A stretch of 63,836 nt of DNA, the filler included, from Dimorphilus gyrociliatus (lineage: Eukaryota > Animalia > Annelida), in the NCBI GenBank assembly GCA_904063045.1. It is 4 parts of 4 records of this genome, joined end to end, with 100 filler letters (N's around TTAATTAATTAA, not from the genome) between each part and the next. Parts side by side here need not be neighbours in the genome. Positions count along the whole stretch, not along the records: positions 43,325 to 54,839 come from CAJFCJ010000234.1; 3 more parts are not named here. One strand, 5' to 3'. Positions 1 through 63,836 of the stretch are shown piece by piece. Position 1 is the stretch's first letter, and every line of letters begins with the position of its first letter. The notes beneath the pieces are model-generated. The model was not told where the DNA came from. It was given only the letters and a program-made list of their open reading frames with translations, and did no database searches. The position numbers were made by a program, and so were the translations under genes.

Positions 1-276
1 TGATATCATTTAAGATGGGTTTTAAGTATAGGCCTAAAGACAAGAAAACTTGTCTATTATCAAACAAGTAATGTTGACATTACTCAAAATACTCAATTTA
101 GCAACTATCTTATTTAATCATTTCTTGTTTTATCTTAATTAATTGATATGAAGAACAGGAATTTTTCAAAATTACTTATCAATTTTAATAGACTGGTTGC
201 CCGTCGGATCCCCTATCTTAAAAGCGTTGGATAATTTTTAAACTTTCATTACAGAAAAAGAATTTCTGTTGATATT

Positions 277-3200
277 ATGGCAAATTTAAAAATTCTATTC
301 CTATTTGTCAGTTGTTTAATATCAAAAATTACTGGCTTTTGTAATTTAACAGATACGGATCCTGTAAGAAATATTAATAGGGTTCAATTGGTAAATAACA
401 GATACGAGGGTTTGTTAATAGCAATTGATCCAAGATTGAATGAAGATCCGAGAATTATTGACGGAATAAAGGTAATTATAGAAATTTAAGATTTCTTCAA
501 TCAATTAAACTCTATTTGAAATTTTAAAAATTATTTTAGAACTATTTCGAAGAGGCTTCCAGAGATCTTTTCTTCGCTACGAACAACAGAGCATTCTTAG
601 GAAAAATTACTATCCTTGTACCGCAAAGTTGGAGATCAACCAACGCTAGCCTCGCCCTATCCGAAAGTATTGAAAGGGGACACGTTTTAATTGGCCAATC
701 TACAAGGGAATGGGGTGATAATCCGTATACTTATATGAAGGTCGTTCAAAACTTCAATTTACCTGAATTTAGGTCATTATCTTTTTTGTACTCTGCTAGG
801 GAGGACCTTGCGGAACGCCTGGTGAATATATATACCTTACTGATAATTATATAAAAGACAAGGCTACATCGGAAAGGTTATTTGGACCAATTGGTAGGTT
901 CTACCTAAAATAATTCAACATTTTTCATTAAAGACCATTTTGAATAAAACTTATAGGAAAGACTTTGGTTCACGAATGGGGTCATTTACGTTGGGGTCTT
1001 TACGACGAATACAATTGGCAGTATAACGTACCAAATTGTTATATTACTCCAGATGGCAGGGTTAGGGAAGTAAAATGCGCTAAAGCTATTACCGGTGAAA
1101 TTGTCTATCATCAGCGAACATGTAGATTTATACCAGGTTCTAATCAAGAAAGCGAGGCGTCTATGATGTATATGCATCATTTAAGATCAATAACAAAATT
1201 TTGTAATAAAACTGGATGGGATGGTTTAGCTCATGATCGAGAGGCTCAAAATCCTCAAAATCGTATGTGTAATGGAAAAAGTTCATGGGAAGTTATGAAC
1301 AATCATCAAGACTTTGAAAATGGAAATAATAAACCAATCCACTCGGAATTTTTCAGAAAACCCGAATTTAAGATAGTAAGAGCGGGATCGTTAAGAATTG
1401 CTATGGTATACGACGTCTCCGGAAGTATGGTTAGTTAATTTAGTCAAGATATTCATTAGAAATAGTGTCTCTCTCTCTCTTTTAGGACGGACCTCGTTTA
1501 GCCACTTTACAAAGAACAGTAAGAAGATTATTTCTTAGTAAAACGATATTTGGAGCTTTTGTTGGCAGTGCTGAATTCTCTACACAAAGTATAATTACAC
1601 ACAATATGACTAGGGTGATAACTGATGATCATAGACAATCGCTTATTAATAAAATACCGCTAAGAGCAATCGGAGCTACATGTATTGGATGCGGTCTACA
1701 AGCTGGTTTACAGGTAGATAATTAATCATTAACTTTTCTTTCCCATCTCTCCTTCCCAACTTCTTGAATATTATATTATTCTTCAAATCTATCCCTTTAG
1801 TTATTAAGCCAAACCGAAGATGGTACAAATGGAGGAGCGATAATTATCATTACGGATGGAGAAGAAAATAAAGAACCATGGATACGGGAAGTAGCTGAAG
1901 AGGTATTGCAGTCGGGAGCCAGAGTATTTCCACTTGTAATGATACAAGACTTTAGTCCCGATCTGACTAGATTGGCATTATGTTCTGGTGGAAGACCTTT
2001 TGGATATTCTGATCAAGGAGACGCTAGCGACATGTATGACGCTATTCAACAGATTATGCAATTATCTGCAACAGAAAATTCTACTATTCCAATAATGGTA
2101 TTCTATATTTTTACTTTTTTTAACTTTCAAAATTTATCTTTCATCTATTAATCTAATAGATCAGAAGTCAAATTTCAACAATTTCTCCAAATAATGAGGT
2201 TGAGTTAAAGGTCAAGGTCGATTCAGCAGCATCTAAAAATTTAGAGATTGTATTTACAAATACGGGTTGTAGTGGTACAACTGTTGTTATTAAACTTCCT
2301 TCCGGTGAGATTCTAAATAAAACTCGTCTTAACGAAGTAGAGAAAGCGTTCCGTTATGAAGATAAGATGGTAAGTATTTAAATGATCACTTACCATCTTA
2401 TCTTCATAACGGTAAGTAAGTATATTTATCTGTAAATTTAGGCGGGAATTTGGAATATCACATTGAATAATTTAGGCTTAGTTGAATGCAAAACTAAAAT
2501 GACTGTTGAGATGTTTTCTCCAAAGAGCAATGTCAATGCAGTTACACTAACAACAACTCTTAGTAGCGATACTTTGGATTTTGCTTCTGGTAAATTATTA
2601 TTCTTTATTTCTCCCTTCAACATTACCTTTGAGTGTTTTATTTCAAAAAGGTTCTACACCTAGATTAAGTCTCCATGGGACCGTTCGACAAGGTAGTACA
2701 CCCATAATTGGCGCCATAGTTGAAGCCGTCATAGAAACGTCCTTTGGTGAGGTAATTAGCCAAAAACTATTGGATAATGGAGCCGGATCAGATTTTCAAA
2801 AAGACGATGGCGTCTATTCAAGCTATTTTGTTGATTTTCGCGGAGAGGGAATGTATAGTATTAAATTTGAAGTAACCAGTGATAAAAATAAGACTAAAGC
2901 TCTTTTAAAGTCAAGATCCTATGGATCTGGCGCTCCTCCAGTAAATCCTCAATCCAGTAAGATTTAACCAATCACCTTTTCCTTAAATAAACTTTAACCG
3001 AGTATTTTATTTTTGCTGTTTAACAAAAAGTAACTGAAACAATTGAAATTGAGCCTATTGAAGAGTTTGAAAGAAATACAATAGCTGGAACCGTCAATGT
3101 AAAAAATTTGGGTACTGGAAATGCTCAGCAGCGATATCCTCCCGGAAGAGTTACAGACTTATCAGTTCTAGAGGTTAAGAAGCAATGGATTGTTGATTTA

Positions 3201-3720
3201 TCATGGACTGCTATTGGTGCTCATTTAGATACTGGAAAAGGTTGAATTTTGCAGTTTAATACTATAATATCAAAAATACTAATTGAATACTTTTCTAAAA
3301 ATAGCTGCCAGGTATAAGATCTATCACGGAAAAACTGTTAATGATATAAGGCAAAATTGCACTGGAACTTGTTCTGAAACACGAGCAGATATGATTATGT
3401 CTGGAAACCTAACTAATCCAAAAGAACCTGGTAGTCAAGAATTATTTAAAATAGACTTCAACAAGTTAAATTTAAATAATAAAGATTCACTTTTCGTTGG
3501 TTTAAAAGTAATCAATAGTTTTAATATCGAAGGAGAAATTTCAAATATTATTGATTGCCGATACATCATTCAAGCTGCTCCACCTCTAGCACCTCCTGCA
3601 GATAACAAATCTAAAAAACTATCCGGTGGAGCCATAGCCGGAATAGTAATTGGTTGTATTGCATTTATTGCCATAATTACAGTAATAGTTGTAGCTATTA
3701 AAAAGAAATCTGACAATTAA
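277..3720 (+). CDS. CLCA: Calcium-activated chloride channel regulator (CLCA family): metalloprotease-VWA-beta-sheet/FN3-TM, multi-exon
   Basis: Signal peptide; GLLIAIDP and EEASRDLFFATNNRAFLGKITILVPQSW; HEWGH (HEXXH) at ~968; VWA MIDAS DVSGS and TDGEEN; LDNGAGSDFQKDDGVYSSYF; YPPGRVTDL; C-terminal TM GGAIAGIVIGCIAFIAIITVIVVAI. Exons separated by short GT-AG introns (e.g. 472-539). Confidence 0.95.
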
Positions 3721-4528
3721 ACTGATACAAATGTTTTGAATTTTTAAATTTTTTAAATATTTTAGATAAATAAATAATAAAAAAAACGATTAATTTAGCT
3801 TATCAAGCGATAATAAAAATGGTTTTAATCAGAGATTAAGCTTGTTTTACCATTAAACAAAGTACACTTTGAGAAATTTGGTTTTTGTGTTATTTTCATA
3901 CTTTTTATCTTTTTATTAAAAATTTTGGATATCATTCTTTATATTTTAATGGATTGCTTGATTGATTGATTAATCTTTGTTCATTCCATCCTTTCTATTG
4001 AATGATTGATTGAATACAATATATGAATATTTTATTGAATGATATTTGGTTTTATAATTTGTTTTGTAGATATCAAATGACAAATGTAATGATTTTATCT
4101 GCTAACCATTCTTAATCGGGGTCGGGTGTGAACCTACCTGGGTACTAACGTACCCCAGGCGAGTGGGCGTATTTTTAATCATTCTATTTAAGGAATCTGA
4201 AAGATAACTTTTAAAAAAAGAGAGATGTGATTTTATTTTCTTTAAATGAAATATTATAATTATCTTATCTTAATAAATTATCATCAATAATCCATCAACA
4301 CTTGCTTCAACATTTCTCAATAGATCAGACTGAAAAGATTGTATGAACTGAGTAGTTTTATACTCGGAAGATAGAGGGCAGAGTAATCAACTATATTGAA
4401 CAATTTTTAACATATCACTTAATATTAAAAAAATTGATCATCTTCTTCACAGAGACTTCATGGTGTTGTAAATGAAATCTTTACTACAGGATTGTTGCTA
4501 CTCTCCCCTCCCTCTCTCTCTCTCTCTA

Positions 4529-4890
4529 TGTCTCTTCATAAATAAAATATTATTCAACATTGTGTTCCTATCAAAAAGAGATGGATTTTATCTTTGTCTT
4601 TCAAAACAAAGAGTAATGCTAATTTGCAATCCAATTCCATTGTAATTTCTGAACAAAGGATATTTACTCTAAGCCTAATCTAACAGTTTGCAAATTACTT
4701 TCCATATGGTTATCTCTCCAATTCCCTAATCTTAAAAATGTTCCTGTTCTAAAATATATTTAGATATTTCATAGTTTGCACTAAATAAACCTTTGAATTA
4801 GTGAACTCTGTTATACTTTTTTTTAAAATAAATATAAAAATAGACATTTTATAGCCAAGTTAATTACTCAAGATTATTATATGTATAAAA
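4529..4890 (+). repeat. ~350 bp dispersed repeat, copy 1 (copy 2 at ~10889-11200)
   Basis: Shared blocks TTCCTATCAAAAAGAGATGGATTTTATCTTT(G/A)TCTTTCAAAACAAAGAGTAATGCTAATTTGC and TTCTAAAATATATTTAGATATTTCATAGTTTGCACTAAA. Ends approximate. Confidence 0.85.
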
Positions 4891-6009
4891 AAGCGGGCAC
4901 AGCCTTGATAAGGGCTTATTTAAAATGTGCTTCGACATACCTTTTATACTTGTTTATAGTGAATGTTCAATATACTATTCAAAATAATTTATGCAAACAT
5001 TTTGGATATGACAATAATCATATTGTTGTTGATAAATGTATTGAAAAGGAATGTTTTCCATTGATCCCAATTTTCTCTAAGAAAAAAATAATTTTTATTG
5101 TTAATTAAGTTGGCAACAATAGACTGGTTCTTTGCTGAATATTTAATATAATATTTTGTATTATAGTACGGAATTTGATATGTTGGTAATGTAAAAATAA
5201 CATGAAGTATATTTCACATATCACAATTTCATCTCTGCGTCAAATGTTTTAAAATTAATGTTCCACGTAAAATTTGAAATTTTAAAATAAGATAATTTCT
5301 AAAAATATTTCCATTCTTTTTTTGCAGATATTTTTGCAAATCAAATATCATTGAAAAAATTTGTAATACTCTATAGATTTAGGAAACAATCATCCTATTT
5401 GGTTAGTGAGAAAAACTTGACCTTTAAGCAGTGTGAATCTGTTCAATTTTTAAAATATGAAAATTACATTTTTGTTCAAAAATATGAAAAATTTCTATCA
5501 TTTCAAAATAATACAATCAATACAAAAACTTGGTATTCTGATAAAAATTCAAAAAATATATCATGTGACTTTAGAGATATTCGAGGTTTTTTTTTAAAGA
5601 TTTATTTTAAAATGTTTAAAATGACAAAACATTACGTTTTTAGACGCGAAATTTTTATTAAAAACTATACCGAAATATAAGTATATTCGGAATAAACTCC
5701 ATACTGATTTCAGTGTCGAAATCTCCTCCAAAACATATGGAACATTACTTGCAGTTTTTGATCCAAAGTATGAAATGTATAGTAGTACTCTAAAGAGATT
5801 ATTATGCAAGGAGAAAAATCTTATACCTTCACCAGCACTGGAAAAAACTGGAAAAATAAAAAATGAAATTGTGATTTTAAAAAATTTTGTTGTTAAAAAT
5901 AAAATCAAAACAATTTTGTTTTGTTCTAGAAAGAATGTTCAGAAAATAACCCAGATTCAAAATTTATTGTATAGAAGTTTTAAGTTATTTTTTTAAAAAA
6001 AAAAAAGGG

Positions 6010-9000
6010 AATTGTATTGGCAAATTGTGATTTGTCAAATGATTATCTATTTGGTTGTCATTTTAAACATATTTCTTATGGATACTATTTTACAGAATTA
6101 GCTTGTGAAGTTAATAAAAATTTTCAAGGTTTATTGCTTATGAACAATTCAATTAAAATCTAATTTCACCTATTTTTTAGAATATACTGTCAGATTGAGT
6201 TCATCAACATTTTACTATTACAATACAAAATCAATAAAGACTTTGAGCGAAATTTCAGGATATCTTCAAATTTTCATATATAATGAGTGGAGGAATATTT
6301 TAATTTTTGGAATGAAACATTTCATTCCAAAACTAATTTGTAAATATTTTGGGTTTCAAAATGGATATTTAGATCTTTTAAACAAATTGAGATCATTTAA
6401 TCTACAGTTGATCTCTTCAGTTGATATTAATTGTAATTTAACAAGTCAACAATTGAAATTTTGCAGTTTTACACCATCATCAAAATTATATTTGTTAGTT
6501 ATAAACATTCCTTTCTTCTTTTAGCATTTAAATTGTAAATATTCTTGTTTAAAAAATAGAAGAGAGAATTTAAAAAACACAATTTCATCACAAGCATTTA
6601 CAATATACTGCTCAAATACAAAAACAATTGGTTGGTATTTCCATATATCTGTATTGAAATTTCTCTTCATCTCTCTTTCTCTCTCCCTCATTCTAGATTG
6701 TCAATATGAAAATTCAATTAGAATCTCTTATCTTTGTTATAAATTTTTCAAAGATTCTGAAATATTATCACCTTTCAAAATGAAGGAAAAATGCTCAAAA
6801 AAAAATTTAACACTCATAGATGAATCCTACAAGAGATACGTTGACGTTTTTGCCACGCTCAACTTTTTCTATAAAAACTTATTACTGAATGAAAAATCTC
6901 AAGGATATAATAAAAATGTATTCTTCACTGTAAACAATAAGCTTAATTCAACAGTAAAAAATATAAAAACAATTAAAACACCATCGAATCTTCCATTCAC
7001 TTATATATCATCTGTCCAAGAAAGATCTAGAATATGTTTTGTATAAGCACAATTCAAATCTTTAATACATAATGTTGTTTTTTTTTGTTTATAAATATCT
7101 TATAGCAACTAGATTAGTATACTATCACGATTTTAATTACGAAGAGGCATCTTTAAATCCGTATGATCAATGTTACGTAGTTTCAAAAACACATATAAAT
7201 GATTTTAAAATTCAAAATATTTATGTTCGAAAGAGAGCAGTATCTTGTGTATTACCTTCAACAAAGTATTATATTTGCCAAAATATTCTTGGTATTGAAT
7301 TTTTGTTCTTTTGATCTTTGATTTTAAATAACTTTTTATCCATTTTTAAACAGCTTTAAAGAGAAATATCTCAAAATCTATTGGTGAAACTTATCATAAT
7401 TTTTCAAAAAATAGTTTCCGGTGCAAATTTTCTGATATTCTTATAAGTCACACTCAAATATGTGATGGTATTCAAGATTGCTCATTTGGTGAAGATGAGG
7501 AAAACTGTTTAAATCAATTTCAATTTACTTGTTTAAACAATTTAAAACAGAAAATTCCATTTCAATTTGTTTGTAATTTTAGAAAAGATTGTTCTGATGG
7601 ATCCGATGAAAAATTTTGTTCTGAAACTACTCAATCTTCAAATTCAAACTTGTATAAGATTAAAAATATTCAAAAAATATCTCAACGGGTATATTTTATA
7701 CATTTTGAAAATTTCACTTCCATTTCAGATTTAAATGTGACAAATGGAGATATTTGAATAGGAAGCAAGTTTGTGATAATCAATACAACTGCTTTGATAA
7801 AACAGATGAAGATTGTATTAATTATTGGAATGATGATAATAAAAAATTTGAAAGTAATCTAATTAATTATACTTTTTTTTTTTACATTTGACCTAATTAG
7901 GACATGATTGTTTACTTTTTTCAAGAATGTAGGTCAACTACTCAAATCCAATGTCTAGATCATTGTTTACCCCTTCATATGAATTGTGATAATTTTGTAC
8001 ATTGTGAAGACAGATCGGATGAAATCTCTTACTGTAGCCAAATTGTTGGAAAGGCATCAATGTGAATTAATATTTAAACTATTTAAAAAATAATTGTTAA
8101 CTTTTCAAAAATAATCCAAAAACATTTTAGAACAGGATTCTCAGAGAAATTTACTCTGGTGACAAAAGAGACGAAATGTAATATTATATATGAGTCAACT
8201 GGATATTTAAGGACTAAAGTTCATTTTCCAAATTTTCCGTATGGAATATTCAACTGCCATAAAAAATCTTGTCCAGGAGCATTTCTATGCATAGAACACC
8301 AATTTTGTATACAAATTGAGAATGTTTGCGATGGTACAAATCATTGTTGGAGTAATGAAGACGAACAAAATTGTGGTATTCTGTTTTGCAGTTCTTTTTG
8401 CAGTCGTTGATATTTTTTTCAAATCTTAGAGACTTTTCAGCCAAAAGGATATTTTAAATGTCAAATGGAGGAGAAATTTCTAAATATTAGCAGAGTTTGT
8501 AATGGAACAATTGATTGCGAGTATGGAAATGATGAAATATTCTGTCCAAGGAATATTACTACTTGTCCAGAATACTGAAATTGCTTTCCAGTTTATCTAT
8601 GGAAATGTTCAAATGTGTTTGATTCTAATAAATTATCATTCGTGAATGAAAATCAAGCAAATATGATAAAATACTTGGCTATTTCAAATTTAATAAATAT
8701 AAAAGATCCTTTATACTCCAATCAACTGACCTATTTATCTATAATTGATAGTAGCCTATTAGACTGGTCCTCCAATATCAATATTTACTTTCCAAATTTA
8801 GTATTTTTAATTTTGAAAAAGAATGGAATAAGACAATTCTATTTAACAAAACTGAATGGAATAGGATATCTTCTCCAATATCTTGATATTTCACAAAATC
8901 CAATAGAAGACATGGTATTTGGTGTGAATGTAAATATGTTAATCTATCTGGATATTTCATTTACAAATTTGAAATCATTGCAAAATCTACATTTTAAATT

Positions 9001-9733
9001 TATGAAATTATTAAAAATTTTAAAAATTAGAAATTGCAATTTAAAATATGTGCAGCAAAATTCTTTTAAATATTTAAATAATTTGGAAGAATTACATTTA
9101 AATGATACAGTTTTACCTTCAAATAATCATGGATATTTAATTAAATATCAAACAAATTTAAAACAATTGTACAGCAGATATTTTGTACTATGCTGCTATT
9201 TATTCGCAATGAAATCTCCTAATGTTCAATGTTCACCTGCAAAATCTATTTATAGCTCCTGTTCAGATTTATTACGTCATAATTCTATAAGATCTATGTA
9301 TTGGTTAATTGGATTATTGGGATTTGTTGGTAATATAATTTCAATTGCTTTTAGAATAAAATCATTTTCTAGACCTTCACATATATTTTATTTGTTATTA
9401 TCAATCTCTGATTTGATTACATCATTGTATCTTTTATCTATTGGTCTAGCAGATTTACACTATAACGATAGGTTTTACAAATATATGTCTAATTGGACAT
9501 CTGGCTATCCTTGTAGAACTATTGGATTTTTAATGAATTTTTCATTAATATTTTCAATGGTTAATTTACTTTTAATTACAGCTGAGCGATATTGGGCAAT
9601 AGTATTTTTAATGCGTAAAAAGATTGAAAAAGTGGCAACTTTATCAATAGCAGCCTTTTCTTTTCTATTATGCATTTGCCTAGCTATATTTCCTATTTTA
9701 TATTACAAAGTAATGTTTGTTTTTTTAAAATGA
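6010..9733 (+). pseudogene. GRL101-like receptor copy 1 (SRCR-LDLa repeats-LRR-7TM), multi-exon, apparently truncated after TM4
   Basis: SRCR-like exon (GYLQIFIYNEWRN...LICKYFGFQNG); several LDLa repeats (ICDGIQDCSFGEDEENC, VCDGTNHCWSNEDEQNC); LRRs; hinge FVLCCYLF...CSDLL; TM1-4 with FLIS-like LSISDLITSLYL and AERY. No TM5-7 exon found downstream. A further SRCR-like piece (LCKHFGY) at ~4960-5108 may belong to the gene. Confidence 0.8.
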
Positions 9734-10888
9734 TAAATCTGATGAAGATGAAAGCAGCTATCAAAGGGTAAAGTATTTATTTTCATTCAATTGCCAATTT
9801 AATTAAGTTGATCATGTGACCATAATTTTTATCTAAAAAAAAAACTAAAAATTCAGAATTGAAATTGAAAAATCCGTAAAGATTTCTGTAAGGGAAGAAT
9901 GTAAAACTCCAGTTGTTTCTTGTTCTTTATTCTTTACTAGTTTGTTTTATTGTTTTTAAATTTGAAAGGTTCATTATTCTTTAGCAGACACAGCCAATCA
10001 AACATGTTTTTTGGATCTCATAGGGAAATATCAAAGTTTTCAATTGACAAACACTTTTTTGAAAATCAATTATATTTGATTTGTATAAAACATACTTTAA
10101 ATGCTATTCATTCCACTCATTCTACATCATTGACTATAAACGGAGCTGTTACCTTTGATCATCTTTATGCGCAGGTAAAAACATTAATATATAGTGGCAA
10201 ACACACGACATGGAATTATAAAATCTTCATTTTTTTTAAAATATCAGAGAGGAAAGAGAATAAACGATTGGAATTTTTTTCTATTTCCAAAGGAATTAAA
10301 GGCCGGAAGTGATGATTCAATCTCCAATGATATTTTCTATTTTGAAATATTTATAAAAACTATCTTAAAGAGAGGATTGAAATGTATTTAATATTTTTTT
10401 AAATCAAATAATAATACAATCTGTCTTCATGTTTGAAGTATTGCATTTAACATTCCACATCTGTCCGCACCGCATCGCACTGCGCGAAAGTAGGTCCCGA
10501 GCTGCATCAACTGTAGAGTTTGAGTGCCAAGTGAGATTTTTGAAAGCAAGATTTCAGATCGAAAAATGGATAGGAAGAGAAAGTAGCTTTTGATTACTTG
10601 TGTAATTATTTATCGCCTAATTTAAAACCTGCAATGTCAATTATTCTCTAGAATTTTTGCACTGTTTTTCTTCTTGATAAATTTTGTCATATGGAATAAT
10701 CAAAATTGTTTGCCGTAGACCAATTTTTATGTATATAACACAATGCGATTCAATTGGTGTTGTCAATATGTGTCTTAAAGAGTACAGCTATTTACCTAAA
10801 AGTAGTGACTTTCTTAGTTTTAAAAAAGTGGAATGATTGGAATTTAGATATGTGATGAGTATGTGATAGGATTCTTATAACTCTTCTC

Positions 10889-11200
10889 TGTCTCTTCATA
10901 GACAAATTATTGAACAAAGCGCTTCCTATCAAAAAGAGATGGATTTTATCTTTATCTTTCAAAACAAAGAGTAATGCTAATTTGCCATCCAAAAACACAC
11001 GTTTAGCTTTACATATCTATAATCATAAAAATGTCCCTGATTCAAGCTCTTCTAAAATATATTTAGATATTTCATAGTTTGCACTAAAAAACCTTTGAAA
11101 AAGTAAACTTTGTTATACTTTTTTTAAATAGGCCTATAAAATGTGTAAAATTATATATTTTAAAGCAAGTTGCTTACTCTGATATTTATATTTAGCTGAT
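10889..11200 (+). repeat. ~350 bp dispersed repeat, copy 2
   Basis: Direct repeat of 4529-4890 with indels; ends about 100 bp before the GPCR start at 11308. Confidence 0.85.
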
Positions 11201-11307
11201 GGCTCCGCCCTGACAAAAACCATATAAAAAATGTTTTACAAAGTGTATGTAAGAAAAGCAAATTAATAATTTGGTGTGAAAGTTTGTTGCTTTGAAAGAT
11301 AACTTCA

Positions 11308-12336
11308 ATGAATTTTTCAAATTTTACAAATGGTACAACTGTACTTTCGGAAAATAGAAATGAGTTTCTTGCTAGTAGACTATTCTCTTACGCTGTTTTG
11401 CCTTGCAGTATAGCTATTGGAATTCCATTGAATGTATTATCTATTTTGATCATTGTAAGAGGAAGTTTATGGAAGACAACAATTTTTCGCTATTTGGCAG
11501 CAGTTTCAACTGGAGATTTAATTGCGCTAATAGGTTATACTTTTAGAGGCATGGCTCTGGTCAGAATCGAATCTATACCAGTATCACTCTACAAGCTATT
11601 CTACTGTCAATTATTTGTGTATTTGTATATTTCTTTCTGTCAGTTTTCATCACTAAATCTTGTTGCAGTAACTGTAGATAGATATTTATGTATTGCTTTT
11701 CCAACAAAGGCGAAGATATGGTCTTCATTAAGAATTTGTAATAGGATAATAATAAGCCTCTTTATAGTCACCTGTTTAACAACCTTATTTATACCATTTG
11801 TTCAAGATAATGCAGGTAGACTGTCTTCTTCAAGAGTTGAATGTATACCAATAAATAGGGGTAGCATATATTTGTATAAACATCATTTAACTTTCACTAG
11901 TTTTATGTATACTTACATTCCTTCAGTTTCTCTTGCATTTTTAAATATTCTTATCGTAATCAGTCTAAGAAAACACAGAAAAAATATTTCTTCAGTTACA
12001 AAAAATGATGATAATGATAAATTGAAAAATTTAACAAAAAGATTAACTATTTTAAATTTAGCGATTTCGACAAGTTTTATTGTTCTTACCTTTCCTTTAT
12101 GTTGTTTTAGTATTTATGTTCGTCTTTTCTCAGCAAGATACTATTCTAATCCAATTGAAAAGACAATTTACGAAGCAACATTTATATTAAATTTTACTAA
12201 TCACATGATTAATTTCTTTATATATTGCTTATGTGGACAAACATTTCGAGAGCAAACAATCCAATTATTGTCGTGTGCAAAAAAATCAAAGCAAAGAGAA
12301 CATGGAAAGACTACAATTTCAACAGTGTCTGGCTAA
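11308..12336 (+). CDS. Single-exon rhodopsin-family (class A) GPCR, peptide/FMRFamide-receptor-like orphan
   Basis: 342 aa with seven hydrophobic segments, N-terminal N-glycosylation sequons, GIPLN (TM1), DRY, TFP (TM6), NHMINFFIY...TFR (TM7/H8). Confidence 0.92.
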   Translation: MNFSNFTNGTTVLSENRNEFLASRLFSYAVLPCSIAIGIPLNVLSILIIVRGSLWKTTIFRYLAAVSTGDLIALIGYTFRGMALVRIESIPVSLYKLFYCQLFVYLYISFCQFSSLNLVAVTVDRYLCIAFPTKAKIWSSLRICNRIIISLFIVTCLTTLFIPFVQDNAGRLSSSRVECIPINRGSIYLYKHHLTFTSFMYTYIPSVSLAFLNILIVISLRKHRKNISSVTKNDDNDKLKNLTKRLTILNLAISTSFIVLTFPLCCFSIYVRLFSARYYSNPIEKTIYEATFILNFTNHMINFFIYCLCGQTFREQTIQLLSCAKKSKQREHGKTTISTVSG

Positions 12337-13479
12337 AGCACATCTTGGCATTTAAGTACAATATTATACATGTTTTGTGTTTTTAACAGTTTGTTGTGAG
12401 TATTTTCATATACGCTATTCAATTATTTTCGTCAATACGATTGGTGTTAATATCAGCCATATAAATGTTACTTCAAATTAAGCCTAGTCAGTTTTTTTTC
12501 CTAATATGATAGTTACCGTAAACCTTGTTACATCCCTATATAATTCAGCCCTAAACTAAACACAAATTAATAAATTTTGACGATTACCTGAACTTGATAG
12601 TCTTCATTTTCTCTCTTATTTTACTTTAGAAGGAATTATCTGTATTTATATATATAATACAACTAACATTTACCTTCTCTATTTTTATCAAAGCTTCTCT
12701 TTTTCTTATTCTCTCAAGACCAAAGAAAAGATTGTTCATTAACACAAAGGTTGTACTGTACATATTTAGGGTATTGAAAACATTTTCAATATAAAATTGT
12801 ATACCTGGTAATAATTGTTTAAAATTAAGTTATTAAAAGTTGGATTCATGCTCAAAAGCTAGCAAGAACATTTCTGCAAAATACTTATTGACAGAGGCCT
12901 AATTGTTCAAACTGAAAATACAGATTTTTCAATGGTTTCAACACAATGATAATTTAATTTACTGAATACTGGTCTTTGTAGGGCAAGAGCACTTTCTCTA
13001 GTGTCTGATGAGTGACCTACTATTCAAAAGTCTTTTAAATGCGACAACAAATTAAATATGTTAAGGGGAAAAAATACACCTATTCATTGATCTTTCTGTC
13101 AATTAACACAAAATAGGCACATTTAAAACTTTTTGTAGTTGTGTGAAAGGTAACAAGTGTTTACCATTTCACACCAAAAGTAGTAATAAGTGATATGGCT
13201 AAAGAAGAGGACAGAATGTTCCAGAAGCAATGTAGAAGGTATATATAGTGAGTCTTTAATAATTAATTTTCTATTTCACAAAGAACAAAATGGAAGATTT
13301 TTATTTATCAACAAAAAAATAGGCAAAGTCCAGAAACATTTCTAAAATTCAAAAAAATTGATTAAAAGAACTAATTTGTCATTTGTTTTTAAAAATTGAA
13401 CTTTATTTTAGAAACTCAAAAATATATTCAAGAATAAATAATGAACTATTTGAATAAAATTGAATTGTTCTTTTAACTT

Positions 13480-15160
13480 TTAATTTTGAGTAAAAATTCT
13501 ATTTTGAAGAAGTTTTCTAACAAAAGTTCCAAATCTTAAAATGTCATCTTTACAACTTAAATTTGTTGACAAGCTAAATTGTTCACAATGAATATAATAG
13601 GTATTCATATTTTAAATATTTGAAATCAAAGAAAATTAATAACATTTTGCTTTTATTTTGTCTGTTAATGATTTAACCATTGCCTCTGTTTTTTCTTTCT
13701 TTTTGATTAATTTGTTTTTCTTATAAATTAAAATTTGATGAAGACAAAAAAGGTATGGATTTAGTAATGAATTTATAGGAATAAGTGAAATTAGAAATAT
13801 AATATAAAGATCATTTTTCAAATCAATATTAATAAATTTTGATGTAATTGCTAAAGAATAAAATTTTTCAAATAAATTTAAATAAATGAATTCAAAGTAC
13901 AAACATAAAACTGAAATTGGAAACCAACATAAAATATTTGAAAATGTTAATACAAAGAAAGTCTTCGACAAAGTTTGTTTTTTTGATAAAGATGTTTTTG
14001 TAATTGTTAATGCAAGTTTTACATATAAGAGACATATTACAACACTTATGATGAAAAATAACATTCCATAAATAATAAAAGAAAGGATCCAACCTTCAGT
14101 TTCATCACTTCTAATTTGTATGTTAAAGCATATTGTTGACTTTGCGTAATATTTCTAAAAAATTGCATATTTAAAAGATAATTTTTTAAAATTTAAGTTT
14201 ACTGTATAGAAAACTATTGGGGCAAGTGACAGAAGACATGTAAAAATAGTAGTAAGTGAAATTATAACTCCACTATACTTTGCAGTAAATGGTGTTTTCA
14301 ATGGACTTTTTATTGCTTCGTATTGCTCAATTGCCAAAAACAAAATTGAAAATATTGATAGTAATAATGAAAAAGATAAAATTGTACCAAGAGCTGTACA
14401 ACCATGGCTATATCTCCATTTTTCCTCATTTTCTAAATAGCTTGTACCAGAAAAATGAAAATCTACAGCTGCAATTGATAAAATATACACTGCAGTTAAT
14501 AAATCACCACAAATTAAGCCTATTCTGAACAATTTAGATTTGATAGTTGTAAGAATAGCAATAATCAATGAAAGTAAATTTCCAATGACACCAACTATTC
14601 CAATTATCCAAAAAATTACTCTTAAAAACACAGATGGTATTATATTTTCACAAGTCAAAAAATTGGATGGTTTTGGTTGGCATTTTAAATATTTTCCATA
14701 TAATTTCCAAGCTAAACAACACATTTGAAACCTTTCACTTTCAATGAATTTTATATTCTTTGAATAAATTACAAAATATTTAACTGATTGTGTTGGGAAT
14801 ATTCCAAAAATTAAATGAAATTTTGTTAAAACACTTCTTTCTTTACTGAAAAAACAAGAAATATTTTTTCAATTTTTTTTCTATTTTACTAAAACATAAG
14901 ATTTTATTTTACAAGTTAAAATTATGATTTTCTTTTATCATCTTTCTTGTTTCACTAAAATCATCTTTTCTTATAAAATAGGCCTTTGCAAAATCTTTAT
15001 CATAACCATTCTTTTTGCAATAAATATATTTATAATTTTCGAAATATGACATAGAAATATCATCAAAATTAATTTGGAATTTTTCATTTTTATTTACAAT
15101 TCCAAAAACTGAAATTTTGACAGAAATTTTACTTTTTTTGAATATTACAAAATTCAATTT
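13480..15160 (-). pseudogene. GRL101-like receptor copy 2: intact 7TM, decayed LRR region, remnant kinase-like tail
   Basis: MCCLAW...TCENII hinge; TM1 IGIVGVIGN; GDLLTAVY; intron ~14155-14200; EGWILS; CWFPI; NSLLNPYLF. Upstream reading frames contain stops. Downstream piece SCKDDILRFGTFVRKLL at ~13485-13610. Outer limits approximate. Confidence 0.75.
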
Positions 15161-15597
15161 TTCTTCGATTTCATCTGATATTTTAATAATAGAGAGAAGA
15201 AGAAAATGAAATGAATATATTTCATTTTCTATACTAAGATTTGTGACTGTTTGTCAGTAATTTTAGCTGATAAAATCAGTCATTAACAAAAAATATTGAA
15301 TTTACAGAGAAAGTTTTAACAACACTGATGTAACAGTTTCATTTTACTTTTATAATGGAAGGCACTCATTAAGAAATTAATGTCTATTTCTTTTACCAGT
15401 TTTTGACCACACCATGAAAAATAATGGTGTTTTATAATAAATAAAATTGACATTGATACAAAAAGACATAAGTAGGGCTTTTAGAACAGGAAAAGGAGGA
15501 GTAAAATTGCTTTTGTTATTCAACTTCTGTTCAAACTCTACTGAGTAGAATCAATGGATTATTCAAAAAATCGCCTGTAAAGAAGAAAAATCCTCCC

Positions 15598-15688
15598 TCA
15601 ATTCTACATCTCTCTTCTAAGTGGCTTACTCCTAATTCGGTTCTATTTGGACGAGTACTTACTTACAACCTCACAGCAGGAGAGTACA
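15598..15688. repeat. ~90 bp conserved dispersed repeat, copy A
   Basis: TCAATTCTACATCTCTCTTCTAAGTGGCTTAC..CTA.TTCGGTTCTATTTGGACGAGTACTTAC.TACAA is near-identical to 20843-20931. Confidence 0.9.
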
Positions 15689-15836
15689 CAGACAATTTTC
15701 AAATATATATATATTTATATATATAGCATTTATAGCTTCAATAAAATTGCTTTCAAATTAGTGTTACATCCAGAGCCAAATCCACCTTTTTCATTTAAAT
15801 TTTCCTTTATATCCATTGTGAAAAAATATTGCTGTA

Positions 15837-16845
15837 CTAATTTCTAACTCTAGTAAAACTATAAAAAATATCTCCATTATCCTTAATAAAATCAACAGTT
15901 GCAGTGTACTTTGTAAGGGTAAAGCCAACAAAACCATTAAATTGACCATACATATTTGATTTAAGATTCCATTTCTTTAGTTCTTCAATGTGATCTTGTA
16001 CTTGATCATATGGGATTTGACTACCACCACCACTTCCTATATAATCAACAGGATCATTGGCTACACTACTAAGATGCTGTAACACATGATCATGACCAAA
16101 AATGTAGAAATCAGCATTATTATTAATCAGAATTGGTCTTAAATCATTAATTAATTCAATATTATTTCCATGAGTAGATGTTGAAAAAATTGGGTAATGA
16201 GTTGCCACAAATTTCCAATTGGCTTTGCTATTGAATAGAGTTTTGTCTAAAAATGTTAGCTGCTCCTTTTTATTTGAATTATTAAGCATCAGTTCTGTAT
16301 CAATGATAACGAATAATATTTGAAATGTTTTCAATTCTTTTGTAAAGGAGTAAAAGAAATTTGGAATTTTCCAAAGTGGTTCAAACTTAGAAAATTCAAT
16401 TTGGTTTTTTCCATTGTTTAGTTTGTGGTCATGGTTACCAAGTACAATTTGCCAGTCAACTCTTAAAGATGGATATGGATTAATGTACACCTGAAATTGA
16501 GTAGGCCAATATAGGGAGAAAAAGATAGAGAAAATAGGATGAGAATTCTGAGTCATTTATACACACCTCTCTCCACTTAGTATCATACTGCTTATCAGTA
16601 ACATTGAATGTTCCAACAGGATAAAAATTGTCTCCCAAAGTTAAAATAAAATTCAAATTATTCACATCATTTGCCCATCTAGCCATGCTATCCGCAACTC
16701 TCAATTGACCATTTACTGATCCATTCGCTTTGTCCATTCCCCAGTCACCTATAGCAATAAATGTCAGCTCATCTTCATTGCAGTGTAGAACTTGTACAGT
16801 AGACAGAATTTTAAGTAATAACATATAATTAAGAGTGAGAGTCAT
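15837..16845 (-). CDS. ACP5: Secreted purple/tartrate-resistant acid phosphatase (type 5-like), two exons (16845-16567, 16490-15837), ~310 aa
   Basis: All five PAP motif blocks in order: GDWG, GDNFY, GNHD, VATHYP, GHDH. Signal peptide present. A 76 bp phase-0 GT-AG intron joins the two listed ORFs in frame. Confidence 0.92.
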
Positions 16846-18049
16846 TTTTCGAAAGAAATTTTAATCCATAAGCAAAAACGGATTGCTCTTCAGAAAAAAC
16901 AACAATGACTGATAAGTTTCCAACTAATTCAGCTGTTACAGATTTGTAATTACTTCAATAATGTAGGCCTAGGAAGCGCTTTCTATTTGTGCTGCAAAAC
17001 ATATAAATTCTTTGAGTGTGTTTTCCTATTATAGAAAAGTTATTAAACAAAATCTGCCTCTATTTAGGAATAGAGCAAGAGTATCTTCTTTATGCCTATT
17101 TCATAAAGAAGAATAAATTGCTGAGTGGTAATTAAACTTGTTTAATATATGTAATTTTCACCATAAATGCAAAAAATTGATTACTAAGCAGTAATATATT
17201 TAAAAGCTTTTGTTTAACCATATTTATTGGAAAATATTGTCCAACTGCCAAATGTTTCCATCCACAGATTGCGCCAACTAATTGATTTAAGCTGAGAGTG
17301 AATGAATGTGTATAGTAAATTAAGTGAAAATAGAACAGATGGGATAAAATGACTGTAGGTAACAAGAAGGAATGTAATAATTAATAGCAATTTTTTTGAC
17401 CTACTTTAAGGCATTTATACCCAAGATATTGCGTACATACTTTTATTAAAATAAAAGGTCTATTTAACTAAAATGTAGAGCAAGAAATAAAAACTCTCAA
17501 ATAATATTTGTAACAACTAGTCTATCTAATAATTTATTAAAATTCAATTCTCTTTTTACAAATTTACTCCACACATAGAATATTTTAATTTGAACATTGA
17601 AGAACAAAGATATTTTAGACTGAGGGTATAAATATCAGAAGCGCTACGTAGATTAAATAATGGGAATAAAGCAATTTCATTTAGTTTTAATCAGCAATTT
17701 CTTTTTTAGTTTTATGAGATTTGCTTCTCTTTTCAGTTCTAAAATGGAATAGAATGCAGAGTGGGATTGAAGATTCTGATTCAGCCTATGATGTCAACCA
17801 TCATGGTCTTATAGCCCATCAGTGACATTAAATAATCCATTAAAATTTGGTTTGGTAAGATTAGAAAAAAAAATGTTCATGAGAACTAATAATAAGAAAA
17901 CATGATAGAATCTGTGATATGAAAGTAATTATTACCAAAGATAAAAACTGTAAACATGTGAGTTTATTGACTGTCAAAATATGTTTCTGGTCTAGATTAT
18001 TTCGTAATCTATTAAATAATTTTAACACAACTGTTATGACCTTGAAATT

Positions 18050-18380
18050 AAGATTTAAGGTCTCCCAGATCACAGCAAATGATCCTTTCTCTAAATTAAA
18101 GGTTAATTTTCTTCCTGACAACTTCCTGCAAATAGATATTTCATTAGAAAATCAAAGAATAATCATATTTGCTTCCAAGTAATAGTGTGATCTTTTTTTG
18201 TCCAAAAGCAAAGTTTGGTATTTGGATGGTACATTTGGGGTTGTCAAAGAACCATTGTTAAACTTTCTCCATCCATTCCATTTTAAGGAAAGATGAAGAA
18301 AGAAAGCAAAGATTCTTTTGACATTTATTTTCATGACATAAAAGAAGAAAAAAGCATATTGACAAGTATTAAGGGTAAGT
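18050..18380 (+). mobile_element. Mutator/MULE transposase remnant (pseudogene)
   Basis: NFLPDNFLQIDI...RIIIFAS then SKSKVWYLDGTFGVVKEP (W.xDGTF, first catalytic Asp motif of the MULE DDE domain) followed by frameshifted KQ...FIFM...Y..VL. Confidence 0.75.
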
Positions 18381-18945
18381 TAACAAATATTTCATCTAAC
18401 CTCCAACCATTTTTCTGAATAACCAAAGATATAATTATAATAAGATAATTTCCTATTTATTTATGCAGCTTAGCCACCTAGTTTTTGATTAAATAGATGA
18501 TGACTCATATTTAACCAATATCCCCCTTTATTACTAAAACGGAATTTTATAAAAGAACAATTTTTTGATAGTTTTACTTTAATGATATTAATTTCGACAT
18601 ATTCATTATTATTATTATCAATTCAAAGTAGTTATTCAGTATATTTTAATATCTAAACTGGCTGCTAAGTTACCAAACCAGCATCCAACAATGAGGAGTA
18701 GAAGGCTTGGTTCATTGTAGGTTGCTTCCAGGTGATCTTCCTCAATCATTAGATTGAGATACCACTCTTGGGGGAGAAGAGTGAGTGTTTAAATACTTTG
18801 AAGTTTGCTTCTTATATCTAATCATCACTTTACAATTGACACATTGTCTAATTTATATTTATATTTAGTAACAAGATGTTACAAGGTCCAACACTTAGGT
18901 GGACTTATTGAATTAAAACTGGTCCACGTTTTAAGGCTAATTGAA

Positions 18946-19152
18946 GGGGCCGACAGAAAACGTCCACAAATGAGAAATTTCAAGACAAAAATTTGGATTG
19001 AGAAATGGTTAGGCAGAAGAAAACAGCAACTGATCTGTACTTAGGAGGGTCTCCTTTAAGGGTTAGGGGTAATGGAAAAGGTTAGGTACAGCTAAGGGCT
19101 GGGTTAGGGTTAGGGTAAAAGCACCAATTTGTGGACGTTTTCTGTCGCATCC
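18946..19152. mobile_element. 207 bp Mutator-type MITE
   Basis: 26 bp imperfect TIRs (18946-18971 GGGGCCGACAGAAAACGTCCACAAAT and 19127-19152) flanked by a perfect 9 bp TSD CTAATTGAA (18937-18945 and 19153-19161). Confidence 0.92.
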
Positions 19153-19827
19153 CTAATTGAATTACAACACACCTTCTGCAGCTATTGAATTAAAGCTCGA
19201 CCACATCTTTAGAGTGCTAATTGAATCATAACTTGGCCAAGCCTTTTGCATAATAAAAGTTGATCCTGTATGGAAATTAACAACACAAGTTGTAGTTTAT
19301 GTGTCACACCAGGAAATGGCATGACTCAGTAGGTAATGATAAATTCTTGTTCCCATTACTATTCAAACATAATCCAGTGAAAATTGAACAGATATTTTAT
19401 CTTCTTATTTAGGGATGATTTATTTACACCAGTTTTGTTTTTCACTTATTATAAGCTATAAACACATTATAACCATACTATAACCTCTGTATGGTTATAT
19501 ATTCTGCTTTTATATTTTCAATTCTAAATTACTGTAGACAAGGTTTTAAAATTTCTGTCCTTGCTTTTCCTTTTTCCATCAACATGAGAAAAAAGATCAA
19601 TAGAAAAGGAGGTGTGAAGGATAAAAATTCTTAATAGTTGAATAGAAAATCGGTTAGTACAAATTAATCATTTTATTTTGAAACAGTCATTCCTCCCGGA
19701 TAGTTCCCCTTTTTTATAAATTTTCAACTATATAAGACTCCAAATTTATTATTCCTCTTTAAATGTCAATTAAGTAAGGTTTGCTTTGGTTTTTTTATTT
19801 TATACTTACCAGTTTTCTCTATTTCAG

Positions 19828-20020
19828 TGATAGCAATGATAATTTGGATAGTTCAGTTAGTGAAGAAAAAATTGTTTTTGAACAGTTGAAAACTAGTCTT
19901 CAGTGCAAGGTTTGTCTTGCTCGAATGGCAAACATTTTACTGTTAACGTGTGCTCATGTAATTATATGTAAACAGTGTGTTTTAAGTTTACAGAAACCAG
20001 AGTGCCCCTTATGTAGATAA
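19828..20020 (+). pseudogene. Orphan terminal exon encoding an IAP/MDM-type C3HC4 RING finger
   Basis: CKVC-x11-CAH-x3-CKQC-x8-CPLCR after a tttcag acceptor. A stop immediately after CR (R*II) looks premature. No upstream exons recognised. Confidence 0.7.
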
Positions 20021-20842
20021 ATAATTAGGGGTTGATATAAATAAAGATATGGATGATATAAATATGAATTTTGAATTGGATTAAACAGGAAAAAGTGTGA
20101 AATATTTAGTCACATGTATAAATAGTCATCTGAAACAGGGAGAACATTGCTATTGTTCAATTTTGGAGTTCTGAATGTGTATACAGAAGTAAAGATGAAA
20201 AATCGGTGAAAATAAATAATTGCTATGTTAGAACAATTTTTGACATTGAAGCAGTATTTGTATTCCTGCTAATTTTTAAAATTGTTATAAAAATTGCTCA
20301 ATTATTGTGTTATTGTGTTTTTTTTCTATCTCAAGTGGAATGAATAAATGACATGTGCAAATTATATTATCATTAATGTACACTTATAGAACCATAGTTA
20401 ATAGAGATTATATAAATAATACTTACTATATGATGGAAGTGTTGAAGTATATGTTGCCACTAGGGTGGATGGTACCCAACTTTATGGGCAAAGGATAAGG
20501 TGTTACACAACCAAACATGTTGACAACAACAGCAAGTGTTTATTCACATAAACATCATATAACAATTGACCCTTGGGGGTTACCTTCACAAAGCTGTTGT
20601 TGTTTACATTACTATGGCATAATATGATAACCCTTGACCAAGTTTGTTGTGAACAATCCTTATCTGGTGTTAGACCCTTGTTGTTGACATTTACGTCATA
20701 AACAACTGATAAGGAATTGTATAAAAAGCAGGGCGTAGGTAGTAACAGGCATTCAGTCCTGAATGAACTCTCTTAGGGAACAGGTCTAGTATTATTTTAA
20801 AATTCTATTATTCTTACGCTTTATTTCCATATCCATCTTCCG

Positions 20843-20931
20843 TCAATTCTACATCTCTCTTCTAAGTGGCTTACGCCTATTTCGGTTCTATTTGGACGAG
20901 TACTTACCTACAAACCCAGCAGGAAAGTACA
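20843..20931. repeat. ~90 bp conserved dispersed repeat, copy B
   Basis: Direct repeat of 15598-15688. Confidence 0.9.
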
Positions 20932-22329
20932 ATGGAATTTTCCTTTTTGGCTAATGTAAACTTATGAATGTGAAAAATGTTGACTTAACTCAATACTAAT
21001 ATACTTGAATGATTAACAATAATATTCATTTGCAGCATACAATTAGTATATTTACAGTTTAAATGCTAAAAGAAGAAAGGAATATTTATAACTGACAAAT
21101 ATAATTTTGATGATGATGTAAAACTGCAAAATTTCAATTTTTGACTTGTTAAATTACAATTAATATCAACTGAAGAGGTCAACTGTAGATTAAATGGTCT
21201 CGATTTGTTCAATTTGTTTTGAAATCCAAAATATTTACAAATTAGCTTTGAAATTAGAATGAAATATTTTATTTCAAAAATTTTTGGATATTTTGAATAT
21301 TTTATTGAACATTCAGTATAAACAACTGGAAGTGTTTGCTTTCCTTTAGTATTGGACTAATAACAATAAAGTTTTGTAGTTATAAATTGATTTTGATATA
21401 TGAAATACTTGTTATGTACTTAGAATTCATGTTATTTTTACATTACTGTCATATCAAATTTATCAGTATAACAATTAATGTTACATTAAATATTCAGGAA
21501 AGAACGAGTTTATTGTTGAGATTATTTATGGTAGATGTACACAATAGTTGTTTATGATGTAGATGCTTGCTACAAGGTCAAATACATGAAGAGTATCATA
21601 TCTTGTCTCTTGATCTCTTTCCCTGCCTGAAGAGAAGGAACGATTTTCCTTGAAAGAAAATTCAATAGTGTAATTTAAACAAGTAGACAAGTATAAGACA
21701 GATACCAGTCTAATTCAATCTGTGTTTTAGTTAGATATATAGGAGAACACGTCTCAACCCTAACCCAAGAAGATGAATTAGTTGAAGAACAATCTATTAT
21801 ATATATATTTTAAATACCCAAAGTGGAACATAGACATTTAGCACTATGAAAAGTGTTACAAAGTTAGTATATAGAGCAATAATTGCCTTCAAAGCAACAA
21901 TAATAGATGTTTTTATCCTTTTTTAACTGCCATTATACAATAAAAAAATTGTGAAAATAAAAACTGATAATATTTCAATTAATTCTTTTTTTCATAGAGA
22001 AATTTGATTTAATCTATTAAACCATGCTTTTCATATAACTATTCTATTCATCTCAGAGAATAGAACAATTTTTTCCCGCCCTTCTTCACAAAATTGAAAA
22101 GATGATGGAAGACAGAATGTTTTTACTAAAGGTATATCTGCTGGTTCATTTCCATAAACATAATCATGTTAAAACAACAAAGAAAAAACACCCTCCAACA
22201 GATATGGAAACTTTCTTTCCTCATTAATTTCTTCCAAATCCCTAATTTAGTATTCACTGAAAATAATCACAATGGTAAGTAACCAAATAAAACACAGCAG
22301 TAGAAAAATTAGTTTGTTAAATTAATTAC

Positions 22330-25300
22330 AATTTCACCTTTTGATCAGGAGAAGAAAGAATAAAATTTCAATTGGTTAACCACAGCCAAACTGAATCTCT
22401 AGTTGAAGGAGTCTTAACATTTAAACAATTTCATAAAAACAAACATTTCTTTCTTGAATATGAAGATACTTTTAACATTGACAAACTTAATCATATTTGT
22501 AAATTACTTGGTTACCACACCCTTCATTCAAAGCTATATCCATTAAAAATTACCAATGAAATGGCTGTTGTTGCTAAGCTAAGATATAAGGATTCCAGAT
22601 TTTGCTGCCTGTAAATTTAATATACATTTACAGTACTTTATCAATATTATTTTGAAGCTAAACTAAATCATTGTTTGCACTCTTTAAGGCAAATTTCCAA
22701 TAAATCTAATGCAGATGCAACACATTTACAGTGTCTTACAAATAGTTTGTCATCATTTTGATATTTAAATGTTTGTCATAAAGCTAAAAATAAAAAAACA
22801 AGTATTTTTGAATACTTCCAGAATTATTTAGCTATCAAATAGATGGATCAAATTATCAATTAATCTTTGTTCAAAATGCAACATACTACATGGTATTCTG
22901 CCAACCAAAGAATAGGAAGGACTTTTGTAGAAAAAGTGGTTATACTGTTCAAACGACATTTGCCTCAGATTTTGTTTTGAATGATCAAAAAATATACTTA
23001 AATTTGAATAAAAATAATAATATTTCAATATATTTCGATAATATTTCAAAGGATTTCAAAAGAGTTTACTGTTCATCAACTGAACTTGAAGGTTTGCAGT
23101 TATTTTATTGATCGAATATTTAAATTTAAAATTTTCAGATTTTGAAATTGTGGAATATCACAAAGGAAGAGAGATAGAAAAATATAGGATTTCTCTTGTT
23201 CAAGGACACGTTCCCTATTATATAAGATCCAAAACTTTTGGAGCAGTACTACCAATTTTCTCTGATTTTAACAACATTTCACCTATTTTATACTGTAAAG
23301 CAATTTGTGCTTCTGTATCTATGCTTCTAAGAGATTTAAAGTGTGGTATAAAGAGCTTAGTAGCAAAGGTAGGTGAAAAAATACAAAAAAATAATACCAA
23401 ATATATTTAATTGAAAAAGAGAGGAACACCTCTGATGCATAGTTGTGAATTTGATAGCAGGAATAGGCTCAGTGCATGCCAAATACAATATTCAAGTAGT
23501 ATGCATTTTTATAACATTTTGAAACCAGCTTGTGTAGAAACTGGAAATAAGGCTTGTAAGTAAAACTATGTTGTAACAAACTGATTATAAATTGTAAACA
23601 AGACAATCATCACTTAAGTATTCAGGTTATTTAATAGTCCAAATAGTATATTATATCTTGGCGAAAAACACACATATGGCACTTTTGCTGGAAAATTTCA
23701 AATTAAAGATAGTATTTGGAAAAATTTCAGACATTTATTTTATTTTGAAACTCAACTAATTTGCATATCCTTTGGTTTTAAATATGGAACACTTATTAGA
23801 GAAAATGAACGTTATTTTAGTAGAATAGAAGAAATGGGAAGGATGAATGATCATAAACTATTTTTCAAAACATTAGAATGTCCTCAGAATATAACTCATC
23901 TTTCAAATTGTAAAACAATTAAAGAGTAAATAGAAAAAAGAGAACTTTTATCCTATATAGAACCATAATAGAAGAAAATTTGCATATTTCAGAGACATCA
24001 AATATCAAGATAGCTATACAATGAAAGGTTTACTAAGCAATTTTTTCTATTTTATTAAATGTTCAAACATGTCTGTTAAAAGTAGGAAAGTTTTAAAAAT
24101 TAAAAAATATATAAAAGAAATAATGATATTTCCAGAATGTTTTGGTGAAAAAGTTGTAACTATTTATGATGTTTGTTATTATCCATATTTCACAGATCAT
24201 TCTCTCAATATAATTGAAAGAGTGTTATTTTGTAAAAGAAAAAATTTCACAATTGCAGATTATGGAATTTTTCAAAAAAATTTTATTCTAACTGCATTAG
24301 CATCATCAATAATACCAATAAAATTTCATTCTGATTTTGATTATTGGGATGAATACTTTGACAGCAAGACAGCAGTTGAGGATATTTCATTAATAGGCTT
24401 TTGTAAAAATTATTTTAAAGAGAAAAAAGTAATCGGTTGCATTATTTTCTTTTTTAATCAGTGTATATAGAACATAAATACTCCAAAGGAAAGATAATGT
24501 ATGAAACATCTAGTGGAATAACAATGGATTTGCCATTTTACATTCATTCAGATGTAAGGTAATACTGAGTAAACTCATTATTTCTATTTATTTACTCATT
24601 TAGCCTAACCATTTGTTTGAAAATATGAAAATGCAATTTGAGATTAAATATAAAGCTTCTGTTGGTATTTTTGAATCACAATGTTTTTCAATAAACTATC
24701 CTGTAATGTGTCTTCCTCTTTTTTTCAACATTAGTGTAACAAACAATTTAACACCTTTTTTCAGAGTGAAGTGGAAATGAGAGAATTAAAACACAGAATT
24801 AATGGCATACTAGACATTCAATCTACCATTTCGTAAGTATTTAGAATGAATCCTCGTCCTGTTGTTAAAATCAAAATAGATAATAATTTACTTGACATCT
24901 CTTATGCAGTAAAAATTTCTTTGATAATCTAATACTAAAATTGTTGAGTTGTAACAAAACACCTCAGTCTCCAGTTTTCTGCCAAGAAATACTCTGTATA
25001 ATAACACTTTCTAGTAAATTCTATTATATAATCTTAAAATGTTCCATTAAAGTTTTTAACAGACCAAAGGATTATGAGCTGATTAACAAGAAAGAATTCA
25101 ACAAACCATTCAATTCATTTTTTTGTCATATTAGCAAAATATATATAAATATACTATATATCTGTGATGGATTTAACGATTGTTTTACCAATGAAGATGA
25201 AGAGTATTGTCAATCATTTCATATTTTATATTTTTATTGTTTGACAGTTGATGAAAAAGTTAACTTTCTAAAAGTTTGCAATTATCTGAAAGATTGTTCA

Positions 25301-28060
25301 GATGGATCTGATGAAAGTTTTTGTAGTTTGTTTTTAAATTAGAAAGAATGGGAGAAAAAACATTCAAGGCCAAAAATTAATAAACATTACCATTAACTTT
25401 AGGTTCATTCATTTCTTTAAATCAATTTTTTCTCCCAGTCTTTACAGTAATTTATTCCAAATGGTACCTTTCATTTTACATATTGCATACAACTTAGAGA
25501 GAGAAAAATGTTTTGGAGAGTTCAAGTCAGTTTTCTGTTGCCTTTTCTTAAGAAATTAAATGTAAAAAACCAACAGACAATGCCTAAATGGTCAATGCAT
25601 TTCTAAAAATCAAATATGTAATAATGAAAGGAATTGTTTTGATGAATCTGATGAAATTTGCTTTAAAAACAATTCTCTATTAGAACAATTTAAAACAGGT
25701 AGGAAACAAAACCATTGTTGCTGAAACATAGTGAAGTATTCACAGCACTTTTCTCAGACTGCAATAAAGATTTTCAATTGAATTGTGGAAAATATTGTAT
25801 ACCATTATCTTGGGTCAATGATGGTAAAAGAGATTGCAAATTTGATGAAAAAGAAGTTCGAGATATATTTCAGCCAGATGAAGCTTCCTGCTATTTTTTA
25901 AAAAATTCTTTGGGATTACCAATAACTGATTTATATTTAATAAATTCAAGTTGCATCAGAACTTCTTGCCCTTATGGACAATATCTCTGTCGCACTGACA
26001 ATTATTGTATTTCAATTGAGCAAATCTGTGATGGCTCACGTGATTGCTATTATGGTGATGACGAAATTGATTGTAGTAAGTTTCAATTGAAACAAAAAAT
26101 TCGCTATTTCATATATATATATATATTCTGAATGATGAACAATTAGAAAATTTTATACCAAAAGGATATTTCAAATGTAGAAATCAGAGATATTTCATTC
26201 TTCTTTCCAAAATTTGTGATGGTATAGTGAATTGTTTGAATGGAAGTGATGAACTGCTCTGTTCAATACCAAATATCACTCATGTAATACCATCCTGTCA
26301 AGTTGTTTCAAAAGTTGAGATTTACTGTCAGATGAGTAAAAATACTAAAGGGAAATTTAGACTTACTAATAACAGAATGAAACAATTCCACAAAATCACA
26401 ATTATTGGTATGATGGAAAAATTTTTTGTGAATTCATTGATGATTCATCTTCTGTCTTTAACTGTTCAAAATAGTGTAAAATTTGAATTGAATGGAAAAT
26501 TGTTTCCAAATTTAATATATTTAAATCTTAAAAAGACATCTACAAGAGAGAAAAAATTAAGTTTTAATGGACCAATGAAACTTTTGCAGCATTTAGATAT
26601 TTCTCATAATCATATGTTTTCTCTTCAGTTTCTTTCAAAAATTCTGAAATGCAGACATTTGAGATACTTTGATTTTTCATCAACTTTTATAAACACTATC
26701 AAATATAATGATTTTGAAAATATGAATAATTTAACTATATTAAAAATGTCAAAATGTCCTATAAAAACTATTGAAAAACAGTCTTTCAGATTTTTAAAAA
26801 ACCTCCAACACCTTTTCATGAATGAGTCAAATATTCATTTGATCGAAGTAAGGAATATCCTAGATGGGCTCACCCATATTGAGGAAATTCATGGTGATAT
26901 ATTCCAATTTTGCTGTCTAGTTTGGAAAAATCTTGGTGAAAGTATTCATTGTCTACCAGATTCTCTGATGTTTTTTCATTGTGAGCGAATGCTTAGCTCC
27001 TATCTAATAAGATTTATATTCTGGCTTTTTGGTATTGTAGGCCTAATTGGCAATGTCATATCATTTTGTACCAATATCTATATAAATAAAGATACAAAAT
27101 TTTATCATTTACAACTGACTTTTAGTGATTTTTTGACATCATGTTATATTTTAATGATAGCAGCAATGGATGCATACTATGCGTTGTCATATTTAGAAAA
27201 TGATGAATTATGGAGGAATAGTAGATTCTGCCAAAGTTTAAGAACGCTGATGACTACTTCATTGGTTTTATCCTCCTCGAGTACACTTTTAATTGCTTTG
27301 GAAAGGCATCAGGCTGTTGTTCATCCTTTAAAAAAATCAATATTTTCTGCACACTCCAAAAAGTTTATAGGCCTTTCAATAATAATTTGCCTATGCCTGT
27401 CAGCTGTTCCATTAATTTACAATAGAGTAGGTCAAACTATTGATTTAAGCAAAGTTAAACATGCTATAAGTTCTATAGAATATGGATAGTCCAACACCAA
27501 TATGCTTCTATATTCATATGAGAAGTGAAGAAGGTAGAGAGTGGATAATGTCATTTTTACTGTTTAGTGTTCTAACACCAATTCTAAGCTTGTCTGTTGG
27601 TCTTTTATATATTGATATTTTAAGGAAAATGAAGACTAGTTTAGGAAATATTCTGTTATCTTTACATGTGAAGAATACTAGAAGTTTAAAGAAGAGTATT
27701 TTAGTAATAATTTTTTCCAACATCATTGTATGGATGGTGTTTTCCATACTAGGTAAATATCTTTTAATTCAGTGAAATTTTAGTGCTGAAGCTGTTACCT
27801 GCACGGTGAATAGTTTTCATCACTTTCTTCAAAGATCTACCAATGACAGTACCAATGACAGCCCAATGCTTATATGTTTTCAATACAGGGATACTATCAT
27901 TCTTTCATAATATTGTATGGAATAACAATGATATGAGTCTATTTATTTCAATTTTGTTACCCTTAAATTCAATTTTTAACCCATTCTGTTTTACATTCAG
28001 TGAATATTTAAATTACAAAAAGAAAGAAAAAAAGAAATTTGTTAAAAAATTGCAAGTCAT
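22330..28060 (+). CDS. GRL101-like receptor copy 3 (multiple SRCR-like, CTL-like, LDLa repeats, LRR, 7TM), multi-exon, runs off the contig end
   Basis: SRCR-like exons (IKFQLVN...EGVLTF...ICKLLGY; LICISFGFKYG...LECPQNITHLSNC); degenerate lectin-like exon at ~24080-24450; LDLa repeats (ICDGFNDCFTNEDEEYC, CLNGQCISKNQICNNERNCFDESDEIC, ICDGSRDCYYGDDEIDC); LRRs; FQFCCLVW hinge; TM1-7 with ERH and NSIFNPF; GT-AG introns (e.g. 27427-27478). The start is approximate and intactness is not fully verified. Confidence 0.85.
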
Positions 28061-28088
28061 TTATTTTTTTACTTTTCATTTTTAGATA

Positions 28089-28188
28089 NNNNNNNNNNNN
28101 NNNNNNNNNNNNNNNNNNNNNNNNNNNNNNNNTTAATTAATTAANNNNNNNNNNNNNNNNNNNNNNNNNNNNNNNNNNNNNNNNNNNN
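28089..28188. other. Artificial contig-joining linker (N44-TTAATTAATTAA-N44)
   Basis: Identical 100 bp structure occurs three times; TTAATTAATTAA gives stops in all six frames. Confidence 0.97.
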
Positions 28189-29853
28189 TTCAGTAGACAT
28201 TGAAACCATAGTAAGTTCAACAAAGTAAGTTGCATTTATAGGAGCTGTAAATACTCCTGTAGTTATATTCCAATATGATCCACTGTTATATCCAATATGT
28301 GTAAATTTCAAAGTTATAAAATCTGGTTGACAGTTTGGAAAATGTCTAGTATCATGATAAACATATGTTGCAGGTAATGATTCATTCACTTTAAATCCCA
28401 ACAAATAAGATTCTAGCCTAGAACTAGAATAATGCTTTGTATCTTGTAACTTTATTGGAAAATCAGCAGGAACATGAAGTAAAAATCCTCGAGACAAATG
28501 ATATCCTGCTGGTCTAGGATGCCAATAATCCGCTTCTGCATATATTGACTCGTATCCACGTTTACTGCGAATACTTAATTGTGATCTGTATATGATACTA
28601 TTAGGAAGACATCCAGCACCCATATTAAAATAATATAGGCCACTAGTAGTAGTTCTAATTTCTGTTCTATCTGATGAAATAGTAAAACCTTTTTGAGCAA
28701 GAGTGATAGGCAGAGGTTTTGTATATTCTTCAATTGGTTTATCAACAGCATAGGAGAAATAAGAACTGCTTTCATATCTAAAACCAATCCAGGCAGTATC
28801 CTTTCCATCATCACTACCAATTAATCTACTATTACCAATATTACTTATAAGAGTAGGCTTAGAAAGGCCAGTCAGAGTGAAAAGGCTGCTTCTTGAAAAT
28901 GTATTTGTTACTGTTCTTTCACCTTCTTTACGTTTTCTACTTGAATATATATTCCTTCCAACATTTTGTAATTTGAAATCCACATCTGTACGAGATGTTG
29001 CAGTCATTGAAAAGAAATACATTCCAGGTTGTGAAATTTCTACTTGTTCCTTTTCTGGATTATATAGATGATAATTATTTATGTCTATAGAACTCCAATT
29101 AATTTTCCCCCTATTGACAGTTATAGTTCTTTGTAAGGATAACATAAATGCTGGATTATTGTCATCTGTACAAGGAAGACTTTGACATTGTGCTATCTCT
29201 ATGGAAGAACCTGAACAAGTAGGTCCTCCATTCTCAGGAACAGGGTTATTGCATTTTCTTGTTCTAGTCTTAATTCCAGGACCTCCACAGGTTGGTTCAC
29301 AGACACCCCATTCTGACCATTCAGACCAACCACCTGCTATAGGACACCTTGCAAATTCAAATGGGACACACATTTGTACATAACAAGCTCTAGTATTTAT
29401 AAAAGGTGTAAAAAAGAAACCTTCTGGACATTGCTGGGGCCAAGACACACCATTTTTACAGTGAAAATAAATTCTACAATCTAATAAACTGGGAACTGTT
29501 TCATTTTTATTAGGATGGCATTCATTTGCTTTTGTTAAAGAAGGTGCAACTTGAAAATTTTTTGAATTTGGTTGACATATATCATCTTTTCCAGAATACA
29601 ATGTTTGATTTGTAAAAGGAGAGCAGTCAGAAAATTCTTCATCAATACAAGCATTAAAATTACAATCTGATAGTGAGGGTTTGAAATGCTGTCCAGGAGG
29701 ACAAATCCTTGCATGACTAGTTCCATTTATACAATGATGGTAAACATAACATCACCATAAACACCGTCTATAGGCCTGTGATTATCATCCTTTGGACAAA
29801 TGAATGATAAAATAGTAGGAAGAAAGCATAGAAGAGCTGTAAAATATTATCAT
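28189..29853 (-). CDS. Secreted protein: 2x chitin-binding peritrophin-A (CBM14) - TSP1 - tandem C1q-like domains; 3' end truncated at the gap; two 1-nt indels near the 5' end
   Basis: DCRIYFHCKNG...CPEGFFF (CBM14); a second CBM14 upstream in frame (CYVYHHCINGTSHARICPPGQHF); WSEWSEWGVCEPTCGGPGIKTRTRKCNNPVP (TSP1); C1q-like blocks PAFMLSL...PGMYFFS and GVFTAPINATYFVELT. Confidence 0.8.
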
Positions 29854-30470
29854 AGTGATGATGATATTAAAAACAAAAAAGTGAAGGATAGGTAAAAAAA
29901 ATAACAAACCAAAGTAAGAAAAAAACACTTTTTTCATAGTCACAATCTTCAGGTGAAATGCTGAAATTGTGTTGTGTTGCAGTCTTTGTGAACAACTATA
30001 TATATGTAGCCTTCTTATCATAAACTCACATATATATATATATAACAACATATTATCACTTAGACAGGTCAAAAGTTTGGATTAAAAAAACAAAGTTAGA
30101 TATTGAGGATAGAGTTTTTCTTGAAAAAGTATGTAAAGGATGAAACATGTCTTATTGATAATAATGTACAATTGCTTTTGCTATTATCATTTTAACAAGT
30201 CAAAAGCTGGGATTAAAGATAAAAAACTAGATAATTTTATCTAATATATATTTCAAGAAAAAGTTGATTTGAAAATTATTGATAACATACTTTAAAAAAA
30301 TTTTTAATTTTTTCTACATCAAGTTTTAAGTACCAATGTATTAAATTAATACCAGAGTTTTTCTGATAGAATATATATTCTTTAAAATGAACTAATAATT
30401 TAACAGTACAGTTTACTCTATGTTTAGAAATTAAAAATTGACAAGGTTCATCTTCTTTTAGACTTTTTTC

Positions 30471-30540
30471 TCTAGTTCTAAACAAGCAAGTTTAATCAAC
30501 CAGTTGATGGTTAAAGAACTGACCTATCAACTGTTAATTT
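30471..30540. repeat. 70 bp repeat shared with 41349-41418 (probable LTR/leader remnant of the Gypsy element)
   Basis: TCTAGTTCTAAACAA.CAAGTTTAA.CAACCAGTTGATGGTTA.AGAACTGA.CTATC.ACTGTT.ATTT occurs in both places. The second copy lies just upstream of the gag-like ORF. Confidence 0.7.
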
Positions 30541-33500
30541 GAACAGTTGAATTGCAAAAGTTGTAGAGTTGCATAAGATGAAATAATTTTAATACAACAA
30601 GTCCAACAATCAAAAAAACATAAATATTATATATTTGACCATTTTTGTATACTAATTTAATAATAATAGTTAGTTGCTTTGGTTAATAAGGAAGAAGCTT
30701 ATCTGGTTAATGTATCTTATTAATAATATTGTATATATAATACTACATAATTGTGAATAGGGTTAGGTTAGGTTAGCTGATGGTATTACCTTTTATTTCA
30801 AAATAAAACAAACACAATGCAATGATAAAAACAAAAAAATTAGAGAAGATTACTTGGAAACAACCAGCCCTGGAAGAAGTCTTTCACTCCTCAACGTTTG
30901 GTGCTAATTTGGTAGTTTGGTAATCTACTATCTACTCTGCTAGTGAACTTTTGTATTGTTACTTGCTTAAGTATTGTATTATTAAACAAACCACTTAAAA
31001 TTAAACATTTTGTTTAGGGTTGGAGTAGAAAAAACATCCATTAATTATTAAAATATGATAAAAAATTAGAAACTAATGCAATCCCAATAAAAAAATTGTT
31101 AATTAGAAAAACATTTTAAGAGATCTTTGCCCTCAGCAAAAGTTTTCTCTCTTTTCATTTGGCACTTGAAGAACTATCCAGTTAATATTTATCTTTAGTA
31201 GTGGAATAATACAAAAAGTCCAATATTTAACAAGTCTATTTGAATTTTTAAACTTGGCACGTCTTATACAATATTGAAAAAAATTCCATGATTGCAAAAG
31301 TGAAGTTTTCTGTTGGCCCCAATAAATCACTCAAAACTCTTCTCATCATTTTTTGTAATCAGTATTCTTTTAAATTATATTTTATCATTTTCTATATAAA
31401 ACTAGGTCTTTGGCCATTTCAATTAGACCTCTGGCTGTTTTCAACCAACCTCTGACCATTTTCTACCATATTTGTGCACTTAGAAGTAGCTTACATGAAG
31501 ACTACTCATGAATAAAAGGTAATTGGGACAACTATCTATCTCGAATTGTAAACATTCAATTACAAGTTATTGAAATAATAAAATTGTCAATTAAATGGTC
31601 TTAACCCTTTAAATATGGCAAACTTAGAATGGTGAAGGTTGCACAGCTGTTGTTGACCACAGAAAAACAACAACAAATGCTTGCCAAACCTGTTATATAT
31701 GATGCAATAGGAACATTCTTTAAGAAAATAATTAAATTTAATTTGAAAAGGCTTGGCTGATGTTTTATTGAATGGTTATTTGTGGACTAGCATATGTTCA
31801 TTATTCCTTTAAGAATTCGTGTTACATTTGAAAGATGAAAGTGATATTTCTATTTTATAGCTATACTTTCAAATAGTTCTATATTAAGATTCAATCTAGA
31901 TATGATGATAGAAACTGATTAGATATCTCATCATTTATAGGATAAACTCTCCAAATATTAAGATTATGCTATTTTTATAGTATTTGAAATATATCATCTC
32001 ATTTGTATAACAATAATGTGTCCTAGATTTTTAACTCTTTTTTGTTTACTTATCAAATATTATTGATATTTTTAACAAATGGAATTTGTATTTAGAATAT
32101 ATGAAATAAAATGTTAATATATTAATAAGATATTAATCTCTTAGAATATATGAAATAAAATGTACAGAAAATAAATCTGAGAAAAAACAACCTTGTTCTA
32201 CTGGAATAATAACTCTGATATTTGAGTGAGTTTTATTCATTTTACACTATTCATTTATATTATGTACAATTGTCATATCACATATATTCTGAATTAGTCA
32301 ATCAAATGTCTGCAAAATATAACTCTAATTGATTTATTAATAAAACAGCTTTCTTATTTTATTCCCATATCTTTCAAACACAAAAAGTATGGAGAACATC
32401 AGACAGTATTATAGGAGCTATTGCAATAATAACAGGTGTAATAATGTGACAAGACATTCCAAATTTTGAATTTTCACTCAAATAAATCGCAACCAACCCT
32501 GAACAAAATGCTTCTGCATTTGTTGCCCCAGCATGGATCAAATGAATGAAATAACCTTCAACTTATTTTCAATTGTCATTTACACAGATAAACATTTCAA
32601 TTTCACTACTAGATATAGAAGAAACCTATTCAAAGACACACTAATTTATGCTCTTAATATTTTTTACCTTAACTATCATATTTCCTCTTTAAGGTGTTGG
32701 AAATGATACACAGTTTGTCATTTATTTAGCCTTATCTGACAACAATCTTGATATCAATTCTTTAATTAAAGCATTAAGAGTTTGGATACCAAATGGACAA
32801 AAAAATTATCAAAATGAGTAGAAATCTTCTGAGTATCTATCAGGATGTGGAGGAAACTGGTGGGATTGAAATGATGCAAGAGCACAAGTCAGCATAATCA
32901 ATAGAGCAAAGAAAAAATTACACAGGTAATTGCAATCATGGGATAGAAATGAGTCAAATAGTATACTACCAACTCATATTAAAAATTATGTTGTGTGATA
33001 AAGTTTACAAAAACAACAGATGAAACAGAAAAAAGAGGAGGATGATTTGTGTGGTCTCTTTTAAATCTCTGAAGATGATGGTAAAATGTGCTAAAGTTAA
33101 AAAATTGGTTGAAAGAAGATGGTAAAAATGATTCTATGAGAAGTGTTGCATATTTTTATTATTTTCTAGTCTTTCAAAGACTTTTTCCTGTTGTGATTAC
33201 AATACAACAAAGTACAAAAATCATAATTATTTTGTCATTTATTTTCTCATATCAACCTAAATTATTTCATTTGTTGACAAACAGGAAAATGCTTTGAATG
33301 CCAAGGCACAGAAGCAGAATGTGGTAAAGATATCTCAAATCTGCAAAATGGAACTGACAAATATTAATATTTATATTTATAAATAAAATGGTGGAAATGA
33401 AAGAGAAAGGGATGAAACCATGGTAGGTCGATTAGGCAGGAATATATACAAAATTCAATGGTTTCTCCCTAACCATATTCAAATCCAAAATATACCCTTC

Positions 33501-35710
33501 AAAATTCTAATTTATGTACATTTTCTGTTGACTCTACAAAAGACAAGACATCTTGAAAAGTTTTTACACCCATGCTCACAGATTACTGTGAATTATTGAT
33601 CTGGTTTTCTTAGGATATTTAAAGCTAGGGTATTGTCATGACATATAACAAAATAGTATAAGAAAATAGAATATTCCTAACTAAAGGAATACAAATTATC
33701 CTTCACTATTATTTTAAACAATAAATTAATGTATGTGTACATCCAGAATAGAAACAATACTGAGGGATACAGTAAACACCCTAATGTGCAATTGTTCATT
33801 TAAAATGATGAATTATCAGCTTTCCTTTGTCAACAAATATGTATATAAAGCTATAGCTATTCTTAGTCAGTGTAGTAGCCAGTGCAGCAGTGTACAATAA
33901 GCATTTAATTTATGCTCTTTGGTGAATATAACTTGTGTGGAGAAAACCAGAGAAAAAAGAACCTTGCTTTACTGGAATAACAACTCTGATATTAATGAGT
34001 TTCATTCAAAAAATTCCCAGCTCTTCATAATTTTGAAAAGTTCCAAACTCTGTGCTGTAATTTTAAAACAGCTCAACAAATATCATTGATACTTTCCAAT
34101 AATCTTAGTGAATTAGTAAACTTTCACTGATGTTAGCTATGAGTAATAGAGAGACCCAACTATATTCACAAAGAGTGAGAAAAACAAGATGTTAACAGTT
34201 TTTCATATTAATTTTTATAAACTAAATTTTATAAACTTTAAAAAAAAACAATTGGCAGACAACCCTACTTCAACAGTTGTTTCTTATTGTTTGTCTCTTT
34301 TAAATACTTTAAATATACCATTCTCATTATTTAGATAAAAATTTGAACTTATTTAATGCAACTTCCCAAATAGGCCAATACTCAATCAAGGAAATCTTAT
34401 TTCACATATTTTACTGATAGGTTCATTAGAGAAGGTTCTAACATATAAACCTTCACAAAATCTACTACCACAGTTGCAGCTGTATTTACATTGTTGACTA
34501 TTTGAAAATATCAATTTGCAACTTTGAAATAATCCTTGAAAATTAATTTTATACTGAAGAAATGATGGAATGTACACCATTACATTAGATGAGTGGCCTC
34601 AAGACAATATTTAGCACAAATTTTTGGATCTGCAGCTCCAGGATCAATAATTTGAGGTACTATATCAAATACATGATAGTTGCCTAATTTTTAATAAAAC
34701 CAGGAACTTCAAATTTGGTTGCATAGCATCCATTTTGATTTTTTTAATTTTAAATTAGTGGATACCTTTGAAAAGTTATTGTCTAAAAAAAGTTGAGAAA
34801 GATACAAACGAAGAAGTATAAAGGTTTACAATTTAAAAATTCCAATTTTGGAGTAAATTTGAAGAAAGAGAATTAGGTTTGGATGAATTATTGGATAGAC
34901 TTGCTCACTGAAATATTTTTTAAAAATGATTTTTTCTTGCTCTGCATTTTAGCCAGGGTTTAGATTTTTTTAAAAAGTATACGCATACCTCAAACTGACC
35001 ACTTAATTTTGTGTTTTTAAATTGTGTTTTTTATATAAGAAATAAACATAATCCTTCAAAATATTGAAAATCATAATTGTCATTTTATCAATTATTTTGT
35101 ACTAAAATTATCTTCAGGAGCCAAAAGTTATTCAGCAAGAATGCCTAACAGAAGGCCATAATATCCTGGCCCTGTCCACATTACTATTACTTTGCTTCTA
35201 CAATCAATTTTACTAAATTAAACACTTTCATTAATAGATAATACGTTTTTAACAGATGTTGAAACAAAAAGCTGACATACTGACATAGTCCACTGTGGCT
35301 TGTAGATATGGAGAAACAATTTTTAATTACAAAGTGTTTCATTAACCTTCTCTATTTCTCTATCAAGGCAGGAATCGCAATCTTTCATAAATGATTTTAG
35401 GAAAATCATTCCACATTTCACAGCCTTTTTTTTCAAAAGAAAAATAAATTAATTAGTTAAAATGTTTCCATTGCACTACTTGGTTTAGTCAGAAATTTAT
35501 TCATGAACAGTTGATCAATTTCAATTTCAGCAATTATAAATATGCTCTAGTGGCGGAGAGAATCACTCTATACGTTTCCTGTGTAGACAGCTTTTGAAGC
35601 TCTCTTTAACTAATTCAAAATTGTTCAATCATTCATTCAAAATGATCTTCTTATTCTTTATTTCTAATTATCTTTATTTTTAGTGTTCAAAATTGAAAAA
35701 TACATTAATA

Positions 35711-37012
35711 TTAGATACGATTAAAAAGTTTAAAACTATGTCTTTTTTTCATTAGAAATGTTTGATGAAATGTATTAATTTTTTCGTATGTGATAGCCTA
35801 TAATCTACTCTACAAATGATAATAATTTAATTTTTTAATAGTCCCCTCCTTTCTCTATGCAAGCCTGCCCTTTGCTAGGAAGTAGACTAAGGCTATTCTG
35901 GTAAAAGGAGGTTGGTTTTCTCCTTAGAAAATCATTTACATCTTTTTAATTCCTCCAAATTTTCATAAAGGGATCCTCTGATATGGTCCTTCAATCTCCC
36001 AAAAAGATAATAGTCAGAGGGAGCCAAATCAGGGCTGTATGCTGGGTGACCCTTGATCTCTTATGAAATCTGTTGTGTAGAGACTTGTATGTGGTCTTGC
36101 TGCAATATTATTTGTTTTCCAGGTCTAATTCTATGTAATTTCTTCCTTAGTCTCTTAGGGTCTCAACATATTGTATTGAGTTGACTACTTCACCATACTC
36201 CATGAATTCTATGTGGATTAAACCTGAACAGTCCCAAAAAAACTGTGCACATCAGTTTTTCAGCTGACTTAGTCAGTTTAAGCTTCTTTTCAGGTGGTGA
36301 TGAGGTGTGCTTATATGTCAAAGAAGACCTTTTAGATGCTGGATCATACAAGTGTACCCAGGTTTCATCCCCAGTCACAATTTTTTCTAAAAAGTCTCTT
36401 CCTTCCGCCATGTATCTTTCAAGTAGCTCTGTACGATGACTCACCCTTATCTGCTTCTGGTCCATATTAAGGGCATAAGGAATCCATTTTGCACAGATCT
36501 TTCTGTACCCCAGCTCTTTTATAATTTTTCCTGCAGCCTCTTGACAAATTTCTAATTTTTTGGTGATTTCTCTCTGAGAAATGGTCCAATCTTCTCTGAT
36601 AAGCCTGTCAATTGTTTCTCTGTTCTGACTTGTTACAGCTGTCCATGGACAACCAGATCTTGCCAAGTCTTCAAAATTTGTTCTTCATTTTTTTATTTCA
36701 GATACCCACCTTCTTATGGAACATTCACTCAGAGTTTCATCCCCACAATAGCTTTTTAACTGCTTATAAATTTGTTTCAGAGAGACCTTCTCATGCACTA
36801 AAAATGCAATAATTTGTCGTTGATTGGAATGTGTGCACATGACTTGCAGTTGCTTACACCAAAATAAATTTGTAATGGCTCAACAGAATTGAATGAAAGT
36901 TTGCACAATGAAAGTTTACTTATTTACTAAGATAATTGGAAAGTATCAATGATACTAGTGGAGCTGTTTTAAAATTCCAGCACATAGTTTGAAACTTTTC
37001 GATCATATCTAA
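35711..37012 (-). mobile_element. Full-length (1302 bp) decayed mariner element
   Basis: ~30 bp TIRs (TTAGATACGATTAAAAAGTTTAAAACTATG versus the reverse complement of the 37012 end, 4 mismatches), TA flanks, HTH, WIPYAL, TGDETW, PAYSPDLAPSDY; stops and frameshifts. Confidence 0.92.
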
Positions 37013-37761
37013 TATATCTCACATTTCTCTTTTGTATATTTTGCCAACAAAACAAAGTACTTAACTTCTATTGAATTTACAATTTTTGTCTCAAATTATA
37101 TGAATAACAATTCTGCATTATGCAGATATATGTTGCTCAACACTGTATAATTTTCGAATTGTTATTGGAAAGATATGATACTAGACATTTCTATAGGCCT
37201 TTTGGAAATATCTGCATAGATTTTCATTGTAGACTGGCTACAATTGGTCAAAGTATTTTGAATTTTGGTGAAAAGTCTAATTATACTTTATACCCATTTT
37301 AAGAGTTAGAGAACCGTTTTTGTATTCTACTTTAATAACAATAATAAATTGCCTGTTCAATTACGCAAAAGTAGGTCAACACTGCTTGTCTCTATCAGTG
37401 CAATCAGCACTGTGTAATACCAGTTCAATACTGCTTATCTACTGTAGAATAGAGTTGACGAATGTATGTACATAGTTACATAATTATTAACTATTATTGA
37501 TTTTCCATTTGATATCCAATTAGAATTAATCGGCTTTGCAGGACTTTGTCCTTGAAGAATTAGGGCGCAGAATTGAAAATTTAAAAAAGAAAGAAATATT
37601 CATATTCATAAGTTGCATAACTTTCATAATTTTCTTCATCTACTTTTCAAAACCTGTTTACATTACTTAAAAGAAAATCTTGATTATCATCTTTTCATTT
37701 CTCATCATTGTATTCAAGAAAAGAAATTCACTTCCACTAAATTTTTTCTCTTCTTTTTCAG

Positions 37762-38325
37762 ATTCACTTGTTAAAACATATACTGGAATTGATACGGCTG
37801 AGGATAATGATCCTGATCTTATCACTGTTGCACCTAGCAATGGCACTAATTGCCAATTCCCTTATCACGATGGCGACTGGGTGAGCTTTGGTTGTGAAAC
37901 TGGAGGTGGTGTACCGTGGTGTGGCGTTGTTGAAGATTTGGAAAAAGATAATAAATGGGGCTATTGTCTATTTGATTATTGTAAATTGACAGCATCCGGT
38001 GAAGGTTACGGTGGAAAAGTCAGCATTGATAATAAGGGTAAAGATATATTGATGTTATAAACAAGTAGGTCAATTTGCATATCAAATAATAACAAAACAC
38101 ACAAAAATGGAAATAATTGTTTTCCTATTTCTTTCTTAAACAGTGATAGCCCAGAAATCATATTAACTGATATGGATCCTCACAGAGATACAATCATCGA
38201 CATATGGAATAAATTAAGAGAAGAAAATTGCAATATTTGTTGTAATGAGTCGTATTGTAATTATCCACTGCTACCACCAGCCAATATTTTGGGTTCAAAA
38301 TCCAATATCATATTGTCATTGTAGA
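37762..38325 (+). pseudogene. Gene fragment: fibronectin type II domain plus kringle-like start, followed by an exon ending CCNESYCN
   Basis: CQFPY...C...WCG....DNKWGYC (FN2), then YC...GEGYGGKVS; intron 38038-38143; next exon has a Ly6/LU-like CCxxxxCN. No start or complete gene seen. Confidence 0.5.
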
Positions 38326-39253
38326 ATTCTTGGTTAGTATTCAATCTTTCTTCTCTGCATGTTTTCTTTTTCTTTTGAGAGAAAAACAGACTTGAACAAC
38401 AAATTTACCTCTTTTTGAAAATCATTTGTATTTTTTTTATGGACTTACTAGTGTATTTTTAATAAAAACTCTTTATTCAAGTGAAAAATTTACCAAAATT
38501 TTTTCATTGTACTTTTGTAAGTCTGTTAAAAATTGTATAAAGAAAAGTATACTTTCATCACCTCAATTTGAAAACACCATCATTTACAGCCATAATCTTT
38601 TCTGGCTTTTGACTTATGCCATCATATTACAGTAGGAATGCTATTAATTTTTCCTATAAAGTAGGTCATATACATGACCTATTTTTAGTGATCCTTTGCA
38701 TAAGGCAAATGAGTTCAATCCATGTCTATAAACAATCAAGGAGATATATTTCAGATATCTTAGTAGGAAGAACTCAATTCCACAAAGAATGTACAACTAA
38801 TTCTAGGCCTAATTACTCTATAAATTTTTTTTCCTTTTTCCTATTTGTTTTTTTAAAGAGCCAATTGTTTCCTTCACAAATGTCAAAAAGTTTTAAAGAA
38901 GGAAGCTGAAAGAAAAGGAGAAAGTCTTTAAGCAATTGATGAAAATTTTCAATATCTCATAAATATATCAAATAGGATAAAAGATATTTTCTATCCAGAT
39001 TATTAACTAAATTTTTTCTGACCTACTTATAAAAAAACAACAGTAGGATAATCATTGATTGTTTTCCATATATCAGTTCAATTTATTATAAAATGAAAGC
39101 AAATAAAACATTTCAACACTTTACTGAAAGTGAAAGTACTCAATTTAAAAGAATAGAAACAAAACAAACTATTTATAGATGTATTTTATTTTTATAATAT
39201 GTTTTGAATCACTGTTATAAATACAGAAACATAGACATGTTATGATATGTCTC

Positions 39254-41418
39254 TTAAGAAGGCCAAATGCTATGATAAAAGCATATTTCTTCCTTGATTG
39301 GGATATGGTGAAATGCACTTGTTAAATCTAATATTGAAAAGTATTTGTGGCCTCCTCCAAGCTTATCAAATAAGTCTTCCTGATGTGGAATTGGACAGCA
39401 ATTCTTTTTGGATTGTTTGTTAAGTTTTCTGTAATCTACAAACATTCTCAATGTTCCTTCCTTCCTTCTTTTTGACAAACACAATTGGTGAAGCAGCCCA
39501 TTGACTTTTACTTGCTCTAATAAGGCCATTTTCCAATAATCCATTTAGTTGATCCCTGCATTCCTGCTGTTTGTTAGGTGGTAATCTGTATGGTCTTTGT
39601 TTGAAAGGTTTTACATCTTCCAATAATTCAATTGCCATTGGTGGAACATCTGGTGAACCAATGTCATTCTGGTTTGTAGCAATGATGTCTTTATAATTCT
39701 TTATTATTTCTTTAAATTCTTCTCTGTTCTTATCAAGATTATTTTTGGACTCAGGTAAATAGTTATCAATCAATATTGTGCACATTTTGATTAGACAAAC
39801 GTTCCAACTCAATACTTTCCAACTGTAGTTCTTCTATCTCAGGAGTTTTTGGGGTTTTCTTTTGTTCTTTTTCAACTCTGATAGTTATTTCATCTTCTAA
39901 TTCCATGTATTGTGTTTTCATTTCCATTTCTCTAGCCAATTCAACAGATGTGATCTTAATTTCTTCCTCAGAAGAATTTATGATGATGACTGAGTCATTT
40001 TCAGAATCAATTTTGTTGCTAGTCTCAGCTTCAGATAAGTCTATGATAATAACAGAATCATTGTCAGAATCAGCTGTATTGTCAGTCTCTTCTTCAGATG
40101 AGTCTATAATAATCACTGAGTCATTATCAGCCTCACTTCCATTGTTAATTTCATCTTCAGATGAGCTTATACCATTGAATATATCCAAATCTGAGTCTGG
40201 ACCGTGATCTGGTTCAAAACTTGCTTCTGAATCATAACTTCCAGAAATCTTTTAACTGTTTCTCCTTTTCTGATAAAGAATGGAAGGGAAACTTGTTTTG
40301 TTGCAAAATTATATTGCTTAAGTTCATTGTCTCCTTCTTTCCTTGCATTATCAAAAAATATTTCTGCTCTCTTTTTGCCAATTTAATATATTGGTTAACT
40401 GAGTTAATCTTTCCATCTTTTTCCACATGATGCACAATTTTTCCTTTGAGACCATTCCTGAATACACTTAAGAGTTGAAGCTCTCTAACTCTTTCAGTGA
40501 CACAAGCCATTTCATTACTATTGAATGGTAGGAATTTTTCCACCAGTTCTTTACTTCTTCTAACAAAACTTTGAACAGTTTCATCATTAAACTGTTTCAA
40601 TCTATCAGTATCCTTTTTATAAGCCATAGGATCTGGATTAAATTCTTCATCCAATGCATCCCATATTTCATTTTCATTTGCCATGGAGGGTAAGCTTTCA
40701 GTAACATCCCTGGCTCTTCCAGTGGTGTATTTTCTCAGCATTCGAATTCTCTTTTCCTCTGTGTCCCAAAGGTTTAATTCACAAGCATTTTGAAAGTGCC
40801 TCTTAAAGGCCCAAGTATCTTTGCTACCCAGAATAGGGTCTCATCAAAGTGGTATTAGGTTTCTCATTAGCCTCAATTAGAAGACTTGCAATTGTCTTTT
40901 CCAAAGCATTATCTTGAATGCCATCATTATTTAATTTTGGTTTATTAGGATAGGGATTTGCCATGTTTCCAGAAATTATAATTGCACCAGTTGATAAGTG
41001 GTATTGCAAAAAACTATTACCATCAATTTTGGCTCCACTACCTTTAATTCTCAACATTAATTTATTTATTTTTGCAAGATACTCATCTACTTCCTTGGCT
41101 CTGGCTTTGTCATTTTCATAAACCAAAATATCATTTATTGAAGTAGTATTGTGGGCTGTTGACTGCGCCATATTTGTACTTTGTTGTATTGTAATTGTAG
41201 GAATATCTGGTTCGTCACAACAGTATTGGTCCTCTCCAATCATTTATCAATTCACCAAAGCACTCAAACAAATAGTCTCAATAAATGTAATTTATCAACA
41301 AAATACCAGTATTTCGTCTAAAGAATATGTATTGAGTAGAAACAAGTTTCTAGTTCTAAACAATCAAGTTTAAGCAACCAGTTGATGGTTAGAGAACTGA
41401 ACTATCTACTGTTGATTT
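39254..41418 (-). mobile_element. Decayed Ty3/Gypsy LTR retrotransposon: gag, acidic SIM-repeat ORF, 5' half of RT
   Basis: gag-like FKRHFQNACELNLWDTEEKRIRMLRKYTTGRARD across a frameshift; RT motifs PFKQRPYRLP, SQWAASPIVFVKKK, RMFVDYRKLN, YFSILDLTSAFHHIP. RT ends before YxDD; no protease or integrase seen. Confidence 0.88.
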
Positions 41419-41797
41419 CTGGATCGTGAAAAGAGAAAGTGCCTCCTTCAGACAATCAGACCTGATGATCCAGGCATAGAAACTTGTGATGTGGACGAAA
41501 AATGCAATTGAACATGAACATCAACATGCAGAAAATCTAAGTGTGTTCAATGATAGTCTTTCAAATGAACCAGAGTTTGATGATGATCGAAATTGTGATA
41601 GCTGCAACATGAATGACAAAGAAATGGAAGAACATATCAATGAGGATGTCATACATGTAAATCTGAATGAAGCTACAAATGTGAATGACAACTTTCAAAT
41701 AATTAAAAGTGGAAGTCAGTTGGGAAAAATGAATTGCTTATGAATGGAACAATTTATCAAACAGTTAATAGTGAAATCATTATTCATAATTGAATCA

Positions 41798-41906
41798 GGG
41801 GCTGGCAGAAAACGTCCCCAAGTTACGGGTAATTAAAGAGGTTAAGGAGAGACAAGGGCTAGGTTAGGGTAAAAGCAAAATTTTGTGCCCATTTTCCATG
41901 ACGACC
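41798..41906. mobile_element. Degenerate, internally deleted second copy of the Mutator-type MITE
   Basis: GGGGCTGGCAGAAAACGTCCCCAA left end and AAGGGCT.GGTTAGGGTAAAAGCA internal block match 18946-19152. The right TIR is decayed. Confidence 0.7.
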
Positions 41907-41927
41907 ATTATTTATCACTTGCTCATA

Positions 41928-42425
41928 TTATGTTTTGGTCTCAAAGAATTATTTGGAAATATAATTTCTTTGTTATTACAATTCAAATTGGGCAATCTAT
42001 TGAAAGTCTATATGGTAGTTTAGATTTTGGGAGATTTTGTAACTTCTCTCTACATTTTTAGTATAGCAGTCGTTGATTAGTATTTTAGAAATGATTATAT
42101 GGAAAACGACGAATTGTGGGGCACAAGTGTATTTTGCTTTCTATTAGGATCGTCAATGATATTTTCAATACTTCTCTCATTGGCAGACTCTGTTTGATGA
42201 CATAAGAAAGGCAAATTGAAATATATTTACTTAAATGGAACAGCATTTAATGAAAGAGACGCTATAGAGAATGCGAAATATTTGCAGGGTTTAAGATTTT
42301 TAAAAGGAAACAGTTTTCATCTTTGTTGTTCAGTATGGAAATCTGTTGGATTGGATGTTGTATGTCATCCTTCAACTTTGGCATTCTTCACCTGTTCTAA
42401 TTTAGTAGATTCAAGTGAGAAGTCA
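41928..42425 (+). pseudogene. GRL101-like fragment with rearranged order (TM1-TM3, then last LRR and hinge)
   Basis: DFVTSLYIFSIAVVD*YFRNDYMENDELW (TM2/ECL1, stop at 42078) precedes LKGNSFHLCCSVWK...FTCSNLV (pre-TM1 hinge). Confidence 0.7.
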
Positions 42426-43224
42426 ACAGACTGTAATACCTTTTTCCTTCAAATTTTTTGTAGAACACTACCAGTGTTTTTCATGTTGTATATTACCAGA
42501 TTTTTTCCTGCTCTAAATTGAAAAGATAAATATTGGAAAATTTGCTATTAATAAAGTAGCGACCAATCAACAGGTAATGATGAAGAGTTAATTGTTAAAA
42601 GCAACAATTTGAAATATCTAGTCTTTGTAAACAGGAAGATGATTTTAAGCTATCACATGTATTCTTTAATCCATTTCTAAGATTTGAATGGGCGTCCAGA
42701 CTTACTTCTTGAATCATAGAACACTCTTTTAGCAAAAGACACAACCATAATCATGCTTTTGGAGATAAGAAAAGGAAATTTTTTGTAAAGAAGATTTGAA
42801 AGCTATCAATCTTTTGCATATATCCTCAAATCCATAAAATTAATCTTTCAATAAAATGTATCACATGAAAACCCCTGTTCCTTCCTATTTACTAACACAT
42901 TAATAATTAGAATGTAACAAACTTCAAATAACTTTATACTTTTTTCAAAACAGTATGTCTTTCTTTCTTTGTCTTGCCCTAGTTAGGCCCCATTCTGAAT
43001 ATTGAATAGAATCTTTCAACACAGCAGCTGAAACTAAAGATGAAACTTTGTAAGAATTTATTGATTATAAATTATTTTTCTTTAAAATGTCTATTGTACA
43101 ACTTTCGTTCTATTTTATTCTTATACTATTATCTATAACTTAGTTAAAACCTACTTGAGGGAATACAATAACATGTGGCCTAACACAGACATTGGTTTGT
43201 CATACTTAAGGTTTATCCTTAAGT

Positions 43225-43324
43225 NNNNNNNNNNNNNNNNNNNNNNNNNNNNNNNNNNNNNNNNNNNNTTAATTAATTAANNNNNNNNNNNNNNNNNNNN
43301 NNNNNNNNNNNNNNNNNNNNNNNN
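43225..43324. other. Artificial contig-joining linker
   Basis: N44-TTAATTAATTAA-N44. Confidence 0.97.
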
Positions 43325-44350
43325 TAAGAACATATTTGATAAAGTTTCATAAAGGTATTTAAAGGGCATTCCGGATAATCGAGCTGAGCATTTTGAATAA
43401 ACTTGCTCAACTCATCACTGATGAGTTTTTTTGTGTTTTTTTTGTGGCTGATACATTGTACTTTGTAGGAAAATCTTGTATTGAAAGACTTTCTGGTAGC
43501 CTGGTCGCAGGTTGTAAACTTGAAGTTTGTTTCACGCTAGTTTCTTCCACTTTAATATTCATTTGTGCAAAATTTTCAAACAAACTCGAGTTCTTTTGAT
43601 ATAAGTGAAGTAAGATAATTCTTGAATTGGTTAGATCTTTATCTAAATTTATCCAAAATCTTGGATCTAACAAGACTAACAACCTGAACAAATTGCTTTC
43701 AAAGATATGTGAACATCTATCTTTGATTTTATCTGTTAAATTCCTTGCATAATCATTTGTTTTCGGGAAAATGAAAAATTTTCGAGCATGTGCATATAAA
43801 AAACGTAAAATTCATTGATCAAAAAAGTTTCTCTTTGCAGAAGAACGTTGAAGTCGCAACAAATCACAATGCTTGTGTGATTTTGCCGATTTCTTGTCAT
43901 TCTTTCTGTAACACACTCAATTTATGATCTTCTAAGGATTTATTTCTATTTTTTTCTAATGTGAGTGTCAAAGATCTTCTGATGGAGACTGATACATTAG
44001 AAAGAGTATTTGGAACTATATTCTCACTTATAAATCTTTTTCATGTACTTTTTGGTAGATTCTCATCATGTCTGTAAAATTTGAAAGATAGTATTTTTCG
44101 TGTATGTTTACTAAGTGAGATCGATGGGAGTTCAAATGATATCCTCCATTGAGAATATATGTGCATTTTTCTTTTTCACTTTGTGACAATATGCATTTGA
44201 AATCTTGATTGTGTTGTGAATAGCATGAAAGAACACTCTTTTTTCTAGTGAGTGATCTATTACGTTTTCACCACCTAGAAGCTCTTTCGATTTTGTCATT
44301 CCTATTTGAAGGGAAAAAAATTTCAAAAATTCTGGGAAATCACTATAATA

Positions 44351-45360
44351 CAGTTGGATCTCGATTTGTGTGGCCTGGGACTTTGTGACTCTGTTTTATG
44401 CACTGAGATCAAAGAGATTTTCAAAAAAATAAAGGCCAAATCAGCTCCTTTAAAATTTTTACATTTTAAAATTATATTGATCAAGCCCTCATACTTCAAA
44501 ATGTCGAAAAAGTCCCAGAAAAAATCTCTCAAAAGCATGAAGTCAAGAAATGTGATAACTCTCAAGCAAAAACAAGAAATATTGAATTTACATCTCAAAG
44601 GCCATAAAAATCATCAAATAATGCAAATTTTATCACTTGGAGAATCAACAATAGGTGGTATCATAAAAAAACAAAGATCCTATTTTGGAAGCAGTTGCAA
44701 ACGCGAAAACAATATTGGTGATTTCGAAAATAAAACACACTTCTTTGCAAAAGACTGAGGAAATCTTGAAAAATTAGCTTTTGGATTGTGTTGATAAAAA
44801 TATAATGATCAATAAACCTATCATACAGGCGAAAGCAATCAGTTTTCGAAAAAGTAACCGAATCAGATGGTGAAGACTCAAGAAAGATCGAATTTGTCGC
44901 AAGCAATGGTTGGTTTGAGCTTTTCAAAAAGAGATACGATTTACACCAAATTGTCATTCAAGGTGAATGAGCAGACACAGATTCACAAGCGGCATATAAT
45001 TTTTCAAAATGGCTTCAAGATTTTATAAAAAACAATGAAATTTCAGAGGAGCTCATCTTTAATGTCAATGAATCCGGGCTTTTTTATAAGGCTGTGCCAA
45101 AAACAAGCTACGTTGTCAAAACTTAAGAGCAAATCAAAGGTCATTAAAAAAACAAAGATCTAATAACATTTTTGCCTGGCAGCAATGCAACAGGATCTTG
45201 CAAATTTTAAGCCATTGGTTATCTGTAAATCCAAAAGACCTCTCTGTTTCTGAAGCAACAACATAGAAGATCTCGAATTCATTTATGATAGGAATGATTC
45301 CAGCTGGATGAAAAAGGATAATTTTGAAACTGATTCCAGTCTGATTTCATTCCGGCTGTC
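44351..45360 (+). mobile_element. Tigger/pogo-family transposase remnant
   Basis: TA-CAGTTGGATCTCG left end; HTH_psq-like RNVITLKQKQEIL from ATG 44501; CENP-B HTH EFVASNGWFELFKKRY; IFNVNESGLFY (DETG-like); SNATG. Many frameshifts; right TIR not found. Confidence 0.85.
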
Positions 45361-46079
45361 GAAAATTTCTGCAAATCAAAAAATTTACAAAACCAGAACC
45401 CTAAGCCCAAAAATATTCGGCCAGTAAAACAAACAAATTTGCCTTAGAATCTTCCAAAAGCATTTTCAACTTTCATGAATGCTATTGCAAATAATTATAG
45501 ATTTTCGTTACTGATAAGATTGAGTTGCGTTGAAACTGTTGCTTGATTTCTGGTAACCCTGACTAAATTTGAATCACCAACAACATAGTACTTGGAATCA
45601 GATAATTGTTCCATTAACCTGTCAAATGTAGAACATCTGAGAATAAAACTGTCATGTGAGGCGACTTTTGCCTATTTCAGGGCAAATTCTGTTCTGGGTG
45701 ACTTCTGTCCTGGGCAACTTCAATCGTATTCATTTTTTGTGATTATTCAGGGTAAACTTTAATCATATAAGAAAAAAATTTTATTATTAAAGAACCCCGT
45801 ACAATAAAACTTTCAGCATTTTTTTATATATAAGATATGCTATAATCTGTCTGTCTGATAAAATGGTGAGCTGTGCTTAAATTCTTAAGACTTACATATA
45901 TTGTTTAATTTTAACTCTTTGACGATAAAAGGAATCCTATAGGTTTCTTTCCTAGAGAGCACTCTATGGTTAGGCTGAACAAAATTTGGGCTTTGTAAAA
46001 CAATTGCTATATATGAACTTTTTACAGAGAAACAATCTCAGAATTATTAAATTAATTGTAGCACATCTGGTTGTCTGAG

Positions 46080-46620
46080 AATATTTTTCATTTTGTTGTA
46101 AAACATCAGAGAATAAATGCCAAAAATGCCAAAGTTCAATGCATTATTGACCAATTACAGGTGCAAAAATGTTCACTTTGTTAGATGTCCAAAAAGGCTT
46201 TTTCCAAATCAAGGTACAGGAAAAAGATAGACATAAAATAGCATTTTTTGTAAATGGGCAGAAATAGGAATTTAGGTGTACACCTATGAGATTCAAAAAT
46301 AGTGCTCAGTCTTTTGAAAGCATTTTGAATCCAGAGATATATGAGTATATTGTACATGGGGTTCAAGTTTTGCAAATGATGTCATAATATATGTTTACAG
46401 AAATACAATATGATGAATCAAGCAAAAAAAGTACTCAAAATTCTAAGAAAAAAAATCTAAAAGTTGTTTTTGAAGAAATGAAATTTTCAAATAAATTAAT
46501 AGTTTTCCTAAATCAAATTATCGATAGAAAGCATGCTAAGGTGCCAAAAAGGAAAATACAACACAGATTGAAATATATTTTTTTGTGAAGCAAATTGTGT
46601 TCTTGGTTAAAATTTTTTAC
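46080..46620 (+). mobile_element. Gypsy-type reverse transcriptase remnant
   Basis: LLDVQKGFFQIKVQEKDRHKIAF...EF...PMRFKNSAQSF and FANDVIIY (degenerate YxDD), with stops. Confidence 0.75.
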
Positions 46621-47284
46621 AATAAGATTATTTCATGTATCTTGAGAATTGATTTCTCTGTTAAACACTCAGCTTTTAAATTGTAAATTATATTTAGAAT
46701 TCTTTAGAGCTGTAATATTCTGACACAAACTAGTATTTTGACTTTTTTACAAATGCTAGCAATGTTGGGATGGGTGTGATTTAAATGCAAAATAAGAAAA
46801 TGGAAACATAAAACGTAGTTCTTTTTAAATAACTTTAATAGTTTAAAATCTTTTAAACTTTCTTGCTATATTGCTTGGTGTTACATAAAAAGTAGGTCAC
46901 TTGAGCTCAATACTTTTTCAATACTACCTATGTGTGAGGAGTACTGGTTGATAAATATATTTTGTGCATGGTTATACTAAAATACTGCTGAATATCTTTT
47001 CTTTTTTAACAGAAACAATTATTTTCCTTGGTTTGTATCAATATCATTTCAGATGTAAAATATAGAAATATATTTAGAAATTGTTTTAATGGAAAATAAT
47101 GGATTTTAAATGATAAACAACTAAAAAAATAACCGTTTTTGCTAATTTGAATACTTATTTTGTTTGGTATACCTACAGCAGACAACTTCTCAACATTTTC
47201 GAATTATTAAAGTCTGAATACCAACTGAATCTAAATTATGGAGTAGGTATAAATATTATTTGATCCAAATTGAATATCTAGCTC

Positions 47285-48622
47285 ATGTTTCATAGATATG
47301 ACCTATCTGGAAGACCATCTGAATGTAAGAGTGGAGGCTGTCAAGAAAATGATAAAGATTTTCCATTTGCTTGCATTGCTAAAGGACAAAAAGTTGAAGA
47401 TATCTTAGAACATCTAAACATTTCTTCAAGTGAAACACATATTGTGAATGTGGAAAAGATTACAAGTAATAACAAAGTGTGTTTTAATGAAAGTGAAATA
47501 AAAAGCATTGATGGCGCAGGAAAAAAATATCTTTTGGTAATTAGAATCAGAAAAAATCATTCATGTAGTTGGAAGAATGCAGCTGTTGCTCTCCAAATTA
47601 ATGAAGCATTGAAACTAGAACAGGTTAACAAGCTGTCTGAAAAAATTATATCAGAGATTCCTAATCTAACTTTGCAAGAAAGATCTAATGAGTGCAAATG
47701 TAGCCGAAAGAAAATGAACACTTCCTTATCATTGACACTGGGTTGTACTCGACATAAGACTTCACCTTACTGCAAATACAGTAGATCAAAAAAAATTGAA
47801 AAATTCAAAGGAATCAATAAAGGTAAAGTATTCAGGCTTTTTTTGTATATTATTATATATAATATATTCCTTTTCAAAAACAGCAACTGCAAGACAAATT
47901 GTTGATATCTGTGATAAAACTGGTCATAAATTGTTGAAACATTGTCCACAAATCTATGACATTATGTTCAAAAGTAACTCCTGCAGAATTGGAAAAGTCA
48001 ACAAATGCTTTGGCATGGTCACATTAATTTCAGATGTTATTTGTCACAGTCACACAGATAAAAACAATGAGAGTGGATCAATAACAGCATTAGTAGGACT
48101 GAAACAAAGAAAAAGATATTGTGAACAGTTTCATATGCTTAAAGATTATAAGAAGATAATGGTTGAACAAGAAGAAGATGATCTTCCCATTGGATTTCTG
48201 ACTCCGCCAGGTAGTATTACATTTGAAATGTCTCACAGAGAGGAGCATGGAACAACTTTTGTTCCACATCAAAATGCCAGAGATCCAGACAGGCTAATAT
48301 TGGCTTACACAAATTTTTATCATTTCCTGACCATGGTAAGCAAGAGAGATTGCTACATAATCTAATCACAGTTGATAAAGAAAAGTGAAATGCCGCTGAG
48401 AAAGAAAAAAAAGTAGACAGTCTGAGAGAATTGGAAGCAACCTTTGTTCCCAAACATCTATTGAAAGGAAAAAGAAAACGAAAATTTATAAAAAGAACTA
48501 GACTAGAAAAGGATAATAGAAATGCAAAAAGAAGAGCTTTGGCAATGGAGAAGAACTGCAAAGATACAGGAAACAGCTCTGATAGCAGTTGCATTGAAGA
48601 AGAGTTATCCCAGTCACCCTAA
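47285..48622 (+). CDS. TET: Compact TET-family Fe(II)/2OG methylcytosine dioxygenase (Cys-rich plus DSBH only); exons 47285-47822 and 47884-48365; probable 1-nt frameshift near 48314-48325; tail ORF to 48622
   Basis: Colinear with the animal TET catalytic domain: RIRKNHSC (GHTC), ECKC (TCAC), LTLGC...YCKYSRSK (FSFGC...GCKFARSK), SCRIG (ECRLG), ICHSHTDKNN (FCAHAHRDLHN), EQFHMLKDYK (EQLHVLPLYK), GSITFEMSHREEHGTT (GSILIECAKRELHATT), DPDRL (HPTRI). A 61 bp GT-AG intron joins the two ORFs in frame. Confidence 0.9.
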
Positions 48623-49739
48623 CTTTATCAATTATCTGCTTATCCATTTTATACTCTGGTTATATGTAGATTAGCTATGTGTTGTTTTTTATTAGTACAG
48701 GTTACTCCGTAACATTTTATATAAGAAGCAAGTAATATGATTGTTGAAATTGGATGTAGGACAAAAGTATATAAACTTTTCTGGCTTTTTTCACAATAAT
48801 AAACCTATATGTAGATTGTCTATATATTTTCCTCCTCCTTTTGAAATGTCTTCTCTTTTCAAAAAAAATGACTGAAAACTAATCCCAGTTAGATGTTGAT
48901 CAAGTTGTTTATTGGAAATTATTAACCAAATAGAAATCAAAACAAAAGATATCTAGAGATAGCACATTTCTCTTACAAGTTACATTTTGATATTTATATA
49001 TATATTTCGGTTTTTCAAAAAAAATTTCTATTATCAAAATAAAAATTTTCATAATTTGATATATATATGGTGTAATTTTTTTAATTTTCAATATTTTTAA
49101 GACTTGAACATTTTATTGACAAGAGAAATATTTACTCTATTAAATACAAACCAAAAATACTATAAATTCTTAAACTTTTTATTAAAACTAATTCAACAAT
49201 AAAACTAAATCCAAATATTTTTTTTCAGTGTTCATTTTATTTGCATAGTTGCTTATTAATATTTTTTACAAAATAAATGTTAAAAACAATAATTATTCAC
49301 AGAAAACAGATTTTGTTCAAAAGTTAAATCTAAAGTTGTATGTTGTATAGATGAAATTAGAGATCATATCATAGAAAAACCCTGTGCTTTTTATCTTTTC
49401 TTCCCTTCTAATATTTTCCTTTTTCTAAATGAAAACTTAAAATATAATTGAACAAGTTTCACTCAAGTGGGCTGCTTTGATCCCAATGAAAAACACCAGA
49501 GCTAACCTGAACTGATTATTTTTCCATATTTTTTCCTTTCATCCCTTTCCCTCATTATTTTTAATCTGAAAAGTTCATTTCATTTCTTAAATCTCAACAA
49601 AAATTCAACTTTACTAATAGTCATTTTTTTTCCTTTTTTTTTCTCTTAAAAATAATGTAAAAATAGAAGAAGTTAGTAATTTTCTTTAACGCAAGGAAAG
49701 GCATTAGCTGTTTATTTTTAATTTATTTATAAATCCTAG

Positions 49740-51230
49740 ATTGTACCACTGGACTATACTGTATTAACAGTTTTTGCTAATGATAAAGATTCCAATAAAA
49801 ATGGTGAAATTACGTGCAATATTGAACCTGCATTAAATGTTAGGAATGACGGAAAAGATCACTTTAAGATTTTATCTTCTGGAGAATTTAAATAGCCAAA
49901 GCATTGGATTATGAAGCTTTAGCAATTACTGGCGATGGTAGTTTCTAACTAAATGTCTCTGCATCTGATAATTCGGATACTTCGAAATTTCGACTTTAAC
50001 AACAAGTTGACTTTGAACAACTACCCGATGCCATAAGTTTTAGAGTTCAAACCAGGGAGTTAAATGTTCTAAATGGAAAAACGACCCTTGAATCATTCAG
50101 CATAAAAGTTGTTGATGTTAATGATAACAAACCAAGATTTTCTACATCAGATAATCTTGTATTCATTAAAGAAATAGAGAATCCTGAGCCAACAGTAGTT
50201 TATACTGTTAGCACAAGTGATGCCGATTCTGGAGACTTTGGAAATGTTACTTATTCTATAACATCTGGAGATAATGGGAAATTCGAAATCAATAAATTAA
50301 TCATTGTTTTTTTATAATTCTAATCAATTTTTTCCCCCATTTTTTTTTAATAGACCTCAACAACAACCCTAGTTGTTACCGTGACTGATATTAATGATAA
50401 TTCACCTGAGCTAGGAGAGACTGTGAAAGAGCTGTTTGTTGATGAGGGTAAGAGTAATATTATTGTTGATGGTAGAATTTGGGGTAATGACAAAGATGAA
50501 GGAGCAAATGGACAAGTTCGTTTCAGAATTGAAAATAACAAACACTTCTGTATTGATGAAAACACAGGAAATATGTACACAAAAACGGCATTAGATTATG
50601 AAACTAAAAAAATCCATAAGGTCCCTGTCATCCTCATTGATAGGGGAACACCACCTGTAGTTTATATAATTATATAACCATTAATGTCAATGACCTTGAA
50701 GATGAAATACCAATATTTGATAAGACTAGTTATCAAGCCACTGTAAATGAAAATGATGATAATGCATATGTTGCTACTGTTTTGGTTTGTATTTATATTT
50801 TTTTACCAAGTTTTCTCAATTATTTATAATAATTTCACTTAACTAAAGGCAAGGGACGCCCATGCAAATAAATCGGTAACTTATAAATTCAGCTGTAATG
50901 AAAACAACCTTTTCAAGATAAATCAAACAAATGGAGAAATTCGAACAGTTGTCAACCTAGATTATGAATTATCATGTCGGCATACAGTTATAGTTTCAAC
51001 TGAGGAAGCTGCAAATAACATAAATTATCTATATTCACTATATAGGGGTTCTATTGACATAGAAGCATTTTTGCAATTATTTAACAAGAAAATTGTTGTA
51101 TATGGTAAACGGTTTCATAAATACATAATTGTGGAAATGACAAATATGCATGATGCCAACATTAACCAGATCCACTGCTTAATGTACAAAGATTACCATT
51201 ATAATCCCATTGTAAATCAAGTTACAATAG
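49740..51230 (+). pseudogene. Cadherin-repeat (protocadherin/FAT-like) pseudogene fragment
   Basis: Calcium-binding motifs DKD...NG, VVDVNDNKPRF, DADSG, TDINDNSP, LDYE, DRGTPP. Multiple frameshifts and stops. Confidence 0.85.
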
Positions 51231-51591
51231 GTAAGTTTAATAAAATAGTTGGTTTTAATCTGTACTATCTTTATTTAATTTCTACAGATTCTGTTCAGGG
51301 TTAGATAACAGCCTTACAACTAACCTAAACTATTATAGTCAACAACATCAACTTTACAAATTTCTGTTAATGTTCCTTATGTATGTAAACAAGTTGTGGA
51401 TTGTTAGGGAAAAATCAGTTCATAGTATTAATCCTAACAGTTTGTTAGATGCCATTTTGCTCAGTATTAATAATATATTTGTTTCTATAATCTGAAAAAC
51501 ATTGATTACAATAAACATTTTCTTTATAAAACATGGGTTAGTCAAAAACCATTGTATCAAGCACAAACTTCGATGCTTAATATCTCTAATT

Positions 51592-51682
51592 CCAAGCCCA
51601 CAATTTTTTTTAATTTTTGATATGTGTTTTAGTAATATGTTATAAGGCTATATTCAAAAAATAAAAAAAATCGTGGGCTTGG
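51592..51682. repeat. Foldback: ~30 bp inverted arms, probably part of a non-autonomous DNA transposon
   Basis: CCAAGCCCACAATTTTTTTTAATTTTTGA (51592-51620) pairs with TCAAAAAATAAAAAAAATCGTGGGCTTGG (51654-51682). Confidence 0.7.
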
Positions 51683-52434
51683 GTTTTGAGCTAGAGGTCA
51701 AAACGTAGAAAAAACATCATTTTTTCCTATTTTACACCTCAAACATATAGTTTGCTTCAAAATTTCGAAATTTTGAATCCAATTTATTACTGTACACCTT
51801 CAAATTGTTCAATTTAAAAAAAAAAAATTCAAAAAAACAGAAAAAAATTTTTAATCGTTAATTTTCTTTCTCCAAAATCTCAGCCTACAGATGCCAGCAG
51901 ATGAAAAGACTTTAGTAAATTATTAGTTAGGCATATATATACAAGTTGGCATACTCAACTAAAAAAGAACCCCCCTGTAAACCCAAACCAAACCCTAACC
52001 CTAAAGGAGGAATACCTCCAAAATATTGTGAGGATTTTTTAATTGGTGAATTGTTACAGTTGCTAAATACAGGTTCTCTTCACCCTTGTGGAGAATTTGT
52101 AAGTGATTTTGTTGGAGATACAGTTACAGCTTAGGCTGGGGAATTGCTACTTAAGATAGCAACTCCTCATTAGCCACACCAACCCTTAGCCAAATCTTGG
52201 TTACAAGTGTGTTAGCACTTTTGGGATTACCAGTCTGTACTGATTGTGCTAATCCCTAACCCCAAGACCTAACCCAAGAGCTCAGGAGAGCTCTAAGAGC
52301 TCAAGTGAGCTTCAACAGTTCTTACAACTCAGTATTCAACACCTCTGACAGTACTGAACTATACCACTATATATACTGGTGCAGAACCTCAGTCATCCTC
52401 TTCACTTGACAGTGTTAACAAGTACTTCCTAAAG

Positions 52435-53604
52435 ATGCCAGCTTCTAGATGCATGACAAATAAGTGCAAACTTTGCCCAGCCCTAATACAGGGAGGGTCC
52501 TGGAGCTCCAGAGATGGCCGTATTACTAAAAAGATTGAGGGAAACCTCAATTGTAATTCAGACCACATGTTTTTCCTTGCTGATTGTAAAAAGTGTAATT
52601 GGGCTATGGCTAGTTTCACCATATCTCCACTACATAGAATGTATGGATTTTCATTGAAAAAATCAAAAACAAGCAAAGACCATGTTGGAGCTCTGGCTCT
52701 TCATATGAGGACCTGCAACCCTACCAACATAAGAATCCTTCCTATCATGGTCCAACCAGAGACAGAACACTTCCATGTCAAGAAAGTGAGTACATTGTTG
52801 CAATTACTATATAATGCTGACTGGGTAGAAATAGCTAAGTTTAAGAAAAGTAACCCAGACATTAGAGGGACAAACCCAAATGAGTTTCCATGCAATATTA
52901 GACCTACAATAATTAGTATCCAAGGGGTAACTCTTGAGCTCTCAGAAAATTTTAATATCCCTCTACCTAAGGAGTTAGCTCATTAGCAGTATGAGAACTC
53001 AGTTCTCTGTAGTAATAAGCACTCTTATGTGGGTCTGAGTAGACCCACCTTAAATAACCTAAGAAAAGATAACATAGATCTTAGGAACAAAGTGATTGAG
53101 TTGGAAAACACAATCAAAGCAAGCTCCAGTAAGCTGGAGGAAGCTAATAGTAAATTAGAGGAAGCTAATAAGAAAAACAAGAAGCTCCTACAGGAACTAG
53201 AGAAAAAGAACTCAACTGAACAAAGAACTTCTAATAGTTATGAATGGGACTGGTCAAAAGCTCTTCCTATTAATGGAAGAGGCTTTATCAAATTCTTCTC
53301 ACTACCAGAACAGGATACTGTGGAAAAATTTAAAGTAGAGCCAGTAATCATTAATCTTGAGGATCTAGGTTCCAACTCAACACCAGGAGCTCAACAAACT
53401 CCAGACAAAGAAATGGTCCCTACCAAGGAACAGACTGAGGAGGAAGAAGATGATGACAACTATGATGATATGGAAGATGGTGAGTATCAATATGAAAGCA
53501 CTCCAAAAGAAAATAGCAATATTGGAATAGAACAAAGACTCCTGATCAAGAGATCAGGTGATGACTTTGAAGTAATACCTTCCAAGAAACCAAGAAAAAT
53601 GTAG
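52435..53604 (+). pseudogene. Penelope-type Zn/GIY-YIG-derived domain plus coiled coil and acidic tail; one frame interrupted by a single TAG at 52984
   Basis: RC..NKCKLCP...LNCNSD.MFFLADCKKC...SFT..PLHR...ALALHMRTC...ILPI matches the cysteine spacing of the PLE linker/GIY-YIG. ORFs 52435-52986 and 53029-53604 share a frame. Confidence 0.6.
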
Positions 53605-53655
53605 ATAGGTGGCGCTATGAAAGATTGTATTGCATTTAATTGAAAAAAAACAAGA

Positions 53656-54839
53656 CTACAGTTGTAAATTTTTCAGCTGTTTGCTGATAAACTCTCCATA
53701 GTTTTTAATATCAGAATAAACATTTGCACTATTTAATAGGAAAGTCAAGTTTTCAGTTTCAATGTCAATTCCAATGCTGAGCATTTTACTGTCTGATATA
53801 TTTTCCTGCTGTGAAGAAAATATTTTTGCGAAATATATCAAAGTAGAAGCTATATTCTTACATATTTAAATGTTTGGATATGAAAATTTCCAAATGAAAT
53901 AAAACACTGATGCAAATTGGACAATAGCTTAATTGTTTTTATACATATTTGAAAAATATCATTTAAAGTCTTTTTTTCAATTGGAAAGATTTGATTGGAC
54001 TTGTAAAATTCTCTCTGACTTCCATCAAAGAACCAACCATTCTTAAATGACCCGTTCAAGAAGTTAGAAGCTGTAAAAAGACGAGAATTTTTTCTTGTAC
54101 CTTTTTCAATTGAAAGTGGAATATTTTTACCTTTAAGTAAAAGATCCAATTGCAGAGAGGCTGTCTGCCTTTTACTGAGAAGAGAAAAAAGGGAAAATGA
54201 GAAGAGTTTTAAAAATTGTAAAAGAATTTTTAATATATTTACAATTTAAGCCAAGCTTTTCTTTCTCTAATGATTTTAACTGTAAAAGTTGATTGAACAA
54301 ATGGATTTATTATTGCATTTATTGGTAAGAAAATGATAAAAATAGCCATATAATTATCATAATTGATAGGTGTCTTATTCATCGAAGCCAATATACCTGT
54401 TTTTAAATTTATTGAATCAAGTAACTCAATGTTGAATTATACTTCTAAAATAATAGGCTATTACTAAATATTGAAATTGGTATCCAAGAAATGAAATTTG
54501 ATGATAAGATAATCAATGTCTTCAATATCATACGCATAAATCTTTTCTTTCTGACTTGGCCAGAGACGATTTCACTCATTTTCTGTATTTCTTGAAAAAT
54601 TTTACAATATAAAAGAAGAATTATAAAACAGATTGCAATTGGTATGATTGAAAACATAATCAATGAATAATACCATCCTTCACTTCTATCAGCTGTCAAG
54701 TGCAATGAAAAACACAGTGAATATTTCGAATAGAAATCCTATAGTTGTTTGTTTGGTTGTTTGTTTATTTTAATCAAATTTTTAATAGGCCTATATAAAA
54801 TAAAAAAATACCTTGTAGAAAATTATTGGTAGAATGGAC
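53656..54839 (-). CDS. GRL101-like receptor copy (TM4-TM7) spliced to a degenerate kinase-like C-terminal domain; 5' part lost at the gap
   Basis: EGWYYS, SNFISWIPI, PINAIINPF; a 68 bp intron (54242-54175) joins the tail in frame to ORF 54149-53850; a further exon encodes VYSDIKNYG. Confidence 0.75.
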
Positions 54840-54939
54840 NNNNNNNNNNNNNNNNNNNNNNNNNNNNNNNNNNNNNNNNNNNNTTAATTAATTAANNNNN
54901 NNNNNNNNNNNNNNNNNNNNNNNNNNNNNNNNNNNNNNN
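54840..54939. other. Artificial contig-joining linker
   Basis: N44-TTAATTAATTAA-N44. Confidence 0.97.
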
Positions 54940-57707
54940 TTTTAGAGGTCTTTTTTTTTGAAAGCTTGCTTATATAGGGGAATCGTTATCTTTGTACATA
55001 TAAAATTTATTTACAAGACCTATTTTCATGTTGAGTTATATAAGAAGAAGATAGTATGCTACGATCAAATGTGGAGACTATTTTTTTATCTATAAGAAAC
55101 AAAAAAAGTGCAAGGCTTTACAGACTGTCGTCCAAATTTATGGTCTTTTTATAGAATAGAATATCAATTTTAGATTACATTGAAACTCATACTATTAGCT
55201 TTATATTGCTGCTGAAAAGGTTAAACTTTTGTTTCTTATAAATAAAGTTTATTACAAAAGCTTTCTGGAATCTCTTTTCACCTCTTAATAGCATTTTATC
55301 TATCTTAAATACAATACATACTGGTTATAGGAGAGCATAGAAATGATATAAAGACTTTAATATCCTTTCCTTAAGTGATTCTACACAGACGGATATAAAA
55401 TGTTTGTATAACATACTAATTCAACTTTTTTCGCCATTTTTAGTGTTAGTGTCCCCTGTTTTCATTATTAGGATTTTAAATAGGCTGTAATACTAATTAA
55501 TATCTCTACTAAGTGTTTTAAATTGTTGTTATATTTCTCAATGATTATAGACAGTCGATAAAGCTTGTCTAGTTTTATTTCTAATCTTTATAGAACAATA
55601 GCGCCTTATTTCTTCGTTCATTTTTGAGCTATAGGGGAATGTATTAGAAAGTGGTTTATACCTTTTTGAAGGTAATTTGTTGAGTTACAATCTTTTTTAC
55701 AGTTTTAAAACTGTTATTTAAATTCATTATATGTAAGATAACCATAAATTACATTAAAACTGTATATATTACTAATCGTATTAAATATAGTTTTTACTCA
55801 AATATAAAATTTTAGCTTTCATTAGTTTTTAAGCGAATTTTTCTTATTCAATTTTTATCATCAAAAATCGGTCATTAGTTTTTCTATTTTGAGCAATAAT
55901 TTCCATTTTTAAAAATAACGATTAATTATGAAAATTATTGAAATTATTACGACCTTAATTCTTATTTTCTCTAAGCTATTAATTTATTTACCATCTAAAG
56001 TGTTATCGTATTTAAATTATTTATTTATTTACCATCTGAAATATTATTTTATCACCTAAAGTATTATCGTATTTAAATTATTAATTAATTTATTAACAAT
56101 ACTTGGTAAAAGGTAATATAAATAAGTAATACTATGATATATTAAAACTGAATGACTTTAAAAAGCGTGTATTTTATAAGAAATAATAATATATATATAA
56201 TATTACGATTTGATATTAAAAAAATACTTTTTTTTACTAAAATTTATTTTTCATCACAATTTGAAATAATTAGTAATATTTTTATTACTTAAAAAAAAAG
56301 CTATAAAACCTATTAACTGGTTTCCAAATATACATTTCTATTACTAAAAAATAATTTACTATATTTAGTATTCTTTTTAATAGTAAATTATTTATTTATA
56401 ATTACTTTTATTCTATTTTTCAGCACTTTTTATTTCAATTATAAAGATAAAATAATATCATAAATAATTAAAGCACAAGATCTATTTTTTAGTATAAAAG
56501 TATATAAAATGGCTTTTAAAATACTAAATGCTATATTTAATATAAAATTATTTTTACAAAAGAACGTAATTTAATTGGTTTTATAAATTTTTGACTTTTA
56601 TATTTCCTTTTTTTTGGTGGCCAATATTTCAGTACTTGAAAAGTAAAACTTCCATTTAAATAAAACGCTTTATTAGTCTATAACCTCCTTTTTAGTATCA
56701 CATTAACTCATTAATTATAAATAAACACTAAAAATAGCCCCCAGATGAATAAAAATACGTGTCTTACTTCACTATTGACTTCATTTTCTTCATTAAATAT
56801 ATCAATAACTGCTTATTTAATAAAACCTATACGTATTTCTTATCTATCTGGATTATATGGTCTTTTTCTTGATATATTCATATACAATTTTTTCTCTGGA
56901 TAGTTGTTTCAATTAACACGTCTGAGAGGGTACCTAGAGTGAGAATTATAGCATATTCTGTATTATTTATTTCACATACTTTAATGTCTATTTATGATGT
57001 AATAAACCCAGATGGTATAAAATCAAGCTCTTTACTCTTTATAAGAAGGACGCATCTCGACCGAGAAATGGTAAACCCAGTATCCTTTCACAATGCAATT
57101 TATAAAGTATTATTCCTCAAAAAAAACTGTTTTTATGGTTATTGCTTTCATTTTTGATTTAGTTACTTTATCTTTTGGTGAGAAGAAAGTCACAATTCAA
57201 TAATTAAAGTACATTATTATAATATAATATATAAATTGATACAAATTTTAAAACATTCGGTAGAAAGTACTTTAGAGGGATGCCATATTTCCTTTAAACT
57301 TCCCCCTTACTAATATTTCTGTAATAAAATTGTCCGATATTTCGTTCGTCAAAGCAGATTTTTATCTTAAATGCTGGATTTTAGATTTATTAAAAAAAAA
57401 GTCGTATATAGAAGTTCTAAAATAGGCGGTTTTAATACCATATGATAATATAAATGGTTTTTATTTGACTATGTAAAATGAATGAATACAATGATATGAA
57501 AGTATATATACGTAATATATCTAATTTTGGCGATATTAAATCATCTCTAAAAACAATAATTCTTATAATATATTAATGTTGTATTTAAAACCCTCCAACC
57601 CAGATTTATAATAAGTTTGACATAACGAAAATATTATATTATAATGTTCCGAAGATTATTGGTAGACTCTATTATGACTTTTCGTAAAATAGAATAGAAA
57701 AGATAGA

Positions 57708-58060
57708 ATGATTGAAATCGATGAAGGTTTCATCAGTAAAAGAAAAAATAATAAAAGAAGTTCAATAGAACTGACTTGCGCGGAGTGTTTTTTTGAGCAC
57801 TTCACAAAAAGGAATGAAGAAACACTATCTAAATAACCTTACCGTTAAGGCTATTCAATCATTATAAATGACGAGAAGAAAGGTTATAATGGATTAATTA
57901 TTTTAATATGCTTATTTTACAATTAAACACAAAGATGTAGTTGTAGACCCTAAAAACAGAGGATAAATACTCAAAATATAGTAAATCAACAACGAAAGAG
58001 CTCAATTATTAGGCACAAACAAGGTGTTTCAATATAAAACCAACCATAAAATCTTATATT
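57708..58060 (+). mobile_element. Merlin/IS1595 (ISXO2-like) transposase remnant
   Basis: MIEIDEGFISKRKNNKR (cf. VEIDES.F.KRKY.RG), TKRNEETL, IINDEKKGYNGL (cf. I.TD.W.GY..L), VDP. Frameshifted. Confidence 0.7.
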
Positions 58061-60225
58061 AAAGATTATTCATTTATAAAACCCAAAATTACTAAGCATT
58101 CTTCTACAAATAAAATATTTTTAGTTATTTTTAAGAATTGAGTGTAGCTCTATTTCGGACATCCTTCTTCCAAGTATTTTTATAAATTAATATAAATATA
58201 GTAAAAAATACTTTGCGGTTATTCTGTGATTTAAAAAAATATGTAATAAAAGATTCTTTTTATGTTTGGACAAAAACTCAGAACTTCAAATTAATAAGTC
58301 TATATAATGTTTATTGCCTTGTTTTATCAATTTTTTATTCTGGTTTCAGTTCTTTCGGATCAGCTAGTGCATCTTCTTCTATTTCATTGAAACGCATAGT
58401 TTTTTACACGCTTCCTCCATATTTTGTAATCATATTTATTAGAAATCATTGATTTATCTAATTGTAATTGACCATATTGAAAGACTAAGGCCAAGTTATT
58501 TATAATGCTTTTTCTTGAATTATTTTATTACTTCTACATAGAGATAATAAAATGAAATTTTAAATTATATAATACAAATACACTTTTAACATGTAAAAAA
58601 TTACTGATCTTGTAGCACGAAAAAATACTTAAAATAGCGTATCTTAATTATTTACCTTTTTTATGTATAAAAAATAACAAAGAGCTTTAATTGCTGACTA
58701 GCATATTTACTTTTTGTATATCGTTGCCATTTATCTTTAATACTAAAAAGTTTGGTATCTCTAAAAAATATTTTTACTTATCAGAAACTATACCCGTAAT
58801 TTTCTTTTTCAATATAAGATTACGTTTAAATATTAAATAGATAGACTTATTTAATGGCTGTAAAAAGTGCTTTGCTGAGAATAGTTTTGTTGTGTTACTT
58901 CGAGCTCTTTTAAAAAATTAACATAAACTTTATTAATTATTTGTATTTTTGTACTGAATTTTTCAATCAGGTTGCTTATAAACAACCTTTAATTTTAATA
59001 ATTCTATTTTTAATAAATTTTATACTAATATTATAATAATTTTTAAAGAGGAAATATATTTTTCCTGTATTCTTTACTCTTGTCTAACGAATGTTTATAA
59101 ACCTTTTTACACTTACTGAATTTCAAATCTAACTTTAATTTTGTTTGAATATTAATATTCCGATAGGAATTAGATTTTTCTAATTATTATAGTCCAAAAT
59201 ATAACGATAATTAAACACTTAAACTTTTTTTAATGAGATCGCTAAAATTTCTATTAAAAAACTAACCTAACCTAAAAAATTATAGAAAAGCTAAAAAAAT
59301 CGAAAGAGCTGTGATAAATATAGAAATAAAAGTAACTCTTTAATATGTCGTAAAAAGATCCAAAATTGATAGAAATTAACCTTTCTTTATTTTCAATCGT
59401 TTCTTTAAAGATTTATTTATTAACATTTTTTTTGTAAGAGAAATTTTGTATTGAGTTTATTTCGTAAGAAATAGTTCGATCATTTTATATTCCATTGTAT
59501 TATTTATAGATAATAAATCATATGATAAATTTTACCTCATATACTATTTATCAATCTATGATTCTACCATACCATAAAGAAACAATTTAGTAAAAAAAGA
59601 TAAAATGGTTTAATTTATAGATCAGATTAGTTATTAAATTGGTATAAGAATGTCTATTATCAAGTTCAATTGTATAAGAGAAAGTATTTTTTAAATCGTT
59701 ATCATAAAATTTTTAAAACAGCTAGGTAAAGCGATAGATTGGATAGAAGATACAATAGATATATTTTAATAACTATAAGTTCTACTTTTTATCAACAAAA
59801 CTAGAGAAATATAAAAATAATAAGCAATAGATTACTAAAAATTCAATAAAAGTTACAAATACTTCTAAAATTTCTCAAATGAGAAAATTTATTTTTTATT
59901 TTTGATCCAACTTTCATAAAAATTCTATGTTTTACTAAATTTTGATATGAAATTAAATTTCTATTTTTACTTTTTATTGCTTTAAAACTACAAAATAAAC
60001 ATCTTTTGTAAAAGAGGCCAATAAAACAAATTTATTAAAAAGGAGTATTAAAAACTACAAATAATTTTGGTTTTTTAAGTTCTATTTAAAGTAAATTAAA
60101 ATCAGATATTTTTTAAACTGTCTTGTAAAATTTTAAATCGACTAGTTAGAAATATACTTATTAAATAAAAAATACCAAAAACAGTAAATTAAAAATCTAA
60201 AGAAAACTCGCTGTTAATAATCCCT

Positions 60226-62328
60226 ATGATCTATTCTAGAAGTGTTACATTTATATTATCATATATATTGTTTATTATAACAAGTGGTGAAGAGAACAAA
60301 TTAGAAGTAAATCAAAATAAAATTAGATCAAATCTTTATAGAATTTTTTCTTTACCTAACATTAATAGTTTAAGATTATCTTCATGTAGACTACTTCATA
60401 ATGAGTGTTTAAGTTATTTAGAAAAGGCTGAAGGCTTAAAAAAACTGGATTTGTCTTATAATTGGCGTTTAGATGCCGAAGTTTCTAAATACTTGTTTAA
60501 TTTAGAAAACTTAGAAGAGTTAAACTTATCGAGGTGTTATTTTAATAGAAATTTAGAAGGTAAAGTATATATTTTGAGCTCTTATTATGAGTTGCCTAAA
60601 AGAAATGAAAATACTTTAAATAATGCCGTATTACACTTTTTAAATGAAGATCGTAGCTTAGAATCAATAAAAAGGCTTAGAATGCAAGAAAGTATTATCA
60701 AATATCCCATTAAATCAAAAAAACTAAGAAAACTCGATTTAAGTTGGAATAAATGTTTATCAAGAGATGATTTAAGTAAAATAGCAGAGCTAACTGAACT
60801 GATAGAACTTAACTTATCATTCGTTCGTTTAGAATTGGGCTCTATAGCACAAATTCGTACATTAGAAAATCTTGAAGTTCTCCTATTGGCTGGTACTGGA
60901 TACTTTTTTGACAAAGATATTCTAGCTTTATCAGAGCTGAAAAAACTTAGAAAGCTTGACTTATCATATAGATATGGTAATGAAAACCTAAAGGTTCTTC
61001 ATAAACTGTCTAATTTGAAGCACTTAAATCTTGAAGGTTGTGAAAATTTAAACTTTAAAGAGTTATCAGAGATTAGCGGTCTAGAGTATTTAAACTTGTC
61101 TAAATGTGCAGTTGAAAGAAACAGAATAAGTCAAATTACGGGGATAAGAAACCTAAAAAGTTTAAAATTAAAAAATTGCGATTTAAGTATCAACGATTTT
61201 CTAGCAATATCTCAATTTAAGCAGTTAGAGGGATTAGAGTTATTAGAAAATAGCTGTGAAGAAAATTCGGTCAGTAAATTAGATACCTTAACTAATCTGA
61301 AAGTGTTAATATTTCAAAGTTATAGAAACTTTAATGAAAGTGATTTTGAAGCGATATCAAAACTGGAAAATTTAGAAGAACTTATATTTTCTAACTGTTA
61401 TTTAACAACTAACTTAGTTTATAAACTAAATACACTAAAAAGGTTGAAAAAGTTGTTATTGGGAGCACCATTTGGTTTAAGTATTTATGATTATAGCACA
61501 GTTACAAACATAACCTCTTTAGAAGCAATTGAATTTCAGACCGGATATAAAGAATTCAACAACGTCACTGAAAAATTAAGTAATCTAGTAAACCTGAAAT
61601 GTCTAGTAATGAATGTTTTTCTATCTGGAAAGATAAGTAAAATCACTTTTGAAACAATATCAAATTTAGTAAATTTGGAGAAATTAACAATACGATGTCA
61701 TATTTTAGAAGAAGGTTTATTAAGTAAAATAGGAAATTTAATTAATTTGAGAAAATTACATTTAAATTGTAGAATATCTTTAAACGAACAAGACGTATTA
61801 GCAATTGTAAAGCTAAAATCGTTAGAAGATGTTTATTTTAAGTCTTTTTATTTACCTAAAGAAATACCAAATAAGTTTAACGAGATGAAGGGAATAAAGA
61901 AGTTAAGTTTTAGATATAATGTAAGTTTAAATGAAGAAGACTTTAAAGTAATCTCAAAAATGAAAAGTTTAGAAAAATTGAATCTTGCATATTGTCATTT
62001 AGACCCCGGCCTTATTAGTATAATTGGAATTCTTAGAAAGTTAAAGATCCTTATATTAGATCACAATGAATTGAATAGCGATGACTTCGATATGATTTCT
62101 AAACAACCATCATTAGAATTTTTACGTATATCGTATGATAAAACAATGGAAAGTTTATTTAATAGGTTTTATACTTTAAATAATTTAAAATTATTAGAGC
62201 TTTATAACTTAGAAAGAGATGAAGTTGAGGACTGGGAAATTACTAAGAATTTAACTGATAAAGGTGTTCTAATATTGATTTTAGATGGAGAAGAATACAT
62301 AGCTGATGAGTATAAATTCTTTAATTAG
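60226..62328 (+). CDS. Intronless 700 aa leucine-rich-repeat protein with N-terminal signal peptide
   Basis: Hydrophobic N-terminus, then continuous ~24-25 aa LxxLxxLxxLxLxxC-type repeats; no TM, TIR or F-box seen; CCC motif at 60222-60224 just before the ATG. Confidence 0.92.
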   Translation: MIYSRSVTFILSYILFIITSGEENKLEVNQNKIRSNLYRIFSLPNINSLRLSSCRLLHNECLSYLEKAEGLKKLDLSYNWRLDAEVSKYLFNLENLEELNLSRCYFNRNLEGKVYILSSYYELPKRNENTLNNAVLHFLNEDRSLESIKRLRMQESIIKYPIKSKKLRKLDLSWNKCLSRDDLSKIAELTELIELNLSFVRLELGSIAQIRTLENLEVLLLAGTGYFFDKDILALSELKKLRKLDLSYRYGNENLKVLHKLSNLKHLNLEGCENLNFKELSEISGLEYLNLSKCAVERNRISQITGIRNLKSLKLKNCDLSINDFLAISQFKQLEGLELLENSCEENSVSKLDTLTNLKVLIFQSYRNFNESDFEAISKLENLEELIFSNCYLTTNLVYKLNTLKRLKKLLLGAPFGLSIYDYSTVTNITSLEAIEFQTGYKEFNNVTEKLSNLVNLKCLVMNVFLSGKISKITFETISNLVNLEKLTIRCHILEEGLLSKIGNLINLRKLHLNCRISLNEQDVLAIVKLKSLEDVYFKSFYLPKEIPNKFNEMKGIKKLSFRYNVSLNEEDFKVISKMKSLEKLNLAYCHLDPGLISIIGILRKLKILILDHNELNSDDFDMISKQPSLEFLRISYDKTMESLFNRFYTLNNLKLLELYNLERDEVEDWEITKNLTDKGVLILILDGEEYIADEYKFFN

Positions 62329-63836
62329 TTCTAAGGAAGTATCTTTTTTTTGATAATCAATGGATTCCTTCATTTTAATAAACACTTGATTTATTAACCT
62401 TTTAGAGATTTCTAAGTAGAAATCACAAGAATTTAATTGCAAGAAGAAAATGTTTATCTTTTCTAGTTTTATAGAAATAAAGTAATTTAATTTAAGACTT
62501 TTCGAATTATCTTATACTTTTTTTTGAATCTGATTTTATAAAAGACTATTTATTTAGAAATTCCATATTTCACTAAAAACGAACTTATCAGGTAATAATC
62601 ATGTTTAGAGTTTTACCTTCTTTTGTAGTCATAAGTTTCTAATTAACCATTTTTAATAGGATAGTGTTTTTTTCAAAGAAATTAAAAATTAGTCTACTTT
62701 TTCTTTTGTTGGAAAAAACATGCGAAGTGAAATAAATATAGTTTTTTATGACTTTCAGTTTTTAACATTTTAATTAAAAATGTTTTTTTACTTAAATACG
62801 ATTGTTTTTGGTGTACTAGTTAATAAATTTGGGCCGGGGGGTTTTGTACGTATCTGAAAATTTTTAATGTCTATTCTTGACTTGAATATCTATAAAATTT
62901 CATAATTTACTAGATTCACTGGATATCCCATATAGACCACAAAACAAAAAAGTGGTTAGTTTATTCTTACTTGGTATGTTTTTGTTATACTGTTTGCTTA
63001 AAAAAGTATTATATGGGGGAATAGAAATGTACTAAAAAATAACTTTTCTATAAGAATTATACTTTATTTTAGTATATAGAAAATTAACAGAAAAGTCTCT
63101 GCTTAGAGATTTATAACTTTTAGAGAAATCGTAAAAAAGGATTTTTTACCATTAGTTTATAAAATAGAATTAGAAAACAATTCGTTTTGTTTCTCTGTAT
63201 ATTATTCAGTAATATTAGAATAGTCATTTATTCAATTACTGGTATTAATTAAGATTTTATTTATTTATAAATCATAGCTTTTGTAATTGTATATTTACTT
63301 TTTTCTTAGGTAAAACTGATAATAATTCATAATACTTTATTAAGAACGGTTATTGAATGCACTTATAACATTAAAAATATCCCATTAAAAACATATAGAT
63401 TAAATTTCCTTTTAATTTAATATTTTTTTAATATGTAAATTTAAAATTGCCTTTAAAAATATTTTTTAATTTAAGTAAATCTTTCTTTCTTTATTAAATA
63501 AGTTCATAGAATTATTATTATATTCTTCTATAAAAAACATTGTTTTTAGAATTGTTATTTAAGTTTATTTTCACTTTTTTTTTAGTACAAACAGAACACC
63601 TAAAGCTCAAAAAGCATGTTTAAGATTATAGTAAAAAACAAGAGATTGTCTTTACTTATTTCCGGTCATGTAAGTTTATTAAAACTCAATCCTGTTTTTT
63701 TTTTGGAAACTTCCTATTCAATTATGGTATGGAATTTCCTAGTATATAAACCTATATATTAATACTAATTGGGTCATACTATTGTAAAATGAATGCTGTT
63801 TTTTAATGTTTTCGATAAATAAAAGTAGATTTTTAT

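Follow-up and report, generated by a model that had tools for sequence, protein, structure and literature searches.

A compact TET-family gene of Dimorphilus gyrociliatus with a frameshifted C-terminus and insert-less relatives in environmental assemblies

Results

The TET locus and its neighbourhood

The window comprises the whole stretch of DNA that was presented (63,836 nt, filler included), and the piece analysed here is the 11.5 kb part of it derived from Dimorphilus gyrociliatus record CAJFCJ010000234.1 (positions 43,325-54,839; all coordinates count along the window). A TET gene composed of two exons lies on the + strand of this piece, accompanied by repeats, a probable transposase remnant and parts of other genes (Table 1). 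Joining exons 1 and 2 over the 61-nt intron yields a product of 339 aa in which the strings HSC, CKC, LGC, YCK, SCR, HSHTD, EEHGTT, DRL, KIMVEQEEDDL and RLILAYTNF are found, and the ORFs, intron and motifs described in the initial annotation were all recovered in place. The start codon at 47285 is preceded, one codon upstream, by an in-frame TAG (47279-81). The piece has a GC content of 31 % and a CpG observed/expected ratio of 0.31 (GpC, 1.07), with only four CpGs inside the TET gene itself; the CpG-depleted neighbourhood noted previously was borne out, and the region also contains repeats.

Contigs from public sequencing runs were compared with window positions 45000-50500. X1 is a deep DNA run (~134x), and X2 and X3 are transcript-like, X2 being a 2017 run of another study and organism label. 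Two repeated segments displayed elevated X1 depth. At the one located 3' of the TET gene, contigs of X3 and X2 pass abruptly into dissimilar sequence at exactly 48469 and 48678, and the loose contig ends beyond these points have no match in the piece. The ORF with a helix-turn-helix (HTH) match at 44306-44758 is, judging by that domain, probably a pogo/Tigger-like transposase remnant. Downstream, the cadherin exons align to a highly covered X2 contig of 26,955 nt, but identity is only 93-97 % and the matched blocks are separated by 626 and 395 additional letters; the exons appear to represent a paralogue or a degraded copy of a giant cadherin gene with high expression. No Pfam family scored above threshold in the two ORFs within 52435-53604, and a word-index search with the ORF at 52435-52983 returned no homologue. 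Rfam searches found nothing in the piece. Two further X1 contigs were observed at the TET gene. The first spans 47230-47568 (340 nt, depth 11 versus ~180 for the main contig), displays 25 differences (93 % alike) and may represent a diverged allele, a strain or a partial paralogue of the gene's 5' end. The second matches only a ~90-nt AT-rich stretch (47848-47938; intron end and exon 2 start) with unlike sequence on both sides, and may mark a dispersed short repeat or have matched low-complexity sequence by chance.

Table 1. Features of the analysed piece, in window coordinates
Feature	Position	Strand	Remarks
ORF with CENP-B N-terminal/pogo-type HTH	44306-44758	+	22.8 bits; cut-off 21.2
High-copy repeat	45552-45735		X1 depth ~1077 versus ~135 alongside; also covered in X2
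Possible core promoter TATAAATA	47248-47255	+	37 nt 5' of the ATG; weak, AT-rich context; read from sequence
Exon 1	47285-47822	+	ATG and Cys-rich domain; aa 1-179 and first base of codon 180
Intron	47823-47883	+	61 nt; GT..AG; phase 1
Exon 2	47884-48365	+	DSBH core: HxD (HTD), QxHxLxxY, EEHGTT, Arg (DRL); stop TAA 48363-65
Frame break	48305-48308	+	Net 7 nt lost after the Ala320 codon, ahead of the conserved His codon
Out-of-frame relic of the ancestral C-terminus	48305-48388	+	L-HKFLSFPDHG, 16-aa tail and TGA (48386-88)
3' repeated segment	48469-48678	+	X1 depth ~303 versus ~134 alongside; outside TET coding sequence
Cadherin-domain exons	49740-50500	+	Pfam Cadherin 41.8 bits for 50381-50674
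Two ORFs, 183 and 191 aa	52435-53604	+	Locally GC-richer (0.39); second coiled-coil, acidic
Rhodopsin-family GPCR fragments	54448-54705, 54242-54391	-	7tm_1 24 bits, below cut-off of 30.5; run towards the piece edge

Splicing and transcription of the TET gene

The splice junction predicted in the initial annotation was found in contigs of X2 and X3, which skip exactly the 61-nt intron (shorter-side matches of 110 and 49, with zero and one mismatch, respectively), and was absent from the contigs of the deep DNA run X1 at the TET gene. In the nearby cadherin exons, too, contigs of both runs show GT..AG joints. Given these joints and their coverage pattern, the two runs behave like transcriptome assemblies, a reading taken from the contigs themselves and not from run records. 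X2 covers ~47296-48678 and leaves 46472-47207 and 48680-49599 uncovered. Transcript-like depth over the TET gene was 3-5, compared with ~116 for the cadherin-like X2 contig. On this evidence, the compact TET gene is transcribed at a low level and spliced as predicted.

A tblastn search with 58 relatives, including THAP-bearing and N-terminally extended proteins, produced matches only within 47402-48329 of the piece and revealed no upstream exons. Neither Pfam nor tblastn detected a CXXC domain or other N-terminal region upstream within the 11.5-kb piece, in keeping with the lack of N-terminal regions remarked upon at the outset.

Homology to animal TET dioxygenases

Homology searches confirmed the predicted product as an animal-type TET dioxygenase, in which a Cys-rich domain sits directly N-terminal to, and colinear with, the double-stranded beta-helix (DSBH). 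Pfam Tet_JBP (PF12851) matched exon 2 alone at E 3e-8 (33.5 bits, just under the gathering score of 34.9 with a half-domain query), and atlas searches gave Tet_JBP again and nothing further. When searched against the PDB with phmmer, exons 1 and 2 each matched only human TET2, and did so colinearly: exon 1 aa 78-176 aligned to positions 79-185 of the TET2 chain, and exon 2 presented HxD, then the second His, then Arg in the TET2 order. Identity to human TET2 was ~25-30 %. Scored individually against the family HMM, exon 1 reached 49 bits (E 2e-17, covering HMM positions 9-182) and exon 2 112 bits. The spliced protein scored 160.7 bits (E 3e-51) against an HMM of 23 compact relatives from which the D. 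gyrociliatus sequence had been left out. The TET identity first proposed by eye is thus upheld by the TET2 matches and the relatives' HMM. A word-index search with exon 1 over proteins of 113-360 aa returned no match.

The catalytic motifs listed in the initial annotation (Fe ligands, 2-oxoglutarate (2OG) Arg, the Asn of HxDxxN and most Cys) are likewise present. H236-T-D238, H301 and R316 align with columns invariant in relatives and correspond in the alignment to TET2 H1382/D1384, H1881 and R1896, whilst the Asn of HxDxxN is kept as N241, the equivalent of TET2 N1387, which is among the 5mC-contacting residues of TET2 together with Y1902 and H1904 (PMC11804724). C137, C139, C154, C163 and C213 are also kept, with altered spacing in the first CxC pair. 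The gene therefore has the HxD/His triad, 2OG Arg, HxDxxN Asn and QxHxLxxY in common with the human TET2 catalytic domain (PDB 4NM6, 5D9Y, 5DEU), and its catalytic core is of the same family as that of canonical invertebrate TETs. In contrast to human TET2, it is without the N-terminal half and the long C-terminal extension, and its equivalents of H1904 and P-x-H-G are out of frame. Between its DSBH halves, native TET2 accommodates several hundred residues of low-complexity sequence, where the D. gyrociliatus gene has ~25 aa; the absence of the long insert, noted from the sequence at first, is real.

Compact relatives in environmental assemblies

A HMMER scan with exon 2 over 1.84 billion representatives produced 41 hits, the best at 2e-10, with 34-42 % identity. 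All 41 are short proteins in which both DSBH halves align as a single stretch. They originate from metagenome, metatranscriptome and Logan contigs, are annotated at most as 'hypothetical protein', and are intronless ORFs on the three contigs that were read. Their own Tet_JBP scores range from 48 to 113 bits. At least 35 clusters of such compact, insert-less, Cys-rich TETs are present in environmental assemblies. The initial annotation had presented the D. gyrociliatus gene as a natural analogue of engineered minimal TET catalytic domains; it is no isolated case, as dozens of intact compact TETs were found elsewhere.

A profile built from 23 compact proteins and the two D. gyrociliatus exons matched only TET2 in the PDB (E 3e-104), with the match spanning the Cys-rich domain and both DSBH halves. 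An AlphaFold (AF2) model of relative P0002 (pLDDT 86, pTM 0.84) was likewise structurally closest to TET2 (E 4e-32, TM 0.75). Protist and fungal TET/JBP proteins, represented by Naegleria NgTet1 and fungal CcTet, resemble the D. gyrociliatus gene in being small, in having no long insert and in sharing the same DSBH chemistry. However, their structural match to P0002 was far weaker (TM 0.40-0.46), and they were undetected by the compact-family profile in the PDB at E<=0.01. NgTet1 and CcTet are not known to have the metazoan Cys-rich domain. By sequence and fold, the compact class is animal-type, and it is both real and diverse.

The spacing between QxHxLxxY and ExAxxExH (ExSxxExH in the D. gyrociliatus gene) was bimodal. 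Fifty-one proteins, the D. gyrociliatus gene (25 aa) among them, had spacings of 13-28 aa (mode 21), whereas most long-insert proteins fell at 100-490 aa; three intermediates stood at 43-82 aa. A C-terminal motif, R-x-x-L-V-x-x-H-x-x-L-x-x-x-x-H-G, was present in 49 of the 58 proteins examined (relatives and cluster members), mostly 2-20 aa from the C-terminus. In most relatives it begins R-[IL]-[GA]-L-V and is followed by a short tail after HG. Conservation within this motif was high: 38 of 40 relatives retain the His at +8 from the Arg, and the H and G of HG are retained in 38 and 37 of 41, respectively. Relatives P0002, P0004/P0046, P0008, P0009 and P0011 display a common architecture of ~360-480 aa with a short DSBH link (mode 21 aa) and a short post-HG tail. 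The D. gyrociliatus gene fits this class in its length of 339 aa, its 25-aa link and an ancestral frame that ends 16 aa after HG, the exception being its frameshifted tail. It differs from the compact relatives in possessing one intron, no added domain and a frameshift, and in sharing at most 42 % identity with any of them; in nearly all relatives, unlike in this gene, His(+8) and HG remain in frame.

Phylogenetic analysis of 48 sequences placed the long-insert proteins, which include the canonical TETs, in a short-branched group. The compact proteins were long-branched and did not form one clade, such that at least two changes between the compact and long-insert states are needed. In contrast to the canonical TETs, the D. 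gyrociliatus gene occupies the longest terminal branch of the tree (5 changes per column versus a median of 0.48), which agrees with its original description as a fast-evolving paralogue. It keeps 29 of the 41 columns that are >=80 % conserved in relatives, fewer than all 41 relatives (range 0.76-1.0), with retention at catalytic sites far above overall retention. Membership of a fast-evolving class of insert-less TET paralogues is the best explanation for this gene on comparative grounds.

Some members of the class carry additional domains. An N-terminal THAP domain was observed in the intact relatives P0011 (contig L001) and P0009 (L003), and C-terminal C2H2 fingers in P0001 and P0007; these fusions suggest that the minimal TET core may be targeted to specific sequences. 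Separately, the compact-TET locus of P0046 recurs at >99 % identity in at least four samples (L004-L007). It is bracketed by ~130-nt and 45-nt tandem repeats (L004:3711-4124 and 8494-8587), where the assemblies diverge, and no transposase was found in these flanks.

A frameshift near the 3' end

The in-frame match of the D. gyrociliatus protein to the relatives' HMM, with its own sequence left out, stops at RLILA (HMM position 335), and HMM positions 338-355 instead match another forward frame, LHKFLSFPDHGKQERLLH. There, LHKFLSFPDHG (48308-48337, with PDHG at 48326-48337) reproduces the family motif H-K-x-L-x-x-P-x-H-G. The distance from the Arg codon at 48291 to the His codon at 48308 is 17 nt, where the family spacing from R to H(+8) needs 24. 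A 19-column C-terminal sub-HMM of the relatives, run against the piece's full set of 690 six-frame segments, returned this relic as the sole significant hit (E 5.7e-5, 18.3 bits), and the pattern H-x7-H-G is unique to it within the piece. With XX at the frame break, read-through scored 177.9 bits against the family HMM, up from 160.7 (+17). Beyond HG the ancestral frame continues for 16 aa, as is typical of the compact class.

The encoded protein reads Y-T-N-F-Y-H-F-L-T-M-V... after R-L-I-L-A and proceeds to the stop through an unrelated 19-aa tail; the alternative C-terminal tails at the frame break are YTNFYHFLTMVSK or LHKFLSFPDHGK. At the positions of TET2 Y1902 and H1904 it has T and F, the His being available only in the shifted frame (48308-10), and P-x-H-G is absent from the protein and present out of frame. 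The histidine of HG corresponds to TET2 H1912, presumably a zinc ligand. The initial annotation had read RLILAYTN (versus RISLVFYQH) as an altered base-contacting region that hinted at changed substrate preference. Neither reading is supported, since the stretch arises not from substitution but from a net 7-nt loss, after which the conserved motif follows in another frame.

One X1 contig (47570-48529) and one X2 contig (48137-48342) match the window across the break with no gaps, indicating that the lesion is genuine and present in the transcript. An assembly error in the nearby run of five T residues was ruled out by the same gapless contigs, and the missing 7 nt lie upstream of that run. Two splicing solutions were also considered. 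A donor at 48336 (ATG|GTAAGC), or a tiny intron removing the TGA, cannot bring the His codon at 48308-10 into frame; the X2 contig of 48137-48342 continues 7 nt past this putative donor with no mismatch and is too short to bridge it. The downstream basic ORF at 48431-48622 was rejected as a source of the ancestral tail, as it lies in the repeat, with raised depth and contig breaks at 48469/48678, and the ancestral frame stops at 48386.

Discussion

Our analysis favours, with moderate confidence, an accessory TET paralogue that has recently been disabled, or at least crippled at its C-terminus, and is still transcribed. The locus encodes a compact TET consisting of the Cys-rich domain and the DSBH, with no low-complexity insert, CXXC domain or other N-terminal region, and intact members of the class are expected to work like the TET2 catalytic core, oxidising 5-methylcytosine in DNA in an Fe(II)/2-oxoglutarate-dependent manner. 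A net loss of 7 nt inside the last core beta-strand, just past R-L-I-L-A, has shifted the frame, taking the H1904-equivalent His and the near-invariant P-x-H-G out of the protein and putting the unrelated 19-aa tail in their place. Production and splicing of the mRNA continue, with the paralogue probably disabled, or at best remodelled at its C-terminus, at the protein level. In TET2, H1904 hydrogen-bonds N3 of 5mC, Y1902 stacks on the base, and most H1904 variants suffer a 10-40-fold drop in mC oxidation (PMC11804724). The encoded protein is, on these comparisons, most likely strongly impaired or inactive. Retention at catalytic sites far above the overall level, together with an otherwise open reading frame, suggests that the gene was under selection until recently, and the perfect legibility of the out-of-frame motif argues for a recent origin of the frameshift. 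The main observation running counter to disablement is that the 339-codon ORF is otherwise intact in DNA of 31 % GC, where stops arise easily. A protein that is truncated yet functional, or that has gained a new function, is conceivable given the kept Fe/2OG ligands and HxDxxN Asn, the transcription and the correct splicing.

The latter option can be stated more specifically as a functional compact TET with a remodelled C-terminal strand, in which the new tail completes the beta-helix and loss of the His alters base preference, for example towards thymine. This is possible, although we think it unlikely. The long ORF, the kept HxD, His, Arg and HxDxxN Asn, and the expression and splicing of the gene are all compatible with function; the new tail (YTNFYHF...) is rich in aromatic, strand-compatible residues, and human TET2 H1904Q gains thymine oxidation by about 5-fold (PMC11804724). 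Nevertheless, the change came about by frameshift and not by substitutions, and the legible ancestral motif indicates a young event that has had little time under selection. The near-universal retention of His(+8) and HG in relatives, and the activity lost by most TET2 H1904 variants, likewise speak for impairment.

A longer, ordinary TET gene of which these two exons form only the 3' part, with CXXC or N-terminal exons further upstream or outside the piece, is very unlikely. The piece measures only 11.5 kb and the thin transcript coverage (depth 3-5) leaves the 5' end unmapped, which gives such exons room. However, an in-frame stop stands one codon before the ATG, transcript-like coverage is nil in 46472-47207, and tblastn with 58 relatives matched nothing outside 47402-48329. 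Relatives such as P0013 also start directly at the Cys-rich domain, and the insert of canonical TETs is absent. Highly improbable, too, is a transposon-borne TET that counters silencing of its own element, comparable to the TET/JBP genes linked to fungal KDZ or other transposons; such genes are indeed found on fungal transposons (PMC12730594), and repeats and the pogo-like HTH ORF occur within the same piece. At this locus, however, the gene has no inverted or direct terminal repeats on its two sides, its X1 depth (~134) is that of a single copy, the degenerate pogo-like ORF is 2.5 kb away with no transposase adjacent, and CpG depletion is common to the gene and its surroundings. The transposon link and counter-silencing role entertained in the initial annotation consequently find no evidence here, with neither terminal inverted repeats nor a flanking transposase. 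Lastly, programmed -1 ribosomal frameshifting at A_AAT_TTT (48311-48317) has the X_XXY_YYZ form and the right phase to restore the P-D-H-G tail (-1 frame LSFPDHG...), but is hardly credible, as the heptamer comes after His(+8), which is encoded in the other frame and would stay unrestored, the downstream RNA is without stable structure (z 0.43), and such heptamers are common in AT-rich DNA.

The D. gyrociliatus gene belongs to a class for which we found no description in the searchable literature. A CXXC domain and a large low-complexity insert are features of canonical TET genes (10.1101/2021.11.07.467601). The usual account of non-vertebrate animals is of a single large TET that combines a CXXC domain with a long disordered insert, and tet duplications are reported to be infrequent among animals (PMC8330077). 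A broader proposal, in which mini-TETs form a widespread, fast-evolving and undescribed accessory branch, some aimed by THAP or C2H2 domains, and the D. gyrociliatus copy is a working member with an altered base preference such as thymine, is doubtful in our estimation. The intact compact relatives make better 'natural minimal TETs' than this frameshifted copy. A caution also attaches to its odd base-contact region, which is the scar of a frameshift and not an adaptation, and it is the intact relatives that should be tested.

The locus and its dozens of intact relatives indicate that TET cores of ~340-480 aa without the insert arose repeatedly in nature, given that the tree needs at least two changes between the compact and long-insert states, and that these cores were sometimes fused to sequence-specific DNA-binding domains. 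These findings bear on the role of the TET insert, on the evolution of accessory demethylases in heavily CpG-methylated genomes, and on which small natural TET domains may suit compact epigenome-editing effectors.
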